Positions 1-64,000 of a DNA stretch of 64,000 nucleotides are shown here, in pieces (position 1 is the stretch's first letter; each line of letters opens with the position of its first letter). The DNA comes from the human T2T-CHM13v2.0 reference genome, Homo sapiens. Location: the NCBI RefSeq assembly GCF_009914755.1, contig NC_060947.1; one strand, given 5' to 3'. A program made the position numbers and the translations under genes. The notes beneath the pieces were generated by a model. It worked only from the letters and a program-made list of their open reading frames with translations. It was not told the DNA's origin and made no database searches.

Positions 1-1124
1 AGGAGTTGGGCATACTGAGTTCCTACTACCTTAGGACTCTTTCTTGAGAATGGAGGGCCATGGAGAGGTGACATTAAATTTCATAGTGATTAAAATTAGA
101 TTTTTAGTTCATAGCAATTTAGTTTACCATTCCTTCAAATTATAATTTTGCCAATTATAATTGAACATGTTTTTAGAACCTGAATTTTCTCACTTAAAGT
201 GATTCCCCTAAATATCATTTTAAAAATTAAATTAATTACCATTGCACTAATTAATTCCTTAATTGGCTCTTAACCCAAGAATTAGATTGCCTAGATTTTA
301 ACAGAGAAAGCAAAACAGACAAAAACAACAAAACCACACAAGGATTTTTTTCTTAACCAGAATATTCTGAAGGGATCATTTGATCAGATCTATGGTATGT
401 AGGTGAAACTGGGATAAAACATTTTTTAAAAGACATTATATAATTGATAAGAGCCATATTTTTGACTTGATTAATTGGCTATTTTGATTAATTAAAAATA
501 TGTAAAATATACTTAGACCCTCTCCATGAGAAAGAACAAATTTGTGGATTTGAACACATGATTATAAATAATCATTTTTATTTTTGTCTCTTACTGTCCC
601 CCACTGCCACCCCAGGGATTTGGGAATGGGCTGTCTCTGCTTATATTAAGAACATGTAAAAAATAGACTCATTGATCTATCATAACAGAGAAAGGAAACA
701 AAGCCATGGGATTTCTAGACATGACATGTAATTCTTATACTCTTCTCACCTTCCATACCCTCTGCTGGTTTTTCCCATCATGCTATTTGCCAGTGTTAAA
801 AAAAAATGAGGAATGAGCTCACCATGTCATCTAAAATAAAAAAAGAAAAGTTCCTTGCCATCGATCACAGTTTGTAAAGTACTTTAAAATCTTTCTCTTG
901 GAGCTTGAGATGTGAGCCTTTGGCAGCTTCAGTCATATATGAGGGGCCTGAAAGAAGGTGTCTCGCAGTGTGGAAGTTGCTGTTTCCATTCACTCTCAGC
1001 TCATCATTTAAAGATATTGGGAGAGAGCTTTTTTTTTTTTTCTTACTGAGAACACCAAAACCGATGATCACCACAGGAAGACTTAGTTACTATCACAGCT
1101 CAGCCTCACCAAAAATTCTTTTTC

Positions 1125-1448
<324 letters not shown>

Positions 1449-1454
1449 TAATAC

Positions 1455-1950
1455 ATTTTTTAAATTGAAGCATAACATACACATAGAAAACTGTACCAAA
1501 ATTAACAGTATAGCTTGGTGAGTTTTACCAACGAATATTATAAGCACCCCAGAAGCCCTTCCTGTCTCTGTCCACCTGCCCTGCCCCCAGGATAGCCACT
1601 CTTATGACTTCTAACCCCATAGATTAATTTTCTTGTTTTGAACTTTATATAAATGGAATCATACAGTATGTGCCCTTTTATACCTGGTCTCTTTTGTTCC
1701 ACATTATGTTTGTGAGAGTCAACCATGTCATGGTGTATAGTAGTGGTTCATTCATCCATATTCCATTCCATGGTGTGAATAGACCACAATGTATTGATCC
1801 AGTCTGCTCTCTATGGGCATTTGGATATTTTCCAGTTTGGGGCTATTACTAGCAGTGCTTCTGTGAACATTCTTGGGTGTGACTTTTGGAAAACATGCGT
1901 TTGTATTTCTGTTGGGTATATATCCAAGGGAGGAAATTCTGGATCATTCA
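1455..1950 (-). mobile_element. Old L1 (L1ME/L1MC-type) 3' fragment
   Basis: Antisense L1M 3'UTR motifs: tatataaatggaatcatacagtatg; tttccagtttggggctatt; gtgaacattctt. Confidence 0.8.
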
Positions 1951-2059
1951 AGAGGGACTATTCATAAATCTCGTTTTGCTTTTTTCCTCCATCTTCTCTA
2001 AGAGAGGGTAGTTATAGGATTTCAGGACTGGAGGAGGCCCCACAGAACATGTATCTGGC

Positions 2060-2582
2060 TGGTGTTTTTCTGATTCTGCCTCAATATCCTCTAAGGAGTT
2101 CAGGCATCTTCAGTGAGGGGAGAGGCGAGCTTGTGTGGGGCTCTGGGGCTCTGCTTCAACCAGAGCAATGCCCCCTTCATCTGATTCATAGACAGTGGTG
2201 AAATTACAAAGAACATATTGTTTCAAGAATGAGTTCTATAAGTTTGTTTGAGTCTCACTGTGTCACCCAGGCTGCAGTGCAGTAGTGCCATGGCGTGATC
2301 TCGACTCTCTGCAGCCTCCGCCTCTTGGGTTCAAGTGATTCTCGTGCCTCAGCCTGCCAAGTAGCTGGGATTACAGGCATGCACCACCACGCCTGGCCAA
2401 TTTTTGTATTTTTAGTAGAGAGACAGGGTTTTGCCATGTTGGCTAGGCTGGTCTCAAACTCCTTACCTCAGGTGATTGGCCCGCCTTGGCTTCCCAAAGT
2501 GCTGGGATTATAGGCCACCATGCCCAGCCATTTTTGCTTGTTTGTTTGTTTTTTGTTTTTTGTTTTTAAGAGTTTGAAAAGA
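2060..2582. mobile_element. Degenerate hAT-Charlie MITE (MER103-like) interrupted by an Alu
   Basis: ctctgcttcaaccagagca core and agtttgaaaa terminus; family from recall. Confidence 0.35.
2243..2529 (-). mobile_element. AluS SINE
   Basis: Antisense Alu dimer with gggttcaagtgattctc and acctcaggtgat. Confidence 0.92.
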
Positions 2583-2674
2583 GATGATTTGGGTTTATTG
2601 TTTTCACTTGAGAAAGGGGCAAGCAGGCCTACACAGCAGACTGGGGTGGATTGATGTACGTGGGGGGTGCTGGC

Positions 2675-2845
2675 ATTTTATGGGTGCTCTTTTACTCAAC
2701 CCTGCAAATCAACTCTATGAGAGAGGCGTGTTCTTATCCCTATTTACAGCTGGGGAAACTGAGGGGGTGAAGCAGCTAAGTGACATTCCTAAGGCCACCC
2801 ATCTAAACGAGGCAGAGCTGAATCCAGGTGGTATGACTCCAGGGC
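2675..2845 (-). mobile_element. MIR SINE
   Basis: Antisense MIR core tttacagctggggaaactgagg...aaggccacc. Confidence 0.75.
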
Positions 2846-3209
2846 TTCCCCCTGCTCCCTTAATTATCCAAACCAGAGTACTCTACTCCCACGCACTGCC
2901 CGTTTCACAATCTCCCTCACAGACTGTCAAGGGCCTACATGAGCCATTATGGTGACAGTGGTTTACTCTTTGGGTTTTTGTTTCTCTGGTATGTAAAGCT
3001 ATTGCCCAAGAAGCCAAGGCATAATATAGAGACAGGCCCACATGAAACTGACTCCCCCACTTAAGTTCATTTCAAAGCAGAATGTAATCCTTCGTGCTTA
3101 CCCTTTCACATGCCCGATGTTATACGATTGTTGCTGGAACCCTGCGAGATAAGCATGGTAAGTACTACTGGCCCTTATTTTGCCAATCTCTCTGCCCAGG
3201 TCTCTTTAC

Positions 3210-3592
3210 CTGCTCGCTGCACTCCAGCTACCACTGGCTTCCTAAATATGCCACAGGTCCTTTGCACTTATTGTTTCCTCTGGCTGGAATTCTCTTTTCT
3301 CAAATATTCTCATGGCTTGCTTTCTCGGTTCCTTCAAGGCTCTGCTCAAAATCATCTAATAAAGTAGACCTTTTCTTACCTCCCTATCTAAAATGACATC
3401 TCCATCATGTTCCACTGCCTGATCTACTTTACTTTTCTTCAAGGCAAGTCTGCTTCCTGACTTGTGATATATTTACTTTGTTTCGTAGCAATTGACAGAC
3501 AAGGTAGGCTTCAGGTGGGATGGCAGTGGGGGGGTGTTGATCATTGTGTATCTCTGGCACATCAATAAATATTTAATGAATGAGTGAATGAA
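3210..3592 (+). mobile_element. L2 LINE 3' end
   Basis: cctttgcactt..gtttcctctggctggaat, ending tcaataaatattt..tgaatgagtgaatg, the typical L2 tail. Confidence 0.75.
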
Positions 3593-3699
3593 AGAAACTG
3601 GTGTTAAAATTTAGATACTTTATACCCAAGGAGGGTAGCTGGAACTTATGTTTAATGGGATAAGCTTGTAGGTGCTGTATCTCCTTACATTTCTAATAT

Positions 3700-3870
3700 T
3701 TGTTTTGCTTTCTCTCTTTTTTCTTGATTATTCTTGCCAAAGGTTTATCTTTTCATTGAACGTTTCAAAGAACCAGCTTTTGGTTTGGTTGAGCCTTTTA
3801 TTCCATGCCTTTCTTCTTGTTCAGCTCTATATTTATTTACTTTGGTTTGTATATGTCTGTTATATCTCTG
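3700..3870 (-). mobile_element. Old L1 ORF2 fragment
   Basis: ttcaaagaaccagcttttggttt is antisense to the L1 ORF2 motif aaaccaaaagctggttctttgaa. Confidence 0.65.
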
Positions 3871-3914
3871 CACATTAAAGATTGTTTGAGTGCAGAGACC
3901 ATAGCCAACCACAG

Positions 3915-4045
3915 CTATGATGAGGCTTGCTGACTAGGTTAGACCTTTGAGCCACCATGTCTGGGGGTCTGTGGTTTAAATCTCTCCTTTGCCAAGCTTT
4001 CCCATTTTTGCATGAGCCACCGGGGTGGAAAAGAGCAACATTTAG
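3915..4045 (+). mobile_element. Ancient tRNA-derived SINE head (MamSINE1-like, uncertain)
   Basis: tRNA-like A box (tgactaggttag) and B box (ggtttaaatct) at tRNA spacing, followed by a non-MIR body ending ggggtggaaaagagc. Confidence 0.35.
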
Positions 4046-4903
4046 ATTTTTAAAAAATAACAAATTATCCAATTATCATTTCAGCTAAGCTATTTTAAAA
4101 CATTTCAATTGGTATGGACTGGTTTCTAACCTATGAATATGATTGCTGTTATAGTATCATTTGTTAATTCCTTTATAACAAATGTCTTCTATAGCTTGCA
4201 GTATTACTTATATTATTTTACTGCTGTAATTGAAACCATAGGGAGATGAAGGTTATGCTAGAATGAAAAAGTTCAAACCACATTTTGGGACTCTTTTTTC
4301 CAGATCTAAGTGAAATCCGTGTTAGAATAACAAGACAGAAAATCTGTCTCTATAATTAGGGAATTACTGGAGTCAGAATCAAACCGTAGGAAGGTGCATA
4401 GCTAAGGAATGCTTCTAAGACAGTAGAAAATAAAGCCTTATGTGAACAAGGAGAATCTCTGTGCATGGACCTTCAGGGATGGGGATATGTGCTTGCAGGG
4501 CCAGGGAGGGAATTGATGGGAGCTCCATATCTAGTTAAAGCACTTAACCTCTGGGGTGAAATCTTAGTCCAGAGAACACTGAATGGTTTCACAGCAAAAT
4601 GTCATCTGATGAACCCTGCTGTATAAAGTAGCAGAGAAGTGGTCGTAAATTTGTTCGGGGATTCTTGTGTCTCATTCTGACTTTGGTTTGCAATATGATA
4701 GGTTTGATTTTCCTAGGAAGTCTCCTGATGCCATGCCCACTTGTGTTAAGATCAAGGCACTTAGTTGTATGTGAAATGTGATCAGGGAATGCACCAAGGA
4801 TTCGGCATCTTGGGGGCATTATCTCTGATCCTAAGGTAGATCAGAGAAAGTCAAAGGGAAGGAGAAATGATGAGGGAGGGCAAGATAGGTAGATAGATAC
4901 TGA

Positions 4904-4960
4904 AAGAGAGAGAGAGAGAGACAGAGAGAGACAGAGACAGAGAGAGACAGAGACAAGAGA
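4904..4960. repeat. (GA)n/(GAGACA)n microsatellite
   Basis: Read directly from the sequence. Confidence 0.95.
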
Positions 4961-5194
4961 CATAGCTGGGCTGTTTAGGATTATGAAAAAGCATATCTGT
5001 AGTGCCCTGTTAAAGATGAAAATTTTACCCCAACCCCATTCTTCAGGCTCCCACCATTAGATCCACAGTGAGAGAATGTGAGAGAGACAGAGAGATCTGA
5101 TTCCCAATATTCCTTTTGGCTTGAAGCTTCTTTGATTCTAAATGCAGGGAAGGACATTCTCTGCAAGGCAGAGCAACTTTCAACGTACCTTGAG

Positions 5195-5217
5195 AGTTCA
5201 AAGGTCAGTGTTTATCT
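5195..5217 (+). promoter_or_regulatory. Candidate DR1 nuclear-receptor site abutting FOX and GATA motifs
   Basis: AGTTCA-A-AGGTCA, then TGTTTAT overlapping TTATCT. Motif match only. Confidence 0.35.
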
Positions 5218-5995
5218 CTAAGTGCTGTTCAACTGTGAGCACAGGAAATGTTCCCTGCAAATCCTGTGTCCAGGGGAATTTGGGTCCAGCATCCAGACCA
5301 CCATAGACTCAGGTTAGGGTGCTTTTTAGAGTTGGATGGGAATCAGTCTGGATTTTTTGGACCCAAAGGACACTGACCTGGTGGAGTGATGTAGCCACCA
5401 TGTGCAGAACAGTTTTCATGGGTGAGTCTCTCAATGTGTGATATCAAAGGCGTGTTTCTTTTAGCAAAGGGAATTCAAGTTCCAAACAGCAACTGTAACA
5501 GAAGGAAAAGGTTGTATTCTACTTTTTCAAAGGTGTCAAAGGAATAGAGACCATGGATTAAGTACAAATTTGGGTAAGGAAGATTCAAATTTTCCAATGA
5601 TTTGCAGACAGTGAAAAGTTTGAACATAAACACACATGATTTATTTACCACAGAATATCAAGACTGTCGAGCCAAGTCAGGAAGCAAGCGTGTGCCAATA
5701 AAATCTTGACAGATACCAGAAGAAAAATGAGAACCCAACTTAGTAAGTGGTGGGAAAGAATAAGTGGTGGTAGATGGAATTCTTTTTAAAGAGCCCATAT
5801 AGAAATGAGTGAGTGTAGTGTTCTTGAACAGTGGCCCATTTATACTGGAAGCTATTTCTTTGACATATATGAACCAGCCAGATCACTGAGAGGGAGGATG
5901 CTTCTTCCCACAAGAAGAGTAATCTGATTGTTTTTCCTCAAATAAATAACCAATTTATTATCCACCCAGATATGCAATTGTTAAAGACACTAAGG

Positions 5996-6492
5996 TTGTG
6001 CTGTTCAATATGGCAGCCTCTAGCTGCAGAGCTGTAAGCACTTGAAATGTAGTTAGTGCGATTGAGGAGCTGAATCTTGAATTTCATTTAATTTTAATGA
6101 GTTTAAATTTTAAAATGGGTGTTTGATTCAGTTATTGGAAAAGTTTTTGTTCTTTGCAACAATTCTGGTATGTGAATCTACTTTTTCAACCATTTCATGA
6201 AATCTAAATATAGATCAAGTAATTCTGATGAAAATTTACCATCCAAATTGAGCTGTGCTTTAACTGTAAAAACACATGGGATTTCAAAGACTTAATATAA
6301 AAGAAGAGAATGTAAAATATCTCGTTAGTAATTTTTTTACATTGATCACATGTTGAAATGATAATATTTTAGACATAATGGATTAAATAAAACACATTAT
6401 TAAACTTAATTTCACCTCCTTTAAAAATTTTTTTATGTGGTTATTACATATGTGGCCTGCATTCTTGCATTATATTTCACATGAACAATGCT
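5996..6492. mobile_element. hAT-Charlie DNA transposon (Charlie5/MER3/MER33 group), internally deleted
   Basis: MER3-like end (gcacttgaaatgt..tgaggagctgaat) and MER33-like end (acatgttgaaatgataatatttt..ttaatttcacc..acatatgtggc). Confidence 0.75.
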
Positions 6493-6718
6493 TTATATTT
6501 ATTTATTTATTTATTTATTTTTAACTTTTATTTTAGGTTCGGGGGTACACGTGAAGGTTTGTTATATAGGTAGACTTGTGTCATAGGGGTTTGCGGTACA
6601 GATTATTTCATCACCCAGGTATTAAGACTACTACCCAATAGTTATTGTTTCTGCTCCTCTCCCTCCTCCCACCTTCCACCCTCAAGTAGGCCTCAGTGCC
6701 TGTTGTTCCCTTCTTTGT
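6493..6718 (-). mobile_element. 5'-truncated L1PA15/16-like with TSD
   Basis: aacttttattttaggttcgggggtacacgtgaaggtttgtt...; flanked by atgaacaatgcttta (6481) and atgaacaaggtttta (6719). Confidence 0.88.
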
Positions 6719-7017
6719 ATGAACAAGGTTTTACGTGCCACATTTGGTGGATAAGGCTAGCTTTGCCACTGAAGATTGAAATGAACTGGGAAATGAGAAA
6801 AATGGTGAATCCTTTACTCTTGTATGAACTGAAAGTTTTCCCTGCTCTTCCCTTCTGTTCCTGAGCCTAACCACTAGTGATTTATTTAATATAAGTCTTT
6901 ATATCCTGAGAGAGCTAGGTATTAATGAACTTTGTCATGTGCTATTTAAGTCTTAAGCTCAATGAAGAATTTAGTTTGTAAGTGATTTTAGGACAACGTG
7001 CTTCCTTCTTACACATC

Positions 7018-7446
7018 CGTCTTAGGTTGGGTGCCTAGGACAGACTCTGAGATGGAGACCCGTGCACAGGAAAGCTACTGGGGAGTGCCAGTGGAATCAA
7101 CACCTGCAAGGAGTGAGGGAAGCAGGGCTGGGCATAGGGAAGAGCTGAACCACCATGCAGTACAACAAAGACCTCAGCTGTGGAAGCAAGCTGGTCCTTT
7201 GGAGTTGTCCCAAATTGAGGCAAGGGGGCCTGGCCTTTGTATTTTCCAAATGACCAGTCTTTGGATGCAAGTTTCCTCTAGGTAGGGGGCAGGAGCTTGG
7301 GTGAGGCAGCTCCTTTCTGCAGAAGGCAATTCCCAGAGCAGGAAAAAGCTGTGAGCCCTCAGAAGCCAATAATCCCAGCAGTTGGGAGATGGGGTACCTC
7401 AATCCAGAATGAGAGGTCTTGGAGGCACCCCACAGCATCCACTATG
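7018..7446 (-). mobile_element. LTR16C-like ERVL solo LTR
   Basis: gtcttaggttgggt...gagttgtcccaaattgaggcaagggggcc...cacagcatccacta. Confidence 0.8.
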
Positions 7447-9107
7447 ACATCTCAATCTTGTTCTAATCATAAGCCCCCAGCCAGACCCAGACAGGCAAAG
7501 CCTTTCAAATGGCATCATCCTAGACCTGGGGAACTGAAAAAACTCCCTGTGCCTGAGAATGAGGAGTAGGGTATGTGTCTTCTTGCATTCCTCTCCTTCC
7601 TGCCCTGGAATGAGCCATAATTTCTACAACACAGAAGTAATAAGGGATTGGGGGAAGGGAGGGAAAAATAGAGACAGAGAATAGAAGGATGAATCAATAT
7701 GACTCAACCACTTATAAATCCCCCAGTGGCATAGATAGGCAAAGAGCCATTTTACTTTCCTCTAACTTCTGAATTGGGCTGTAGCCACAACCCAGCAGCT
7801 ATTCGGAAGTGTGGAGAAGGATGAGAAGGAAGCCTGGTCCCAGAGCAGACACGCTGCCCAGATCAATTTAGAAAGAAGTCAAGACTGTCAGCTTGGGCTA
7901 GTATTTCACTGACTTCTAGCCACACGGAGAACGAATGTCGCTCAGATAATAAGCCAAGAAAGAGAGCAGGCCTCGGCCTCCAGTTCTTTCAGATAATGAC
8001 CTGCGGTTGCTGCAGAGGAAATAAGAGCTTGGTAGCCATTCAGGCCCTGAGAGCTTGACCCCAATTCTTCTCTGTGTGTCTGTCTGGCCATCCATCTGGT
8101 TGTTCTGTTTCCCGTTTTCTAGTTTGTCCTTTAGGACAAATTTGCATCTTAGTATGGCTTCTTCCCAAGCATCTCCCCTGCCTGTTTGCAAACACTGATT
8201 CATCAAAGATGCCCAACAGCCTGTGATCATTGGGCAGGGACATTTTCCCATAAGCCTTTCCTGCTTCTCCTGCCAGTTATCTTTAATTTAATAGCTGTGC
8301 ATGTCACATATGTACATACTCACAGAGGGATGCACACATTCTTTAACTCACACACACCTCTAAAAGCACATTAGTGCAAACTGGGTTAAAGCTGCTTCCA
8401 GCTACCTCACTTCCCTTCCTGCCCCTCGCCTCGTCCTTTTCCTATCTCCAGCCACCTTGCTCTTTGCCTCTCATTTCACGCTGCCTCTGAGAGAGAAATC
8501 TCATTATTTCTGATTTAGGGGCTCCTGTGCCCTCCCCTGCTACATGTCATGCCCGCTGCCAGCTTGTTGCAACATCACAAGAGAATTCAGAGCTCTGATT
8601 TATCCGCCAGAGGAATGCCTCTAGGGAGGATGGGGGTGGGTGAGACTGGAGACCAAGAAAGGGTGTAAAAGTGGGGAGGGATTGGCAGAGAAAGCCTGAG
8701 TTTTTAGAGCCTTGGTAGCTTCAGGATGCTTGGATTAGCTGGGTTAGACCACACTGTGAATATAGCACATTTTATCAGAAGCCTAAAGAAGAAGCAGTGC
8801 AGCTTTTGTTTATTTGATTTTGGAGATGGGCTGAGGACATGTAATTGGGGCTTGGGCAGAGCTATTGAGGGATGCTGTAATGGGCTTTTTAATCCCTCCC
8901 TCCCCTTTTCCTCCTGGAAAGTAGTAAATGGTGAGGACAGTCATGTAACTTATAATTTAACATTCTTCATAAATCCATCTTTGCCCCATTCATTAGCCTA
9001 AGAGCAGGAATTAGATGTCTTGTGTTGAGCTTAACACGTGGGCACATAGTGGGATTCAGAAAATGTTTGCTCCATATGTAATGCAGGAATTAGCCAGGTC
9101 TCCCTAC

Positions 9108-9550
9108 TGTCTTGGATTTGGTTCCCCCAGACACAGATCCTGGCATAATGATTCAAGTGAAGGTAATTTATTTTGTGTGTGGGTGTGTGTGTGGGGGTAA
9201 CACTACCTGTAGGTAGTGAGAATATGATACAGGGAAGGAGGGCAACAAGTAAAGGACATTATCAAGCTGAATCCTACAGAAGGATTATCCCACCCAAGGG
9301 GCAAGGGAGCTGGAGTATTTATACACCAACCTCCCAATAATCATTGCTTGGAGGCTGCTCCTGGAGGCATTCATTAGTTCTTGGCATTTCTAGCCCACCT
9401 CGTGCATGGGCAGAGTGACCTTCTACAGTCCTGGTTCAGGAAAATTAGCCCGTAGGCTCAGAGATGCAGGCACTAGCAGTTGGAAATCTCCTGGTGCTTA
9501 CCTGAAAGGTCTGAGGGATATGTGCAGGGGCACTGACAGTGTCTGCTATG
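9108..9550 (-). mobile_element. LTR16 (B/A-like) ERVL solo LTR
   Basis: tgtcttggatttggttccccc...ggagctggagtatttatacaccaac...gacagtgtctgcta. Confidence 0.75.
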
Positions 9551-9564
9551 GTAGCCAAGTTTCA

Positions 9565-10230
9565 TGCATCCATTTATCCACTCAACAAATATTTATTCAA
9601 CCACTCCTATGTTCCTGGCACTGTTGTAAGTGTTGAGGATACAACAATAAACAAAACACATACAGATCTCTGTTTTCAGAGAACTTGCAGTCTAGTGGAG
9701 GTGACCAACATAAGATAAATATGTTATACTCTCCTTAGGTGGTGACACTGTAATGAAAAGAAAAATAAAGGTGGGGAATAAGGATTGCTGAGGGTGCCAT
9801 ATTAAATCAAGCAATCAAGGAAAGCCTCACGGAGAAGTGGATATGTGAGTGAAAACCTGGAAGGAACGAGTCATGTGGATATCTGAAGAAGAGAGTTCCA
9901 AGCAAAGGAAATAGTAAGTGCAAAGGCCCTGAGGCTGGGGTGTGTGCCTGTCATATTTGAGGAATAGCAAGGAGCCCGGTGTGGTCAGAGCTGCATGGGT
10001 AAGGCATGAGCTGTGGGAGAAGAGCTCGGAGAAATCCCAAGGTGAGGGCAACAGTGCAAGACATGCAGGATCTTTTGGGTGATTGCAAGGCCTTTGCCTT
10101 TTACTCTGAATGAGATGGGGAGTCACTGGGGGGCTTTTAGCAAAGAAGGGACACATTGTGGCTTATGTTACTGTGTTGGGAACATACTGAGGCAGGGCAG
10201 GGGTGGATGGAAGCAGGGAGATCTTGTGCA
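9565..10230 (-). mobile_element. L2a LINE
   Basis: Antisense L2 tail catttatccactcaacaaatattta and body gtgcaaaggccctgaggc, tttactctgaatgagatggg. Confidence 0.85.
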
Positions 10231-10304
10231 AAGCACATCTTCTAGGACCGTCTATTTTACTCCATAATAAATGAATTAAAGATGAGAGTGGGAACAGGTC
10301 TCTT

Positions 10305-10503
10305 GAGCCCTACATGTGGAACTGGCATGATACAATTTTTGCTTCATTTTGTTGGCTAAAACAAATTATAAAGTGAGACTAATTTCAAGGGATGGAGAAA
10401 TAGACTCACCTAGTGATAGGAGGGGTTGTAAAGTCCCTTCGCAAAGGGGTGTGGATAGAGGAAGGCAAATTATTGTGGTCATTTTTTGCAAACAATCTAC
10501 CAT
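10305..10503 (-). mobile_element. MLT1 (MaLR) LTR fragment
   Basis: ttggctaaaacaaat...ggagaaatagactcacc...caatctacca. Confidence 0.65.
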
Positions 10504-10509
10504 GGCAAA

Positions 10510-10526
10510 TGACCTCAAATTGAACT
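10510..10526 (-). promoter_or_regulatory. Candidate DR5 retinoic-acid response element
   Basis: TGACCT caaat TGAACT, i.e. AGTTCA-n5-AGGTCA on the minus strand. Motif match only. Confidence 0.35.
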
Positions 10527-11495
10527 TTGAATATCCCTGTTCTTAAAATATCCTGGGGCTACCTCACCTCATGTTATGGAGTAAAATGGAAGGTCCAAGA
10601 AGATATGCCACGTTCACTTTAGATCCTGCCCACCACAGATGTCAGTGGGTATTCATGTGCCAGGCAGAGGTGAGGAACTAATTGTGAACCTACTTCCACT
10701 TAACTGCTTTGCTCCTTTTAACCTTAATACCATGTCCTTTGGCCAGCTTCTTCTTTCCCTTCTCATCCTTGCTTCTTCCAGTTCTCCTTGAGAACAAACA
10801 CCCACTCCCTTGTGTCATGAAGAAGACTTTGCCAGATCTTTAGTAATCTTGTTCCTGAACACTTTGCACCAAGTTTCAAAGTTCACATCAAGTAGTGACC
10901 AAGGGATTTTCCCAACCAAAATCAGACCTCCATCTCTAACGTGCTCAAGATGAATTCTGTGCCAGTTGTTAATATAATCCATTTTCGATGTGCTTTATAA
11001 ATGAATGGGCTTGACCTTGAAACTGACACCAAGATTCTGTGGGTTGGGTGGAGAATGGTATTATAGATGTGGTGTTGATAGAGTTCTCGTTCTATGCTCT
11101 TTTACTAGTGTAGTTTATGGCTATTGCTTCTTGAAGCCAAGGTCTGTGCCTGTTTCTTTGATTCCCCTCCCAATACCTAGGACTTTGTAGACTCTCAAGT
11201 AATGTGACCTTGAAATTTAAGGTGAGTTTCTACAACAGTCTATCTAATATTTTAGACCTTCCCCTCTTCTCAAGCTAGGAGGGAAGGATCTCAAAGAATT
11301 CCCATAGATTAACTAGATTTTTGTATATCTAGACCAGTGCTGTCCAATAGGATTTTCTGTGATGCTGGAAATGTTCTGCATCTGCACTGTCTAATATGGT
11401 AGCCACTAGCCACTTAGGGGTATTGAGCACTTGAAATGTGGGTAATGTAACTGAGGAACTGAATTTTAAATTTTCTTTAATTTTAGTTTAATTTT

Positions 11496-12606
11496 ATTTG
11501 AATTTTTTTAATTATACTTTAAGTTCTGGGATATATGTGCCGAAGGTGCGGGTTTGTTACATAGGTATACACATGCCATGGTGGTTTGCTGCACCCACCA
11601 ACCCATCATCTACATTAGGTATTTCTCCTAATGCTATCCCTCCCCTAGCCCCTCACTCCCCAACAGGCCCTGGTGTGTGATGTTCCCCTCCCTGTATCCA
11701 TGTATTCTCATTGTTCAACTCCCACTTATGAGTGAGAACATGTGGTATTTGGTTTTCTGTTCCTGTGTTAGTTTGCTGAGATAGATGGTTTCCAGCTTCA
11801 TCCATGTTTCTGCAAAGGACATGAATTCATCCTTTTTATGGCTACATAGTATTCCATGGTGTATATGTGCCACATTTTCTTTATCCAGTGTATCATTGAT
11901 GGGCATTTGAGTTGGTTCCAAGTCTTTGCTATTGTGAATAGTGCTGCAATAAATATACGTGTGCATGTGTCTTTATAGTAGAGTGATTTATAATCCTTTG
12001 GGCATATAACCAGTAATGGTGTTGCTGGGTCAAATGGTATTTCTGGTTCTAGATCCTTGAGGAATCACCACAATGTCTTCCACAATGGTTGAACTAATTT
12101 ACCAACAGTGTAAAAGCATTCCAATTTCTCCACATCCTCTCCAGCATCTATTGTTTCCTGACTTTTTAATGATTGCCATTCTAACTGGCATGAGATGGTA
12201 TCTCATTGTGGTTTTGATGTGCATTTTTCTAATGACCAGTGATGATGAGCTTTTTTTCATATGTTTGTTGGGCACATAAATGTCTTCTTTTGAGAAGTGT
12301 CTGTTCATATCCTTCGCCTACTTTTTGATGGGGTTGTTTTTTTCTTGTAAATTTGTTTAAGTCCATTGTAGGTTCTGGATGTTAGCCCTTTGTCAGATAG
12401 ATAGATTGCAAAAATGTTCTCCCATTCTGGAGGTTGCCTTTTCAGTCTGATGATAGTTTCTTTTGCTGTGCAGAAGCTCTTTAGTTTAATTAGATGCCAT
12501 TTGTCAATTTTGGCTTTTGTTGCCATTGCTTTCCATGTTTTAGTCATGAAGTCTTTGCCCATGCCTATGTCCTGAATGGTATTGCCTAGGTTTTCTTCTA
12601 GGGTTT
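11496..12606 (-). mobile_element. L1PA6/7-like: non-inverted 3' part of a twin-primed insertion
   Basis: Antisense L1 3'UTR (ttatactttaagttctggg...ccctcccctagccc) and ORF2 C-terminus ([20 protein letters not shown]; HMKKSSSSL). Confidence 0.95.
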
Positions 12607-13264
12607 GGACTCTCATTTGCAATTGCTACAAAGAGAATAAAATACCTAGGAATACAACTTACAAGGGATGCGAAGGACCTCTTCAAGGAGAACTACAAAC
12701 CACTGCTCAAGGAAATAAGAGAGGACACAAACAAATGGAAAAACATTCCATGCTCATGGATAGGAAGAATCAATATCATGCAAATGGCCATACTGCCCAA
12801 AATAATTTATAGATTCAATGCTATCCCCATCAAGCTACCATTGACTTTCTTCACAGAATTAGAAAAAACTATTTTAAATTTCATATGGAACCAAAAAAAA
12901 GAGCCTGTATAGCCAAGACAGTCCTAAGCAGAAAGAACAAAGCTGGAGGCATTATTTTACCTGACTTCAAACTATACTACAAGGCTACAGTAACCAAAAC
13001 AGCATGCTACTGGTACCAAAACAGATATATAGGCCAATGGAACAGAACAGAGGCCTCAGAAATAACGCCACATATCTACAACCGTCTGATCTTTGACAAA
13101 CCTGACAAAAACCAGCAATGGGGAAAGGATTCCCTATTTAATAAATGGTGTTGGGGAAACTGGCTAGCCATATGCAGAAAACTGAAACTGGACCCTTTCC
13201 TTACACCTTATACAAAAATTAACTCAAGGTGGATTAAAGACTGGAATGTAAGCCCTAAAACCAT
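12607..13264 (+). mobile_element. L1PA6/7-like: inverted 5' part of the same insertion
   Basis: Sense ORF2 ([10 protein letters not shown]...[18 protein letters not shown]) ending at cctaaaaccat, the L1 position immediately upstream of where the minus segment starts (aaaccctagaag). Confidence 0.95.
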
Positions 13265-14224
13265 GACGTTTTAATTAATTTAAATTTAAACTTAAATACC
13301 ATATTAGCCTGTGCATCTCTAGATAGTGCTTCTCAAACTTTTCTATTGAAGTGCTCTTGATGGTAGAAAAAAGATAATGCATACCCTGATGGTATGGGGG
13401 CTTCAATTTTTCAAGTACAAAATTACTTTGAAGTTAGTTTAAAAAATGCACGGCGATTTTGCATTTCTCTTTATAATATATATACTCTAACATGGAGCCA
13501 AGTGTATGGTCTAGAAACATGTGCCCATGACTTCCTTAGTACACGGCTTCCATGTAGTCTTGAGGGGTCATGATGGCCAGTTAGACATAGATGAATGCAT
13601 TGCAAGTAAGTTGGCTTAAAGTTTAAACTTTACATTCTTCCTATTTTTAGTGCAGCCTGAGAATAAAAACATCTCATCAAACACCCATTCAGTGTTATGA
13701 ACGACCTTCTTGCTGGTATGGGTTATAACCGTCTTACTGCAGTGCAAACCTCCTATTTGATTTAAAAGAAAATTCTCTCCCAGAAATCTCTTCAAGTGCA
13801 TTTAATGAATAAGGCGGTGTCCGTAACTTTCTGTGACATTTACTTTAATAAGCCATGGGAGTGATTTAGTGATCAGTGGGCACTGACATTTGAGGAGGGA
13901 AAGATAAACTTTGCTGCTTCTGACATGACTTTTTTTCTTCTCCTCTTGACTCTGGTCTTGCAGCCATGGAAACTTTGTTTCCTGAGAGAGATGCTGTGTT
14001 CTCTGGCTTTTGGAAGTAATCTATTTTTTTTCCTTTAACAGGCAGCCACAAATTAATTTCTCTTTTGTGTATTTGATGTTGCAAGTGTTTCTACTGAGTA
14101 GAGTATGTTTTCCACAGTATTTGAACTTTCTGTCTTGTTTTGTCTTGTGTGTGTGTGTACATGTTTTTCCTCAACATGGAATTTGTTCTATCATGTTTGA
14201 AAGAAAAAACATGGAACAAAAAGG

Positions 14225-14590
14225 ATTTTAAAGGGAAGATTTAAAAAAATCACTACACAAATACATATATAACTACAATTATAACCCTGACTATATATAT
14301 CTGTACAACCACCATACAGACCAAGATATATAAGAACATTGTCCTCACTCCTCAGGAGGTTCTTCTGTGTCCCCATTCAGTCCATACACCCTGCCCAGAG
14401 GCAACTATTCTGACTCGTGTCACCATAGATTAATTTTTTCTTGTTCTTAAACTTCATGTAAATAGAATCATATAGAATACAGTTTTCACTTACTCTTAGC
14501 CAAAAGGTCAAGAAGCAATCAAAATGCACTTTTGATATTATGTCTATGACATTCATCCATGCTGTGTGTATCAGTACTTCATTTTTAAAT
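14225..14590 (-). mobile_element. Old L1ME fragment (host of the U2 insert)
   Basis: gaggcaactattctgact..caccatagattaatttt..aaatagaatcata..attcatccatgctg. Confidence 0.7.
14487..14519 (-). pseudogene. 3'-truncated U2 snRNA retrocopy (U2 nt ~1-33)
   Basis: Reverse complement ATTGCTTCTTGACCTTTTGGCTAAGAGTAAGTG vs U2 5' end ATCGCTTCTCGGCCTTTTGGCTAAGATCAAGTG (28/33). Flanks agaatacagtttt / aaaatgcactttt match 10/13 (TSD). Confidence 0.88.
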
Positions 14591-14593
14591 GTA

Positions 14594-14720
14594 GGCTTTG
14601 GAGCTTCACTAAATTGGGTTCAGATCCTGCTTCTGTTACCTACCACCTGTGTGACCTTGGGCAAGTAGCTTTACTTCAGTTTTCTCATTTCTAAAATGGG
14701 GATACTAATAATATTTAGCT
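14594..14720 (+). mobile_element. MIR SINE
   Basis: tgtgtgaccttgggcaagt..cttcagttttctcatttctaaaatggggata. Confidence 0.85.
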
Positions 14721-15396
14721 CAAAGGTTTGTGGAGAAAAACAAAAGGACTGCTTCATCACATGTTCCTAAGTGCTTTGAGTAGGCCAGGGGAGCTCCTGC
14801 AGTGGAATTTCTGCTGCCAACTTTTGGGTGCCCACTCATTCCCAGTGGGAAGGATAAGAGACATCTCAGGGCTTTTTTAGGGAGCTCTTGAAATGTCTCA
14901 GCAACATGACAAAGTATTAACTGCCCAAGCAGCAGTTTATCCACAGTCCCTCTCTATAAGGTGAGCTCCATTTCCTCTGCAATGCTTCAGCCTAACCAGC
15001 AAAATTGTTTACTTCCTAAACATTTTTCCAACCTCCAAAACAGCTCACAGGTGCAGACACTCTGGCCTCGAGGAATCTTCTAGTGCTGAAGGTGCCATGT
15101 CTAGGTTTTCTGAATCATAGATCATGGCAGAATATTCGTGATTGGTACTTGTTGAGGACATCCACTTGCCATGTTTCCAGGACTCCAGACATAACTGTGG
15201 CCAGTTCCTGTAGGAGTCAAAGCATGAAAGTAACTCAGGAAACACCCAGTCAGTGGGGATGGAGTTGGGAATTGCATCCGGTGCTGTCATGGATTGGAGA
15301 GCCTTGTCTGGGGCCAGGTAAGCCATAGTTAGGATTTCTGGTGGGTAAGAGAGAACACCAGGCAGTAAGCACCATCCTCCTATTCAGCGGATTTCT

Positions 15397-15531
15397 CTTT
15401 TAAATTTTTTTAAAGTTTTATTTTATTTTTAATTGACAAATAATACTTGTATGTACAACTCATAGAATTAGAGAGTAGAATGGTATTTACTAGAGGCTAT
15501 GGGGAGGGGATGGGGAATGGAGACATTTTGA
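15397..15531 (-). mobile_element. Tiny twin-primed inverted L1MA insertion with TSD
   Basis: Antisense 3' end (ttttattttt aattgacaaataat) fused to sense 3'UTR (aactcatagaattagagagtagaatggt...). TSD tcagcggatttct (15384) / tcagtggctttct (15532). Confidence 0.75.
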
Positions 15532-15649
15532 TCAGTGGCTTTCTTGATGTTCTGACACCTCGTGGGGACACGGAGCTGAGACTTTTCCAGGGGGCATCTG
15601 CTCCACTGCTATCACCCAAGTAAGTCTGTTAATGCCCCAGAAGCTGTGA

Positions 15650-16300
15650 GAATAATAATAACGATAATAATAAAGTAGCTACCATTTTTAGTATCACTCC
15701 AGGGATTCTTGTTGTTTGTTTGAAATATGGCAATCTAGTGAAACCTATGGATCCCTTCTCAGAATAATGTTTCTTAATGCGTAAAGTATAATACATAGGA
15801 TTGCAAAGGAAGCCAAGTATATTGAAATACAGTTATCAAAGTATTTAAAAAATTCCAATATTATAATAGATATATGCTCCTTTATTACTACATTAAATAA
15901 CAAGAGTTAGTGGTGAGTCTAACACACATTATAATTTGAAGTAGTGGTGGTGTAAATAATATTTCAGTACAGCAACTTTAATGTGATATGAAAATATCTG
16001 TAATTCCTATTGGTAAGAAACTCACAAGTACTGCTAATACCACCGTGGTTTGTTACTTTCACTTATAATTGAAGGAAATATTAAATTTCAGTTACAAATG
16101 AATGAAAAATATCTGTTTGTGGCTCTCTTGACCAGTTTAGGAACTCCTGTTTGTGTCAGGCATTGTGCTATTCTCTGAACGTACATTATTCCTAGCCTTA
16201 CAGTCCAGCAATGTCGGAGTTCTTATTCCCATTTTACAGATAAGTGCACTGAGGTTTGGAGTCAGACTAACTCAGCCATGGTCACATAGCAGTGGAGCTT
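15650..16300 (-). mobile_element. MIR split by Charlie4a
   Basis: aataataa..agctaccatttt (left half); tgtgtcaggcattgtgcta..cccattttacagataag (right half). Confidence 0.7.
15700..16149. mobile_element. Charlie4a hAT DNA transposon
   Basis: TIR-like ends cagggattctt ... aggaactcctg; body cctatggatcccttctcagaataatgttt..atacataggatt. Confidence 0.8.
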
Positions 16301-16608
16301 GCTGTCCAGGCCAGGGCTTTGTGATGGCAGAGCTCAGGTTTTCCCTCCCACACCTTGCATGCCTTGAACTCCTGAGCCACATTTCCCCCTGAGAGACATT
16401 GGCATAAGAGATGCCCAGGGACTTTTAAAGGAACGTAGTAAAGGCACTCTTTCCTAGACTTTCCATATTTCTCCAAAGAGAAAGCAAGCTCCTTTCTTCT
16501 TCTGAAAGCCTGTCCTGTGGAAGTATCAAGCAGCTTTTCTCTTGGATCTCCAGGGCCACATTTTGGGAATTCCCTTGAGTCTCCCAGCCAATGTTAGGTG
16601 GTCCTATT

Positions 16609-16790
16609 CCATTGGTGTGCCAGAGCTGACATGTAAAGGCTTGCAAGAGCCAATTGTGTACATCTCTTCTCACATTGGTAGCTTGAAATCAACCATGGTA
16701 GAACTATTTACATCATGGAATTCCTAAACACTACTAATGAAAGCGTTTTTATTTTAAAAGCCAGTTGTTTAACATTTACTCTTGAACATG
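16609..16790. mobile_element. MER63-like hAT MITE
   Basis: ggtgtgccagagc..gagccaattgtg..ttggtagcttgaaatcaaccatggt..gccagttgtttaacattta. Confidence 0.7.
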
Positions 16791-16944
16791 CTTCTTTGTC
16801 CCTCATGTGTTCCCAGTCCTCACTCCTCCAAAGGAAAGGGTTTGAGCAACCAACCACCACACAGTTGGAAGAACTAGCTTGCCTTGGTAACATAAAGTCT
16901 TGGCTTACTTGCTTGCTGTCTTCCTCCTTCCTGGGTACTGAAGC

Positions 16945-17525
16945 TGTTTTAAAATGTAGGTTTTATTATTATTCAGGTACAGTGAGGCCAACAGATCAGG
17001 AGATGGACAATTCCATTGAAAAGACAGTTTGTTACTCACAGATCCTCCCAAGAGGAGGGGCTATACCACATCATGGGGGCCCACACGGGGAAGCACTAGG
17101 GTGGGTCAGGAGACAGGAGAGGGTACAACTGTGGACAAGAGTCTTACTTGTGGTTTTCATGGGAAGGAACAGGCAAGGCAGGGTAATCAGGCTTTGGATT
17201 GGCTAGTTTCAGGAATTTCAGTGGGCTCTGGGGCATCCCAGGGCCAAGTACCAGACAACTAAGGACATCTATGCCTTAGTTGTCTGGTACTTGGCCCTGG
17301 GATGATTAGGGCAGGTGGATGGTGACCTGGAGTGTGAGAGCTGCATAAAGGAAGTGGTTGGGATGTGGACTCTGGATTGGTTGGTTCGCATATGAAAGGA
17401 GCTCTCCCAGGTGAGTTGTTTGCTATCTCTAGGAATTACCTAGCCCTGGGAGGTGCAGCTCCTCTAGGGTGAACAAGGCCCCAAGATGTCAAAGCATCAA
17501 AAATACAGAATTAATGCAAAAGCCA
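16945..17525. mobile_element. ERVL-class solo LTR (LTR53-like; family uncertain)
   Basis: caggtacagtgaggccaacagatcaggagatg...ggattggctagttt...gatgtcaaagcatca. Confidence 0.6.
17234..17304. repeat. Perfect inverted repeat: 31-bp arms, 9-nt loop
   Basis: catcccagggccaagtaccagacaactaagg / acatctatg / ccttagttgtctggtacttggccctgggatg. The arms are exact reverse complements. Confidence 0.98.
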
Positions 17526-18674
17526 ACACTGTCCTCAGAGTGGATGGCAGCAGCATTAGATTGGAGTGATTTCCCAATAAGTGGTGTGAGAGGCTCCCCT
17601 CTTCATTTAGCTCCAATGGCGAGAATGTTTTACATTGCACATATTGGCAGCTCCGTTGTCCTCATAAAAAGAAGCATGATAGAAAGTAAAAGCTGAGACT
17701 TAATGGCCAATTTAAGCTTGAGATAACTCTGCTATGGTAGATCTAAAGAGGCTCCCAGGTTACCTACGTAGCACCAGTCTCAACCTTATGTGCACTAATT
17801 CAAACTTCAGGGGACACACATTTTGCATTTCTACAAACTAAGCGAGTATTAGGAAAAATAAACACTCACCAGTTCTTTTTATGCTATCACATTCTATGTT
17901 GCACATAAGAAAAAAATATGCTTTCTAGAGAGTTGTAAACATTCTGCACACAACATCCATTATGTTATAGCTGGCAATGGGGTCCAAATGGAATAATCTG
18001 CAGACTAAACCCTTTCTTTATCCCCAGAGCTGAGGCTGAGGTCAGTAGGACAGTGTGGGTGAAACAGCTTCTGAGGTGCCCTCCGACTCTGAAATGTGCT
18101 GACCTGGAGTTTTGCCAGTTGGCCCAGGTTGGATAATAGACTGTTAGATGGCCTACATCTAAGGGATGATAAAATAGCAGCCCAGACCTTGATCCCTGCT
18201 CCTGCCAGGTTCTAAAGCATCAGCTCTGGGTGGTGGGGGTGGGGTTCCGGATGGACTGCTTTTCAATTTTCCCAAGCCCCAGAAAAGCAGTCGGCTGTTA
18301 CAGACCAGGATTGCTTTAGCCTGAAGGAGAGGAGAAATGCAACTTACTGCCTTTCCGATCGTAGGTTTGTGCTGGGTTGTATTGAGCAAAAACATGGCAG
18401 CGTTTTGGATTCTGAACATCAGTGGCAATTTGAAGGCTGTAGAGCTTTCTATAGGGCTGAGAGGATCCTGGCCACTGACAGCCTTCCTGTTGAGCAGACA
18501 CATGGCTGGCTAAAGACTTTGGTGGATTCCAGTGGTGATCATGGCATGCAAGCCTTCCTCCCCTAGCTGGGACTAATATATCACAGGGCACAACTTGGCT
18601 TCTAAGAATCAGCATATTAGGCAGCAAAACGTGATTTCACTGCAGGAACTAAACGGAGATGGTCCTGAAGCATG

Positions 18675-18750
18675 TGTTTCCCCAGCACCTAGTGTGACAT
18701 CTGTCTGCATGTAGTAGGTGCTCAGTAAATGGTAGTTGAGTGAATGAACA
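18675..18750 (+). mobile_element. L2 3' tail
   Basis: ccccagcacctag..gtagtaggtgctcagtaaat..tgagtgaatgaa. Confidence 0.7.
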
Positions 18751-18904
18751 GATGCTCATTTTATGTATCCTACAAGGAAAAGACAACAATTCCTCCTGTT
18801 GTTTCTTTTAATAATGAGAGTTGGCCAGAAATGGAATGGAGTGATTTTTAAGATTTAACATTACAACCTCAAAGTATACAAGCTGTAGCTAGATAGTAAA
18901 AATA

Positions 18905-19340
18905 ACAGTAGCTATTGGTCACTCATTGCTGTATAACAAATAACTCTAAAATTCAGTGGCAAGTATCTATTGTCATGTTTTCAGTTTTGCAGATCAGCCA
19001 TGGTGACGCTGCTTCAAGCTGCAGGTCTGTGCATTGATTAGCTAATGTACGCTGGGCTTGGTTCTCATCTTCAGGTTTGGTTCCAGTCTGTTCCACGTGG
19101 CTTTCTTGCTTCTGGGACAGTGGGCTCTCCAGGGCATGTTCTTCTTATGGCAATGGCAGAAGCACAGGAGGACAAGCCCCACAGAACAAGCACATTTTAA
19201 GCTTCAGCCCACATCGTATTTGCCAGCATCCCATCAGACAGAGCAAGTTATATGGCCAAGCCCAAAAGCAATAAGTAGTAAAATATACTTTGCCTTCAGT
19301 GGGAACAGGAGGGAAATTAGTTATCACTGAACAATAATAA
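18905..19340 (-). mobile_element. MLT1 (I/J-like) MaLR LTR
   Basis: attgctgtataacaaataactctaaaattcagtggc...atggcaatggcagaagcacaggag...tatggccaagccc. Confidence 0.75.
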
Positions 19341-19870
19341 GCAACAACAATAATAAATGAGCAATAAACAAACTACCTACCATTTATTGGATGTTACTGT
19401 GTGCCAGGCACTGTTCTAAGCATTTTCCATGCTTAGAACATTTTCTATATTCATTTTCCAATAAACTTATCTAACCACCATAGCAACCTAACGGGGTAGG
19501 TGCTGCTATGGTTAAGCTCCATTTTACAGGTAAGAAAACTGAGGCACAGAATGACTGATGAACTTGTTGCAGGGCACACACCCAAGAGGCAGTGGAACCA
19601 GGATTCACACCCAGTTAGTCCAGCCCCAATGCCTACTCTCTTAGCCACTCTACGCTCCTGCTCCAGAAAGCAAGAAGCATGCTAAACAACTTTGGGGCAC
19701 TTTGAAGTTTGCAAAATGCTATCACAAATGTCTCATTTAATATTTCATGGAAGCCAGGATAGGCTATTTCCATTTACTAAGCACGAGGACACTGAGGCCC
19801 AGAGAGGTTAAGGAACTTGCCCAAGTCACACAACTGGGAAGTGACTGAGCCAACATGGAGTCCCGGGCCT
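19340..19870 (-). mobile_element. Two tandem MIR SINEs (~19340-19650, ~19690-19870)
   Basis: tgtgccaggcactgttctaag..ccattttacaggtaagaaaactgaggcacaga; actgaggcccagagaggttaaggaacttgcccaagtcaca. Confidence 0.8.
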
Positions 19871-21601
19871 TGCTTCTAGCAGGAATTCCACTCTTGTGAA
19901 TGAGGAGCAACTCAGCAGTTATCCAGGGTTTTTTTCTGCCTTTGGGCCTTGGGAGGCTTCTAATTTAGGGCGCCCACCCTCCAACGCAGCCTTTTACTTG
20001 ACTTATTTATGTATTTTCTGGCTGGAGGATTTGTGCCCTTGTTCCTTGGCATGGGATTGATGTCATGGCAAGATAGCTGTGCTCTAGTTCTCACGGTCTC
20101 CAAGGCCTTAGTTTCTCATGACATGGCATGTCCCTGAGTGTCCCCTTCTCTCCCTGATGTACCCGCCCTTGCTTTCTTCCTCTACTGAATGCTGGGACAG
20201 CCTTGGCTGTCCTATGTGTCTGGTTACAGGCTCAGAAGGGCAAGACCAGCTCAGAGGCTGTAATTTTAGTCCTGGATGAAAGGCAAGGGGAAGCAAAGGG
20301 GACTCTTTAACAGGTGTACCCAAGCCACAAGGCTGTATCTCCTGAACTCTGGTAGAAAGCAGACACTTAGGGAAGAGTCTCAATGTGAGCAATATTTTCA
20401 GGATCCAAAGCCCCCAGTGTGGGGAGTGCCAGGGAGTCAGGAGTTCCCAACACCAAAATAAAAAGTGCAGATTGACAGCTCTGAACAAAACCTTGTGCTT
20501 GCTGCTCTCTGCAGTGTGGTGGGGCACAGGGGGTGGAGGTTTATGCCAATATATGCTCCCATTCTTGCAACCAATTTGAACAAGTCTCGAAACCAGCAAA
20601 AATCCTATTAATGTGTTTCTCCTCACCTGTATCCTGCCGGCATCCCACCTGCCTGCCTTTTCCTCCCACCTCGCCGCCTCGCTTCTGGCAGAATCTGATG
20701 GCTACACAACTGTCATTCAGGAGTTTCCGCTACGGGTAGAGATTCCCATACATAAGGCACCAATGAGCCAGAAAGGACAAGCAGAGAATGTTACATTTTA
20801 TTTGGCCCACTGCCCAACATTTCTTACCTCATTGCCTGAATTCTGTCATACTAGAGTCAGGGCTTATCTTCAAGACACTGGAAATTTCCAGATGCTTACA
20901 GCTCCCTTTCCCCCATTCTGAGCCCTCCAGTCAGGGTGACGTTTGGGCTTGAGGGCTGAAGGACCTGCATTTTTTGGTGCGGGAAGGGATGGGAGATGTC
21001 CTGCAGCTACAGGCAGGAGAGGCCTCCTGTGGGGTTACAGGGGTGATGTAGGTATGCAATCACCACATCCAGAAACTTGACCTAGACCTGGAAACTAGAG
21101 CCAGCATTTCTAACTTTTTCTATGCCATGGACCCCTGGGCAGGCTGGTGAAATCTGGACTCTTCTCGGACTGAGGTTTGAAAATATGTAGAATTACAAAG
21201 GACCTACAGTTACTATGTAAATACAGTTATGCAAATATGAATTTGTGATATAGTAAAATATGTGCTTCTTATTAACCCACGAATTATCAAGATCTAGTTG
21301 AAGTGTTAAAGTTGTACTATTTCCAGATATCTGAAACAACTCTTTCTGTGATGTGAAAATATCTATGTATTCTTTTTTTCTTTCTTTCTTTTTTTAAATT
21401 ATAATTTAAGTTCTGGGATACATGTGTAGAACGTGCAGTTTTGTTACATAAGTATACATGTGCCATGGTGGTTTGCTGCACCCATCAACCCGTCATCTAC
21501 ATTAGGTATTTCTGCTAATGCTATCCCTCCCCTAGCCCCACACCCCTCGACAGGCCCTGGTGTGTGATGTTCCCCTCCCTGTGTTCATGTGTTCTCATTG
21601 T

Positions 21602-25342
<3,741 letters not shown>

Positions 25343-25624
25343 TATTATTGTGTGGGAGTCTAAGTCTCTTTGTAGGTCTTTCTATTGGTGATGGAGTAAC
25401 AGGTTCTGCTCATACCATTGTGGTTTGTTGCCTATGATCATAACTAAAAGGAATGCTACATTTCAGTTAGAGATGACAAAAAATAAAATTTTAAATTTCT
25501 CTCCAAGTTTCTGGACCTCCTAAATTCTAGCTTAAGTTCCCCTGATATAGGATCAAGCTACATGGTGACTTGTAAGTTCTTGGAGGGCAGATATTATGTT
25601 CCAACCACTTACATAGTTGAATTC

Positions 25625-25815
25625 TGTTTTTTGTTGTGGAAAATGTCAAATATATAATAAATGGAACAATATGATGAACCTTTCCTAGGCACCTATGAAC
25701 CAGCTTCAACTATTACCAACTCACAGCCAATATTGTTTCACCTATACCTTTACCCACTTCCCTTCCTGTATTATTTTGAAGTCAGTCTTAGACACTGGAT
25801 CGTTTCATCCCATAC
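25625..25815 (-). mobile_element. Old L1M 3' fragment
   Basis: tgtggaaaatgtcaaatata..ccagcttcaactatt..attattttgaag. Confidence 0.55.
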
Positions 25816-25989
25816 TTTGACTTATACATAGTAGGTGGGCCATTACGTATTTGTGGATTGCTGATGGCTTAATTTAGAAAGGCCATTTCAGGTGCTTGCT
25901 TCCAGTGATCATGGGTCAGTGTCCCAGAAGTGTGGACTGGGGTCAGAGAATCCCCTCCCTGTCCTCAGTCATGGTCTATTCCATGCTTC

Positions 25990-26180
25990 CCAGCACATAC
26001 CTGATGCTGCATTAGTTATTTATTCATTTCCACATCTATTTTCAGTCTTTTTCCACTGCAGTGTAAATTTCATGAAGGAAAAGACTTTGTCTGCTTGTCC
26101 ACTGCATCGCCAGTCCCCCAGCACAGTGCCTGGCATATAGTAGGTGCTTAGTAAACTCAGTACATTTCGAATGAGTGGAT
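25990..26180 (+). mobile_element. L2 3' end
   Basis: cagcacagtgcctggcatatagtaggtgcttagtaaa..gaatgagtggatgg. Confidence 0.75.
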
Positions 26181-26239
26181 GGCTAGGCCCCCTGAATTGA
26201 AAGTGAATGAGGAAAGGGAAGTTATGGAGATGTATGCTA

Positions 26240-26405
26240 TTTCTACTCAAAAGTAGGGTCCCTGTACCACAGCATCAGTATCTTCTGGAAGCTTATTAGA
26301 AATGCAGAATCTCAGGCCCCACGCCAGATCTACTGAGTCAGAATCTGCATTTAAACAAGATTTTTAGGTGATTCTGTAGTTACATAACAGTTTCAGGAGC
26401 CCTGC
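26240..26405. mobile_element. MER5A hAT MITE
   Basis: tactcaaaagt..cagcatcagtatc..ttagaaatgcagaatctcaggcccc..tactgagtcagaatctgcattt. Confidence 0.85.
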
Positions 26406-26519
26406 TTTGCCACCTTAACCTGCAAGGGAGAGAATGACAACCAGGAAGAGCTTTCCGCTGACTTCCAAGATATTACCAACCAGGAGGGCAGGGCAGGGCA
26501 AAGGAATGCACTCATTTGT

Positions 26520-26970
<451 letters not shown>

Positions 26971-28332
26971 CTGTATGACTCTTGAACTAATTCCACATGG
27001 CTGTCTTTCCAAAATATGAAGGAATGACATTTGTTCATTTTTCAAATGCCATTTGATATTTTTGACTTCTGACTCCAAACTTGTTCTGGGAATCCTCCCC
27101 CTTCTGTTTAATCATAACTGTGGAGAGTGCTTGGAAAAAGTGTGAAGTGTGAGGCTCACCTTTGGTGCTCCCAGCCATTAACTTCTGTACCCTTTCTCCT
27201 TTTCTGGGATATCCTTCTCCCTATGGGGCATCACAGACCCTCTTCCATAAGATCCTGCTCCCAGGCAAAACAGCCAAGATCACAGTCACATAGCATTTCA
27301 TTCCCTGAGAACTGGGGGTCCTTGATGGTAGAATAAAATTGTTTTCCTTGATGTAGGTATCAGAGGGCTAGTGGGGGAATTTTTTAAAAACCCAAAACAT
27401 TTTGCATGTGCATGCCATTGAGGAAGGGACTTCCCAGCCATTGAAATATTATAACATCCCATGGATAAGTGCTTGCTTTGGCCTTGGGTGTTAAGAGTTC
27501 TGATGGTCACAATCACTTCTTTGTGTTGGAGCCATGGACCAACAAGGTTGGGTCAGTTCAGCTCGAGAACAGTTGGACAGATTGAGGCACTTCTTACTTC
27601 TAAACTCACATTTGGCTGTTCTAATCTGGACGTATTCAAAACAACTGGCTGAGGCAGGGAAGCGGAACTGAAGCTTTTTAATGCTTACAGGGAATATTGA
27701 TAGCCCAGGTGAATGCTCCTCACCCCTTGCCTCCAAATACTCCCCAGCCTTGCCTCACACATCCATTACATGATACTCTGTGTTTACCCGGGGCTTGTCC
27801 CAACAGAACTTAGTAATCCTACTTCTATCTTGGTCTGGCTGTGTATTTACATGGTAAACATTTCTACAAAAGACAGGGAAATATTCACTTCAAAATACCC
27901 TATAAAAATTGCCCTTTAGAGATGAGTGGATAGGAAAAAGCAAACATTTCATATTTATAAAATGAATCATTTTTATAAAAATGTTACTCATAGACCAAAA
28001 ACTTAATAATATTGTTGGTAGCACAGTAATACTTGTATAGGTTTGTTTCGCATTGTAGAGATATATAGATGTATTCTTTCATATACATAATTTCATCTAA
28101 GCTTCTCAGAATCCAGTAAGGTAGACACCATTATCTCTAGTTTTAAAAATGAGAAAACAGGGGCTTAGGAAGGTTGTATAAATGTCCAGTATTATGCTCC
28201 TAGGCAGCCTGAAGATAAGGATATGAGGCTAGGTCTTCTCAGTCAAAACTAAATGCCTATTGGCATATTTCAGCCAAGGGTACCTTAGAAGCCAGTTGTA
28301 AACCCATTGGCACACAGCTGTCTCAAAGTATC

Positions 28333-28838
28333 TGTACCATTGAGTGTCTAACCAGGAAAATGAAACTACTGCAGATATTTCACACAGAGGGAATTTAATA
28401 TAAGGAATTGGCTCCACTGGTGATGGAAGAGCTGAGAAGTCACACAGAGAATGGTGAGGTAACCTGGAGTTTAGCAATGGTAGTAACCTGCTACCTCTCT
28501 CAAGCTGGAGGGACATAGGGAAGGGGCCAAGCTAACAGAACCTAAGGGCTGGTGGCACTCTGGAAAGGCTGGAACAATGGTGAGCCAGCCTGGAGGGAGT
28601 GGAAACCCCAGAGGATACATGGCCATGGTCTCTAAGAGGGAAGGGAGGAAATACCCTACCTCTTCCCTTCCTCCTGCCCTCCAATCTCCTCTGGGTGCCT
28701 CCTCTTGGCTGAGCCCAGCCAAGCCCAGCCCAGCCCAGCTAGAAGCCAGTAGACCTGGGATATGCAGCCTGCAGGGGTAAGCAAAGCAGTAGAAGGTGAG
28801 GAATGGATCTAGGGGAACAGGCCCAGGGCAGCACAGCA
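28333..28838. mobile_element. Ancient LTR (LTR78/79/41-like; family uncertain)
   Basis: tgtacc..aaccaggaaaatgaaact..agagggaatttaatataaggaattgg..gtgatggaagagctgagaag..gaatggatct. Confidence 0.6.
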
Positions 28839-30099
28839 TCTTTTATTCCTAGGTATGGGTGAACTCCTGGAACTAGGTTTGTGCCATTGAATTTTCCTCC
28901 TCCAAGGACCCCTGATTTAGCCTGTTTCTTTGGTGACACCTACCTCCTAGTTGCCTCCCTGACCCACCTCAAACAGGCTTGACAGCAATCCGTTTTTGAC
29001 CACTTTCTGGGATAAAAAAGGAAGAGCTCAGAAGTTTGTAAAGGTGAGAGAAAGTGGTTTAGATTTGCCCAGTTATGCATTTGAGACCCAGATAGAAACT
29101 CCTGTTGATTTTGGGACACAAAGACCAAAGCTCCAGTCATTCAACAAAGGGCTGTGTCAGTGAATATCTTGGCAAGCAGATGTCAAAAAGAGCACTGCCA
29201 AATGTCCTGCCAGGAGAACTGGTTTGGCAACAAGCTGATAGACCCAAAGGACTAGAATACACCACCCGTTCTTCTTCTAGATACTACTTAATCAGCTCTG
29301 ATTAAAATAATAATTTCAACCTTTGTTATTTTGCAAAACCCTCTCCCAATTTGCTGGATTTTGCAGGACTGTTGTCTTCCTCTATCCACTGCCCTCCCTC
29401 CACCCCCAGGATCCCGCTTTCCATAGATATTTCTCTGTTAAAGGTAAGTTTGTTTGCAGGACTTTTTATTGCTGTCGTTCATTCCACAACCTTCTATGTA
29501 GATAATTGGAGATATCTGATGCCCTTAAACTAAAATGGGAAAACCCTGGCGGAAGAAAAATTGTGTCTGTGGTTCATAGCAGTTTTGCAAACTTTTATCA
29601 ATGAAAAAAGAAACTCATGGTTATTTGGGTTCATGATTGCGATGAGATAAAAGGGAAACCCTACACCTCATTCAGGGTTGGGTGCACAATAGGTTCTCAT
29701 AAAAGAAATGCTCGCTGAATGGATGGGAACATGCAAAATGTACAGTACCCTGTTCATTCCCTTTGACAGGTGCCTTTTTGTTTTAAATACACATGGCAGC
29801 ATTTGATAGCATGCAACTAATGCCTTGGAGTTTTTCTGGGGACTTAATAAAGCCCAAATAGTAAAAGGTCTTCAAGGTTTTGTTTGGTTTCTTTTAAGGG
29901 GTTGCTACCTCTGTCCTCTGTACTGTTGAGTTTATGATGAATTTGAGGCTTATGTGTATGTTGAGTCACTTTATCTGCTTGATCACTTTTATATTCTGTA
30001 GCTTTAAATATTTATTATGCAAGCTTTCAGAGAATGACATAACAGTCATGTATCAACCATTCAGTTCTACCAAAGCTAACGTTTCTCCCACGCCTGCTT

Positions 30100-30850
30100 T
30101 CTGTTTAAAGAAATAAAATGTTAGTTAGAATTGAAAGCCCCTGCTTTCCCATCCTAATCTAATTCTGTCCTTTCCCCAGTGTTAACTTTTATTCTAACTT
30201 TTGTATTTCCTCACCTCGATATGTTTTAATATTATTACTATGTATGTATATATTCAATAATAGTATTAACATGTTTTTAAATTTTGCAGAGCTCATATAA
30301 TGTATGTGTCATTCTGTAACTTGCTTTATGATTTAAACATATCGATACACATGGTGTACTGTATTCATCTTTAACTGCCCTGAGGAATGCTATTAAAGGA
30401 ATACAGTACAATTTATTTATGCATGCTCCTATTGATGGGTATTTAGGTTACTTCCAATTTCTTGCTCCTGCAAACAGTGCTGCCATAAATAATTATGTCA
30501 AATGTCCTTATGGCACATGGGGGAAAAGGTCTCTAGGGCAGTGGATCTCAATCTTTTGTACACATCAGAATTGCCTAGGGATCTTTGAAAAGTCCCACTG
30601 CCAGGTTGCACCCAGACTAATTAAATCCGAATCACTAAGGTGAAGCCCAGGCACCTGTATTTTTTTAAAACTCCCCAGATGATTCCAATGTGCTGCCAGC
30701 ATTGACAGCCATTGCTTTAGGTCACATAACTAGAAATGAAGTTTCTGGGCCAAAATGTTTGTTCCTCTTCAGCTTTCTCGATATTACCAAATTATTCTCC
30801 AATGTGGTCTTTCCAATGGAAACGCCACCAGCAGGGTATGAGATCTCCTG
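30100..30850 (-). mobile_element. Old L1ME fragment interrupted by MER5A (~30538-30715)
   Basis: ctcctattgatgggtatttaggttacttccaattt..aaacagtgctgc; MER5A ggatctcaatctt..cacatcagaatt..ctccccagatgattccaatgtgc. Confidence 0.7.
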
Positions 30851-32114
30851 TGCCTGTGGCATTATCTCCTCACCTAAACTTGATTAATCTTGTCCCTGCA
30901 GGGATCTCAAAGGGATGTGTCGAGAGATATCCCTTTGATGGCCTTCCCACACCTGCCTCTATCTGATTTATCCCCTGGTAAAAATTTTGCCTCGCCCAAA
31001 AGTCATGGAGTAGGAACCGTTCTCACAAAGTATAACTAAAAACTTGGGGCATCCAACACCACCTGATTTTGCAATTCAGGGTGTTGCAGTCAAGAGGTTG
31101 TTGCCATTAATTCTTGTTTGTATAGTCTAACATTCATTTCGTGGCGTGATGTGGTGCTTATCTGTGATATCTAGGTTTGGGGGTAGAAAATGACACAAGC
31201 CTTGTTGCTATGATGTTGCTATACCTTCCATTTAGCCACAGGTCCAATATGATAGTGCCCTGAGCATCTGGAAAAACAAGATGCTCAGCCCAAACTCATA
31301 CTTCCATGATGGTTAGATCAGAGTTATTGCGGAGAAACAACAAAGAGATCCTAGCCTTGACCTTAATCAAGCTATAGCTGTGTCGAAATAAATAATTTCT
31401 AGCCATGATGTCCTCTCTCTTTGGACATTGTGGACACTTGAGTGAGGTTTTTTTAAGCTGCTCACATGCTGAAAGCTTATGTTAAACCCTCTCCCTGTGT
31501 TGATGCAGATTTAGAAAATTTCATGGATAAAAATTGATGGGGTTACAATTGTTACCCACTTTGAATTTAACAACCTTAAACATAATACAGTAAACTTCCC
31601 TCATAGTATGCAAGTAAAATGCCATGCCATGAAGTTGATGAAAAATTGGGCAAGTCTTCATAGCTACCTGGCCAGGAGTTCCAGAAGTCTGACTGTGTGA
31701 TCAAAATCTGTTCTAGCACTGGCTGCAGTTTCTGGTGGCAGTGGACCTCTCTGGCTTAAATATTCATGGGGATGATTCTGGGTCCTATGGTTGGCTAGGA
31801 TACTCCAGGAATCTCCTGGAGAGTTGGCACTCTTTCATTGGCCTATTTGGGGAGATTGGGTCAGAAGAATACTGGGGACTCAGGGACTTACTGTCTTCCT
31901 CCCTGCATCACTTGCTGACACAGGGTTGCCTGCCATTTCCCAGTCCAGCCTCACCTTCCCCTACACAATTCTATCCACTTTCCCCTAAATAGAAGTTTAT
32001 TTTGCCCCTTTTTGAAAGCACAACCCACCACTAACTGCATTAAATCCAGAATCTTGCTATCATGGGTGACTTATTGCAGGGTTTTACTCTTGAACTTATC
32101 TTTGCTTCCAACTC

Positions 32115-32471
32115 TGTGTCTTGGATTGGGTTCCCGAGAGACAGCACCCGACACAGGGATTCTAGTGCATGTGATTTATTGGGAGAGAGTTCTCGGGGGA
32201 AACCTGTAAGAGTATGAAGGAAGCTGAATGGGGCACAGGACACTGCTGAGCTGGAATGTGGTCTCATATGGAGCCTAGCTTTGCTTTTATCTGCAGGGAG
32301 AGAGCTTTTGTCATGGGAAAGGAGTGACTTACCTTCCAGGCAAGGTGGCTCTCATCGGCCAAGGAGAACTCTCCTGAGAAGTGAGTAGTTGTGAGACACT
32401 AGCAGCCACCACTCACAGTATCTGGAGAATAGCTACACAGGCTTGGTAAAGGGGATCCGGGTGGGGCACCC
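32115..32471 (-). mobile_element. LTR16A-like ERVL solo LTR
   Basis: tgtcttggattgggttccc..gtgatttattgggaga..ggtaaaggggatccgggtggggcacc. Confidence 0.7.
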
Positions 32472-32480
32472 TGTCCTGGG

Positions 32481-32549
32481 TGCAGGGCTCTGAAAGGAGA
32501 TGAACTTTCAGCTCTCACACATTGCCATGCAGGGCTCTGAAAGGAGATG
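32481..32549. repeat. 22-bp perfect direct repeat with 25-bp spacer
   Basis: tgcagggctctgaaaggagatg at 32481-32502 and 32528-32549. Confidence 0.95.
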
Positions 32550-33329
32550 GGCTTCATGTGGATAGTCAAATAACAAGCATGACATCCATGGGTATGGAGT
32601 GCTATAAAATGACTATGTTTAATAATGCGTCTTTCTTCTGGCTACAGGTCTGAGTATATTTTGCTGTTTTAATCTTAATCCTGGAATTGAGTCTGGGACT
32701 TCCTCCGTGCCTGTAAACCACTTTGATGTTATGTTGAGAAGCATTCTGAGGCACATGTGTGAACTGATAACCAGGATAAGTGGCATGATGAAATTAATCC
32801 CCTAGTAGATGGGAAAGGAAGGCCAGTGCCTTTCCCAGTCTGGGCTTCTAGAGATGATTCACAAGCTGGGGCTTTAAGGCATGGAGAACAAACAGTAGAC
32901 ACAAGAGTGTTGGATGCAATTACTTCCTTAAGCCATAAAGCTGGAGAACCCAGATGATTGAAGTGAATGTTTGTTAGGCTGAGGTCAGGTTTGATTTTGC
33001 TGGGAGCCTTCCTTGATTCTGATTGTGTCTTATCATTTGTTTGTCTTCTGAAGGTTGTGGAGGAGGAGGGAAGGGTTCATAGAAATGCCCTGGCTGTGAT
33101 CCCATTGTTGCTGGTTGTAATGTCTGGCCACGTTTCCTCCTGCGGTGTCTGATTGGAACTTCCACTCTGATCAAGCAGCAGGAGCAATAAATAGCTAGGT
33201 CTGTGCCTCCTTTTCTATGTGAAGCTAGGGAAAGGACTTTATGAGCTTTAAGCGGTAACTTGATGGAAGACTTTACGCCTCTGCACATACTGTCAGATGC
33301 TCCCTCAGAAGAGAATGACAAGGGTTCAA

Positions 33330-33580
33330 GGTAGCATGGAGTAGGGACAAGTGTGTGTGGCTTTTGCGTTAGGCAGACTGGGGTTTGAATCTTGATTCCA
33401 GTGCTTATCAGCTGTGCGAACTTTCTTAGTTGAGTCCCTTACCTGCTCCCAGACTCAATTGTTTCACCTGAAAGTGGGGATAATAGTACCTGTTTTAAAG
33501 GGTTATTTGAGAGATTAAGTGAAATAGTGTTGTGTAAATTGCCTGTCATTGTAAATACTCAATAAGTGACATCTATTATT
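33330..33580 (+). mobile_element. MIR SINE, near full length
   Basis: cagactggggtttgaatctt..gggataatagtacct..gagattaagtga..ctcaataa. Confidence 0.8.
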
Positions 33581-33679
33581 AGAGCTTTCTTTAAAAGTTG
33601 TGCTGCATTTCTGATTTATGGGGAGGTCAGAATAGACCAGAGCTAATAGCCCTTCTTGAGGAGATCAAGAAAGGGATCA

Positions 33680-33959
33680 GGCCAGGCAGGGTGGCTCACA
33701 GCTGTAATCCTAGCACTTTAGGAGATTGAGGAGGGAGGATTCCCTGAGCCCAGGAGTTTGAGACCAGCCTGGACAACATGGCAAAACCCTGTCTCTAGAA
33801 AAAAAATCAGCCATGTGTGGTGGTGCATGCCTGTGGGCCCAGGCTGAGATGGGAGGATCACTTGAGCATGGGAGGTTGAGGCTGCAGTGAGCCGTCATTG
33901 TACCACTGCACTCTAGCCTGGGTGACAGAGCAAGACCCTATCTCAAGAAAAAAAAAAAA
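33680..33959 (+). mobile_element. AluJ
   Basis: ggccaggcagggtggctcac..tgagcccaggagtttgagaccagcc..A-tail. Confidence 0.92.
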
Positions 33960-34032
33960 GTGGGGGGATTAGGATATTTAGAAGGACTTACTTCCTTGAG
34001 ACCATAGCCAAGGTGGAAATAAGAGAAGGTCA

Positions 34033-34341
<309 letters not shown>

Positions 34342-35100
34342 AAGATGTGTGGGCTGGGTAACAACAAGTCTTGAATGTTCCAGGACGGTGATGATTTCAG
34401 ATATTCCCTTTCAGCGAGAAACCAAGTATATAGATTTGGGGTTCATAGAAAACATGATCACTATCCTTGTGAGAAAATGCAGCTCTAGGCCAACTTGCTT
34501 GGGAATATTAAGAGTCTTTGGCACATCTTCAAAGAAAAGTTTCCCCATGGGGTTACTTCTGACGTTTATGCTTCCAGTTTCAATTGTTTGGTGGAGAGTC
34601 CATTGAACTCAGTTAATTCTTTTTATTTACCTCAATGTTCGATATGACAGGCCAACATTTTAAGTGCTATTCTAAATTGTAGCTTGTGTACACTCGGGAA
34701 AAAAGGGCCTATTTGTCTCCTCGGGTCTCCTCCATTTTTTTCTTCCTGCATTGGTTAATGTTCCCTTCTCCTTGTTGAATATTTGGAAGTTTCCTTCCAA
34801 AGCTTGGGAGGGGCTAGTTTCACAGGAAGGTCACATGAACACGATCTCATGGGCAGTTCATTGACTCTGCCCAGCTTTAATCTCTGCGGTTGGAGCAGGA
34901 GAGTGAAGGGCAGTGGACAGACACTGCCCTCTCCCTCTCCATTTATTCTCCTCCTTCCATGCCCCTTTTCTGCCTGGAACCTTCTCCATGCTCTAGTTAA
35001 CAAATGTGCATTTCAGCATTCAGGCTGAAACTCAACTGCCAGCACAAGGCAAGTAATGCCATTTGACTTAAGAACAATCTGCATTTAAGAAGTCAGGGTT

Positions 35101-35417
<317 letters not shown>

Positions 35418-35984
35418 CTAGTCTGCCCGATGCTTCTGCTTTAGAACAAATTAAAGAGGGGGACCTCAGCCCATCTTTATATCCCAGCTTTATCCATTTA
35501 CCTGTCAGAAACACACCCTGTTTTCCTTTGAGTTTCTCTACATCCCACTTTCAACTCTTCCCTCTCTTGTGCCTCCAGTATCCTGAGTCTACAGTTCCCA
35601 CCTCCATAGCTCCCAATGCACACAGTGAACATCCTCTTTAAAAATGACCTAATCTTTCTAGAACCTTAAGGCTGGCAAAGAAAAAAATATCAATGCATCC
35701 CTTGCCTTCCTGGCCCTTATAAATTTTTAAATGACACAACATGTGTTTCTAGAAGGGAAAGTGTTATTTGAATTCTTGGGTTTTGCCCTGGCAATGATGG
35801 GCCTATTAACCTCCCATTAACATTGGCTTTTTGATGATGGCCAAACCATTATCCTTTTCATTTCACTTTTTAAAATTACTGCTTGATTACAGTGAAAGTG
35901 TTGTATAAAAATGGTAATGTTGGAGTGAGGATGCCCCACTTTAGGACCTCAAGATCTCAGTGACTTTATTTTGCTTAAAGAAAC

Positions 35985-36215
35985 ATTGATATGGTACTTA
36001 CTATGTGTCAGGTCATGTCCTGTGTGCTTTACAGCTACAAACCCACTTAATCCATATCACAATCCTATGTGATATAGACTACTGCTATCTTCATTTTACA
36101 GATGAGGAAATAGAGGCCCAGAGAGGTCAGGTAACTTACTCAAGGTCCTGTAAAATGCTGGGGTTTGAACCTACTCATTCTGGCTCCAGAGTCCCAGCTC
36201 AGAACCACTAGCACT
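35985..36215 (-). mobile_element. MIR SINE
   Basis: cattttacagatgaggaaatagaggcccagagaggtcaggtaactt..tggctccagagtcc. Confidence 0.85.
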
Positions 36216-36499
36216 GTTTTCTCTCTGTTGAGGATTATCTGGGACACCATTTCTTTATTTGTACAATGAAGGAGTTGAAATGTATAACTTCTGAATTCAT
36301 TCCAGGACTAATATCATGGGGGACAGTGATAATTTCAGGGTGTTTTGTAGGCCATAACACCTGGCTTTTATAATTTTTGTCCTGATCCATGTGTTGAAAT
36401 AATTATTTTGGGTAAAATATTCTGTGCATAGCTCTTAAGTCCCATGCCCAGCCATTCTGTGATCCCAACATTGAGGAGGAGAAACAACCCTTGAATGAA

Positions 36500-36792
36500 T
36501 TGACTTCCCAAAGCACATTCCAAGACCCACCAATGCAGTGCCATGTTTGAAAGAAAGGGTTCCCCAGACAGGAAGTCTGGGAAACACTGCATATCACATC
36601 TCACCCTTTTCAGGAATCATAGTACACTGAACATATTGGAGGAACCTAGTTGTTCTGCAATTGGGAAACCAATTCAACTTTGATTATTCAAGTGTTTACC
36701 ACCCTTGTCTTACCAGGAAATCTACTCTTTGAGCAGCATTTTATTAGCATCCCCTACAACCAGGCTTCTGAAAGACACTAGGGGCACACTGG
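36500..36792. mobile_element. Degenerate hAT-Charlie MITE (MER112/113-like)
   Basis: aagtctgggaaacactgcata and internal motifs; family from recall. Confidence 0.35.
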
Positions 36793-37399
36793 CTGACACA
36801 TTTTTATAAGTGGTTTCTACAGCTTTTAATCTGCAGAGATGCGAAAGTTTTACTCTTTTGTGCTGGTACCCATCTGTGTATATATAGCTGTATAAATATT
36901 AGGAACAACAGGAGTCTTCTGTAAAAAGATACATATCTACCACCTCTTGAGATTCTCAGCTAACAAGATATGTATACTTCTCCCACAGCCATCCTTATGG
37001 TGAAAATATTCACTTAAATACAAACTGTACATGTAAAGATGTGAAATTGACCCTCAAGCTGTCTCTCTCTTCACAGTTCCATGCCAGCTAGAGAATGTGG
37101 TCAAACGTTGACTTTCTCTCACCCTCTTCTTACATCATCTTTTCTTCCCATATATTCTTGGGCTTTTTCTGTATTTATTTCCTTTGGCTTTCCATTTCTA
37201 TTTTCCCCTCCTTCCTCTACCTTTCATAATTCCCAAAGACAAGGATGTTCAGGAGAGAGAGGACTGGCAGCTAACAGAACAATGTCCCTAAACACTGAGG
37301 CTGGGTCACCACATGTGGCAACGCAGTGTTTCCATTTGCTGATTTATTATTTTTACAATGCCCACTTGCAAAAAGGGTTTCTTTACTCCACTTGCTAGT

Positions 37400-38090
37400 T
37401 TTCTTTTATGGTGTGTAATTTTGAATTAAAAAATTAAAATACATGTACACTGTTAAAAATAAAACCTAACTCTAAAGAAAGGAATAAAATAAAATGAAAT
37501 GTGAAAGTCTTCCTCTCCCCTGAGTTCTAGTCTTCTCTCCAAAGATAAACACTGCTAACAGGTTCATGTGTATCATTTCAGAAAGGTTTTATTCAACTAC
37601 CTATGTGTGTGTGTGTGTGAATATATATGTATATATATATAATGTAAATAAATCTATCTCATACTACACACAATGTTCATTATCTTGCTTTTTAGTTGCC
37701 TTAATAACAAACCTTAGACATCTTTCTAGTTCTAAATTAGCTACTCATTTTTTTCATCAGATGCAGAATATTTAAAACTTTATAATATATTGAACCAGTA
37801 CCCAATGACAGATGTAGGTTTTTCCATTTTCTGCTATCAACATTGCTGCATTGTGTATTCTTTTACATATAATTTGGCTTACTTTTGCAGCTATGTCTGG
37901 GAGTAAATTCCATACAGTGGAATTGCCAGTTCAAAGGGTGGTATGTTTTCTAACTGGAGAAAAGTTTGCCAAATTGCCCTCCAATTAGGTTGCACCATTT
38001 GTGTTTTTACCCTGTGTGTATGAGAACCTTCTTCCTTCCAACCTGCAACAACCTTAGGTATTACCAAGCTTTTAACTTTTGCTCATCCGA
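37400..38090 (-). mobile_element. Old L1ME fragment with (TG/TA)n inside
   Basis: cagtggaattgccagttcaaaggg..ttgccaaattgccctccaa..ggttgcacca. Confidence 0.7.
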
Positions 38091-38224
38091 AATAGCTGAT
38101 ACAAGTTATATTTGCTGATTTAAAATGACAACTGTCATTTTGATTGTGATTTACTTTACAGAATACAGATTACGCCTTCTTATTTAATCTGCATAATGAA
38201 TAGTGACACCGGGATCAGTGTTTT

Positions 38225-38330
38225 TTTTTTTTTTCCATATGAGGAAGCAGAGGCTCAAAGAGGGAAAGTGACTTGCCCGAGCCAAGCAGTGAGAGAACAG
38301 AGAATCAAAATCAGGTTTCCTGACTCAAGA
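38225..38330 (-). mobile_element. MIR fragment
   Basis: atgaggaagcagaggctcaaagagggaaagtgacttgccc. Confidence 0.7.
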
Positions 38331-38839
38331 TTGATTGATTGACTGATTTTTCTAAATCGCACTGTCTCTCCAGCAGGGGTGAGGGTGAAAATATTGTGTG
38401 GATATGTGTGTGTATGAGTGTGTGTGCATGTGCCTGTATATGCATGTGTGTGCTTCTGTAATGGGGAACTGGGGCCTGAGGAGGGAAGATGACTGAATGT
38501 AGGATCTTTTCCCTTCTTCTCTCCACTAGTCCCCCTTAATACCCTGAAAAAGAATCACATTTGAGCATCAGGTGCTTTCTTCAACATGATCAGATTTAAT
38601 TCTCACACCCAGCATCATTCTTCCTCATCTGACTCTCGGCCAAATCCTCACTTTGTGGATCCCACAGAAATAGAACTGAGGAATATGGAAATAAGAGGCC
38701 ATGTGTGAAATTTAAGTTAGAGCCAAGTCAGAACTTTGTCACCTCACATTTCTAAAGCACTCAGTCCTAGAATCGGCACCCACAGGCTGCTTTTCTTATC
38801 TCTTATTCACACACACCCCACTTAAAGTCAGGTGCACTT

Positions 38840-39167
<328 letters not shown>

Positions 39168-39304
39168 TCAGGTGCACTTGTCCTGATGGTACTGAGAGAC
39201 TTCAGGGACTTAGAATCTTTGCCTCTTTCTCCTTGTGACTGTTGGTAATTCCTTGAGAGAGAGGGTAACTACAGAAATGTCTGCCTTTTAAATTCTCAAC
39301 AAGA

Positions 39305-39452
39305 TAGTGGATTGGCCTCTAGCATCTATTCTCACATCCTTCCAGCATATCTTCCTATAATATGCTAGAGAGGCTGGAAAGCTAGAAATGATGTTTTTCA
39401 GACTCCCTTGCAGCTAGGTTCCAGTTGGAAAGTAGATTTTGTTAAGTAGATG
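39305..39452 (+). mobile_element. LTR33-like ERVL LTR 5' fragment
   Basis: gaggctggaaagctagaaa..cagactcccttgcagctagg. Confidence 0.55.
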
Positions 39453-40610
39453 TAGCTACTTAATCCACTGGCAGATTTTTCAGGTTCACTGGCTTCTAGG
39501 GCATAAATCTGTGACATATCTTCTCCCTGGCCACATTTAAGGCTGGGGAAAAAAACACCAGTCAGATTAGATGACTAATCTTGCTAAAATGGAGTATAGT
39601 TTGAAATGTCTACTTTTCAGATTCCTTACTACCTTTTGTAGTTGACAGATTTTTTTCCAGTCTGTATCTGGGTTGTATTACAATCCCATTGGCCAGTCTT
39701 ATTAGGCTTCTTGCTAAAGCAAACAATCCCTAAGTAGCCAACAAACAAAAACAGGACAAAAGTTTCTACTCTTCCTTTGTAAAAGGTGACATCTTCAGAT
39801 GCCATATATTATGGGCTTCATAAATGTATACTTAGTTCATGGATCATTAACAATCATGAAATGAGTGGAGAGATAATGTTACTGATGTTTTGACATCTGG
39901 GGTATTTCTGTGGTGAGATATTTTCTGTTGTAACTTGGGTGCTCCTGTGAACTTGTCTGTCACACCTTTCCCGCCCTTCACTTGTGCTGGAGTTTTGCTT
40001 TGAGATGGAAAAACACAAATACCTAAAAAAACATACCTCACCCCACTGTAATGAAGATCAAAGTGAAAAAATGAAGAATGGCAAGACATCCCAGGTGTGT
40101 TTTTAAATTCCCAGAAAATTTTGCCTCTGGGGATTCTCCGTGCTTCTTGCCAGAAAAGGTTTTCCCTTTTAGAACGTAAGGCACTGTTGCTTATTTTTCA
40201 GTTACAGATGGGGATTTTTAGTAAAGACCTGGCCCCCTCTCACCATTGTTTACCCGAGGTGTCTGATCACTTTCTTTATTGGCATATTGCCCAAGACATA
40301 GACAAAACTGCTAAAGGGTTTTGGATGCATTAGCTGAGCAAAAGGTGTGTGTTCCTCTGTCTCTAGAGCACAAATTTGATTAGCCCTTTTTATTAGGAGT
40401 CAAGAATGACATTCAGTCTTAACCTAGCTCATCTCTCACACTGTGGCTTTGGTGTTTCACCTTCTTTCTCTGAAAGATGGGGGCAAGCATGATAAAGGAC
40501 AGCATTTCTTGGGTGTTTACTCTGCCAGGCATAGTGCTAAAGTGTTTTGCATATACTATCTCATTTAATCCTCATAGTAAGCCTGAGGTTGTTATTGTTA
40601 TTATTATTAT

Positions 40611-41500
<890 letters not shown>

Positions 41501-41786
41501 GTCAGCATGTGGAAGTGTGGGTACAGAGAAGGTAAGGGGTTGGAGATAGGATTCAAACCCAGAGCCTTCATGTAACCACCATGTGGTGCTGCTTCCTATA
41601 ATACAGCACTGTCCCTGGAATCCCTCTTAGGGAACTAGCTTATAACAAAGTCTCTTTAGCATTTGGTAATGAAAGTCCTGCAGGCATGATGGGGTTCAGG
41701 TAGAATCCCTTTAAAGTATCAGCTGCTCTCCAGCAAATGGTGGTGTTGGGAGGCATTCTTCTTTATTCTTGAACTTCAGGTAATAG

Positions 41787-42122
<336 letters not shown>

Positions 42123-42169
42123 TAGAAGTAGTTTTAATCTCTATGGCATGTTACTCTTAAAAAATATTT

Positions 42170-42335
42170 TTACCTAGGGTTTTCATTTGGCCATTATAAC
42201 AACCATCTGAGGTAGCCAGCTTTATAACTTGCATCTCCATTTTACAAATGAAGAAACTGGGACTCAGAGAGGTCAAGGAACTTGCTCAAGGTCACACAGC
42301 TTAAAGGTAGACAATCCAGGGCCTATACTGGGTCT
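42170..42335 (-). mobile_element. MIR SINE
   Basis: ccattttacaaatgaagaaactgggactcagagaggtcaaggaacttgctcaaggtcacacagc. Confidence 0.85.
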
Positions 42336-44099
42336 TCTATGGCCTTGTTGCCTCTCCACTTAGCAATAAGAAATGGTTAGAAAACAGGCACATGCAAACT
42401 GCCTTCTTTACATCAAAAGCTAGTTGTAATAAAGGAGTGAAGTTTTATAGCTATCATGCCATAATAATGGTAACAACAGCAGCCACAATAGTAGCAGCAG
42501 ACAATTCCAGCGTCTCTACATTGTGCTTATGCAGCAAATATAATCCAGCACACAGTAACTTTCTACTAACATTTTTTAATCAGTTCACTTTAGTATGTGG
42601 AATAAGCATCATAAAAGCTCTCAATCCTGAAATGTGTACCCTGGTCTCCCAGGGTCTACCTTGAAGTTTATCCCCGACAGTTGTTCATCCTTGGTGACCT
42701 TACCGTTGACTACAACTAGAAACTGTTATTTTATTTCTCTTTTTCAGTGTCTCTTTCTATTTCCCACTATCTCAGATCATATGAACCATCTCCTGTTTTG
42801 TAGTTAAGCACCTGGAAGTGAAACATCAAGTGAGCAGAAAGAGCTAGGCACAGAATTCTGGGTGCCTTTCTAGAACTTTCCAAATTGCCTTGCTTTCCCT
42901 TGGAGGGCTGAGCCCACCACACTTCTCCCTGAGTATTGGTCATGGGCCTTTACACAGCCTCCCAGTCTAGGTCTCATTCCACCTCATGAATTTACTGGTC
43001 TGCAGATGCCCACCTCCTGCTTTCTTGTTGGAATATTTGTTCCTAAGATGTCACGTGAAGATGATTTCAGTGTGAACCACTGCTAGTGAACAATGGGGAA
43101 AGCATTGCTTCCCAGGATGGCCAATACATACCCATGCCCAAGGTTAGCACTATTCCTATAGCAGCAGCTGAGCTGGTACTTAAGTAGTGAGGTTATAAAT
43201 CGAGTGGTGAGGCTGTTTAGATTTTCCCAAAGTAGCCTGGGTGGCTGGTCTCTCCATTTCCCTTTATCCATGAGGGATGGTTCTGTCTTTCTGATTCAGA
43301 CATTGTTACATGTAAAAATAAACTCCAGCCTTATTACTCTGACATTTTATATCTGGACATTTTTTGATGTGGGCATAAGGCTTCGTGGCCTATTTAACTG
43401 AAGACATAGATTTATTTACTCATCAATTCTAAAGCAATATTCTCCATCATTCAGTTTCATAGATGAGGGCTTTATTCATTTGACCAGCCTCAGAAATTAG
43501 CCATATTTGGGGTTAAGGAAAAATAAGGAATTGAGGCTGATGCACAAGAGATTGTCCCTGGTTGTAGATGGACTGGCTGGCTGCAGAATTCCAGTTCTGT
43601 GTTCAGCCATGGGTGGTGAGGTGGGATTGCCTTGGCCTTAAGCTCTAGGAGATTAAATGTACAGCAATTTCCTGAAGCTGAGTTATCTCTAGGAAGAGAG
43701 AAGCTGTTCTGGGGCCTTAAGTCACCTTACTTGTGGGTGGGCAGGATGTGACCTTGGCTGGGAGGCCCTCATGCCTGCCCCCTCTAGCTCTCTATAAACC
43801 ACTTACTGCCATTGAAGATTAAGGGAAGAGACAAATGACCATAGCCTGCCTGCCACCTCTTTGTTTTCTGATAGTGGGTGCAGTTGGGGGCTGGAGGGGC
43901 TGAGCACCACCGTAGGTCTCTCCATAGTGATTTCTAGGCACTCTTCTGCCCCTGTCACATAGTATAGGAACTTCTCCTGAGGCCAGTCAGAATCTGGCAG
44001 AACTAGTGTATTATTTGTTTGGCATTGTTTCCCAGGCTTGCCAGATAAGACAGTCACCTTTGGAGGCTGGCAGTGGGATGGGGAGAGGTTTGTTCATGA

Positions 44100-44228
44100 T
44101 AAAAAAAAGCTTCTTAGGCCCTTCCTCTAGAGAATTTGATTCAATAGATGTAGGGTAGGTCCCAGGAATCTGTATTTTAACAAACCTTGTGTTATTCCTA
44201 GTGCCAGGCAAGCTTGGAAAACACTGGC
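44100..44228. mobile_element. MER5-type hAT MITE fragment
   Basis: tgattcaatag..ggtcccaggaatctgtattttaacaaac..ttggaaaacactg. Confidence 0.65.
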
Positions 44229-44306
44229 TTACAGTAAGAGGTTTTGAAATGTGCAATCCCATCTCTTGTCTTCTTTTCTTCTGCAGTATTTTTCCCTTTT
44301 CTGCCT

Positions 44307-45390
44307 TGGTGGCAGATGCTCATAAGAAGATGACTCGTATCCCTTGGATCTTACCACTTCAGTGTGCTCCAGTGGGATTTCCATCTATTTACATCTCATT
44401 GCCTTCCTGGGGACTCAGGAAGGAGGGATCCATGAGGGATGGTTCTGTCCTTATTCAGACATTCAGGCTGGAATTACCCCAGGAGCAGCCCTCAACCAGG
44501 ACACAAGAGGAGTTGGTGTATAAATACCCCAGCTCCATCACCTCTCAGCTGGGATAAATCTGAGCCATGTCCTGCACCATTTCCCAGAATTTCCCAGTGG
44601 GATTAAACTCTAGTCATGCACAGTAATAGTATGCTTGACAATGCACTCTTTATAGGCTGCCTTTCCTTCCTGTCTCACTTACTTGCTTCTATATTTCCTT
44701 ACGAGCATTTCCTTGCCTCTCAAATAAACTACAGTCAGTTCTGCTATAACATGACAAATGAGTTTCTAGAAAATCACCATGCTATGCAAAATTATGCAAT
44801 AAAAACCACAGGGCTTGTGGGATAAATGAGATTAGGGGGCACAACACTTAAAAACGTAGTGATATATAAAAAATAAGATAGGAACCTAATAAAAATTGTA
44901 GTTTTACACATAATGTATGTTTTAAAAATGCATAAGTACAAAAATAGATATGGCATTTTACCTAGAAAAATCCCTGAAGGTGGCTTGTGGAAGTGGTCAT
45001 TGGAAGAGTTGCAGCTTGTGACTTACCATGCAAGAGTGGAAGGAAGGTGGTCAGAAACCCGAAGGAAAATTTTAACACCAGATATGGATGGTTGTGGCTT
45101 CTAAGGTGAACTGAGGTAGCTGGTCGATGTTCAAGGTGTGTGTATGTGTGTGCATTTTGTAAATGCAGCTCAATTCAGCTGGGTGCACTTTTCTGTGTTC
45201 ACCTACTATTTCTTTCAGACAAACTGGCACATAAGCAAATGTGAAATTTGCATGATGCCCAAGTCATTTCCTAATGTATCAGTCACACTGGAACAAATTT
45301 TTGTTTTTAAGACAAGCGTTTAGAGCAGAATTTTCCATACTTGTACTAGTGTTCTTGTTGCAGGGCTTGCTTCTAAACCTAAGCTAAAAT
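44307..45390 (+). mobile_element. LTR16 (B-like) solo LTR split by Tigger
   Basis: tggtggcagatgct..ggagcagccctcaacc..taaataccccagctcc..caaataaacta | cttgtact..cttgttgcagggcttgcttct. Confidence 0.75.
44732..45337. mobile_element. TcMar-Tigger DNA transposon (Tigger8-like) with TA TSD
   Basis: TIR cagtcagttctgctataac ... gtttagagcagaatt; flanked by TA at 44730-31 and 45338-39. Confidence 0.75.
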
Positions 45391-46064
45391 TACCTATCAA
45401 TGACAGCTTGATGGTGGTTTTATTTTTTAAGTGGCCCTTTCTCCTGTTGAACAAGGCTGATAAGCAAAACACAAGCCCCTTCACACCCAAGTAAGTTCAG
45501 TAGAGACTGTGGCTGGATATAAGAAGTGACAACTTAAGCCAGAATGTCCCTGTTGGAGGCTCTGCACTCCAAGTTACCTGGTCTCACCTACTCATTTTCT
45601 TGTAACTCACCTGGAGACTGCAACCCTGTTTTACAGGTCTTGAGAATCTTGGCTGCCTATTTACAGTTTCTTGGAACGGGCTTAAACCTAAAATCAAATG
45701 TCAGATTATTACGAGCTGAAGCAGAATTCTGTAAATGCTCGGTTTCTTCATTAGGGGAAAAAATTAACGTGGAACCTTGGTAGATATATTACTCACCTGC
45801 ATTCAGTGCTTCCCAGGAGGTAAAATTACAGTATGAGCTCAGTGCATTCTTAATTTCCCATGGTAGGTTACAAATGGGCTCTTTTCTATTCTACAACTTC
45901 TTTAATCTCAATACCTTATTTCTCCCACGTGTAGCTCTACACAATCAAGCAACTTATACACCACATGGCTCATTTGTCTAACTGGTTCTGCTTTGGTTTC
46001 AAGTTCATGCTTTCTATAACCTTGATTTTGACCTGGGTGTGCATGCAGGCTGCAAGTTCAATGT

Positions 46065-46256
46065 TTTTCAGAATGTGGACTTCAGATCAACCACATCAGA
46101 ATCTCCCCCAGAGAGCTTGTTGCAAGCACAGCTTCTTGGGCTCCACCCTAGACCTCCTGAATCAAACTATTTTGAGAGTGGGGCTCAGGGATCTACATTG
46201 TTTTCTACAAGCTATTGGGTGATGCTTATGTGCACTCAAGGTTGAGACTCACTGGT
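46065..46256. mobile_element. MER5A hAT MITE
   Basis: cacatcagaatct..ctcctgaatcaaa..gggtgatgcttatgtgcactcaaggttgagactcactg. Confidence 0.75.
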
Positions 46257-46381
46257 TTCGACCAGTGGGTCTCAACTGGGGCCAGTTGTGCACCACAAGG
46301 GGACATTTGACAATGTCTGGAAATGTATTTGGTTGTCACATCTGGAGGGAGGTGCTACTGCCTAAGTAAGTAGAGGCCAGG

Positions 46382-47282
46382 TGTGATGGTTAATATTGAA
46401 TGTCAACTTGATTGAAGGATGCAAAATATTCTTCCTGGATGTGTGTATTAGTCTGTTTTCTGCTGCTGATAAAGATATACCCAAGGCCGGGCAATTTACA
46501 AAAGAAAGAGGTTTAATGGATTTATAGTTCCACGTGGCTGGGGAGGCCTCACAATCATGGCAGAAGGCAAGGAGGAGCAAGTCATGTCTTACATCAGTGG
46601 TGACAGGCAAAGAGAGAGCTTGTGCAGGGAACCTCCCCTTTATAAAGCCATCAGATCTCATGAGACTTTTTCACTATCACGAGAACACCATGGGAAAGAC
46701 CTGCCTTCATGATTCAGTTACCTCCCACCAGGTCCCTCTTCCAACACATGATAATTCAAGATGAGATTTAAGTGGGGACAAAGCCAAACCAAATCAGCAT
46801 GTCTGTGAGGGTGTTACCAAAGGAGATTAACATTTGAGTCAGTAGACTGGGAGAGGCAGACCTATCCTTAATCCAGTGGGCACCATCTAATCAGCTGCCA
46901 GCGTGGCTAGAATAAAGCAGGCAGAAGAATGTGGAAGGACTTGACTTGACTTGCTGAGTCTTCTGGCCTTCATCTTTCTCCTGTGCTGGATGCTTCCTGC
47001 CCTCAAACATCAGACTCCAAGCTCTTCAGCTTTTGGACTCTTTGACTTACACCAGTGGTTTGCCAGGGGCTCTCGGGCCTTTGGCCATAGACTGAAGGCT
47101 GCACTGTTGGCTTTCCTACTTTTGAGGTTTTGGGACTTGGACTGGCTTCCTTGCTCTTCAGCCTGCAGAAGGCCTATTGTAGGACTTCACCTTGTGATCA
47201 TGTGAGTCAATTCTAATCAACTCCCCTTCATCTATACATATATCTGTTAGTTCTGTCCCTTTAGAGAACGTTGACTAATACA
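46382..47282 (+). mobile_element. MLT2A1-like HERV-L solo LTR split by THE1, 5-bp TSD ccagg
   Basis: tgtgatggttaatattgaatgtcaacttgattg ... ttagttctgtccctttagagaac..gactaataca. Confidence 0.9.
46444..46796 (-). mobile_element. THE1A-like MaLR solo LTR
   Basis: tgtattagtctgtttt..gctgataaagatataccc..ggggaggcctcacaatcatggcagaagg..gccaaaccaaatca. Confidence 0.92.
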
Positions 47283-47604
47283 CCAGGGATGCTGCTAAAC
47301 TTCCTATAAGTGCACAGGACAGCCCCCAGGACATGTAAATGGTGCCAAGTTTGAGACACCCTGGTTTCAACCCTGAGAGATTTCTCCAAGGTCTGCTGCA
47401 CTTATAGGGCTGTTTCCTTTGTCATTATTTTCTTTGGTTTCTCTGCAACTGGATGGCTTAGAAGCAACAAAGTTCTCTGGATAAGCAGAAATGTGTGGGG
47501 GGGCAGACTGGCAGCTTTATGTGGGTAGAATCAGGGTCGGTATGAGTGATCACTGACTCCTTGAAAGATGCCTTCCCCAGAATCCAAGAGTTGAACTATA
47601 AATC

Positions 47605-47620
47605 AGGTCAGCTTAGGTCA
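47605..47620 (+). promoter_or_regulatory. Perfect DR4 nuclear-receptor element
   Basis: AGGTCA gctt AGGTCA in apparently non-repetitive sequence. Motif match only. Confidence 0.4.
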
Positions 47621-48249
47621 TCCTAGAGATGAGGGGCCCTTGCAGATTTGGAGCAAATAACACAAATTTGGAGAAGCAGAATGGGCTTTTCTTTCAGTGT
47701 GTGTGGATTCTTTGTCAAACATACTCAGTTGTTATTACCTGACATGTACATGATACAGTGAAAGCTGGCCCTATTCATCACCTAGGGCAGTGCCTGTATG
47801 ACCCTTCCATGCTTCATGTGTTACTGACCTGTGCTTACTAAAAACTCTGCAAATATCTTCTAAATCATCAAAGAGGGGTTAGTGTGTTTAATACCATTTC
47901 AACATTGGGAGTATTCCATTGTGCCATGAATCTTTGAAAACTGGTAATTCATGTATAGGATAAATGGTGATTCAACTGCCAGCTCTGAAATTCTGAGTCT
48001 ATATTATATACCAAGGAATATTTATCTGTTTTATAAGTCTATTATTCAGTGATAAGACTTGTCCACATTATGTACAAAGAAGGATGTTTTGACTGCTAAC
48101 TAGTGAGATTTTACAAGTTCATGTATATTATTGAAATGTTTTTGTATATGCTGTAGCTTGAATGTAGAACCTCTTTCATCTATAGCCTGTTGAAGTCTGG
48201 AAAACCTTTTAGGATCCTTTAAAATGACTAAAATGTTAACATGGTTTGG

Positions 48250-48470
48250 ATAATTATAATGCTTAACATCTATTGAGCACTCACACCTGCCAGATGCTCT
48301 TCTAAGCACTGGACATTTATTTTGCTCATTCAATTCTCACAACAACCCTATGGGATAGAGGTATGATTATTACCATTTTACAGATGAGGTTAAATATGAA
48401 GGACACGCAGCTAGTAGGTGGCCAAACTACAATTGGAACTCAGGCAGTCTGGGTTCTTAACAAGAGTATT
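48250..48470 (-). mobile_element. MIR SINE
   Basis: tattgagcactcac..ctcacaacaaccctatg..ccattttacagatgagg. Confidence 0.8.
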
Positions 48471-48554
48471 ATTCTGCCTCAATTACTTCAAATGTAGTCA
48501 ATAATTTGTCACATCTGACTTGAATCAAGTGAAATAATCATTAAGATGATTTTC

Positions 48555-48876
48555 CTGGTCCAGCGTAGAAATGGGATGCAAGCCACATGTATAATTTCAA
48601 GTTTTCTAGGAGACAAACTGTTAAAAGATGTAAAAAAAAAAAAAAAGGTGAACTTAATCTTAATAGTATATTTTATTAACCAACATATCTGAAGTACTAT
48701 AATTTGAACATGTGATCACTATAAAACATTATTAGCATTTTACATTTTTCTTTTGTAGTATGCCTTTGAAGTTCTGTATATATTTTACACTTACAGCATA
48801 TCTCAATTCAGACTAGCCAAGTTTCAAATACCCCAAAGCCATATGTGACAACTGGCCACCATATTGGACAGTGCAT
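48555..48876. mobile_element. MER33 hAT MITE
   Basis: gcaagccacatgtataattt..ttacacttacagcatatctcaattcagactagcc..ccatattggacagtgca. Confidence 0.85.
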
Positions 48877-49144
48877 CCTTAGCTGATACTTGGTGAGAAG
48901 CATTAGGCTTGGAGAACTGAGTTTGAATGATTTTTTGAAAGGCAGGAAGATTGTTTTCCAATCCTGCTTATTTAGCTCAAGTCAGAGAGAGGCCTTAAAT
49001 GTTTTTCCATATTTTGACAGACTTCAGTGGCTACTTCTTTCCAGGGTCTGGCTTCTGCAAATGGACCCAAGCATTTATACCCTCATGTGCACACATGCCC
49101 CTCCTCTGCCAATAAATATTCTTGAAAGGGGATTTAACTTACAA

Positions 49145-49154
49145 CACACACACA

Positions 49155-49192
<38 letters not shown>
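49145..49192. repeat. (CA)n microsatellite
   Basis: Read directly; a second (CA)n lies at 49361-49391. Confidence 0.95.
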
Positions 49193-49195
<3 letters not shown>

Positions 49196-50557
49196 AGAAA
49201 ACACTGACCATCTTTGTTACCAATGTGTTATTTTCATTAGATTGAGGAGTGTACAGGAGGGGAGAGATGTTTCATTTGTGCCTGTGTGATATCTTCCTAT
49301 GTCTGCTTGACCTTTCAACCTCCACATACTGCCAACTTGGCCCCAGTGTAATTCAAATGGCACACACACACACACACACGTGCACATACACATTTTAACC
49401 CAGGAATGGGAATATATGGATCTACAGCCTTAAAAGCAAAAGCTTGTTGCATGGCTAGCCCAGAACTCAAACAAAGCTCCCACATTTGTGTCATAATGGC
49501 ATCAAGTTTGATGAAAGACATCAGCTCAACTCAGAAGCATATGGGGCTGCTTTAAAGCCTAGAAGAGCAAGTGCCTTTTGGGTATCTGTCTAGTGGAAGA
49601 CGTCTGTCCCTGATTGCTGGATAAAATGCACAGAGGCGCCCCTTGAACACTCAGACCAACAGGAACATTAGCCATTGGTATTGTCATCTTTCTTTTAATT
49701 AAATTCATGGGAGCAAGTGGTTCTTCTAGAAAAACACAATCATTGAGAAGCAACATACTGCAGTGAGAAGATCACGGATGAAAGGTTTTAGTCTTGACTT
49801 TTGCCATTAACTAGCCATGTGACCTTCATCCCTCTAAGCCTTTGAGGTAATAAAGGGACTTGGGATTAGATTTCAACCCAGGATGCACATTAGAGTCACT
49901 GAGGAGTTTGTTGTTAAATGTTGATGCCCAAATCCAATTCTAGACCAATTAAATCAGAACCTCTGAGGTTGGAGCCAGGTTGAGAATCACTGGATTAAAT
50001 GATCTGTAATTTTCCTCTAAGTCTTCAATGCTATAGTGAATCACCTGTTACAGATAGTATAGCGTATTACCTACTTCCAAGCCTTAGGAAGGAAAGTGTC
50101 ATTTGCATTGTGTGCCTCCTATTCCTTTTGAATCAGTCAGGGCCCTGGTTTCAGGGTGGGAAGTCAAGTTGGGCTGCTATCTGCCTCAAAATCTTCATTC
50201 CTAAGGAACTACTAGTATTGGGGAGAATGTTAGAGGGCTTATTGTGTTGTAAATGGGCCCTCACTCTTTTGGTGGAAAATTAGGGGACCAGAGAGAAAGA
50301 AGAGGAGGATTTAGGTGTCTAATTTCAAATGCTATTTGTTTGTAAGAGAGAGAAAATCCATTTATTTTAATTCAATTTCATTTAGTTAGGCCCTTTCCAG
50401 TCTCAGAAATGATTTAAGGTATCAGGGGAGAACTAATATTAGGTGTCTCCATTCCTCCCTCCTGAGAAGAGTTCCATGGAGAAGGAAATGCTCTGGTGTG
50501 TCTCATCCATATTCCCTAGAGTATAGATGAAATCAGAGTATTTCAAGGGTGGGTGAT

Positions 50558-50945
50558 TGTATCAGTCAGGACCAGCCCAGTAACAAATGACTCCCAAATC
50601 TCACCAGTTTACAACAGCAGATGTTTTTTTCTTGCTCATGAAAAATGTCTGATACAGGTCAGCTACAGCTCTCTCCTGTCTCCTTCACTCCAGGACTGGG
50701 GCTGATGGGATTGGTCTCTGCCTAGAACACTGCTGGCCCAAGTGACAGATAAAAGAAGAGAAAATGGTGAATCACACACTTGATCTTAATGTTTATGCTC
50801 AGAAGCGACACAACCCTTCTGCTCACACTTAATTGGCCAAAGCAACTCATGTGGCCCAGCCAACTCTGAGTTCAACAGAGCAAAGATGGGGATGTGTCAA
50901 CCTTCTGCAAGGATAAGGATGAAAACAGTAATACAATCTACTACG
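50558..50945 (-). mobile_element. MLT1 (J/K-like) MaLR LTR
   Basis: tgtatcagtcagga..taacaaatgactcccaaatctca..attggccaaagcaactcatgtggcc..aatacaatctactac. Confidence 0.75.
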
Positions 50946-51299
50946 GTAGCAAAAGATGCTGTAGTAAAGAGAGTCACAAACTCCCATCTACACAAGGAGT
51001 GAACGCATGGCCACAACCCAAGTTAGCTCATAGCTGTCATGGCCTGCCTCTCCCCGCCCCTCCAGTTGATCTACCAGAGTTCACTTTTGCCCTGAACACA
51101 CCAAGCAAGAGCCCTTGGGACATACTGTAACAGCAATTCCTGTCATGCTGGCCTCTGCTGATCTTTGACCTTTCCAAAATCCTTCCATCTGCTGAAAGAT
51201 GCTTGTTTGCTCTCCATGCAGATTTACTGATGACTTGAACAAAGATCTAGGATGGGCTCAGCCTTTCTACCTGGCGGCAAGGAAGCATGGTGGCTGGGA

Positions 51300-51680
51300 A
51301 CAATGGTTCTCAAATTTGGCTGCACACCAGAGTCACCTGGGGAGCTTGAGAAAATACTGATGACTGGGTCCTACTCTCTGAGATTCTGATATAGTTGATC
51401 TTGAGTGCAGCTTGGGCTTGGATGATTCTAACGCAAACTCTGAGAACCTCTGGTTAAAAGCACCAGCTTCCCAGCCAGCTGAGACCTGGGTTCATAACTT
51501 GACTTTCCCATTTCTCAGCTGTGTTGCTTTTGCCCAAGTTACTGTATTTCTCTGTTGCTTGGTTTTCTCATCTGTCTCTATGTCATAGGCTTTTGTTGTG
51601 ATAATTAGAGGAGGGTGAATAAAGCACTAAGTGTTGTGCTTAGGTTCTAGTAAGTGTTCAATATGTATAATAATTGTTGT
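51300..51680. mobile_element. MER5-type MITE (51300-51452) followed by a MIR (+, ~51455-51680)
   Basis: caatggttctcaaatttggctgcacaccagagtcacctggggagctt; gacctgggttca..ttttctcatctgt..aagtgttcaata. Confidence 0.75.
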
Positions 51681-52403
51681 TACTGTCATCATGCTGCAGC
51701 TTCCTGTGCTGCACGAATGCCTCCTGGAAAAACCAGCTGTTCTACTAGATTGGCCGTTGAAGAAATGGTTGTAAAAGCCATACTGTGCTATTAAACATGA
51801 TTACATTTAGCAATGGTCTAAGCAATGGGAATGAATGCAGCTTTTGGCTTTCCTTGACATCTCGAGACCTCACAGCAGAAAAAATCCTCTGGACTTTCTG
51901 GAACCCTCACCACTCATTCTTTCATCTCCAGTATGGAAGGCTTATTTTGGGGGAAGTGTTTATGATGAAACCAAAAAGTAAAAAAGAAAGAAATGTAACA
52001 ATTTTGAAATGTGTCTTTCCATTGTTTTGCGGCCCATTTTAGTTTCCAATATGAATGAGCAAGCTGTTGAGAAGTAAGGGGGACAGCATGTTGCTGTCTT
52101 CCCAGGGCCTTACACAACAAGGAGGCTTGGGCCAGCTGGACTGAGACCCAGGAGCACTTGCACACGCACACCATCCGCCCGGATGTTCCGGAGTGTGTTT
52201 GGGTTTCACTTTGAAATAAAACATGAAACATGGGAAGTGCCAGGAAGGGGCAGGGTGGCTATCAGATTAAAAGAGCTCTAATACCACTTGACCACTTGCT
52301 TCTAGCTATAGTCGTATTTCTTTGTGGTTTAGGATAACCCACCGGGACCACCATCCTGAGGGACTTAGGGGAAGGAAGAGAGATGATCACTGGTGTACCT
52401 CCC

Positions 52404-52428
52404 ATCATCATCATCGTCATCATCATCC
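52404..52428. repeat. (CAT)n microsatellite
   Basis: Read directly from the sequence. Confidence 0.9.
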
Positions 52429-53446
52429 TCATTTCATTTAAAATAAGGATGTAGGGCTCTTCAGTCTTTTAATTCTGATTTAGCAAGTTCTTTGCCTCTT
52501 AATCTCTCAATTCCCAACATAAGGCATTTCCCACTCCCCACCCCCACCCCCATTTGTGCTTATGGAGTTTTTAATGATTTAATGAGCAAATGTCAAGACT
52601 TACATTTCTGTTTCCAGGAACTAGTTCTTGATCATTCCTAATTCTTTGCATATGACACACACATCAGAGTTAGTTCCATTTGACATTTGTGAATTTATGG
52701 GAAACCTCATCTTTGTGGACATTTAAAACTTGGCTGCACCCATTGAATCCACCCTAGGGAATAATTTTGCAAGGTTCCCTAAAGGATTAGGCGAGATAAC
52801 CAATAACATGCTATTTCTGTAAATTCCAATTCTGGGGGGGCTTTGATGAGAAAGGCACTTTTTCATTTTTGTTTTCTTTCTCCTGCAAACATGGAAAATA
52901 GGAATGTCTCTGAATGATTAAGATCTAAGAGTGGATAATGAAAGCACAGACAGTGATAGTCTTGCTGACTGCCAAGAAAGCAAGCTCTGTAGGGATTTGG
53001 GACTGGCTCGGAGGATAGCATGGATTGCTCACATTCTGTTTGGACAGAAAGCAGAATTGCTGGATCTGAAACATTTTACCCCTTTTAGGAATTGCTTCTC
53101 CAGTTGTGGACATCCAGCTGGGTTAACATGCTGTCTGAAGGGCATCATGCTTATTGTCATGTTAAGAGGGATTGTAAGGGAAGAGAGGGAGAGACTGGAG
53201 AGAAGAAAATTAGCAATTTTTAAATGGAATTTCCCTAAGCATGATTGGGAAGTAGAAACACATTTCCATCCATTCTAAATATTGCCGTCATTATTTGGGT
53301 GAAATTGTGCAAGCATGAACCCTCTTTCTTAATTGCAAGTGTAATTTCAAGATGGAGAAGAGGCTGTAAGTAGAGGGTGTTTTCATTTATTTGAACTGGG
53401 ATGCATACCCTGCCACCACTCTCTTTATTTACAGGTGTATTTTAGA

Positions 53447-53618
53447 GCCTGCTTTCTCAAAGTGGGATCCATGGAGCCAGCAGCATCGCATCGTCAGGGA
53501 GCTCATTAGAAACAAAGACCCTCAACCCCACCCCAGACCCACTGAGTCAGAATCTGCATTTCAGCCAGGGCCCAGGATGGCTGGCTCGCACGCACAGTAC
53601 AGTCTAAGAAGCATTGCT
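53447..53618. mobile_element. MER5A hAT MITE
   Basis: tttctcaaagtggg..cagcagcatc..ccccagacccactgagtcagaatctgcattt. Confidence 0.85.
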
Positions 53619-53952
53619 CTTGAGAATTTTAAAGAGTTATAGGTTCTTTCCTTGCTGCGTTGACTCTCTGCAACCCAGTTACATGAAGGAGCCCAATTTG
53701 GCCCTCTCTAAGGAGCACAAAGCTAGGGGCCTGTGTGCTCAGAAATGTTATATCCATGGTGGGAATAGAAATGTTCTGTTCCAGAAAGTCTAGTTGGAGG
53801 GATGGCAGGGGCAGGGTGGCAGATCTGTTTGAGATGTCTCTTGTAATGTGTGACCAATGAGACCTTGCAGAATTAAGCTGGGTCTCCCATTTCTCTATGC
53901 TTTTGCTACTGAGGAAAATCTCCAGTGAGTTCTACCTTTTTCTCCCTTCCCT

Positions 53953-54249
53953 CTTTTTTTTTTTTTGAGACAGGGTCTCACTCTGTCAACCAGGCTGGAG
54001 TGCAGTGGCATGATCTTGGGTCACTGCAGCCTCGACCTCCCTGGGCTCAAGCGATCCTCCTACCTCAGCCTCCAGTATACCTGGGACCACAGGTGCACGC
54101 CACAATATGTGGCTAATTTTTTTGTCTTTAGTAGAGACAGGGTCTTACTGTCTTACCCAGGCTGGTCTCAAGTTCCTGGGATCAAGTGATCCTTCCACCT
54201 CAGCCTCCCAAACTGCTGGGATTACTGGCGTGAGCCACCATGCCTGGCC
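53953..54249 (-). mobile_element. AluJ
   Basis: Poly-T, gagacagggtctcact..ctgggctcaagcgatcctcc. Confidence 0.93.
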
Positions 54250-55077
54250 TATCCCACCCTCTATTGTCCTACAAATATCTATTACATCTAATGCATTATA
54301 TGTTTCCAAAAGTGCTTCTTTGGGAGAGATGTCTGCTCAATTTTTGCTGCTTAATTTTCTTCTTTTAATCATTCATTCATTTTGCAAAGCCAAATGTATT
54401 TTTATTTGCAAGTGCTTCATTTTCATTATTAAGCTAGCTAAGGCCTGGTCACCATAGCTGAAGCAAAGTGGAAAACTAAGAAACGGTCTTCATTTAGCTG
54501 AATGATGTTGGAAAATCAGGGTTTGGTTCCAATTCTCTGGATAATTCCCTGGTTGCTTCGTTTTGGTTTGGCAGAGGAAGCAGCCCGCATGCTCAGCCCT
54601 TAACTGGGTTTTGTCAAAGTCAAGATACCTTGCTCTCTGCTCCCCTGGGGGCTGTGGCATGAGGCCCAGGCTTGGAAGACAGAGACAGGTAGGTCCTGGG
54701 CCACAGCCATGTCCAGCTACAAGGGCCACTTGAGAGATGGTGTCCACTATTCTTTGTGGCATTTTAAGGTCGTGCTTTCTGATTCTCTGCTTTGTGCTGC
54801 CTCCGAGTCACCTGGAGCAAGCTCTTAGTTAGTTAGTGTGTGGATTCTGGCCTCGGAGGAATGCAGTGGCTCCTCCAGAGCCGCCCCACTGACCTGTAGG
54901 ATAAGGGGGCGGGAGGAAGAGCTGGAGAATATTTCAACCTTGGCTTTTTCCAGATGGTTTGGCCTGGTTGGTGCCATAGCCTCTGAAGAACCTGTCTTGG
55001 GAGTGGGGCTCTGTGTCAGGCCCACAATTTCCCCCTGGGGGCAGCTCTGACACATTTGCTCAAATAGTAGCCAGAAG

Positions 55078-55115
55078 CCGCCCCCCCCCCCGCCCCATCC
55101 CCCCCATCCGGAAGC
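55078..55115 (-). other. G-quadruplex/i-motif-forming tract followed by an ETS core
   Basis: ccg C11 g CCCC at C7 at cc ggaag on the + strand. Confidence 0.6.
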
Positions 55116-56687
55116 AGCCCAGGGCCGTCTGTGGTCCAGGTTTCAGGAGCTGCAGCCGCCTGGGTGTGGCTGCTCTTCCGAAGTTCCCGGTGCTGCCATC
55201 TGGAAAAGCCGGACTGGATTTCAGTTCAGGCCTGGCTCAGAGCAAATGTGGGCTTGCCTGTAGCAGGGAAGCTTTCTTTGTGAGGTGCTGATTTAGAGAC
55301 CCCGAATGTTAATTTGTGAAGTTGGTGATTGGCCTGTTAGGAGCCATCTTGTGACACTGCCCCTAAATCTTTCCTTGTTTTTCTTAAGATAATTCCTCTC
55401 CAAGTTATTATGTGAGAACCCAACAAGGCCACCTTCAGTAACTGCAGTTGGGAAACTGATGTGGCTCCATCATGCAGTTCTAATTCATCTTCTTCCTGGT
55501 ACCTGCTCTAGTTACATCAAGAAGTCAGGTTTGCACTGGTGTATGGTTCTATGTTGGAGGTCAGAGGTCGTCTCTGAGGTTACATTGTCCATCACTTGCT
55601 AGGAAAAAAAAAATGGATAAGGAAGACTCTTTGAAGAAAAACTCACATTGGTGACTGTCTTTTGAGGAGTTGTCCATGGTCAGCAAGGCAGTTCTGTCGC
55701 TAAGTATCATGAGTCTAGCATGTGTGCTCATGGAGCTGGAATATGGTGAGTAGGGGTGGTAGTGGGGAAGTACAGAGTGCCTGATGGCTCTGCAGGGAGA
55801 GAACTAGGGCACCATCAGGCTGAGTCTTAGAGCCTGGCAGGACTCAGGCCTGACAGAATGCAGGAATGCTGGAATGGAAACTGAGGTAGCAACACAGTCA
55901 CATGATTGGGTGGACACAGCAGCAATTAGGAAACTCAGCAGCAGGTGCCACTTGAGAGGCAGAGACCCAGTCTTCCTGCCAGGGATGTCTTTCCAGGGCC
56001 CACCCCCCAGGCCTTGATCTCTGCTGCTGCCAAAAATGGCAGGGCTGACACAGCAGGATTGCTTATCTCTACTGAGCAGAGCAGATGAGGAAACCGAGGC
56101 ATAGAGCCGCCATGAGACTCATCCCAAGGCTCCTGACAGTCCAGAGGCAGAGCCAGTAGTGGGGGCAGTCTCCCCAGATGAGCTGACCTCAATGGATCTC
56201 TACACAGAAGAGGGAAAACAGATAGGGCGGCATCCAGTAAATACCCCAAAAGCTCATCTTGGAACCTGTGAGTCCCTGCTTGTGTTTCTTGGCTTCCCAG
56301 GTCCCCTCACACCTCAATAAAAGCCCAGTCTTGTCTTTCTCTCCCAACAGTGCCGGCAAAAGAAATAAGACCTCCAACCACCACAGTGGAAAACCTGCAG
56401 GAAGAAAATGTTCATAAAGAGTTGAACCATGGCCCGAAGTGGTTTTGGTTTTCTTTCAAGGCCTGCAGCATCCTGGAGTGCCAGGGGCCTGTGGTCACAA
56501 AAGCTTCATCTCAAAAGAAGCTAAGAGGGGGTCCATTCTGGGGAATACTCTGGACAGTGCTATGAAGGGCAGCTGGGAAGAGAGCTGGCTCTCTGCTGCA
56601 TATTGACTACTCGGGGGTACAATTTTGTCTTGCCCTTACCCTTATCCACCCATAGCAAGCTCCGCATTTGGTGATGTTTGCTTGTTT

Positions 56688-57545
56688 CACTTTTTATTTT
56701 GAAATAATTAAAACTTACAGGACAGGTGCAAGAATAGTGTAAATAACTCTTGTATACCTTTATCTAGATTCACTAATTGTTCATATTTTGTTGCATTTAT
56801 CCCTTCTCTCCCCCACACTAATTCATGTTCATATATATGTGAATTTTTTTGCTGAACCATTTAGGAGTAGGCAGCTGTCATCAAACTCCCTTTACCCCTT
56901 GCATTTCCCAAGAATGAGAATATTCTCTTGTATATGTACAGCTATCAAATTTAGAAAATATAATATTTATTTCATACTTTTATGTAACCTGTGTCCCAAT
57001 AATGCCCTTTATCACAATTTTCTTAAGGTTCACAATCTAGTCCTGGATCCCACATTGCATTTAGTTGTCCTGTCTCTTTTGTCCCCGTTAATCAAGAACA
57101 GTTCATAACTCTTCCTTTGTCTTCAGTGGCCTTGACATTTTTGAAGAATACCAGCCAGTTGTTTTATAGAATGTTCCTTAATTTTGGTTTCTCTGATGTT
57201 TCTTCACATTTACATTTGGATTTAGGCATTTTTCAGTTGGAATGCTATATAGGCATGTAAGTGATTTGTTCTCTGGGGACCATATCAGGAGGCACAGATG
57301 TCCATTTGGCCCTTGTTGGTGAGGTCACATTTGATTAGTTAAGCTGGTGTCTGTGTAGCTGTTCTTTTTCCTTTTGTAATGAACAAATATAATTTGTTGG
57401 AAGATATTTTGACATTATGTAAATATCCCATTCCTCATCAAACTCTCTCCACCTAGCTTTAGCATTCATTGAGGATTCTTGCCTGGATAATGATTTACTC
57501 TAATGGTTTCATCCATCATCCCTTCTATATTTGTTAGTCCAAAAT
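56688..57545 (-). mobile_element. L1MC-type 3' fragment
   Basis: ttttattttgaaataatt..acttacagga..cacattgcatttagttgtc..ccttgacatttttgaagaatacc..gttttatagaatgt. Confidence 0.8.
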
Positions 57546-58736
57546 AGTCTTTGATTGGGTGGGAAGGCATACTAAGCCTGCCGATCTTAGTAGCTGAGCT
57601 CACAGGGAGGAAGGGCCTTGATTTCCTCCTTGGACTCTGACTGACAGCTCTTTTGAAGCAGTCCTGTTCTGTTGGGTGTATGTTTTGACACATGTAGTAA
57701 CTCATTTTGGAAATACTTATTTTTTACTAGATAACTTTCAAATAAGTTTTTAAATACTTTACAAAAAAATGGTAGGATGTTGGTTGCATATGTTATCATT
57801 TATTTTTGTGGCATCTGCTGGAAAATTGCACCTGGTTCTTTTACACAGTGTTGATCAACAGAAACCTGATCATGATGATAGCAATAATAATATCTTCTCA
57901 CCATCTGAACCCTGCTCCAGAGAAAGGGATGAAATTAGAGAGATTGTTTGAATTCTGAGAAGGATGGTTGGACTAAAAAGGAAAACCAGCTATTGGAAGC
58001 AGATGAATTAAGTAAAACATGAATTTCCAGGAATGTTTCAAAATACTTGTGTGGGAGTTCTTTTTGGAATGTTAAAGCAGTGAATGGCATTGCTTGGAAT
58101 TTTGTTTTTTTCTTTATTGATTTTGGTTCAAAACGAATCCTTAATCAGTTTCTAGCCAGTTCATTTTTGTCTATTTTTTGCAGCAATTTACTGTTTTGTT
58201 TTTGTTTTCTTTTTTCTTTCTTTTCTTTTTTTTTTTTTTTTTTTTTACTACAGTGGAAGGGGTTTTTATGGGAGAAACCTCTGATTATTGTTTTAGTGGG
58301 CCTAGAATATTAAGTTCTTGGTTTTGATTTTTGTCTTTTTAAATAGCTCTTTATAGCCCATAGTAAGAACAAAGGACTAATGGGGGATGTTTGGGAGGTT
58401 TCTCAGCTCTTATATGTTGTTATAACACTGGTTGTTACAGTTGCCATTAAGGTTAATGTTTTCAGAACAGCACCAAAAGCTATAAGCGGACATGAAGGAA
58501 AAGCAGCTGTTTTTCATAAAACTTACAGATGAACCAATGCTAGTTACTCCTGTGATGAGTGATCTAGAGCAGCCTTTCCCTAGTGTGTGTGTTCCTTGGA
58601 ATGTGCATGTGTGTATACACACAGAAGAGAGAAAAGGGAGAGTTAAGTTCATGGTCAAAGAAGTTTCAAAAACATTGCATATTGTAACTCCATATTGGAG
58701 AATCACAAGGTTAAAAGAGTATAGTTAATGCTTTGA

Positions 58737-59243
58737 ATGTTACACCTTTGCTAGAAAACAAACTACCCCAAAATTTAGTGGCGCTGAACAACAAACATAT
58801 ATCTTAGTCTGTGGTTGAGCTCAGTGGTTGTTCCAGTCTGGGCTAGGCCAGGCCAGGTGGTTGTAGCTGGGCTAGCGCATGTGTCCACAATCAGTGATAG
58901 GTCAGCTGAGGCCTAGCTGATCTAGATTGGCCTCATCTGGGATGTTCCCCCTGGCAGTGTCCTCTTATCGTCTAGCAGGCCAGCCTGGGCTTGTTCATAT
59001 GGTGATCACGGAATTCTGAGCATGCGAGCAGAAGTGCGCAAGGCCTTTCGAGATCCAGGCTTGGAACTCAGACAGTGCCACTTCTGAATTGCATTGGCCA
59101 AAGCAAGTCACAGAACCAAACCCAGATTCAAGGGTTTGAGAAATAGACTCCACCTCTCGATGGGAGGGCTTACAAGGTCTCATTGCAAATGGATGGGGAG
59201 ATACCGAAAGGGGAATGATTGCAGCCATTTTGACAATCTAGCA
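58737..59243 (-). mobile_element. MLT1 (F/G/H-like) MaLR LTR
   Basis: aacaaactaccccaaaatttagtggc..cagcctgggcttgttcatatgg..attggccaaagcaagtcaca..aaatagactccacctct. Confidence 0.8.
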
Positions 59244-59329
59244 GAGAGATCAACTAATACGTGACTGGCTATTATTTCTATGCGCATTTCTGGGTTTGGG
59301 AGAATTTGTAGGGGAGGAGGAAAAGAGAT

Positions 59330-59456
59330 ACAGATCATTTATAATTGCAGAAAGTAAAAATAAGACTTCAGTTGAGATTTAATGAGCTAATCTATTTCAA
59401 GTGCTTTGAACTCGCATGTAGTAAGAGCTCTATAAATGTTGCTGTTATTATTATCA
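59330..59456 (+). mobile_element. MIR 3' part
   Basis: gagatttaatgagctaat..aagtgctt..tagtaagagctctataaatgttgctgttattatt. Confidence 0.65.
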
Positions 59457-60673
59457 TGAATGCATATGTCACTTGAGGTCCTCAACCTCACTTAGAAGTG
59501 AAGCAGGAAGATTCATTTGACAACAAAATGAACAAAACTTCAGATACTTGTGCAAAACATATAATCAAGTGAAGGAATTTAAATAAAATACCCCCAGCAA
59601 AAATAGTCTGGAGCACAGAACAGACATTTTCCTCTGGGGGTTGAAGGTGGGAAGATGTGTCCAGTTTTGCCTTCTGTGACCAGTTCACCCTGTTGGGCTT
59701 GTTTCCAAGGTAAGGTCAGAGCTTGCCGGGTTCTTGCTAAACTGGAGTCTGTAATAAAGAGGGTACCCAGGTGTGAAGAGTTTTATGTTCTCAGGACTTG
59801 TTCTTTGTTTATTTAGTTAGCCTTTATTAAGTGCATTGGAGCCTTGGAGGGCTCTGCAGTGGCTTTTGTTGCATGATAAAGGTGGCACATAGCTTTTCTT
59901 TGGCTGACTTGGGCTCCCAAGTGAAAAAGGCAGAGAGGGCCCTGCCAGCTTCCCTGGCTCTGCCCCTTCAGGGCATTTCAGGGAGCAGTCCAGTGACTGA
60001 CGCCAAATGCCCTTGAGCACTGTGCCAGCCCTCTTGACTGGAAGCTGGGGAAGGAAACTTTCTCAGGCCCTCTCTCTCTTTGCTTCTATTTCCCCTTTCA
60101 TTTTGTGGTCTGAGCAGCCCCCGCCCCTCCTTGCGTAAACCCCTCTGCAGTTAGCATCAACAAATCCCAAGTTGTTTGTATGTGTGTCTAAAAGAAAAAT
60201 TCTCTGAGGATTAGAAGCAGACACAATAGAGGGAGTGCTCCCTTTTGCTTTAATCACTTCAGGCTCCTACGTGTTGACAGGAAGTTTTGTTAGTATCCAA
60301 GTTTAAGGAAAGGAGCATTCAGGGGTGGCATTTTTTTTCCTGCGTTGAATTCTTAAAGTAAGTTTGATAAGATATCTGGTAAACTACAAGCCGCTCCCTT
60401 TTTAAATAGGCTTCACTGCCCCCTTGGCCTGCCTGTAAAAGCGCTGCTCCCTTCAAAGGGACCCATAATCACGCCGAGTCTGTGGGTTGCACGACTATAC
60501 CCACTGGTCTTATCTGCAAGTTGAGTTTGATCTTCCTGGCTGAAACCTGTGAGATGTTCCTTTATGTCTCCACATTCTTTTCTTCCCTTTCTGCTCCCAA
60601 CCCCACCCCCAAATTAATTGGTGTCTGGTGACTTTTTCTACCGCTTCCTCTTGTTTTCTGTGGCTTTTGTCTA

Positions 60674-60883
60674 GGGCAGTGGGGGAGGGTGATTCTTCCC
60701 TCACCCCCAGGGGACATGTGGCAATGTCTGGAGACATTTTTGGTTGCCACAACTGGAGAAAAGGGGCATCTGGTGAGGAGAAGTGAAGGATGCTGCTAAA
60801 CCTCCTACAATGCACAGTGCAGCCCCCACAGCAGAGAATGATCCAGCCTCAAATGTCACCAGTGCCACCACAAGGAGCCCCTG
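60674..60883. mobile_element. MER20 hAT MITE
   Basis: ccccaggggacatgtggcaatgtctggagacatttttggttgccacaactgg..ggatgctgctaaacctcctacaatgcacag. Confidence 0.88.
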
Positions 60884-61567
60884 ATCTAGCAGGTTGCTTT
60901 CTGGTAGGGTGCTCCTGCTTCTGATATGGCTCCTCCCTCTCTCTCTTCTTCCTCAAGAGGACTGTTCTTGTGTCTAGTATTGGTTACATCACCCCTGCCC
61001 TTAAATAACTAAACTCACAGAAGGAGAAAATTTTTCCTTAAGGATGCTACTGACTCTGGAATCCTTGAGTTACATGTGAATAACTGGGTCGTGCATGTCA
61101 GCATTAAGAAATAATCACAGAACTCCTGATTCTGGTTTGCTCTGGGTGGCAGCTGTGCTGGGTTTACCAATGGAGGAACTTCATGGCTGCTCATCTTTGA
61201 CTCTTTTTCTGAGGAACCAAATCTCTCTGGGAGTGCTGGCTAACTCACCCCTTCTTCAAACACGCTGTGTGGCTTCAGGATATGGCTGCTGGCTTTAAAA
61301 AAGAAGGAAAAATAAATTAAGACACCCACACTGCAAGACAACCCCTGTGAGTATATGTTATACTGGGAATGCCCCATTTCTCAAATATTTATAAATATAT
61401 GGTCTCTTGGAGTGTTCTAGGTCTGTCATTTGGGAAGGTTAGACAGCCCTGGGCCACTATCCTTTTTCGTAAGCACAGGGCACTTTCACAAATACCAGAT
61501 TGACAGCTGGGTGATGCCAAGGGAATGGTGATGTGTTGCCCTGTGTATATCTGGGATGTGTTAGACA

Positions 61568-61674
61568 TCCCTCCCTTCCTTCTTTTTCTTTGTTTTCCCT
61601 CCCTCCTTCCCTTCTTCCCTTCCTTCTTTCTTTTTTCTTCCTCCCTCCTTCCCTTCTTCCCCTCCTTTCTTTCC
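61568..61674. repeat. Polypyrimidine (CCTT/CTT-rich) low-complexity tract
   Basis: About 105 nt almost entirely C/T, with internal repeats of ctccttcccttcttccc. Confidence 0.9.
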
Positions 61675-63059
61675 AAGCACATCAGTGAGAATGTAGCACA
61701 GCTTGGTTTTCTGAAGTCCGTCAACTACTGTGTACTGCTTGTCAAGAAGGGTGCTATATAAGCTGAAATGCTGCTCTAAATTTCACATTATCCCTTCCTG
61801 CTGCTCATTGAGTTATTTAATTAGAAGCTGCCATATTTTCTAGGGAAAACACTTTGAACAGAAGGCCTGATTTCACTGAGAATGGATGCCTTTATTATGT
61901 GTCAAGGAGCTAAAAATTGCTAGTAAGATGTCAGTGTGTATATGTATATGAAATACAGAAAAGTGCATGTACATATATGAAGAGCAATCAAAAGAGAAAT
62001 GCGAAGGGGTTGGAAAATGAAGAGGTGTCAGATCCAGTCGATGATTTGGTTCCTGCTCAGGAGTGTGTAAGCTTCAGTTGGCTCCAGTTTGGCTAACACT
62101 GCAATGCCTTTAGTGTCACTGAAGCCGACAAAGAAAGCTGACGCGTTGTTTTTCTAGGGGGAAAAAAAATGCTCTCCTTCCACATTCCCAGTGCAGACAA
62201 CAGCAGAAAACAGAAATGAGACCGTACTGCCCAGAGTCCACACAGACTCCAACTCAAAGTCTTTGAATTATGTATTCAATTCTTGCCACTTTGCACATTT
62301 TCCCTTAAAGAAAAGAGAAAAAAATCAGTTCATAGTAGCTCTTAAAAAGCATGGAGGGGCATTCAGGATTCAATTCATCCTGAGAGGCAGATTTTAAGTT
62401 TCATTCTTAGAAGGAGATTTCGTGTTTAGGGTATGACAGTGTGGAGTTCATAGGAAGGGATGTCAGCTAAAACCAACTGCATCCTGTCTTTTGAGTTTGT
62501 TTTACCTTTGGTGTCCCCTGTTGACATGTGCCTTTCACTTCGCTTGGAGACTCTCTGGATGTGCAGGCTGCTTCATGTCCTTTAGGCTCTTCTGTGGCAG
62601 CCAAGGGGGTTTCCTTTTTTCTTCCCTCTATTTCTGGGCCACAGAGAGGAAAGAACAAAGATGCTTTCCCTGCACTGACTCCAAGTTGAAGCTAGTCAAA
62701 CTCCCCTCTGAAAGGGGTTAATCATTTTAAAATAGCTCGAGAATAACTTGAAAGTGACTTTCAGTGAACGTGTCCAGAGATCTCTGGATTTAAATCCCCT
62801 CCCCTCCTCTCCCTCTCCAGCCAGGTCACCGGATGGGAATGGCTTATTTCTATCTGCCATTAGGTTTTTCAGCCCTGCCGAGAGAGACGCCAGTGCTGGA
62901 CTTTAATGTGGAGGAAATTCAGTTAAGGAGCATGACATTTCTCAGGTTTCTGGAGAGATGGATGTTTTGGCTTATGTTGAGTGCTACCGACCCCATTTGT
63001 CACCAGCAAGCAGGTGGATAGTCCCTTAACCTCTCAGAATGGGGTGAAGGGATGATTTG

Positions 63060-63630
63060 GACCCTTGCTACTCAAAGTGTGGTCCTTGGACTAGCAGTAT
63101 CGTCTCCCCTGGGAGCTGGTTAGAGATGCAGAATCAGGGCTCCACTGCTGACCGACTGAATCTGAATTTGCTGTTTAACATGATCCCCAGGTGATTCAGA
63201 CGCACATTAATGTTTCAGAAGCGCTGGTCCAGGGCAGTGGTTATCAAATTTGAGCATATATTGGAATTTGTTTCAACAATCCTATTAAAACACAGATTGC
63301 TCAGCCTTACTCTCAGAGTTTTGAATCTATCAGGTTTGGGTCAGGGCCAGAGAATCTGCATTTCATCCTTTTTTCTTTTTTTTTCAGACAAGGTCTCACT
63401 CTGCCGCCCAGGTTTGGGTACCGTGGCACAATCATAGCTCACTACAGCCTCAAATTCCTAGGCTGGTCTTGAACTGCTGGCCTCAAGTGATTCCCCTGCC
63501 TCAACCTCCCAAAGTGCTGGAATTTCAGGCGGGAGCCACCCTGCCAGCCAAATCTGCATTTCAAACAGGTTCCCTGGTGATGCCCATGCTTCTGGTGAGG
63601 TGGAGGAGCACACATTGGGAATAGCTGCTC
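63060..63630. mobile_element. Two adjacent MER5-type MITEs (63060-63231; 63232-63630, the second split by an Alu)
   Basis: gctactcaaagtgtggtcc..ccccaggtgattca..cagaagcgctg; cagtggttatcaaatttgagc..aatctgcatttcaaacaggttccc. Confidence 0.8.
63366..63550 (-). mobile_element. Internally deleted AluJ (~185 bp) with perfect 13-bp TSD
   Basis: Right-arm 3' part joined to left-arm 5' part at cctaggctg. TSD aatctgcatttca at 63353-63365 and 63551-63563. Confidence 0.85.
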
Positions 63631-64000
63631 TCGAGGAACCCTGGCCCTTCTGGCAGCCTTTATTTCTCTCTCCATGGAAACCCTCGCACCAGCCAGGCTA
63701 CCCTTGCCCCCTGCCTCATGCTTTTAATTCCCTTCCCCTTCCTCCTTTTGGAGAGGCCAGTACCTCCCCCTTATAAACCTCCCCCATTTCCTAGCTGTGA
63801 ATCCAAACCCACACTTTCCTTTCCTGGCCACTCTGAGCTTTCTCATCCCCCTTCAGTGGCCCCCCAGTTCTTCCCCTGGTGCCCCAGCCTTCCCAGTTAG
63901 ATTGCAAGCTCGAAGTGGGCCTCCCCCTCCCTCACTGTCCCCCTAATCCATCACCAGGATCATTCATTTCACTGCCCAGTGTCTCTCAGATCCCTCTTCT

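What the first reader, a model, noticed from the sequence alone, without database searches (positions are those of the whole stretch)
17225..17312. Perfect 31-bp hairpin created by a template switch inside an old LTR: candidate de novo miRNA-like stem
Seen: the arms 17234-17264 and 17274-17304 are exact reverse complements around a 9-nt loop, inside an otherwise old, diverged ERVL-type LTR. Bases 17234-17275, including the loop, are the exact reverse complement of GGCATAGATGTCCTTAGTTGTCTGGTACTTGGCCCTGGGATG. So the locus reconstructs as ancestral ...GGGGCAT-AGATGT-CCTTAGTTG..., with 6 nt replaced by 37 nt (+31 bp). The switch points fall on microhomologies (CAT going out, CC coming back). Established: this is the signature of short-range template switching during replication (the four-point model of Loytynoja and Goldman), a described route to de novo miRNA hairpins. 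On a + strand RNA, 17225-17231 can pair with 17306-17312 (three G:U pairs) after a 2x1 loop, giving a ~38-bp stem near Microprocessor-substrate length. Inference: zero arm mismatches imply a recent event, and the L1 strand bias suggests the region is transcribed. It could also extrude as a DNA cruciform.
Basis: partly seen in the sequence, partly recalled or inferred. Interest (0 to 1): 0.8.

Follow-up and report, generated by a model that had tools for sequence, protein, structure and literature searches.

The report
Template-switch hairpin in NHS intron
A replication copying error placed a backwards copy of 31 neighbouring bases inside an old retroviral remnant in an intron of the human NHS gene, making a perfect hairpin of a common, already described kind with no sign so far that it is a microRNA gene.

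Summary
Arms 17234-17264 and 17274-17304 are 31 nt and 100% complementary around a 9-nt spacer. The + strand RNA folds at -83.2 kcal/mol, z -9.17.

The template-switch origin is well supported:
- 25 of 25 paralogous copies of the repeat lack the left arm.
- The spacer fits those copies better when reverse-complemented in 20 of 25.
- The 31-mer occurs without mismatch nowhere else in the assembly.
- All 3 copy-specific substitutions of the right arm are mirrored in the left arm.

This is type 1-3-4-2 of Loytynoja and Goldman: an inverted repeat with an inverted spacer.

"Recent" is only weakly bounded. No primate orthologue could be examined.

The miRNA reading is untested. No Rfam family reaches its threshold, and the hub table lists no miRNA here. 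The published base rate is 57 of 6,054 such hairpins annotated as miRNAs. However, hsa-mir-4768, in an NHS intron 58.7 kb upstream, is listed as template-switch-born.

Verdict: a real, clean new member of a known kind. Low to moderate interest.

The parts
16945..17507 (.). Old dispersed repeat copy with LTR-like TG...CA ends that hosts the event. It is 563 bp here, or 532 bp without the 31-bp gain.
   Evidence: Paralogue match coverage starts at 16939-16949 and ends at 17502-17518. 13 full-length paralogues measure 507-543 bp, and 8 of 13 start with the same 8 bases. 45 matches at 68-79% identity in the own genome, with 956 candidates of which 40 were scored.
17234..17264 (+). Left arm: the new, reverse-complement copy of the right arm. 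This is the bulk of the 2->3 fragment of the template switch.
   Evidence: 100% complementary to 17274-17304. Absent from 25 of 25 paralogues. It carries the mirror image of all 3 copy-specific substitutions of the right arm.
17265..17273 (+). 9-nt spacer, inverted relative to the repeat family.
   Evidence: The reverse complement scores higher than the forward reading against the homologous segment in 20 of 25 paralogues, ties in 3 and scores lower in 2. Mean scores are 3.46 against 2.1.
17274..17304 (+). Right arm: native repeat sequence and donor template.
   Evidence: Aligned to all 25 paralogues. At 28 of 31 positions the window's base is the one most paralogues carry (16-25 of 24-25); the other 3 positions are copy-specific.
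17225..17231 (+). 5' side of the 7-bp basal extension of the stem. It forms on + strand RNA only and includes 3 G:U pairs.
   Evidence: MFE structure. It is absent on the minus strand RNA.
17306..17312 (+). 3' side of the 7-bp basal extension.

Best explanation
One short-range template-switch mutation during DNA replication, of four-point type 1-3-4-2, struck an old LTR-like repeat copy in an intron of NHS. Synthesis left its template just after GGGG(CAT) and copied about 40 nt of the opposite strand backwards, from the far end of what is now the right arm through the spacer. It then returned at the start of the right arm (CC microhomology). The result is a net gain of 31 bp, a perfect 31-bp inverted repeat and an inverted 9-nt spacer.

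The product is most likely a neutral by-product. In NHS pre-mRNA it folds into a stem of about 38-40 bp that is removed with the intron. Nothing shows that it yields a functional small RNA.

Shown: the repeat structure, its absence from paralogues, the spacer inversion, the local donor, and the fold.
Inferred: the replication mechanism, the single step, the timing, and neutrality.
For: - Perfect arms and exact 42-nt reverse-complement identity.
- 25 of 25 paralogues lack the left arm.
- The window copy is about 20-56 bp longer than the 13 full-length paralogues.
- The spacer fits the family better when inverted in 20 of 25 paralogues.
- The 31-mer has 0-mismatch matches only at the two arms in 3.1 Gb. 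There are none at 1 mismatch and 3 at 2 mismatches.
- 3 of 3 copy-specific substitutions of the right arm are shared by the left arm, so the copy was made from this already diverged element.
- Homologous segments of the paralogues fold at -34.3 +/- 5.6 kcal/mol (best -47.7) against -83.2 here.
- For neutrality: no Rfam family reaches its gathering score, no miRNA is annotated here in the hub's RefSeq table, and 57 of 6,054 comparable hairpins (0.9%) are annotated miRNAs.
Against: - No orthologue from another primate and no second human haplotype could be examined. The pre-event state therefore rests on paralogues that are 21-32% different from the window copy.
- The spacer is only 9 nt. In 5 of 25 paralogues the inverted reading is not better.
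- A two-step history (inverted duplication, then spacer inversion) gives the same sequence.
- Against 'no function': an NHS intron already hosts hsa-mir-4768, listed as template-switch-born with well-defined read stacks. The architecture here also lies within the range of accepted template-switch-born miRBase hairpins such as hsa-mir-4782.
Confidence: 0.8

Rival explanations
1. The hairpin is a young, unannotated miRNA or endogenous siRNA precursor. It would be expressed from the NHS intron on the + strand and cut by Drosha and/or Dicer into about 22-nt RNAs.
For: - The stem is 31 perfect bp plus a 7-bp extension on the sense strand of the host gene (hub table).
- It meets the size and loop-position criteria that Monttinen et al. 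used for 'miRNA-like' template-switch hairpins: stem of 30-55 and a central loop.
- 81 of 99 intragenic template-switch-born miRNAs lie in sense introns.
- hsa-mir-4768, in an NHS intron on the gene's strand, is one of them.
- The best Rfam look-alike, mir-4782, is also template-switch-born.
Against: - The best Rfam score is 47.5 bits against a gathering score of 100, and it lies on the minus strand.
- No miRNA is annotated at this place in the hub's RefSeq table.
- The apical loop is 9 nt (4 nt in the MFE fold), whereas 10 nt or more is preferred (paper's introduction).
- The stem lacks the mismatches said to aid processing.
- By eye, and with motif definitions recalled rather than tested, no CNNC lies in 17305-17340 and no UGU/GUG lies in the loop.
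- The base rate is 0.9%.
- Neither 22-mer appears in the full text of any searched paper.
Confidence: 0.04
2. Two separate events produced the structure. The first was an inverted duplication of the right arm placed upstream of the spacer. The second was a later inter-strand template switch that inverted the spacer.
For: Loop inversion after hairpin birth is documented at hsa-mir-4713 and mmu-mir-3086. The final sequence would be identical.
Against: It needs two rare events where one suffices. The arms show no change that would mark elapsed time between the two steps.
Confidence: 0.08
3. The left arm is a fragment of another copy of the same repeat family, inserted or converted in inverted orientation, and not a copy of the neighbouring sequence.
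For: The family has hundreds of copies (956 candidates). Three other copies match the 31-mer with 2 mismatches.
Against: No other place in 3.1 Gb matches with 0 or 1 mismatch. The left arm shares all 3 substitutions private to this copy. The inverted identity runs on through the spacer and 2 further bases, 42 nt in all.
Confidence: 0.02
4. The repeat is an assembly error, or a variant private to the sequenced haplotype.
For: Only one assembly was examined.
Against: The junctions show the exact microhomology pattern of a known mutation type. I could not test this further. A polymorphism would still be a template-switch event.
Confidence: 0.03

Closest known systems
[quoted passage not shown]
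   Same: A perfect inverted repeat made in one step, an inverted spacer, switch points on short microhomologies, and an RNA or DNA hairpin as the product.
   Different: Nothing in kind. This instance lies inside a transposable-element copy. At least one catalogue excludes such events by requiring that the donor is not RepeatMasker-masked. The 40-nt inverted fragment is long compared with the chrX intervals in that catalogue's table, which are mostly under 30 nt.
hsa-mir-4768 (an NHS intron, 58.7 kb upstream)
   Same: It is listed in Dataset S1 of PMC10710096 as template-switch-born, with host ENSG00000188158, inside a large intron and on the gene's strand. The locus folds into a long near-perfect stem at -58.2 kcal/mol.
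   Different: It is a miRBase entry with defined read stacks (d = 0.040) and CLIP targets. Its listed template-switch length is 22 against about 40 here. No sequence relation between the two was looked for.
hsa-mir-4782 (Rfam RF03356)
   Same: It is the best Rfam look-alike (47.5 bits, E 2.7e-8). It is itself a template-switch-born, near-perfect 43-bp hairpin in a sense intron.
   Different: It is not homologous. The score is below the gathering score of 100, the match lies on the minus strand, and BLAST finds no similarity between the window repeat and the real mir-4782 locus at E up to 10 beyond 10-15-nt chance words. mir-4782 has an 11-nt loop against 9 nt here.

Membership tests
Template-switch mutation, type 1-3-4-2 | A fragment that is the exact reverse complement of adjacent sequence and is long enough to exclude chance (at least 14-15 nt) | tested here: met
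   40 nt, or 42 nt with microhomology, at 100% identity.
Template-switch mutation, type 1-3-4-2 | The pre-event state, seen in an outgroup, lacks the inverted copy | tested here: inconclusive
   25 of 25 paralogues lack it, but paralogues are proxies. No orthologue from another species is on hand.
Template-switch mutation, type 1-3-4-2 | Spacer between the arms inverted relative to the pre-event state | tested here: met
   The reverse complement fits better in 20 of 25 paralogues, ties in 3 and fits worse in 2.
Template-switch mutation, type 1-3-4-2 | Donor is local, meaning the adjacent sequence of the same copy | tested here: met
   The only 0-mismatch matches in the assembly are the two arms. 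3 of 3 private substitutions are shared.
miRNA-like template-switch hairpin (criteria of PMC10710096) | New stem of 30-55 bases with its loop in the central third of the event region | tested here: met
   31-bp perfect stem, 38-40 bp with extensions, and a central spacer.
miRNA-like template-switch hairpin (criteria of PMC10710096) | No equally long hairpin in the parent sequence | tested here: inconclusive
   Paralogue segments fold at -34.3 +/- 5.6 kcal/mol against -83.2 here. No reconstructed parent or orthologue was available.
Canonical miRNA gene | Match to a curated miRNA family, or annotation as a miRNA | tested here: not met
   0 Rfam families reach their gathering score; the best is 47.5 against 100. 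The hub's RefSeq table lists no miRNA in the window.
Canonical miRNA gene | Stem of about 35 bp with an unstructured apical loop of 10 nt or more | tested here: not met
   The stem length is close (38-40 bp), but the loop is 9 nt at most and 4 nt in the MFE fold. The preference is quoted.
Canonical miRNA gene | Precisely processed reads of about 22 nt with 2-nt 3' overhangs, dependent on Drosha and Dicer | not testable with these tools
   No small-RNA or CLIP data are on hand. Neither arm 22-mer occurs in any searched paper's text.
mir-4782 family (RF03356) | Score at or above the gathering score, and sequence homology | tested here: not met
   47.5 bits against 100. The true locus scores 108.9. 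There is no BLAST similarity of the flanks or the hairpin.
   TG at 16945 and CA at 17506-17507. Paralogues measure 507-543 bp. There are 45 matches from 956 candidates.
   The flanks share 3 of 5 bases in the window and show no clear duplication in the paralogues. No repeat library (Dfam or Repbase) is on hand to name the family.

The most novel reading that the evidence does not exclude
The hairpin is a second template-switch-born small-RNA precursor in an NHS intron, alongside hsa-mir-4768. It would be a newborn miRNA or endo-siRNA locus caught in its pristine state, with no post-event mutation, and overlooked because it lies in a transposable-element copy that catalogues and miRNA annotation tend to filter out.
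Probability: 0.04. Interest if true: 0.55.

Novelty: new member of a known kind. Interest (0 to 1): 0.25.

Why it matters
The locus is a clean, fully resolvable example of one-step hairpin birth by template switching. The donor, the inverted spacer and both microhomologies are all intact.

It has two points of mild interest:
- It lies in the same host gene, and on that gene's strand, as a miRBase miRNA attributed to the same mechanism. If it is processed, this would be a natural 'before maturation' comparator.
- It sits inside a transposable-element copy. At least one great-ape catalogue discards events whose donor is RepeatMasker-masked, so events of this sort are under-counted there.

It opens no new question. 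Tens of thousands of such stems are already reported on the human lineage.

Tried and rejected
1. Homology to mir-4782. The Rfam hit suggested shared sequence. However, the real locus (L031) shows no BLAST similarity to the window repeat. I rejected homology and kept it as an architectural look-alike.

2. Published event lists.
- In Walker et al. 2021 (PMC7954356) a term search of both readable supplements for numbers beginning 1747-1750 gave no chrX row.
- Part 28 of 28 of table s015 shows no chrX event between 16.37 and 21.56 Mb. The file has 122 'chrX' mentions, and about 8 chrX rows in part 27 were not seen.
- This absence is uninformative, because donors masked by RepeatMasker were filtered out.
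- The event lists of PMC9435742 and PMC5453318 are PDFs that cannot be read here.
- The list of 6,054 hairpins of PMC10710096 is not in its one readable file.

3. Full-text search for either arm 22-mer found 0 papers. Supplements are not covered by that search.

4. I looked for stray copies of the locus in genome contigs and viral contigs with a 26-mer. Both gave 0 matches.

6. A target-site duplication check at the repeat ends gave no clear result.

7. mir-4768 has no Rfam family at gathering score, so no model-based comparison was possible.

Full report
**Observation**

The window reads a perfect inverted repeat. Arms 17234-17264 and 17274-17304 are 31 nt and 100% complementary, with 9 nt between them (sequence).

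On + strand RNA, 17200-17340 folds at -83.2 kcal/mol against -46.7 +/- 3.98 for shuffles (z -9.17, 0 of 200 as good). The fold also closes two pairs inside the spacer, leaving a 4-nt terminal loop.

The minus strand RNA keeps only the 31+2 bp stem, at -70.6 kcal/mol. As single-stranded DNA, 17225-17312 folds at -40.5 kcal/mol, z -11.78.

No other short-spacer inverted repeat in the 64 kb comes close. The next is 22 nt at 77%. By my arithmetic the chance expectation for such a repeat in the window is about 8e-13.

**Host element**

A search of the window's own assembly with 17000-17480 returned 45 matches from 956 candidates, of which 40 were scored. Non-self identities were 68-79%. Paralogue coverage of the window begins at 16939-16949 and ends at 17502-17518.

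The copy starts TG at 16945 and ends CA at 17506-17507. It is 563 bp, whereas 13 full-length paralogues are 507-543 bp. It is therefore an old dispersed repeat with LTR-like ends. I could not name the family or test 'ERVL', and target-site duplications were not clear.

**Origin of the hairpin**

I aligned 25 paralogues that span the site, out of 29 non-self loci fetched. The 4 that do not cover query positions 180-350 were dropped. Only the rows for a 131-column slice were printed.

- 25 of 25 paralogues lack the left arm. All carry the right arm and a segment of 8-19 nt (12 nt in most) where the window has its spacer.
- Against that segment, the window's spacer scores higher as its reverse complement than as read in 20 of 25 paralogues. 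It ties in 3 and scores lower in 2. Mean scores are 3.46 against 2.1. The spacer is therefore inverted relative to the family.
- The 31-mer occurs with 0 mismatches only at the two arms in the 3.1-Gb assembly. It occurs nowhere with 1 mismatch and at 3 places with 2 mismatches.
- Three positions of the right arm (17276, 17291, 17302) carry a base shared by only 5-6 of 24-25 paralogues. All three are mirrored in the left arm, since the arms are perfectly complementary. The copy was therefore made from this already diverged element.
- Homologous paralogue segments fold at -34.3 +/- 5.6 kcal/mol (best -47.7) against -83.2 here.

CAT at 17234-17236 and CC at 17274-17275 can each be read as belonging to either side of a junction.

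Placing the four switch points on the pre-event order gives 1-3-4-2 (this step is my inference). With the microhomologies assigned the other way it gives 3-1-4-2. [quoted passage not shown]

**Timing**

- The star-tree estimate of the window copy's own branch is 0.113 substitutions per site.
- 43 of 418 positions (10.3%) carry a base shared by fewer than 30% of paralogues.
- The right arm has 3 such positions in 31, which is the same rate.
- With no change since the event in 62 arm bases, P(0) = exp(-6.7 f), where f is the fraction of the copy's lifetime that follows the event. This gives f < 0.45 at 95% and f < 0.10 at 50% (my arithmetic).
- The calculation assumes a uniform rate and no later homogenisation of the arms. 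The paralogues were chosen as the best matches to the window, which biases the branch estimate downward.

The event is therefore late in the element's history, but 'recent' is not pinned down. No primate orthologue or second human haplotype is reachable with these tools.

**Published catalogues**

- Walker et al. 2021 list no chrX event near the expected hg38 place. They discard events whose donor is RepeatMasker-masked, so this absence says nothing.
- The other lists are unreadable PDFs or are not deposited in readable form.

**RNA-level reading**

By the hub's table, the window lies wholly inside an intron of NHS on the + strand. The hairpin is therefore transcribed in sense with the host.

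Monttinen et al. 2023 (abstract, Results and the first part of Methods read) report the following for genic regions on the primate-to-human lineage:
- 53,666 putative template-switch mutations.
- 31,007 of these form new stems.
- 6,054 are of miRNA size.
- 57 of the 6,054 (0.9%) are annotated in miRBase.

The present stem meets their size and loop-position criteria. Their gene scan excluded only simple repeats, so the locus may already be among the 6,054. I could not check this.

Evidence against a miRNA:
- No Rfam family reaches its gathering score. The best is mir-4782, at 47.5 bits against 100, on the minus strand.
- The real mir-4782 locus shares no BLAST similarity with this repeat.
- The hub table lists no miRNA here.
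- The loop is shorter than the preferred 10 nt or more.
- The stem lacks the mismatches said to help processing.
- By eye, with motif definitions recalled, there is a basal UG at 17222-17223, but no UGU or GUG in the loop and no CNNC in 17305-17340.

Evidence for keeping the possibility open:
- hsa-mir-4782 is itself in Dataset S1 as template-switch-born. It folds into a 43-bp near-perfect stem.
- hsa-mir-4768 lies 58.7 kb upstream in an NHS intron, on the gene's strand. It is also in Dataset S1, with stack quality 0.040 (fold of its locus).

**Verdict**

The template-switch origin is strongly supported through paralogue evidence, though not yet by orthologues. The structure is a textbook type 1-3-4-2 event.

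The miRNA idea is a legitimate but low-probability possibility, which I put at about 4%. This is a new member of a known and numerous kind, and interest is 0.25.

Noticed in passing
outside the window, at window places -41529..-41456 (L037:100-173): MIR4768, the nearest annotated miRNA, lies in an NHS intron on the gene's strand. It is listed in Dataset S1 of PMC10710096 as generated by a template switch. Its locus folds at -58.2 kcal/mol. It has no Rfam family at gathering score.
   Followed up: partly
window 31248-31300: This is a second short-spacer inverted repeat: 22-nt arms, 77% complementary, with a 9-nt spacer. 31225-31325 folds at -33.1 kcal/mol, z -4.46. It could be an older, decayed hairpin of the same kind. 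Its origin was not examined.
   Followed up: partly
L031:1501-1579 (own genome, contig C2): The hsa-mir-4782 hairpin is a 43-bp near-perfect palindrome whose pairing runs on into its flanks. An Alu-like repeat lies about 600 bp away, at L031:2170-2487, and matches many other loci.
   Followed up: no
window 16303-16378: There is a weak Rfam match to mir-3135 on the + strand (19.9 bits against a gathering score of 80, E 2.2). It is most likely chance.
   Followed up: no
window 17233 and the paralogue segments: Just after the GGGG run, paralogues read either CA or TG (for example CATAG against TGTAG). This is the pattern expected from decay of an ancestral CpG. It shows how diverged the family is at the switch point.
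   Followed up: no
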